IMG/VR virus record: IMGVR_UViG_3300017753_003745
Span: 1 to 5,791 of that record
Direction: 5' to 3' (one strand)
DNA length: 5,791 nucleotides
From: a virus
Numbering within the stretch: position 1 is the stretch's first letter; each line of letters starts with the position of its first letter. The notes beneath the pieces are model-generated. The model saw only the letters and a list, made by a program, of their open reading frames with translations. It had not been told where the DNA came from and ran no database searches. Positions 1 to 5,791 of the stretch are shown here, one piece after another. The position numbers and the translations under genes are program-made.

Positions 1-51
1 ACGCCAAAGCTAAGGCCTGATATTATTTCTTTAATCCACATTCTTTCGCTC
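1..51. repeat. Terminal direct repeat, copy 1 (circularisation overlap)
   Basis: acgccaaagctaaggcctgatattatttctttaatccacattctttcgctc is identical to 5741-5791. It runs through coding sequence (end of the 67-aa ORF, start of the 29-aa ORF), so it is an assembly/linearisation overlap rather than a biological repeat. Confidence 0.95.
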
Positions 52-234
52 CCAATATGAAAATATTAGGTCGGCTGCGACTGCGGCTGCAGCTATTGCA
101 CCTGTTTCAATTGCAAGTGCTGCTTCTTGCGCTACTCCCATCGTAATTAATCCGCCTGCGATCATTGATCCCACGCGCCTTAACGTTGGCTTTAGTAGCT
201 CTTTTAAAATAAATTTGTGCACATCAACTCCCAT
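31..234 (-). CDS. Small Gly/Ala-rich membrane protein (67 aa) with two predicted hydrophobic helices and a charged C-terminal tail; candidate holin/pinholin-like or pilot-associated membrane protein
   Basis: ORF track. Hydrophobic segments are VGSMIAGGLITMGVAQEAALAI and TGAIAAAAVAADLIFSYW, followed by the charged tail ERKNVD. The ATG at 234 has no clear SD. An in-frame GTG at 220-222 has GGAG (228-231) 5 nt upstream and lies 1 nt after the TGA of the upstream 73-aa ORF, so the true start may be 222. The stop overlaps the start of the downstream micro-ORF by 11 nt. Confidence 0.55.
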   Translation of the reverse strand: MGVDVHKFILKELLKPTLRRVGSMIAGGLITMGVAQEAALAIETGAIAAAAVAADLIFSYWERKNVD

Positions 235-445
235 GTTCTACACAGGACTTGTTTTGTTCTCTTAGATTCGCATAATATATATTATGAATCCGGACAAACC
301 TGTGGATGTTCTCTGTATATCTCTGATTCGTAAACATTGTCAAATTATTTTTTTGTTGCTTCAAATTTGCTTGGATTCGTTTCACTGCCATCCAGGCTAA
401 ATTTGAGTTTCCCATTGCGACCAGGGCGCATGCCTTGGTCTTCAT
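224..445 (-). CDS. Hypothetical 73-aa ORF; doubtful, may be a non-coding control region
   Basis: ORF track only. There is no SD before the ATG at 445 and no recognisable motif. It overlaps the 150-aa ORF by 101 nt and contains a promoter-like element and a 16-bp palindrome. In its favour, it is an open frame in an AT-rich stretch and its stop (224-226) abuts the possible GTG start of the next ORF. Confidence 0.25.
   Translation of the reverse strand: MKTKACALVAMGNSNLAWMAVKRIQANLKQQKNNLTMFTNQRYTENIHRFVRIHNIYYANLREQNKSCVEHGS
271..286. repeat. Perfect 16-bp AT-rich palindrome cataatatatattatg
   Basis: The sequence equals its own reverse complement (checked by hand). It lies in the least convincingly coding part of the genome and contains a CATAAT -10-like hexamer on both strands. 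Confidence 0.8.
314..343 (-). promoter_or_regulatory. Candidate sigma70-type promoter on the coding strand: TTGACA - 18 nt - TATACA
   Basis: The minus strand reads AAAAAAATAATTTGACAATGTTTACGAATCAGAGATATACAGAG. It has a perfect -35 TTGACA (338-343), an 18-nt spacer and a -10 TATACA (314-319, 4/6 match). An A-tract lies upstream. The element starts 1 nt after the TAA (345-347) of the 150-aa ORF. It could drive the small membrane ORFs, VP2 and VP1, ending at the hairpin terminator at 2971-3007. Confidence 0.35.
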
Positions 446-797
446 TACTGTTGTTATTTACACCACGGTATATATTTTTTCCTCCACTTCCGCCTCGTGC
501 CTCGTTACGGGTTGGTCTATCCTTACACCGACGCCGCAGATTTGTTTTATCTGACCTATTCTTTTCTGATAGGGGCGTTGTTATTATAGGTGCAATAATT
601 GATTGCAACCTACTTTGTATTTTTCGTACCTCAGGTGTTGCGGCGGTTCCAACCACTCCAGTCCTTCCAATACTTATAATTGGCGGACTTACGTATTTTC
701 TATTTGTTCCCGTAGCACTTCGTCGTATTTGCGTCGCGTAATTACTTTTCCGAACTGCTTTATTTGTTTTACGTGATGTTTTTCTACTTTTTGCCAT
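345..797 (-). CDS. Highly basic low-complexity protein (150 aa), overprinted on the 3' end of rep; candidate DNA-binding/packaging protein (functional analogue of phiX174 J or gokushovirus VP8, but much larger)
   Basis: ATG at 795-797 with GGAG (806-809) 8 nt upstream. The N-terminus is MAKSRKTSRKTNKAVRKSNYATQIRRSATGTNRK. By hand count there are about 35 Lys/Arg versus about 10 Asp/Glu. It is on the same strand as all other genes. The first 109 nt overlap rep in a different frame. Confidence 0.5.
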   Translation of the reverse strand: MAKSRKTSRKTNKAVRKSNYATQIRRSATGTNRKYVSPPIISIGRTGVVGTAATPEVRKIQSRLQSIIAPIITTPLSEKNRSDKTNLRRRCKDRPTRNEARGGSGGKNIYRGVNNNSNEDQGMRPGRNGKLKFSLDGSETNPSKFEATKK

Positions 798-1723
798 TCG
801 CCTTGCTCCGTATATACTTCCGCTACGTCTTTATGTTCCCATAGAATACCAGGGATACCTTTATATTCTACTTCCGTTACATCTGCCTTTGTCCAATGGT
901 CAGGTTCTACTTCTTTATCCTGCCATTTTTCGCCATATTTAACGGGCTTGTAATGTAAACGTGTCGTTTCCATTTCGACGTCGAATTCTTCGCGTCTTGT
1001 TTCATTCTCGAAATATTCTTCAAATAATTCGTTCATTGGCTCTTTTCCGTACTTTTTGTACCATCGCCATCTTATTCTTCGCATAAACATATCTTTTGTT
1101 TTGCCCTGCATACAAAAATCTTTTATTTTGTTTCTGCTATTTCGCACGTCTCTAAATTTATAAAATATATTGCGTGGCAATATCATTTCTTTTACGTGCT
1201 GTTTTGCGAGCTCTTTAAAGTATTCTTCGCCTAAAGGCGGTTTCTTGGACATAGCCAAGTGACCAACTTTAACTCGTTCGTCTTGGTCTTTCAGAACATA
1301 TTTTAATACGTACTGAAACCCTTTCCAATCTGGTTCTTGAAAATAACTAAATCCTTTAGTCCAATATTTCCAATTCACACGTTTATTGTTTTCCACTTCT
1401 GGATATTGCTTGTCAAAAAACAAGATAATATGCCAGTGCGCTCTATTTTTTTTCGTACCGTATTCTCCGGCTACTATATACCGTACTGAATATTTTTTTC
1501 TTAATCTTTTCAAAAAATCTTGTACGTCTTTGTAAACTAGCGTTGCTGCGTTTACCCCAGCTTCCCCACCGTATGTTAGTGTTGCTGCGTAAGTTCGCTT
1601 TGCAAACTTACTTTCGGCAATGCATCGACCAACGAGATCGTCAACTCTTCGTTTTCGGCATTGCCAACATTTGCGACAGCTTACTTCAACCCCATTATTC
1701 AACATCGTTGGTGTTATACACAT
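689..1723 (-). CDS. VP4: Replication initiation protein, HUH rolling-circle endonuclease (Microviridae VP4 / phiX174 gpA-like)
   Basis: Motifs read from the translation are: N-terminal MCITP...SCRKCWQCR Cys cluster, motif-1-like ATLTY, HUH motif AHWHIILF (H96/H98, about nt 1430-1438), and the double-tyrosine motif YVLKYVLKD (Y138/Y142, about nt 1298-1312). The two Tyr have the same Y-x-x-K-Y spacing as phiX174 gpA. The SD is weak, which is plausible for a low-expression Rep. Confidence 0.9.
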   Translation of the reverse strand: MCITPTMLNNGVEVSCRKCWQCRKRRVDDLVGRCIAESKFAKRTYAATLTYGGEAGVNAATLVYKDVQDFLKRLRKKYSVRYIVAGEYGTKKNRAHWHIILFFDKQYPEVENNKRVNWKYWTKGFSYFQEPDWKGFQYVLKYVLKDQDERVKVGHLAMSKKPPLGEEYFKELAKQHVKEMILPRNIFYKFRDVRNSRNKIKDFCMQGKTKDMFMRRIRWRWYKKYGKEPMNELFEEYFENETRREEFDVEMETTRLHYKPVKYGEKWQDKEVEPDHWTKADVTEVEYKGIPGILWEHKDVAEVYTEQGEWQKVEKHHVKQIKQFGKVITRRKYDEVLREQIENT

Positions 1724-1780
1724 GGGCTTGCCGTAAGCGTGTCACTAAATGCATATCCTAACAAGAGTGTGTATTCTGGG

Positions 1781-1813
1781 GCAGGGGAGTTGTACTTACG
1801 TAAACTCCCCTGC
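1781..1813. other. Strong stem-loop in the peptidase-rep intergenic region: 11-bp perfect stem gcaggggagtt / aactcccctgc
   Basis: Left arm 1781-1791, right arm 1803-1813, 11-nt loop gtacttacgta. The loop can add 3 more bp (tac/gta) around a 1-nt bulge and contains the palindrome tacgta. It begins 3 nt downstream of the peptidase stop. No T-tract follows on the coding strand, so it is not a canonical intrinsic terminator. It may be an origin, a complementary-strand priming signal or an RNA-stability hairpin. Confidence 0.75.
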
Positions 1814-1816
1814 GCG

Positions 1817-2452
1817 CTATCGTGATCGATTAGCTTCATAAACATTCTCCAAGAAAGCAAAACGAAGTCTTGTTTCTTCCGGAATCTTTATACTGTTTCC
1901 CACACAATGGTTGTAAGCTTGTCTGTATTTCTTCCAATCTTTTATCTCCCAATGTGCAGGATCCCAAAATTCCCATTCGCCGCCCCATTCAAGTTTGATG
2001 TTACGCTTCCTGGCAATTTCTTTTCCAATGGCACCTATCACGTCCCATTGTTTTTTGCTCAAATCCCACGCCTTAGTCGCGCTGATAATATCAACGGCTA
2101 AACCATACTGGTGTGGGCTTTGGCCTGCTCTTGCATTAGACCTACCTTGCGCGTGCAATTCATCTTGCCGCTCACGCGTTCTCAAAAATTCAAACGCTTT
2201 AATTGGTATACGCCTTGCTTTGCACTCTTTGTGCATCGCTTTCCAAAATTCGACTATTTGCGGGTGAACCCACATATATTCGTTTTCACTTTGGTCTATA
2301 ACAACATGAATGTTCTTATGAGCGTTTTCGTCTATTAGGTCTAAAGCAGCATCCGTATGCTTTTTATGCGCCAGTCCTTTTAAATATTGGATACGGTCTA
2401 AAAACCGTATCCACTTTAAAAAACTAAGTAGCGGCTTCACCTTCTGTAACAT
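1817..2452 (-). CDS. Zinc peptidase, M15 family (VanY / T5 endolysin-like D-Ala-D-Ala or L-Ala-D-Glu peptidase); putative endolysin
   Basis: LAS/M15 signature motifs are present: RTRERQDELHAQGRS, SPHQYGLAVD (H114-x6-D121, about nt 2090-2113) and EWGGEWEFWDPAHWE (D164/H167, about nt 1952-1963). The ATG at 2450-2452 has GGAGGA (2464-2469) 11 nt upstream and overlaps the preceding ORF by 29 nt. An alternative start at M60 (ATG 2273-2275) would give a 152-aa single-domain enzyme. Confidence 0.85.
   Translation of the reverse strand: MLQKVKPLLSFLKWIRFLDRIQYLKGLAHKKHTDAALDLIDENAHKNIHVVIDQSENEYMWVHPQIVEFWKAMHKECKARRIPIKAFEFLRTRERQDELHAQGRSNARAGQSPHQYGLAVDIISATKAWDLSKKQWDVIGAIGKEIARKRNIKLEWGGEWEFWDPAHWEIKDWKKYRQAYNHCVGNSIKIPEETRLRFAFLENVYEANRSR
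2388..2413. other. 10-bp perfect hairpin tggatacggt / accgtatcca (6-nt loop) just downstream of the 176-aa ORF stop and inside the 5' extension of the peptidase ORF
   Basis: Arms are 2388-2397 and 2404-2413, checked by hand. On the coding strand the hairpin is followed by ATATTTAAAA. It could be an attenuator or weak terminator, or a translational control element for the peptidase. Confidence 0.65.
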
Positions 2453-2954
2453 CTTCTGTTACTTCCTCCGCTACTACTGTTTTATTTGCCTGCATTTCTT
2501 TTATTTGCTGCCTCATTTCCGCAAGCTGTGTACGCTCGTCTTTCATTTGTGCATCAAAATGAGCTTTGTTTAACTTCATTATTTCCACCATTTGCCCAAA
2601 TTCTTTATTTTCGCGAATGCGTGGCTCTAAATTAACAAATTCGTCGTCCATTGTTTTTGCAACGTTTTGATCTAAATCTGGCAAATTAACCCATACCTGG
2701 GCTTTTTTGTCTGCTTTTATAAGCACCCATGAATTACTTTTTGCAGTATACTCAACCGACATCTTGTCGTCGCCACTTGCGATGAGTACTGCCTTGCTTA
2801 GATCGCTTCCCTCAACATCTGCCCATATTTCAATGGGAGAGTTCGCGATAACCTCAAACGCTACGCGTCTCGGTCTATTGCTTGGGAAGGCTATGACGTC
2901 GCCAGCATTATAATTGCTCCAATGGTCTATTACACCAACTTTAAAATGTTTCAT
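2424..2954 (-). CDS. Hypothetical structural protein (176 aa): beta-rich N-terminal half, helical/coiled-coil Gln/Lys/Glu-rich C-terminal half and acidic tail; candidate scaffolding protein (VP3-like role)
   Basis: ATG at 2952-2954 preceded by AAAGGTGATGAA (SD AGGTGA). The C-terminus DAQMKDERTQLAEMRQQIKEMQANKTVVAEEVTEDVTEGEAAT resembles a scaffold (helical plus acidic). The gene sits immediately after the capsid gene. I recognise no specific motif. Confidence 0.7.
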   Translation of the reverse strand: MKHFKVGVIDHWSNYNAGDVIAFPSNRPRRVAFEVIANSPIEIWADVEGSDLSKAVLIASGDDKMSVEYTAKSNSWVLIKADKKAQVWVNLPDLDQNVAKTMDDEFVNLEPRIRENKEFGQMVEIMKLNKAHFDAQMKDERTQLAEMRQQIKEMQANKTVVAEEVTEDVTEGEAAT

Positions 2955-2970
2955 TTCATCACCTTTTTAA

Positions 2971-3007
2971 TTTTAATAAAATGGCGGGGGAGGGAGGTTC
3001 CCCCGCC
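2971..3007 (-). terminator. Rho-independent terminator-like hairpin after the major capsid gene
   Basis: The coding strand reads GGCGGGGG-AACCTCCCT-CCCCCGCC followed by ATTTTATTAAAATT. It has an 8-bp all-G/C-rich stem (2983-2990 / 3000-3007), a 9-nt loop and a T-rich tail. It starts 10 nt after the VP1 stop. Confidence 0.7.
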
Positions 3008-3017
3008 GTTGCACTAC

Positions 3018-4700
3018 TTAGCTTTTTGTAATACGCGCTGCGTCAACTAAGTTAGTGATTGAGTCGTAGTCTGATGTCGCGTCTGCTTCTATTAAGCGAT
3101 CCCCAAACACTACGTTTGTATCGACAGTTAAATCGCTTACAGCTGTAATCTCAAAACTATCGCTTACTTGATCTGCAAAAATCTTTTTATGTAGATTTGT
3201 GCACAAGTAAAAATCGGTCGACAAACTTGGATCTGTTGTTTCATTTGTCCAAATTCTTGACCGAACCTCTGTGTATGCATCGTTAGCCGGTCTATAAAAT
3301 TTACCGCCTACATTAATCTGATCTCGATTGTATTCGTGATTTAATGGTGCATATCCTAAAGTTGCGTCTGGAGCACTATGATTAACGTCCAGGTGGTTTT
3401 TCTTAACCACTGCAACTTTTTCTGGGTCCAAACTGTCCCGTAGGGCATTTGGCAAATTATCAGTATCTGTTGTATACAAGAAATAATCTTTCTTGCGTTC
3501 CCAAACCCTCTCTGGTGCGATTTCTAAACATGTCATCACTATGCCGCCAATACTTGTCCTGGGCGCTCGCACTCTGTAACCCAATGATACAAATCCATTT
3601 GTTGCTGTATCATCTAAATTTCCACTATCGGTTGCAAACCGTTGTGAAAATCCAAACATTCCAGTTTGTGATCCAATCAACATAGGTTGTTTCATTACTT
3701 CTGTTGGTACTGTTATACCTTGCATTAACAAATCAATTATATATTCGTCGTCTATACCATCATAAGCAGCTCTTATTTTTGCAAACGCTGCCGTTTTTCT
3801 GGCTTGCTCGATGTCTGCTAAAGACATTTTAGCTCCGCCACCTTCTGTTATTTCTGCCCATAAACGGTCAAAAACCCATCCACCAGTCGATCCGTCTGGC
3901 GCAACTTGGGTAGAACTTAATTGAAATTTGTTTACATCACTTTCTGCAGGTGAATACATAGTTGACGCACCAGTTGTACTTTCGTCACCAGCTAGAAATG
4001 TTGTCCCAACACTCATAGCAGTTGACCTTAACGGTGCTTTAAATGTCAACGCGTTTAACGCTACTTCACCATCTATTAGCTTTTGATCAAAATCAGCCAT
4101 AATATGACTGTTTCCTTCGTTTGGCCAAAATGCTTCCGCAAGATCATGTTCAAATTCGTTACGCACAGCTAAACTTGTAGATCTTGCTTTTCTTCTATGG
4201 TTCACAATTGCGTTATATGCTTGCACGTAACTATTGTTCATGTCTGCTACACCATGATGTAGCCCCATAGTTCCATAAAATGTCGCTCTGCCATTATCGC
4301 CAGAATCCATATCTGTTGGAGTACTGTCTGTAACAACCGCTGAACCGTTATAATATTTATTCTTTTCAAAAAAACTTACCGGTGACCCCGCTATTCCGTT
4401 TTCTTTGCTATAACTTCTATTTAATTCATCTATTGACCCGTTAAACTGGTCAAATGCTAAATAGGGTACAAAATATGTGCATGCTTTCGCCACAATAGCG
4501 TTCACTGGCTTTTCTGATGTTTCCATCATTTCCACTGATACATTTACATTTCCGCTGAAACCTTCTTCGCGTAATATTGGATCTGCTTTAATCGGTAATA
4601 TCTTACCCGCATCCCCTGACGTTAATACACGTCCTTTGCTCATACGTCTTGTGCGCTGAAAGCTCACTGGGACGTTAGGTATCATTTCTGTATTTCTCAT
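3018..4700 (-). CDS. VP1: Major capsid protein (Microviridae VP1 / phiX174 F-like)
   Basis: This is the largest ORF (560 aa), the usual size for VP1. The N-terminal pattern (VSFQRTRRMSKGR...GKILPIKADPILREEGF...TYFVPYLAF) resembles the conserved start of F/VP1 jelly-roll proteins as I recall them. A purine-rich SD AGGAGAAG (4707-4714) lies upstream and a terminator downstream. The pilot and Rep gene context also fits. Confidence 0.85.
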   Translation of the reverse strand: MRNTEMIPNVPVSFQRTRRMSKGRVLTSGDAGKILPIKADPILREEGFSGNVNVSVEMMETSEKPVNAIVAKACTYFVPYLAFDQFNGSIDELNRSYSKENGIAGSPVSFFEKNKYYNGSAVVTDSTPTDMDSGDNGRATFYGTMGLHHGVADMNNSYVQAYNAIVNHRRKARSTSLAVRNEFEHDLAEAFWPNEGNSHIMADFDQKLIDGEVALNALTFKAPLRSTAMSVGTTFLAGDESTTGASTMYSPAESDVNKFQLSSTQVAPDGSTGGWVFDRLWAEITEGGGAKMSLADIEQARKTAAFAKIRAAYDGIDDEYIIDLLMQGITVPTEVMKQPMLIGSQTGMFGFSQRFATDSGNLDDTATNGFVSLGYRVRAPRTSIGGIVMTCLEIAPERVWERKKDYFLYTTDTDNLPNALRDSLDPEKVAVVKKNHLDVNHSAPDATLGYAPLNHEYNRDQINVGGKFYRPANDAYTEVRSRIWTNETTDPSLSTDFYLCTNLHKKIFADQVSDSFEITAVSDLTVDTNVVFGDRLIEADATSDYDSITNLVDAARITKS

Positions 4701-4764
4701 TTTTTTCTTCTCCTGTTAATAATTCGTTTAATTATTTTTCTTATTTTTTTACACTTTGTGCAGC

Positions 4765-5691
4765 TCAATACGCACCGCGCATTTCACCCCTTTTCTGAGG
4801 TCCTTTCAAAGTTGTTACTGTTACTGGTGGTAAAAATTGTTTAGTTTTTCTTCTTCTGTTTCTAGAAAAATTTGCTGTACTTTCGTTGCTCATCAAAACC
4901 ATCGCTGTTTTTCTAGCGTCTGCTATTGCAACTCCCAGTCCAACCAACGAGCCAACAATATCTCCATATCGTTCCTCGTAATCTTCAACATTTGAAAAAT
5001 TTTCATCAATTTCCACGTCAGCACCGGCAAATTTTAAATCCAACGCTTCGTCGTCATAATTTCCGCGTGCTATTTCACTATTTATACTTTTTACCTGGGC
5101 TAATATTAAACTTTTATTTAACTCATCCATTCTACTTTCGTGAGAATAATTTTGTTGTCTTGTAAATTCCGCTAAACCTACATTTACGCCTGTTTCCAAT
5201 CCCGCTGCGATTGGATTTCTTGACAGGGTAGGGGTTGCATAAACCCCGTCCATCATAACACTTTGTGCCATTGTTCCTGCTACGGCTGTGCCGTATGCGC
5301 TACCGCCGCCGGCCCTTAACGCTGTTAAAGGGTTAATCCCTGCCTTTTGTGCGTCTTTTACCAAATTATCATAATAATTTTCACGCACTCCTGTATTGTA
5401 TTCTCTGCTTTCAACAACTTCTTTTTTATTACGTTCGTATACTCTTTCGCTTTCCGCTTTGTTTGCAGCCAACACCCTTGTGTTTTCTTTTTTAGCATCA
5501 TTTCTTGTTAAAATTGCGCCTGCCGTACTTGCTGCACTTGATGCCAAGGCCACTTTTGTGCCTGCACTTAATTTTCCTATTACACCCGCAGCTGCGGGAC
5601 CCATTGTTGCTATTGCTGCACCCCCTATAATTGCTTCTACAGGGTTTTTTATTATAGGACGTAATATTTTACGTTCGATCCATTTGAACAT
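4765..5691 (-). CDS. VP2: Minor capsid / DNA pilot protein (VP2 / phiX174 H-like)
   Basis: 308 aa. It has a Gly/Ala-rich hydrophobic N-terminus (AIIGGAAIATMGPAAAGVIGKLSAG), a central AGINPLTAL motif typical of microvirus VP2/H proteins as I recall them, a helical middle and a basic C-terminus. GGAG (5698-5701) lies 6 nt upstream of the ATG. The start abuts the stop of the micro-ORF (TAAATG). Confidence 0.75.
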   Translation of the reverse strand: MFKWIERKILRPIIKNPVEAIIGGAAIATMGPAAAGVIGKLSAGTKVALASSAASTAGAILTRNDAKKENTRVLAANKAESERVYERNKKEVVESREYNTGVRENYYDNLVKDAQKAGINPLTALRAGGGSAYGTAVAGTMAQSVMMDGVYATPTLSRNPIAAGLETGVNVGLAEFTRQQNYSHESRMDELNKSLILAQVKSINSEIARGNYDDEALDLKFAGADVEIDENFSNVEDYEERYGDIVGSLVGLGVAIADARKTAMVLMSNESTANFSRNRRRKTKQFLPPVTVTTLKGPQKRGEMRGAY

Positions 5692-5781
5692 TTATATCTC
5701 CATAATTATCGGTAATACGAACAAAATAAATCCGCCTATTACGCCAAAGCTAAGGCCTGATATTATTTCTTTAATCCACAT
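5692..5781 (-). CDS. 29-aa single-pass hydrophobic micro-ORF MWIKEIISGLSFGVIGGFILFVLPIIMEI (not in the ORF track)
   Basis: Hand translation of the minus strand gives ATG at 5779-5781 (= 39-41) and TAA at 5692-5694, directly followed by the VP2 ATG. A strong SD GGGAG lies 7 nt upstream (seen at 49-53; truncated at the window end in the second copy). The start overlaps the 67-aa ORF stop by 11 nt. There is one clear TM-length hydrophobic stretch. Confidence 0.45.
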   Translation of the reverse strand: MWIKEIISGLSFGVIGGFILFVLPIIMEI

Positions 5782-5791
5782 TCTTTCGCTC
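5741..5791. repeat. Terminal direct repeat, copy 2 (circularisation overlap)
   Basis: Base-for-base identical to 1-51 when read by eye. Confidence 0.95.

Follow-up and report, generated by a model that had tools for sequence, protein, structure and literature searches.

The basic open reading frame (ORF) found 3' of rep in the microvirus record IMGVR_UViG_3300017753_003745 is a genuine protein-coding gene that is overprinted on the 3' end of rep, and not an artefact of low-complexity sequence. This gene constrains the synonymous sites of rep and evolves under purifying selection. It is a member of an old family common to the subfamilies Occultatumvirinae and Tainavirinae; its occurrence in both, as seen from the homology to Gp10 of phage Ebor and to the version of phage ICBM5, means that it is an old gene and not one of recent de novo origin. 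A protein of this kind has already been published (Ebor), and what is new here is a gene with an invariant CK[DE]RP...F[VI]PWC ending across both subfamilies, together with the evidence of selection on it. To our knowledge, phage Ebor is the only one for which a large and basic protein of the virion has been described whose gene overlaps rep (2025), and little is known about the neutralisation and organisation of ssDNA by microviruses outside the phiX174-like and gokushovirus groups.

Organization of the genome and of the basic ORF

The window, i.e. the whole stretch of 5,791 nt that was analysed, is a complete and terminally redundant microvirus record in which every gene is located on the minus strand. 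It includes the following genes:

4765-5691, minus strand: pilot protein
3018-4700, minus strand: major capsid protein
2424-2954, minus strand: acidic 176-aa protein, pI 4.9
1817-2452, minus strand: M15 peptidase
689-1723, minus strand: Rep (VP4), 344 aa, PF23343 and phrog_942
345-797, minus strand: basic ORF as deposited, 150 aa, net charge +25, pI 11.5
31-234, minus strand: 67-aa membrane protein

The Rep protein is 56% identical to those of the Roseobacter phages CRPss-151 to -155, which form part of the proposed subfamily Occultatumvirinae ('Family 7'; PMC11499846, PMC9753089). The genes of the record other than the basic ORF are all full length. The acidic 176-aa protein, encoded between the capsid and peptidase genes, is kept in the relatives and had no match to any family; it is a candidate VP3-like internal scaffold.

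The basic ORF extends from an ATG at 797-795 to a stop codon at 347-345 of the minus strand. As the original prediction had it, the ORF starts 109 nt inside rep in another frame (rep runs from 1723 to 689 and the ORF from 797 to 345), a well-spaced GGAG is present at 809-806, 8 nt before the ATG, and the 150-aa product is very basic, with a net charge that had been put at about +25 and was computed at this value from 35 Lys plus Arg and 10 Asp plus Glu residues (GRAVY -1.13). Both the ATG and the Shine-Dalgarno sequence of its own are embedded in the last 36 codons of rep. The features of this region that are common to the family are:

689-797, minus strand: overlap with rep, 109 nt, the basic ORF being in frame +2 relative to rep
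806-809, minus strand: GGAG Shine-Dalgarno sequence, 8-nt spacer to the ATG, located inside rep codons and kept in 32 of the 44 unique start contexts
477-797, minus strand: family-collinear part, codons 1-107, consisting of a basic N-terminal arm, a variable middle and CKDRP...GGSGGK
513-527, minus strand: first half of the family motif, C-K-D-R-P, codons 91-95, with Cys91 invariant

The Gly-rich loop GGSGG corresponds to codons 102-106 of the window ORF.

Conservation of the gene in related microviruses

Nine close IMG/VR relatives, whose Rep proteins are 79-97% identical to that of the window, possess a 115-aa version of the protein with a terminal F/Y-[VI]-P-W-C that is in frame in all nine. 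The gene is also found in the cultured phages CRPss-151/152/155, Tortoise microvirus 46 and Rhizobium phage RHph_TM1_7A, and in the CRPss genomes it consists of a 109-aa basic ORF that likewise starts exactly 109 nt inside rep. All versions compared have the ATG-Ala-Lys/Arg start and the C-terminal motif C-K-[DE]-R-P...G-x-G...F/Y-[VI]-P-W-C.

A degenerate DNA scan of IMG/VR for the C-terminal motif yielded 108 stretches, about 90 of which are on contigs of microvirus size. The geometry of the gene was counted at the 74 related loci where rep could be placed, which cover Rep identities from 97% to 28%. The frame is open at these related loci, with its start, frame and overlap kept, as the original prediction implied for homologous genomes: the start lies inside the 3' end of rep in all 74, the relative frame is the same (+2) in 73, and the overlap, which ranges from 52 to 332 nt, measures 109 nt in 45 of them, this being also the mode. 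The product has a median length of 110 aa (range 98-178) and a median net charge of +23 (range 16-35). All 44 unique start contexts have ATG as the start codon, and a core Shine-Dalgarno sequence is found 6-12 nt upstream in 32 of them. Run against 1.84 billion proteins, a profile generated from 27 diverse members detected 605 cluster representatives (E<=1e-3), and the matches reach the C-terminus; those representatives that were sampled are unnamed or 'hypothetical'. A gene and an overlap common to two microvirus subfamilies and to 605 protein clusters, with the Ebor case published in 2025, can be called neither unusual nor, in the recent sense, likely de novo, the two descriptions that had been given to it before.

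Other searches added little. Neither the window ORF nor any of the 27 diverse members had a match in Pfam or PHROGs, and look-ups in Rfam and in a protein atlas gave nothing relevant. The window ORF had no tblastn match among phage records, the likely causes being the low-complexity filter and the private tail described below. A word-index homology search with the ORF gave only 4 matches because gene callers mostly miss or truncate it.

The hypothetical proteins located 3' of rep in Occultatumvirinae genomes, e.g. those of CRPss-151 (XAO36503), RHph_TM1_7A (QIG67577) and Tortoise microvirus 46 (QCS37057), are true orthologues and represent the same gene. The public annotations (GenBank PP558214-18, MN988476, MK765598) differ from the gene described here in that they start at or past the rep stop codon, and the gene of CRPss-155 is missing; for CRPss-151/152 the GenBank protein has 78 aa as annotated versus an actual 109 aa. 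As a consequence of annotations that begin at or after the rep stop, the overlap-encoded N-terminal arm has been lost from the protein databases. The CK[DE]RP...F[VI]PWC ending provides annotators with a simple signature by which truncated or omitted records can be corrected. The literature on Occultatumvirinae, as searched, does not discuss the basic gene and draws no link to Gp10.

Selection on the basic frame and on rep

Across the members of the family a wide variety of synonymous codons specify the invariant residues of the motif. The pN/pS ratio of the basic frame outside the overlap (with its bootstrap confidence interval) and the synonymous diversity (pS) of rep outside and inside the overlap were as follows in five clades:

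Clade A (the window's own): pN/pS about 1.0 (0.55-2.2); rep pS 0.40 outside, 0.05 in the overlap
Clade B: pN/pS 0.31 (0.15-0.62); rep pS 0.33 outside, 0.10 in the overlap
Clade C: pN/pS 0.18 (0.09-0.35); rep pS 0.22 outside, 0.06 in the overlap
Clade D: pN/pS 0.30 (0.13-0.67); rep pS 0.29 outside, 0.14 in the overlap
Clade E (CRPss): pN/pS 0.27 (0.14-0.43); rep pS 0.27 outside, 0.04 in the overlap

Clades B to E are independent, and in each of them the bootstrap interval lies below 1 and the other two forward frames have values above 1. The only other frame with a low pN/pS is the antisense frame that shares its third positions with the sense frame, an echo that is expected. The diversity of clade A is too low for its ratio to inform. 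Suppression of synonymous variation in the part of rep that is overlapped, which the original prediction had named as a mark of a real gene, is seen in all five clades as a 2- to 8-fold drop in rep synonymous diversity, and in four of the five none of the 147-302 sliding windows has a value as low as that of the overlap. Since pS rises again past the overlap in clades B, C and E, to 0.14-0.25 in the part that codes for the basic protein only, the dip tracks the dual-coding segment. With regard to which frame of the overlap is ancestral, the two measures of codon usage disagree: synonymous usage favours the basic frame at 40 of 55 loci, and full usage favours rep at 34 of the 55.

In clade A (loci L004-L013) nucleotide diversity is very low in a stretch that begins at about codon 230 of rep, includes the basic ORF and reaches the 67-aa membrane gene (approximately positions 30-1030 of the window); the membrane gene is 100% identical in three clade A genomes, and the 5' two thirds of rep have a pS of about 0.4. 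This block suggests a module that was recently exchanged by recombination or swept. Because diversity is low all the way from this codon of rep to the next gene, the clade A ratio and dip are uninformative when taken alone, and the dip may be in part regional rather than caused by the overlap.

A long ORF in the opposite strand had raised the concern that low-complexity sequence could be inflating ORF length in this stretch. The concern was justified for the antisense ORF and unfounded for the basic ORF. The antisense ORF is:

337-741, plus strand: antisense ORF, 134 aa, compositional by-product of the K/R/S/T/N/G-rich sense frame

It has its third positions in common with the sense frame, and antisense stop codons are possible only opposite Tyr, His and Gln codons, of which the basic protein has 3, 0 and 4, respectively. 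This frame is open over a median of 83% of the gene in the 74 members, and 11% of the codon shuffles of the window ORF gave an antisense frame at least as long as the one observed. The alternative sense frames are open for only about one third of the length. The antisense ORF is a by-product of composition and not a gene.

A private deletion and insertion account for the 150-aa length

The length of 150 aa is unrepresentative of the gene because the last 43 codons stem from a deletion and an insertion that are private to this record, private changes being defined against all nine close relatives. The features involved are:

475-480, minus strand: A6 run at the private 1-nt deletion, A_AAA_AAT in the frame of the ORF, where the relatives have GGAAAACAATAT
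354-459, minus strand: private 106-nt insertion, flanked by the TGT of the terminal Cys on one side and by the shared AAAAAATAA on the other
348-476, minus strand: private 43-codon tail, N108 to K150, which ends at the ancestral stop codon (345-347)
454-477, minus strand: out-of-frame (-1) remnant of the invariant tail, K-Y-I-P-W-C-K-stop, intact

The deletion of one nucleotide converts the GGAAAACAATAT of the relatives into the GGAAAAAATAT of the window record. Together, the deletion (-1) and the insertion (+106) amount to exactly 35 extra codons, and Q-Y-I-P-W-C is replaced by a 43-residue tail. The F/Y-[VI]-P-W-C sequence near the stop is therefore absent from the ORF as deposited and present only in the -1 frame, and the likely cause is the private deletion, be it real or an error. 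The last 43 codons have no counterpart in any relative, and the source of the insertion was not found within the genome, among the relatives, in phage records or in IMG/VR. When an independent copy of the private tail was sought, a second database gave the same record only.

FxPWC is retained in essentially every other member recovered as well as in Ebor and ICBM5, and this invariance argues for the frameshift being an error or a defect. Three origins are conceivable for the 150-aa form, namely a faulty assembly, a genome that is defective and a genuine variant. We consider it unlikely that it is a true functional protein generated by a lineage-specific swap of the FxPWC anchor for the 43-residue tail brought in by the insertion. 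Such a swap would agree with the fact that the two changes add up to a whole number of codons, with a new tail that has no stop codon of its own and terminates at the ancestral one, and with the intact state of the remaining genes, which indicates that the assembly is not generally error-prone. Against it, besides the near universal retention of FxPWC and the matches to 605 clusters that reach the C-terminus, neither the tail nor the deletion junction was found in another IMG/VR contig, in phage records or among the relatives, the only further database copy is the same record, and the -1 frame still spells out the whole ancestral tail, a sign that the change either took place very recently or is an error. 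Should the 150-aa product be real, it would be devoid of the anchor, and the mechanism proposed below may not apply to the genome as deposited. The record is thus flagged as carrying a probable error or defect; otherwise it could be read as coding for an unusually long protein.

The heptamer A_AAA_AAT at 474-480 (minus strand) was created by the deletion, and a -1 slip at this point would restore K-Y-I-P-W-C-K-stop. That two forms, one of 114 aa with the anchor and one of 150 aa, could in principle both be made in this way is pure speculation.

Homology to Gp10 of phage Ebor

Rhodobacter phage Ebor belongs to the Tainavirinae, the sister group, and its Gp10 is a protein of 145 aa with a pI of 11.3 whose gene overlaps the 3' end of the VP4 gene (PMC11980548). 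Gp10 was identified by LC-MS/MS as one of only three proteins abundant in purified Ebor virions (PMC11980548, mBio 2025); the authors suggested that it is an analogue of VP8/J of large size, and it was not resolved in their cryo-EM maps (PMC11980548). The presence in virions that the original prediction expected thus holds for this homologue, and for Ebor only (PMC11980548). The C-terminal end of Gp10 reads C-K-M-R-P...G-G-G...F-V-P-W-C-K-K-V, and an hhalign comparison of the family profile with Gp10 gave a probability of 96.4% and an E value of 1.1e-9 with the same terminal motif. The version of ICBM5, the other cultured tainavirus, has 149 aa, an overlap with rep of about 330 nt and the same motif.

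On the basis of these sequence comparisons the window ORF is the Occultatumvirinae counterpart of Ebor Gp10. Both start overprinted on the 3' end of VP4/rep, both products are large and very basic (pI 11.3 for Gp10 and 11.5 for the window ORF), and C-K-x-R-P...G-G-G...F-V-P-W-C is common to the two. They differ in subfamily, in the length of the overlap (347 nt in Ebor versus 109 nt in the window) and in the middle of the protein, which cannot be aligned; furthermore, the window copy has FxPWC out of frame and the private tail.

Proposed function and alternative explanations

The protein is probably a large, very basic internal virion protein with an arm on the ssDNA and a C-terminal capsid anchor. 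By analogy, it would most plausibly act as a DNA charge neutraliser of the J/VP8 type, but a much larger one. Translation would begin at the ATG, with its own Shine-Dalgarno sequence, inside rep and in the other frame, and the N-terminal two thirds of the product would constitute a disordered arm rich in Lys, Arg, Ser and Thr. The product had been thought to look disordered, and it is mostly so: in the AlphaFold model, which is of low confidence (mean pLDDT 59), the N-terminal half is disordered, and the best defined part is the motif region (pLDDT 70-76), which is predicted to form a beta-hairpin (strands 92-95 and 109-112) with one of the two invariant cysteines on either side. Like phiX174 J and gokushovirus VP8, the arm would bind the packaged ssDNA and compensate for some of its negative charge; 60 copies at about +23 were computed to offset a median of about 25% of the genome charge. 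No correlation was seen between net charge and the length of the genome (rho 0.18, p 0.39). The CK[DE]RP...GxG...F[VI]PWC module may anchor the protein to the inner surface of the capsid, by analogy with J and VP8, whose C-terminal residues occupy a hydrophobic pocket of the capsid, where they are buried, in every microvirus structure that has been solved (PMC11281519). Co-folding of the capsid protein with the C-terminal 60 residues gave a score of 0.00, which is silent on binding either way.

At the family level the proteins have in common with J and VP8 a Lys/Arg-rich arm and a short hydrophobic or aromatic C-terminus, a tail that is not in frame in the window copy. A further likeness is the proposed neutralisation of charge inside a T=1 capsid, with C-terminal burial documented for J and VP8. 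On the other hand, the family proteins are 3 to 5 times longer (about 100-180 aa versus about 25-40 aa; 150 aa in the window), their genes have another genome position, and they have a Gly-rich loop and a pair of invariant cysteines, both of which are missing from J and VP8. The window ORF and the 27 diverse members had no sequence match to the J or VP8 families in Pfam and PHROGs.

Other explanations were weighed against an internal DNA-neutralising protein. The protein might be an internal scaffold like phiX174 B, or a scaffold that also binds DNA, with the C-terminal module on the coat protein during procapsid assembly and charge neutralisation as a secondary property. Like gene B, the gene is written over the replication gene in another frame, the product is close in size to B (about 120 aa), and its most conserved part is the C-terminal module, as would be the case in a coat-binding scaffold; for both proteins the conserved C-terminus has been proposed to touch the coat protein. 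The Ebor authors remarked on the likeness in position and size (PMC11980548), and the GenBank record names Gp10 a 'putative bifunctional structural protein'. However, gene B lies wholly within gene A and its product exits the capsid upon packaging, so that mature virions do not contain it, unlike Gp10, which stays in them; the protein is extremely basic, it has no sequence similarity to B nor a match to known scaffold families, and the acidic 176-aa protein (2424-2954, pI 4.9) encoded beside the capsid gene is a better candidate for a VP3-like scaffold. A scaffold of the B type, or a bifunctional protein, is still a live rival, though a rather improbable one. Much less probable still is a non-structural replication or packaging factor comparable to phiX174 C or gokushovirus VP5 that acts with Rep at the switch to ssDNA synthesis. 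The gene is directly 3' of rep and translationally entangled with it, and DNA binding is common to basic proteins, but the Ebor homologue is among the only three proteins abundant in purified virions, and the invariant hydrophobic C-terminus resembles capsid anchors.

We give next to no credence to a spurious ORF held open by A/G-rich sequence of low complexity. The composition is biased, the antisense frame is open too and the pN/pS is about 1 in the window's own clade; nevertheless, such an ORF is refuted by the conservation across clades of start, frame and C-terminal motif down to 28% Rep identity, by pN/pS values well below 1 in four clades, by the turnover of synonymous codons at invariant residues, by alternative sense frames that are open only for about a third of the length and by the detection of the homologue in virions by mass spectrometry.

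A bolder extension of the internal virion protein reading, possible though on balance doubtful, is that the family represents the missing third structural component of the two microvirus subfamilies, in which the B role (a coat-binding two-cysteine hairpin) and the J role (a charge neutraliser) would be combined in one protein and the DNA-binding arm would have arisen as a short anchor gene was lengthened at its 5' end into rep. The overlap goes from 52 to 347 nt among lineages, and the anchor module is always outside rep. If the arm grew in this manner, the range of overlaps would be a natural series of gene growth by overprinting. For the family as a whole, the two cysteines, the FVPWC tail and the overlap-encoded arm are concrete targets in phages with cultured hosts (CRPss, Ebor and ICBM5).

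Minor observations on neighbouring sequences

In the clade with a 114-aa version of the protein, Rep starts with TTG and not ATG (L020, 4425-5447, minus strand). A doubtful 73-aa ORF is located at 224-445 of the minus strand of the window; its start is within the 106-nt insertion and has no Shine-Dalgarno sequence, and its last 42 codons cross DNA that is intergenic and conserved in the relatives, in which no start codon is kept in the corresponding frame. This ORF is probably not a gene. The intergenic DNA 3' of the basic ORF (235-344) includes TTGACA... followed by the palindrome ATATATATTAT and is conserved at the nucleotide level in the close relatives (L004-L013), which is compatible with a promoter or an origin-like element.

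Follow-up and report, generated by a model that had tools for sequence, protein, structure and literature searches.

A predicted M15C endolysin and a conserved hairpin inside its gene in a microvirus assigned to the Occultatumvirinae

In phiX174, lysis depends on a single gene, whose product, the small membrane protein E (an "amurin"), blocks MraY and does not act enzymatically on the cell wall (PMC3394797). Since 2012 it has been known that many microviruses outside the phiX174 group encode a peptidase or amidase that degrades the wall, in the interval from capsid to Rep. M15 peptidases were described in microviruses by Roux et al. in 2012 (PMC3394797). Kirchberger et al. further found that Families 2, 7, and 14 conserve lysis-associated accessory genes in the interval from VP1 to VP4, and that the order is VP1-peptidase/amidase-VP4-VP2 in Families 7 and 14 (PMC9239249). 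Related microviral M15 enzymes have been assigned to lysis (PMC11499846, PMC9239249, PMC9512667, PMC3394797), and isolates of the Occultatumvirinae clade lyse their hosts (PMC11499846, PMC9512667). Homologues are deposited as "M15 family metallopeptidase" or "endolysin protein". The sole microviral cell-wall hydrolase verified by zymogram is Gp7 of Ebor, a Rhodobacter microvirus of the Tainavirinae (PMC11980548). In agreement with an earlier note on the present DNA, our literature search found no biochemical test of a microviral M15 enzyme: no activity, lysis phenotype, or localization had been measured for any microviral M15 homologue found. That note had also called M15 peptidases sporadic among microviruses. 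Instead, the gene is a published, GenBank-annotated hallmark of the clade, situated between capsid and Rep. The predicted M15 endolysin described here is ordinary, its gene and position having already been described across a marine and soil microvirus group. For the Occultatumvirinae, such a peptidase is a textbook-level annotation, and finding it adds little in itself.

The DNA analyzed here (the window) is a stretch of 5,791 nt. Because it carries a 51-nt terminal direct repeat (1-51 = 5741-5791), the genome was taken to be a 5,740-nt circle, into which the window closes. The genes that the analysis concerns are as follows.

5692..5781, minus strand: 29-aa membrane peptide with a single helix, whose gene immediately precedes that of the pilot protein (Kyte-Doolittle 19-residue mean 2.32)
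3018..4700, minus strand: major capsid protein, 560 aa, which places the genome in its clade
2424..2954, minus strand: 176-aa gene with an acidic C-terminus (ORF), which adjoins the peptidase upstream and overlaps its start
1817..2452, minus strand: zinc peptidase gene of M15 (LAS) type, coding for 211 aa from an ATG start, with the stop codon included; predicted endolysin
689..1723, minus strand: Rep initiator (VP4/A-type), directly downstream of the peptidase (Pfam and PHROG)
31..234, minus strand: 67-aa predicted two-helix membrane protein, candidate holin-type partner (Kyte-Doolittle 19-residue mean 1.81)

Capsid matches and gene order assign the genome to the Occultatumvirinae, as a presumably Alphaproteobacteria-infecting microvirus, the capsid grouping being one by best database matches. 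The capsid protein was 57% identical over 100% of its length to that of the Roseobacter phage CRPss-151, and 38-43% identical to those of the Tortoise, Flyfo, and Rhizobium microviruses. All 71 of its matches in the phage database were to Roseobacter CRPss, Tortoise, Flyfo, Rhizobium, Ciona-associated, Rattus, or ICBM5 microviruses. It had no Pfam match and, among PHROG families, matched only phrog_514, a generic major head protein family, at E=2e-6; the term gokushovirus-like used for this phage in the earlier note was therefore imprecise. The nearest IMG/VR genomes showed 90-94% nucleotide identity.

On the minus strand the genes are arranged in the order 29-aa gene, VP2, capsid, 176-aa gene, peptidase, Rep, basic protein, and 67-aa gene. 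The order capsid, 176-aa gene, peptidase, and Rep is common to the Roseobacter, Rhizobium, Tortoise, and Flyfo microviruses, and was also observed in a prophage within a 167-kb Rhodobacteraceae contig. Similarly, the order of pilot, capsid, peptidase, and Rep genes agrees with that reported for the Occultatumvirinae (PMC11499846, PMC9239249). Rep matched Pfam REP_ORF2-G2P (E=4.4e-17) and PHROG 942 (E=3e-37). Orthologues of the 176-aa gene were found in all 13 relatives compared, at the same position in the GenBank relatives, with dN/dS of 0.05-0.20 against the 10 relatives with unsaturated dS. Its protein matched no family in Pfam, PHROG, or NCBIfam, and the NCBIfam search gave no match for any protein of the genome.

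Next, we analyzed the peptidase, whose gene occupies 11.1% of the 5,740-nt circle, close to the figure of about 11% given before. Its motifs lie where they had been noted: RTRERQ at residues 91-96, SPHQYGLAVD at 112-121, WGGEW at 156-160, and DPAHWE at 164-169. The protein is divided as follows.

2276..2452, minus strand: N-terminal extension, residues 1-59, clade-specific, with three predicted helices (predicted secondary structure)
1928..2275, minus strand: catalytic core, residues 60-175 (conservation, PDB alignment, and structure match)
2111-2113, 2090-2092, and 1952-1954, minus strand: predicted Zn ligands H114, D121, and H167, respectively (invariance and PDB alignment)
1961-1963, minus strand: predicted catalytic acid D164 (in D-P-A-H, three residues before H167)
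1817..1927, minus strand: C-terminal extension, residues 176-211, clade-specific, with two helices predicted in the model, plus the stop codon

The profile search proposed for this gene placed it above the cut-off of 25 bits for both Pfam Peptidase_M15_4 (E=9.9e-9, 36.1 bits) and VanY (E=3.8e-6, 27.1 bits), and PHROG 465, "endolysin", matched at E=3.3e-22. Sequence matches in the PDB were 8q2g (E=7.5e-11), 23ri, 6akv, 5opz, and 2vo9. Among 29 homologues, R91, Q96, H114, D121, W156, G157, G158, D164, and H167 were invariant, and the H/D/D/H set aligned residue for residue with 8q2g, 23ri, and 6akv. The catalytic signature that the earlier note had read thus held for H114, D121, D164, and H167. 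The final Glu of its D-x-x-H-x-E part, E169, alternates with Gln among the 29 homologues, indicating that it is not a conserved ligand.

The AlphaFold model of the peptidase (pLDDT 91.3, pTM 0.82) was matched by Foldseek with probability 1.0 to 8q2g, 5opz, 2vo9, and 6akv at target TM-scores of 0.58-0.74, the score of 0.74 being reached over ~124 residues. Hedgehog N-domains ranked lower in the list. As modeled, the peptidase has the Hedgehog/DD-peptidase fold, and the comparison of structures that had been suggested returned the L-Ala-D-Glu endopeptidases LysECD7, ChiX, and Ply500. Together with the Pfam scores and the invariant catalytic set, the model upholds the earlier identification of a canonical M15/LAS zinc peptidase in a microvirus. 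By its closest sequence and structure relatives, the enzyme belongs to subfamily M15C: all five top PDB matches in the sequence search, and all five in the structure search, are L-Ala-D-Glu endopeptidases, and VanY and LdcB enzymes rank behind with E-values 100- to 1000-fold worse. Since the nearest characterized relatives cut L-Ala-D-Glu, this is most likely the bond cleaved.

Selection was then compared along the protein. Against 10 related genomes, dN/dS of the peptidase was 0.03-0.13, less than the same genome pairs gave for capsid and Rep. The two extensions, which make up about 40% of the protein and are without counterpart in solved M15 enzymes, were constrained as much as the core. The C-terminal extension was modeled at pLDDT 94-97 with dN/dS of 0.02-0.18; neither the 180-aa CRPss-151 enzyme nor the solved M15C structures have it. 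Residues 11-59 gave dN/dS of 0-0.16, and residues 26-59 gave 0-0.06. Purifying selection is strong over all 211 residues. A search of Pfam and PHROG with the extensions gave no match, including to any cell-wall-binding domain.

The first 29 nt of the peptidase gene overlap the end of the upstream 176-aa gene, and Met codons stand at residues 1, 60, and 73. A 152-aa form starting at M60, raised earlier beside the 211-aa form, is a correct reading of the sequence but not of the product: M60 is Met in the closest relatives only, and purifying selection acts on residues 11-59, including those beyond the hairpin described below. GGAGG is located upstream of the first ATG and not of M60. Because the extensions are under strong purifying selection, the 211-aa form was taken as the product. 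No signal or membrane segment was found in it; the maximal Kyte-Doolittle 19-residue mean was 0.46, and charged residues occur throughout the N-terminus, so that hydropathy rules out a signal peptide, a SAR anchor, or a membrane helix. We also considered an amphipathic, membrane-active N-terminal helix. Its moment of 0.41 was reached by 956 of 5000 shuffled sequences (19%), and the candidate was not supported.

We consider it probable that the 211-aa protein is the phage's endolysin, a soluble M15C zinc metallopeptidase made in the cytoplasm, which would act in lysis with a holin-type export partner. The enzyme would reach the periplasm late in infection and would cleave stem peptides in the host's peptidoglycan, with L-Ala-D-Glu as the likeliest bond, upon which the Gram-negative host cell, of Rhodobacteraceae type, would burst and release the virions. 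Because the peptidase has no membrane or signal-anchor segment, an export partner would be needed. Export would then rely on a membrane protein of the phage, and the best candidate is the 67-aa two-helix protein, either alone or together with the 29-aa peptide. Peptidase expression may be low or delayed, since a terminator-like hairpin follows the capsid gene and a further hairpin lies in the first 75 nt of the peptidase gene. Muralytic lysis, the role favored by the earlier note, is the best reading of the gene, and we infer it beside the modeled fold and the observed residue set, selection, lack of a signal or anchor, and fixed position in the clade. The accompanying proposal of horizontal transfer applies at most to a distant ancestor; within the clade the position is fixed, and peptidase identity roughly tracks capsid identity.

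The two small membrane proteins are plausible holin-type partners. The 67-aa gene showed dN/dS of 0.06-0.25, and its family is recognizable in CRPss-151, CRPss-251, and the Tortoise, Flyfo, and Rhizobium microviruses. With a family HMM it was detected in 49 of 52 near-complete genomes that carry the peptidase and not in the one peptidase-less genome, a single negative of almost no statistical power; a scan of IMG/VR with the capsid of the peptidase-less CRPss-154 found no relatives. Subgroups 6 and 7 of the Occultatumvirinae are likewise without the peptidase (PMC11499846). The gene is not adjacent to the peptidase. In the sense of transcription it lies about 1.6 kb past the peptidase stop, with the Rep and basic-protein genes in between, and is the first gene of the next transcription unit, preceded by a conserved TTGACA promoter-like site. 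The start of the 29-aa gene overlaps the end of the 67-aa gene by 11 nt on the circle. The 29-aa peptide is kept in close relatives (dN/dS 0.06-0.30), and CRPss-251 has an annotated 29-aa CDS in the corresponding position. Neither protein matched a holin family in Pfam, PHROG, or NCBIfam. In a read-through of the ORF translations, no small lipobox-bearing ORF was present on the coding strand, and no spanin was identified. In a phage of eight or nine genes, the 67-aa and 29-aa proteins are specific candidates for moving a signal-less enzyme through the inner membrane.

Alternatively, the peptidase could be a virion-associated entry enzyme, packaged in a few copies, which opens the peptidoglycan locally while the pilot protein delivers the genome. 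We regard this as quite unlikely. Packaging might occur via a cationic N-terminal helix that binds ssDNA or the capsid interior, and residues 1-30, which lie in a predicted helix, do have a net charge of +6; the strong constraint on the clade-specific extensions would also suit such a role. However, phiX174-type microviruses cross the wall by a pilot-protein tube without a hydrolase, and we know of no place in a T=1 capsid for a globular enzyme of 25 kDa. Support for packaging comes from the Ebor amidase Gp7, which was detected in purified virions (PMC11980548), although only in trace amounts and with a different fold. Against it, the nearest characterized relatives are all endolysins or lysis-type enzymes, and lysis is the role given to the gene by those who deposited or described related genomes (PMC11499846).

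Lysis without a holin is more improbable still. Here the cationic N-terminal helix, or slow membrane damage caused by infection, would give the enzyme access to the wall, and the small membrane proteins would serve otherwise, for example by aiding the pilot protein or in superinfection exclusion. Consistent with this, the 67-aa gene adjoins the pilot-protein gene and not the peptidase in every genome examined, its product resembles no holin family, and ICBM5 and two other peptidase-carrying genomes gave no match to the family HMM. Nevertheless, the amphipathicity of the N-terminal helix did not exceed that of shuffled controls, the peptidase has no SAR-like or signal segment to bring it through the membrane, and the sole genome without the peptidase is also without the 67-aa family. 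That the gene is an assembly chimera, the possibility which would have undone the earlier note, or a decayed passenger has a negligible chance of being right: the same context occurs in more than 50 independent assemblies, relatives of six isolates, and one prophage, GC content and strand skews run continuously across the gene in a window that closes into a circle, and its low dN/dS speaks against decay.

Returning to the proposed endolysin, we analyzed the hairpins in and around its gene.

2983..3007, minus strand: GC-rich hairpin with ATTTTATT behind it, located past the capsid gene and ahead of both the 176-aa gene and the peptidase (terminator scan)
2378..2423, minus strand: hairpin within codons 10-25 of the peptidase gene, right behind the TAG that ends the 176-aa gene (inverted repeat and fold)
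1781..1813, minus strand: strong hairpin immediately after the peptidase stop, without a following T-run (fold)

The hairpin in codons 10-25 is a fresher result than the peptidase itself. It is the longest inverted repeat of the window (dG -19.4 kcal/mol, z -6.3), and its core is an 11-bp stem at 2388-2413 (TGGATACGGTT / GACCGTATCCA) that closes a 4-nt loop and is itself enclosed by an AT-rich outer stem. Across 13 genomes the core stem was 99.3% paired; one pair, made of two third-codon positions, is GC in six genomes, CG in four, and AU in three. The hairpin is kept in 50 distinct sequences, nine others have a shifted 15-bp hairpin instead; such rebuilding from a different sequence, 8 nt further downstream, marks one subclade. 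Compensatory changes are mostly synonymous, and conservation extends over about 60 distinct sequences. No Rfam family was matched.

Several functions were considered for this hairpin. For a programmed -1 frameshift, TTTTTTA (2423-2417) is located in register 3 nt before the hairpin, but it is conserved in close relatives only, and the -1 frame stops after about 18 codons. A XerCD/dif-type attachment site was also rejected; the arms are without the inner AT repeats of dif, and prophages keep VP2-VP1-peptidase-VP4 with an intact peptidase (PMC11499846, and the Rhodobacteraceae prophage). A classical intrinsic terminator is unlikely, as no T-run follows the hairpin in any lineage. The hairpin at 2983..3007 (dG -20.7 kcal/mol, z -4.3) looks like an intrinsic terminator and is kept in relatives with compensatory changes. 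The hairpin at 1781..1813 is the most stable local fold of the sense strand (-23.5 kcal/mol, z -5.7). It is likewise kept in relatives with compensatory changes, and at this site two distant relatives carry a hairpin with another sequence.

It is possible, if rather doubtful, that the phage runs a complete, regulated holin-endolysin program, made up of a promoter-led 67-aa protein, a lysin encoded last in the structural block behind the terminator-like hairpin, and a dual-coding N-terminal hairpin. The N-terminal extension would then serve both as protein and as nucleic-acid structure, with the hairpin setting the dose or timing of the lysin. Alternatively, the hairpin could be a complementary-strand origin of the packaged DNA situated inside a coding region. 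For small ssDNA phages, a conserved hairpin in a coding sequence could be relevant to when lysis occurs or to how the DNA replicates.

Finally, we compared the locus with known systems. The M15 enzymes of the Occultatumvirinae (Roseobacter phages CRPss-151/152/153/155/251, Rhizobium phages RHph_TM32 and RHph_X92, and the Tortoise and Flyfo microviruses) belong to the same protein family, with 52% identity to the CRPss-152 enzyme and 31-54% to the others. They occupy the same slot, after the capsid gene and a gene of ~176 aa that overlaps the peptidase start and before Rep, and their genomes share a two-helix membrane protein of ~65 aa upstream of the pilot gene. Published work gives these enzymes the same role as well (PMC11499846, PMC9512667, PMC9239249). 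The present enzyme is longer, with 211 aa against 166-180 aa in most of these relatives, mainly because of the 36-residue C-terminal extension, which is common to the nearer relatives only. From the nearest IMG/VR genomes the window differs at 6-10% of nucleotides and not in kind.

The M15C enzymes LysECD7 (8q2g), EndoRB49 (23ri), EndoT5 (2mxz), Ply500 (2vo9), LysB4 (6akv), and Serratia ChiX (5opz) share the predicted fold and the H-x6-D ... D-x-x-H set, at 24-28% identity over about 120 residues. The peptidase resembles the T5 and ECD7 enzymes in having one catalytic domain and no signal sequence, and in being directed at a presumed Gram-negative host. Unlike the M15C enzymes, however, the protein has helical extensions of 59 aa at the N-terminus and 36 aa at the C-terminus, and its query TM-score against them was only 0.43-0.46 because 40% of the model is unmatched.

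Ebor Gp7 occupies the same slot between capsid and Rep and presumably plays the same role, and Ebor, like the present genome, has a small membrane protein (Gp1, 45 aa) upstream of its pilot gene. Gp7 is an N-acetylmuramoyl-L-alanine amidase of T7-lysozyme/PGRP type (1aro, E=3.6e-18; PHROG 822, amidase). Homology to the peptidase was rejected, since the two show no sequence similarity and the fold and chemistry of Gp7 are unrelated. Protein E of phiX174 serves microviral lysis, as the peptidase is proposed to do here, but by the opposite mechanism, the present phage relying on a predicted wall-degrading enzyme.

The window carries an exact 51-nt terminal direct repeat (positions 1-51 equal 5741-5791), indicating that it is a closed circular assembly with a genome of 5,740 nt. 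All plausible genes in the ORF listing were on the minus strand, and they are given here in order of transcription.

5781-5692, minus strand: 29-aa membrane peptide
5691-4765, minus strand: 308-aa pilot-type protein, with weak PHROG 'pilot protein' matches
4700-3018, minus strand: major capsid protein, 560 aa
2954-2424, minus strand: 176-aa protein, function not assigned
2452-1817, minus strand: peptidase, 211 aa
1723-689, minus strand: replication initiator (Rep), 344 aa, Pfam REP_ORF2-G2P, E=4.4e-17
797-345, minus strand: basic protein, its gene sharing sequence with the Rep 3' end
234-31, minus strand: 67-aa membrane protein

At the circle junction, the 29-aa ORF start and the 67-aa ORF end share 11 nt.

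The peptidase had been recognized in an earlier note as a canonical M15 enzyme, and the ORF and all the motifs named there exist: RTRERQ (residues 91-96), SPHQYGLAVD (112-121), WGGEW (156-160), and DPAHWE (164-169). Profile searches confirmed the family, as Pfam Peptidase_M15_4 and VanY matched with 36.1 and 27.1 bits (curated cut-off 25 each), and PHROG 465 'endolysin' was matched at E=3.3e-22. The best solved-structure relatives by sequence were L-Ala-D-Glu endopeptidases, with LysECD7 (8q2g, E=7.5e-11) at the top; EndoRB49 (23ri), LysB4 (6akv), ChiX (5opz), and Ply500 (2vo9) were further such relatives. An AlphaFold model with 29 homologues as input was confident (pLDDT 91.3, pTM 0.82). The structure comparison that the note had proposed agreed: the same endopeptidases ranked first in Foldseek with probability 1.0 (target TM-score of 0.74 for 8q2g), ahead of VanY/LdcB carboxypeptidases, with Hedgehog N-domains lower still, an order in keeping with the LAS fold. 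In the 29 homologues, R91, Q96, H114, D121, W156, G157, G158, D164, and H167 were invariant. Thus, the Asp and His of the proposed D-x-x-H-x-E motif stand, but its E169 alternates with Q and is outside the conserved set. The assignment of the peptidase to M15 is solid.

Next, the selective constraint on the gene was analyzed against ten related genomes. The pairwise dN/dS of the peptidase was 0.03-0.13, which was lower than those of the capsid (0.07-0.18) and Rep (0.10-0.22) genes. By region, the values were as follows.

Residues 11-59, N-terminal extension: dN/dS 0-0.16
Residues 26-59, N-terminal extension outside the hairpin inside the gene: dN/dS 0-0.06
Residues 60-175, catalytic core: dN/dS 0.03-0.13
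Residues 176-211, C-terminal extension: dN/dS 0.02-0.18

The low dN/dS in every region indicates that the entire 211-aa protein is translated and constrained. A 152-aa form starting at M60, which had also been suggested, is unsupported as a conserved product, because residue 60 is Met in the closest relatives only, residues 11-59 are constrained, and a conserved GGAGG precedes the first ATG. The extensions, predicted to form three N-terminal and two C-terminal helices, together make up about 40% of the peptidase. Both are without counterpart in solved M15 enzymes, with a query TM-score of only 0.43-0.46, and searches with the extensions gave no family match.

The capsid protein matched 71 phage records, all Alphaproteobacteria-associated or gut-derived microviruses. 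Among them were the Roseobacter phages CRPss-151 to -251, which gave the highest identity (57%, full length), as well as ICBM5 and the Tortoise, Flyfo, and Rhizobium microviruses; the CRPss phages have been placed in Occultatumvirinae (PMC11499846). The peptidase search returned the same phage set (52% identity to CRPss-152), in which depositors label the homologues 'M15 family metallopeptidase' or 'endolysin protein'. One and the same arrangement was seen in CRPss-151, CRPss-251, RHph_TM32, RHph_X92, Flyfo Tbat2_105, and Tortoise microvirus 81, namely, capsid, a ~175-210-aa gene with its end overlapping the peptidase start, peptidase, and Rep. IMG/VR also holds genomes 90-94% nucleotide-identical to the window over almost the full length, whose peptidases are 96-98% identical to that of the window, and the exact protein occurs on an independent Logan contig. 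Furthermore, a prophage with VP2, capsid, 176-aa gene, peptidase homologue, and Rep was found in a Rhodobacteraceae contig of 167 kb, with metabolic genes of the bacterium on both sides, which points to Rhodobacteraceae-type hosts. Base composition and skews are continuous across the peptidase gene. The relatives, the Logan contig, and the prophage, together with this continuity, therefore exclude the assembly chimera that the earlier note had considered. In CRPss-154, a Roseobacter phage without the peptidase, a protein of 191 aa (5145-5720) that matched no family fills the slot between a 167-aa gene and Rep, and an HNH endonuclease is present instead of the 67-aa membrane-protein family.

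M15 peptidases with a proposed endolysin role were described in gokusho- and alpaviruses by Roux et al. in 2012 (PMC3394797). Kirchberger et al. reported that Families 7 and 14 have their genes arranged as VP1-peptidase/amidase-VP4-VP2 (PMC9239249), and capsid, Rep, and endolysin form the basic gene set of Rhizobium microviruses (PMC9512667). In 2024, most Occultatumvirinae genomes were reported to carry the peptidase, as were prophages with the order VP2-VP1-peptidase-VP4 (PMC11499846). These reports place the finding as first stated among those of a known kind. Peptidoglycan degradation has been demonstrated for only one microviral hydrolase, phage Ebor Gp7 (PMC11980548), a T7-lysozyme-type amidase that showed no similarity to the window's peptidase in our comparison. 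The earlier remark that the role of microviral M15 enzymes is uncharacterised holds for the M15 type, for which the literature search returned no assay. Since the gene is a described and annotated clade hallmark and near-identical genomes are public, the interest of the finding as stated is low. What interest remains is modest: it concerns the enzyme itself and the constraint on its extensions, the membrane proteins that are candidate partners, and the hairpin within the coding sequence.

A muralytic role is the best interpretation of the peptidase. Its core is nearest to M15C enzymes, and judging from these it would cut the stem peptide at the L-Ala-D-Glu bond, which occurs in the peptidoglycan of Gram-negative Alphaproteobacteria. 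No hydrophobic segment was found in the peptidase (maximum 19-residue hydropathy 0.46), and the amphipathicity of its cationic N-terminal helix was not significant, indicating that reaching the wall requires assistance. Two hydrophobic helices are present in the 67-aa protein (hydropathy 1.81, dN/dS 0.06-0.25) and one in the 29-aa peptide (hydropathy 2.32, dN/dS 0.06-0.30); both are real genes. Roseobacter, Rhizobium, Tortoise, and Flyfo microviruses share the 67-aa pattern, in which P-x-x-R-R-x-G is followed by helix 1, an acidic loop, a second helix whose Asp is conserved, and a basic tail. The family HMM matched 49 of the 52 peptidase-carrying near-complete genomes and was absent from the sole peptidase-less one, CRPss-154, a single negative case. 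This fits, without proving, a candidate holin-type partner of the peptidase. The 67-aa gene adjoins the pilot gene, not the peptidase; the protein matched no holin family, and no spanin candidate was found among the window ORFs.

Just upstream of the 67-aa gene, TTGACA with a TATACA-like -10 element ~18 nt downstream was observed at 335-343 (minus strand). TTGACA is present in every relative examined, including distant ones. The pair of elements is a likely promoter of the 67-aa, 29-aa, pilot, and capsid block; the consensus promoter scan did not pick it up, owing to the -10 rule of the scan. The nearby 73-aa ORF (224-445, minus strand) is probably not a gene, as it lies mostly inside a window-specific insertion and has no orthologue in relatives. 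The basic protein gene (345-797, minus strand), positioned like Ebor Gp10, has a dN/dS of about 0.5-1. In close relatives, it encodes 115 aa with a conserved C-terminal ...PWC(KK) motif, preceded by Y-I there and by F-V in CRPss-151 and two other relative genomes (L005 and L012). In the window, a 1-nt deletion in an A-run around 477 shifts the frame and, with a 106-nt insertion (349-454), yields a 150-aa ORF whose tail is not conserved; either misassembly or a defective variant may account for this.

The three most stable local sense-strand folds each follow the stop codon of one of three consecutive genes.

2983-3007, minus strand: hairpin after the capsid stop, then T-run ATTTTATT, terminator-like
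2378-2423, minus strand: hairpin after the stop of the 176-aa gene, inside the peptidase gene
1781-1813, minus strand: hairpin after the peptidase stop, with no T-run

The first and last exceed every other hairpin of the genome in stability, and all three show conservation with compensatory changes. The motif GTTAGGATATGCATTTAGTGA (1742-1762, minus strand), in the stretch that separates the post-peptidase hairpin from the Rep start, is a candidate for a replication origin or for the Rep promoter; close relatives and the relative genomes L010 and L012 also have TATGCATTTAGTGA or a near variant of it, and the CRPss-151 stretch examined has only the GTTAGGAT start.

The hairpin at 2378-2423 is the longest inverted repeat of the window, begins directly 3' of the TAG of the 176-aa gene, spans peptidase codons 10-25, and folds at -19.4 kcal/mol (z = -6.3). 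Across 13 genomes with 49-98% peptidase identity, 99.3% of the cells of its 11-bp core stem were paired. One pair joins two third-codon positions, of Ile/Val (ATA/ATC/GTG) and Arg (CGT/CGG/CGC), and was seen as G-C (6), C-G (4), and A-U (3); all three types occur even among genomes >90% identical to each other. Among 59 distinct IMG/VR and GenBank sequences, 50 had 9 or more of the 11 pairs still in the original register. The other nine encode W-V-K-F-L-D-R-V and have lost the original stem; they form a perfect 15-bp hairpin 8 nt further downstream, with its own covarying pairs. Strong hairpins were also predicted in the first 20-70 nt of the gene in the distant, GC-rich genomes CRPss-251, Tortoise 81, RHph_X92, and RHph_TM32. 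The compensatory third-codon changes and the shifted hairpin therefore indicate that conservation of the 'WIRFLDRI' peptide is partly a nucleic-acid constraint. The G-U wobbles of the hairpin favour folding of the sense strand. It may act as RNA, lowering or delaying lysin expression, or as DNA in the packaged strand. A dif-type site was considered and rejected. The -1 frameshift-like heptamer T TTT TTA (2417-2423, minus strand), in the peptidase register three nt before the hairpin, was rejected as a signal, being confined to the closest relatives.

In phiX174, genes are followed by leaky terminators and stabilising stem-loops, which the hairpin series of the window appears to resemble. Similarly, the series is reminiscent of hairpins that roodoodooviruses conserve between their Cap and Rep genes; for these, a complementary-strand origin has been proposed and left open (PMC9865509).

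Follow-up and report, generated by a model that had tools for sequence, protein, structure and literature searches.

The stretch of DNA analyzed here (the window; 5,791 nt in length) contains, immediately upstream of the gene for the DNA pilot protein VP2, an open reading frame of only 29 codons plus a TAA stop codon (5781..5692, minus strand). This micro-ORF raises the question of whether so short a reading frame is a gene at all and, if it is, with which of its neighbors its product acts and in what capacity. A sequence-only reading of the window described it as a hidden, coupled cistron for a transmembrane peptide, wedged between a 67-aa ORF (o67) and VP2, and placed the product among the small peptides that are used as amurins, antiholins or spanin-like accessories. 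Position, length and translation of the frame proved to be as given. A comparison with related genomes indicates that it is a conserved micro-gene, left unannotated in most cases, whose product is a membrane peptide with a single pass and which resides in a module with a probable holin.

The window represents the circular genome of a microvirus, which comprises 5,740 nt and is extended by a terminal redundancy of 51 nt, with bases 1-51 being identical to bases 5741-5791; contigs from public sequencing runs span the 5740->1 junction. Every recognizable gene of the window is carried on the minus strand. Along this strand, the replication initiator (1723..689) is followed by a gene for a basic protein of 150 aa, a 73-aa ORF and o67 (234..31), which encodes a hydrophobic membrane protein with two helices and constitutes a holin-like candidate. 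The micro-ORF then leads into the genes for VP2 (5691..4765), recognized by its matches to PHROG pilot proteins, and for the capsid protein VP1 (4700..3018). Just after VP1 lies a GC-rich hairpin with a T-rich tail (3007..2983), a strong terminator that likely marks the end of a transcription unit made up of o67, the micro-ORF, VP2 and VP1. Beyond it, a 176-aa gene precedes the gene for an M15 metallopeptidase (2452..1817), an endolysin with matches to Pfam Peptidase_M15_4 and to PHROG endolysin families and presumably the enzyme of lysis for which the membrane module works. A promoter scan of the window returned no more sites than did shuffled sequence, and none of them lay upstream of o67 and the micro-ORF. 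Contigs from the RNA libraries of three seawater studies cover positions 5144-5749 and the circle junction, but since they come without strand or level and may stem from DNA carry-over, they are no proof of transcription. The closest relatives in GenBank, at ~67% nucleotide identity, are the Roseobacter phages CRPss-151 to CRPss-155, which have been assigned to the proposed subfamily Occultatumvirinae (PMC11499846).

The micro-ORF is tightly interlocked with the genes on either side. Its Shine-Dalgarno sequence, GGGAG (53..49, minus strand), lies within the last codons of o67 and is separated by a 7-nt spacer from the ATG at 41..39 (corresponding to 5781..5779), such that the stop codon of o67 falls 11 nt inside the micro-ORF. 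At the other end, the TAA (5694..5692) directly abuts the ATG of VP2 at 5691, and the last codons of the micro-ORF harbor the VP2 ribosome site, GGAG (5698..5701, minus strand), an arrangement common to all clades. The signals of a coupled cistron that had been read from the sequence are thus present on both sides. The in-frame succession of TAA and ATG might suggest a read-through fusion with VP2, but it is limited to the clade of the window, with overlapping or offset junctions found in the other clades, and this idea was therefore rejected. The proposal that the frame spans the contig junction holds for the non-redundant circle of 5,740 nt, whose linearization point it crosses, but not for the window itself, because the 51-nt redundancy allows the whole micro-ORF to be read at the right end. 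Positions 1-41 repeat its first 41 nt, and the right end of the window (5791) truncates only the right-hand copy of its Shine-Dalgarno sequence.

Given that the window contains 84 ORFs of at least 20 aa, a frame of 29 codons is in itself within the range of chance, and its status as a gene must therefore be decided by comparison with relatives. We compared 80 IMG/VR loci retrieved with the VP1 protein of the window (55-89% identity), 23 further loci retrieved with a VP1 alignment and 19 GenBank genomes, using for the peptide a search profile built from seven variants. The window peptide was among the seed members of this profile, so that its own score (51.4 bits, E 2.6e-14) is that of a seed. 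Homologs of 27-32 aa with a single helix occupy the same slot in ~60 marine Occultatumvirinae genomes or contigs, and o67, the peptide, VP2 and VP1 are found together in 62 genomes or contigs, including the window. These peptides fall into at least eight sequence types, which share just 20-40% identity with each other and yet all retain a length of 27-32 aa and one hydrophobic helix. Within the clade of the window, the six distinct nucleotide versions differ almost exclusively at synonymous positions, and the replacements in the peptide are confined to K-to-R, V-to-I and M-to-L exchanges.

This pattern of substitution is specific to the proposed reading frame. Summed Nei-Gojobori estimates, obtained after exclusion of the 12 nt that overlap with o67, yielded pN/pS values of 0.035, 0.14, 0.15 and 0.15 for the sense frame of the micro-ORF in four clades, as compared with 1.0-4.9 for the other two sense frames and 0.85-3.6 for the antisense frames a0 and a2. 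Only the antisense frame a1, which shares its wobble positions with the micro-ORF, also showed lowered values (0.13-0.42), but these were higher than those of the sense frame in every case, so that the latter ranked lowest in all four clades. The frame is preceded by GGAG, GAGG or AGGA at a distance of 5-11 nt from the start codon in 51 of 54 distinct contexts. Stop codons or frameshifts, which the sequence-only reading had named as a sign of a purely regulatory spacer, were seen in none of the recognizable copies of the peptide among the relatives; the gene was either intact or cleanly absent. When 1.84 billion representative proteins were searched with the profile, 16 clusters matched at E <=0.001, nearly all of them stand-alone proteins of 27-43 aa. 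None of them was a fusion with VP2 or o67, and one of them (P0025, E 2.7e-7), an entry in a public protein collection, is identical to the window peptide.

These results bear on two explanations that would deprive the peptide of any role. According to the first, the micro-ORF is a chance frame, and its conservation reflects a nucleic-acid signal or a gene in the antisense frame. ORFs of this length are indeed common in the window, and 38 of 43 sequences keep frame a1 open, for which pN/pS is lowered as well. However, this frame is interrupted by stop codons in the remaining five, all recognizable genes lie on the strand of the micro-ORF, the sense frame is the one with the lowest pN/pS in each clade, and conservation extends to its start codon and its ribosome site. 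Moreover, the motifs of the peptide persist where nucleotide identity is gone. We therefore regard this explanation as extremely improbable. Conversely, it is very likely, if not better than that, that the micro-ORF genuinely encodes a protein. Its frame is maintained under mostly synonymous change, and coupling signals surround it.

The second explanation accepts translation but assigns it the sole purpose of delivering ribosomes to VP2, leaving the peptide itself without function. The tight arrangement of stop and start signals at both ends and the use of the C-terminal codons as the VP2 ribosome site would fit such a coupling spacer. It is nevertheless very unlikely in view of the low pN/pS values, of the hydrophobic helix that is retained and of the glycine and proline positions that are kept across clades at 20-40% identity; in addition, soil relatives couple o67 directly to VP2 without any intervening ORF.

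The sequence-only reading also presented the gene as hidden and expected it to be missed by annotators. This is correct for the majority of relatives, among them CRPss-151 and CRPss-155, whose 31-aa ORFs in the slot between the o67 homolog and VP2 are unannotated, but not for CRPss-251, where this slot is filled by a 29-aa homolog that bears the annotation 'hypothetical protein' (gp03, XAO36538.1), nor for metagenome protein sets, in which the peptide has already been called. The peptides from these three phages share the size, the single helix, and the glycine and FGP-type motifs of the family and are recognized by its profile (E 3e-5 for CRPss-251 and E 1e-17 to 1e-18 for CRPss-155 and CRPss-151), although they are just ~25-40% identical to the window peptide. 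Neither the published description of the CRPss phages (PMC11499846) nor that of the Sulfitobacter phage ICBM5 refers to a holin or a membrane protein.

The family is characterized by a simple architecture. A short N-terminus with Lys or Arg precedes the helix, which in the window peptide has a core of 22 uncharged hydrophobic residues, so that the product is, as had been noted, essentially one transmembrane helix. A small-xxx-small (GxxxG-type) motif is conserved, with G13 being invariant in two of the peptide alignments (A2 and A4). In most clades, the late part of the helix contains an (L/F)(F/Y)GP turn, which is replaced by VLP in the clade of the window; the L057 type, which makes up the largest clade, and locus L097 lack the proline. 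The tail past the helix comprises just 2-4 residues, whose codons also provide the ribosome site of VP2; the C-terminal residues may thus be shaped by this site rather than by the function of the peptide. In one clade (L095, L063, L026 and L030), the same helix forms the C-terminal tail of a protein of 75-91 aa with a soluble N-domain that lacks a signal sequence, and in L055 the soluble domain is present as a separate, overlapping ORF. An AlphaFold2 model of the long, fused form (alignment A6) reached a pLDDT of only 60.7 and was unsuitable for a fold search, and family scans returned no match either for its N-domain or for the ORFs that separate o67 from the peptide in some genomes. Based on these features, the window peptide is predicted to be a single-pass inner-membrane peptide. 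We further predict a tail-anchor-like orientation with a cytoplasmic N-terminus, because of the distribution of charges and the natural fusion of the L095 type.

Database searches provided few clues as to its function. The window peptide matched no entry of Pfam (E up to 0.1), PHROGs or NCBIfam (E up to 1), including the 'smalltalk'/DUF6486 families (PF20096 in Pfam and NF033879 in NCBIfam, at the same limits), and a tblastn search against GenBank phages gave nothing usable. Atlas features reached 0.76-0.81 at best; the look-alikes retrieved at 0.76 include PmrR and YncL, which we treat as leads only.

Which neighbor the peptide belongs with is difficult to tell from its position. Its junction with VP2 is tight in every case, and in loci L052, L055 and L097, where unrelated ORFs separate the peptide from o67, the peptide still abuts VP2. 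As all junctions in these genomes are tight, however, position says little, and inheritance is more informative. In the clade of the window, identities of 90-100% for the peptide and 94-100% for o67 coincide with a drop in the identity of whole VP2 to 38-68% in most genomes, and the N-terminus of VP2 has been swapped for unrelated sequence, with 28% identity remaining in L003 and 22% in L012. Across 61 non-redundant genomes, the divergence of the peptide correlates best with that of o67 (Spearman 0.66), followed by VP1 (0.51), VP2 as a whole (0.46) and the VP2 N-terminus (0.26). Together, these data demonstrate, at the level of sequence, that the peptide is co-inherited with o67 and not with VP2. 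The two thus act as a single unit of inheritance, which a recombination boundary at the start of VP2 sets apart from the latter.

This boundary has implications for the possibility that the peptide is an accessory of VP2, made in stoichiometric amounts through coupled synthesis and serving either as a chaperone for the hydrophobic VP2 N-terminus or as a minor component of the virion or of DNA delivery. The invariably tight junction, the placement of the VP2 ribosome site in the last codons of the peptide in every clade and the termination of the block of o67, micro-ORF, VP2 and VP1 at a terminator would all be in line with this idea. However, the peptide remained unchanged while the VP2 N-terminus was exchanged in L003 and L012, consistent with the weak correlation between the two. 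Soil and gut relatives possess a homologous VP2 but no peptide, and a fusion with VP2 was absent from the matches among the 1.84 billion proteins. Another argument comes from the Rhodobacter phage Ebor, a member of the sister subfamily Tainavirinae, in which a 45-aa 'membrane protein', Gp1, is encoded upstream of the pilot gene and was not detected in virions, while the Ebor lysin, a peptidoglycan hydrolase, is experimentally active (PMC11980548). This comparison is one by description only; Gp1 is longer than the window peptide and separated from VP2 by the gene for Gp2, and Gp1 may correspond to o67 rather than to the peptide. On balance, we consider a role as VP2 accessory to be distinctly unlikely.

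For o67, AlphaFold2 predicts a helical hairpin of two glycine-rich helices (pLDDT 79). Seven of 13 different o67 relatives match the Pfam family PF23987 (Phage_holin_10, the Pam3 gp28 family) at 12.5-20.2 bits, which is below the cut-off of 27, with alignments spanning positions 6-50 of the 52 in the profile and with essentially no other recurring Pfam match; both the size of this family and its two-helix hairpin fit o67. The o67 protein of the window itself shows no match to PF23987. Two relatives are matched by the holin family phrog_565 (E 0.008), and an Atlas feature search gave the Phage_holin_10 family as a lead (0.89), while an Atlas fold search with the hairpin returned no match. Considered together, these similarities, of which those to PF23987 remain below the cut-off, suggest o67 as a probable holin. 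They do not extend to the micro-peptide, which, unlike the o67 relatives, matches no holin family. The o67 gene is also much older than the peptide; in Rhizobium phages as well as in Tortoise and Flyfo microviruses, VP2 follows it without an intervening gene.

The distribution of o67 parallels that of the endolysin. Among the 19 GenBank genomes, 13 encode both o67 and the M15 protein and four encode neither; two carry M15 without o67, both of them with another hydrophobic ORF before VP2, and none carries o67 without M15. The four M15-negative genomes are those of CRPss-154 and three Ciona-associated viruses, and because these thinly sampled genomes represent only about two independent lineages, the association of o67 with M15 is suggestive but falls short of proof. 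Lacking a hydrophobic segment at its N-terminus, the M15 protein needs some route across the membrane. Among the relatives that possess the peptide and whose sequence covers the endolysin region, we found no genome with the peptide but without M15. The reverse situation does occur, as the peptide is absent from several lineages with both M15 and o67 (the Rhizobium phages, Tortoise microvirus 47 and 76, and the marine locus L086). It is therefore dispensable for endolysin-based lysis and represents an add-on rather than a core component. Small ORFs located after the endolysin gene in soil and gut relatives were considered as positional substitutes for the peptide but discarded, as most of them do not encode membrane proteins.

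A hydrophobic peptide in a microvirus inevitably brings to mind protein E of phiX174, a membrane-helix lysis factor with a functionally important proline in its helix. E comprises 91 aa, has a basic soluble domain, is overprinted on gene D and acts without a muralytic enzyme. Following this example, the peptide might be an amurin that blocks a step in the synthesis of cell-wall precursors at MraY, MurJ or MurA. Its resemblance to the transmembrane domain of E, which lies in a lone helix whose second half contains a proline in most clades, is superficial, and the proline is lost in the largest clade and in L097. The genome already contains an M15 endolysin and a holin-like protein, no peptide-bearing genome devoid of M15 came to light, and the peptide has no soluble domain, is not overprinted, as it overlaps o67 by 11 nt only, and exhibits no sequence similarity to E or other known lysis families in scans of Pfam, PHROGs and NCBIfam. 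The assignment as an amurin, one of those offered in the sequence-only reading, is thus very improbable. A spanin-like function, suggested at the same time, found no support either, since Cys, lipobox and periplasmic domain are all missing from the peptide, whose tail ends 2-4 residues beyond the helix.

There remains the third of these suggestions, the antiholin. A role of the peptide as a holin partner or antiholin is plausible but unproven; it derives from the co-inheritance with o67, the sub-threshold similarity of o67 relatives to holins and the co-occurrence of o67 with M15. The traits typical of holins are found only in part, in that the peptide is a small phage protein with at least one transmembrane domain but carries its charges at the N-terminus instead of in a charged, hydrophilic C-terminal tail. 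The micro-ORF also lacks the adjacency to the endolysin gene that is characteristic of a lysis cassette, because the module lies ~3 kb from the M15 gene, with VP2, VP1 and the 176-aa gene intervening.

A precedent for a bipartite system of this kind exists in F1-cluster mycobacteriophages, whose proteins LysF1a and LysF1b form a holin-like pair with two transmembrane domains and one transmembrane domain, respectively, and are jointly needed for efficient lysis, with correctly timed, endolysin-dependent lysis requiring both of them (PMC13056207). The likeness to o67 and the peptide lies in this combination of a two-helix and a one-helix protein, and no sequence relationship is expected. LysF1b is larger than the window peptide and has a predicted N-out/C-in topology (PMC13056207). 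The LysF1 pair is, moreover, encoded in a classical lysis cassette beside the lysins of a dsDNA phage with a Gram-positive-type host, unlike the module of o67 and the micro-ORF, which is distant from the endolysin gene and belongs to a 5.7-kb ssDNA phage.

With a genuine gene, coupling signals at both of its ends, a membrane-type product and modular inheritance with o67 demonstrated, it is tempting to speculate that the peptide is a small membrane subunit or modulator of the holin-like o67 protein, a reading that we favor tentatively, with somewhat less than even confidence. The peptide would be translated from its own ribosome site, in a manner coupled to the end of o67, with its dosage fixed by translational coupling within the unit of o67, micro-ORF, VP2 and VP1. 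It would then insert into the inner membrane beside o67, where its small-xxx-small face may pack against the glycine-rich o67 helices, and could join or regulate the assembly of o67 as a timing subunit similar to a co-holin or antiholin. By setting the time of the membrane breach, the peptide would determine when the signal-less M15 endolysin reaches the cell wall. That the two proteins together constitute such a clock, in the form of a two-component holin or a holin/antiholin pair controlling the release of the M15 endolysin, is a possibility that we put forward with slightly more reserve.

A different way to account for a small, clade-restricted membrane peptide is that it acts on the host independently of lysis, as a membrane modulator or superinfection-exclusion factor. 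In this scenario, it would bind a protein in the inner membrane of the host, or else the channel that incoming pilot proteins form for entry, and thereby retune a host function or block secondary infection. Size and architecture are reminiscent of bacterial single-helix modulators such as PmrR and YncL, albeit on the strength of Atlas leads, and the gene adjoins that of the pilot protein. Its restriction to certain clades and its dispensability are properties often seen in accessory genes for host interaction, and the slot just upstream of the peptide does take up variable accessory ORFs. However, searches of Pfam, PHROG, NCBIfam and Atlas did not link the peptide by homology to any of the known families of exclusion or modulator proteins. 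In addition, the peptide follows o67 and does not vary with VP2, and it is strongly conserved over hosts and clades, whereas accessories of host interaction usually diversify. We therefore consider this scenario unlikely, and return to a function of the peptide in conjunction with o67. Since the peptide travels with this probable holin, it most likely helps to time the bursting of the host. In a wider context, it appears to be akin to the small membrane proteins found in phage lysis modules, as a variant that matches no family in Pfam, PHROG or NCBIfam.

Microviruses are the textbook users of single-gene lysis. To our knowledge, the route by which the endolysin crosses the inner membrane has not been described for those environmental microviruses that carry one. 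The coupled pair of mini membrane genes provides a concrete candidate for this missing step of endolysin release in abundant marine Roseobacter phages. The value of this proposal is limited by the fact that the function is inferred and that one isolate, CRPss-251, already has the gene annotated as hypothetical. Our findings also illustrate that genes of ~30 codons under strong purifying selection have been left out of most of the deposited annotations in this group. If the proposed function is correct, a single-stranded DNA phage of 5.7 kb would possess a complete canonical holin-endolysin lysis system, and the peptide would be the smallest subunit of a holin system so far described, with its dosage tied to that of the structural genes by translational coupling.

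The junction between the gene for the 67-aa holin-like candidate and the 29-codon micro-ORF encoding the membrane peptide constitutes an insertion slot. In some genomes, it harbors unrelated accessory ORFs of 60-93 aa (L052, 524-718; L097, 250-435; L055, 213-494), but on its other side the micro-ORF remains tightly joined to the pilot protein gene VP2. One clade encodes a 75-91-aa protein that ends in the micro-peptide helix, carried as a C-terminal tail behind a soluble N-terminal domain (L095, 2086-2361; L063, 4709-4984; L026, 4732-4959; L030, 859-1086). This soluble domain is conserved and contains the motif PSDFDxKFAE. No family match was found for it, and its structure model was of poor quality. 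The accessory ORF of L055 represents the same soluble domain as an ORF of its own, which lies in a different frame and overlaps the peptide gene.

VP2 of the window itself shows similarity to the 67-aa protein. Residues 3-33 of VP2 (window 4765-5691, minus strand) resemble residues 7-35 of the 67-aa protein (window 31-234, minus strand), with 35% identity over 31 aa in BLASTP and an E-value of 0.006 that applies to this single comparison. The N-terminal region of VP2 is quite unlike that of the window in the close relatives L003 and L012. Together, this likeness and the differing N-termini suggest a mosaic 5' end of VP2 or a partial duplication in the clade of the window. VP2 identity to the window drops to as little as 38% despite approximately 90% identity in the capsid protein VP1 (L003). 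Related contigs carry unlike sequence in place of central VP2 (window 4762-5144) and of one VP1 segment (window 3828-4062); by sequence comparison, both are hypervariable or recombining segments. In addition, public-run contigs lack 106-124 nt relative to the window at positions 332-457.

In Tortoise microvirus 76 (L084), a 71-aa homolog of the 67-aa gene (5072-5287) has been left unannotated, and the deposited VP2-like coding sequence starts at position 5148, in a frame overlapping this homolog. The true VP2 start looks like the ATG at position 5277, which abuts the 71-aa homolog (VP2, 5277-6188).

In some gut-associated relatives without the micro-peptide, the homolog of the 67-aa gene is preceded upstream by a single-helix ORF that is unrelated to the peptide and 32-36 aa long, as found in Flyfo microvirus Tbat2_110 (L112, 4390-4488) and in L113 (4354-4464). 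These relatives may have acquired a small membrane peptide independently. The peptide profile also weakly matched a 62-aa single-helix protein (cluster P0030, E-value 2.6e-4) in L123 (1252-1440), which adjoins a minor tail protein (phrog_1924) in a tailed-phage context. This match may be due to chance, or this type of helix may be present beyond the microviruses.
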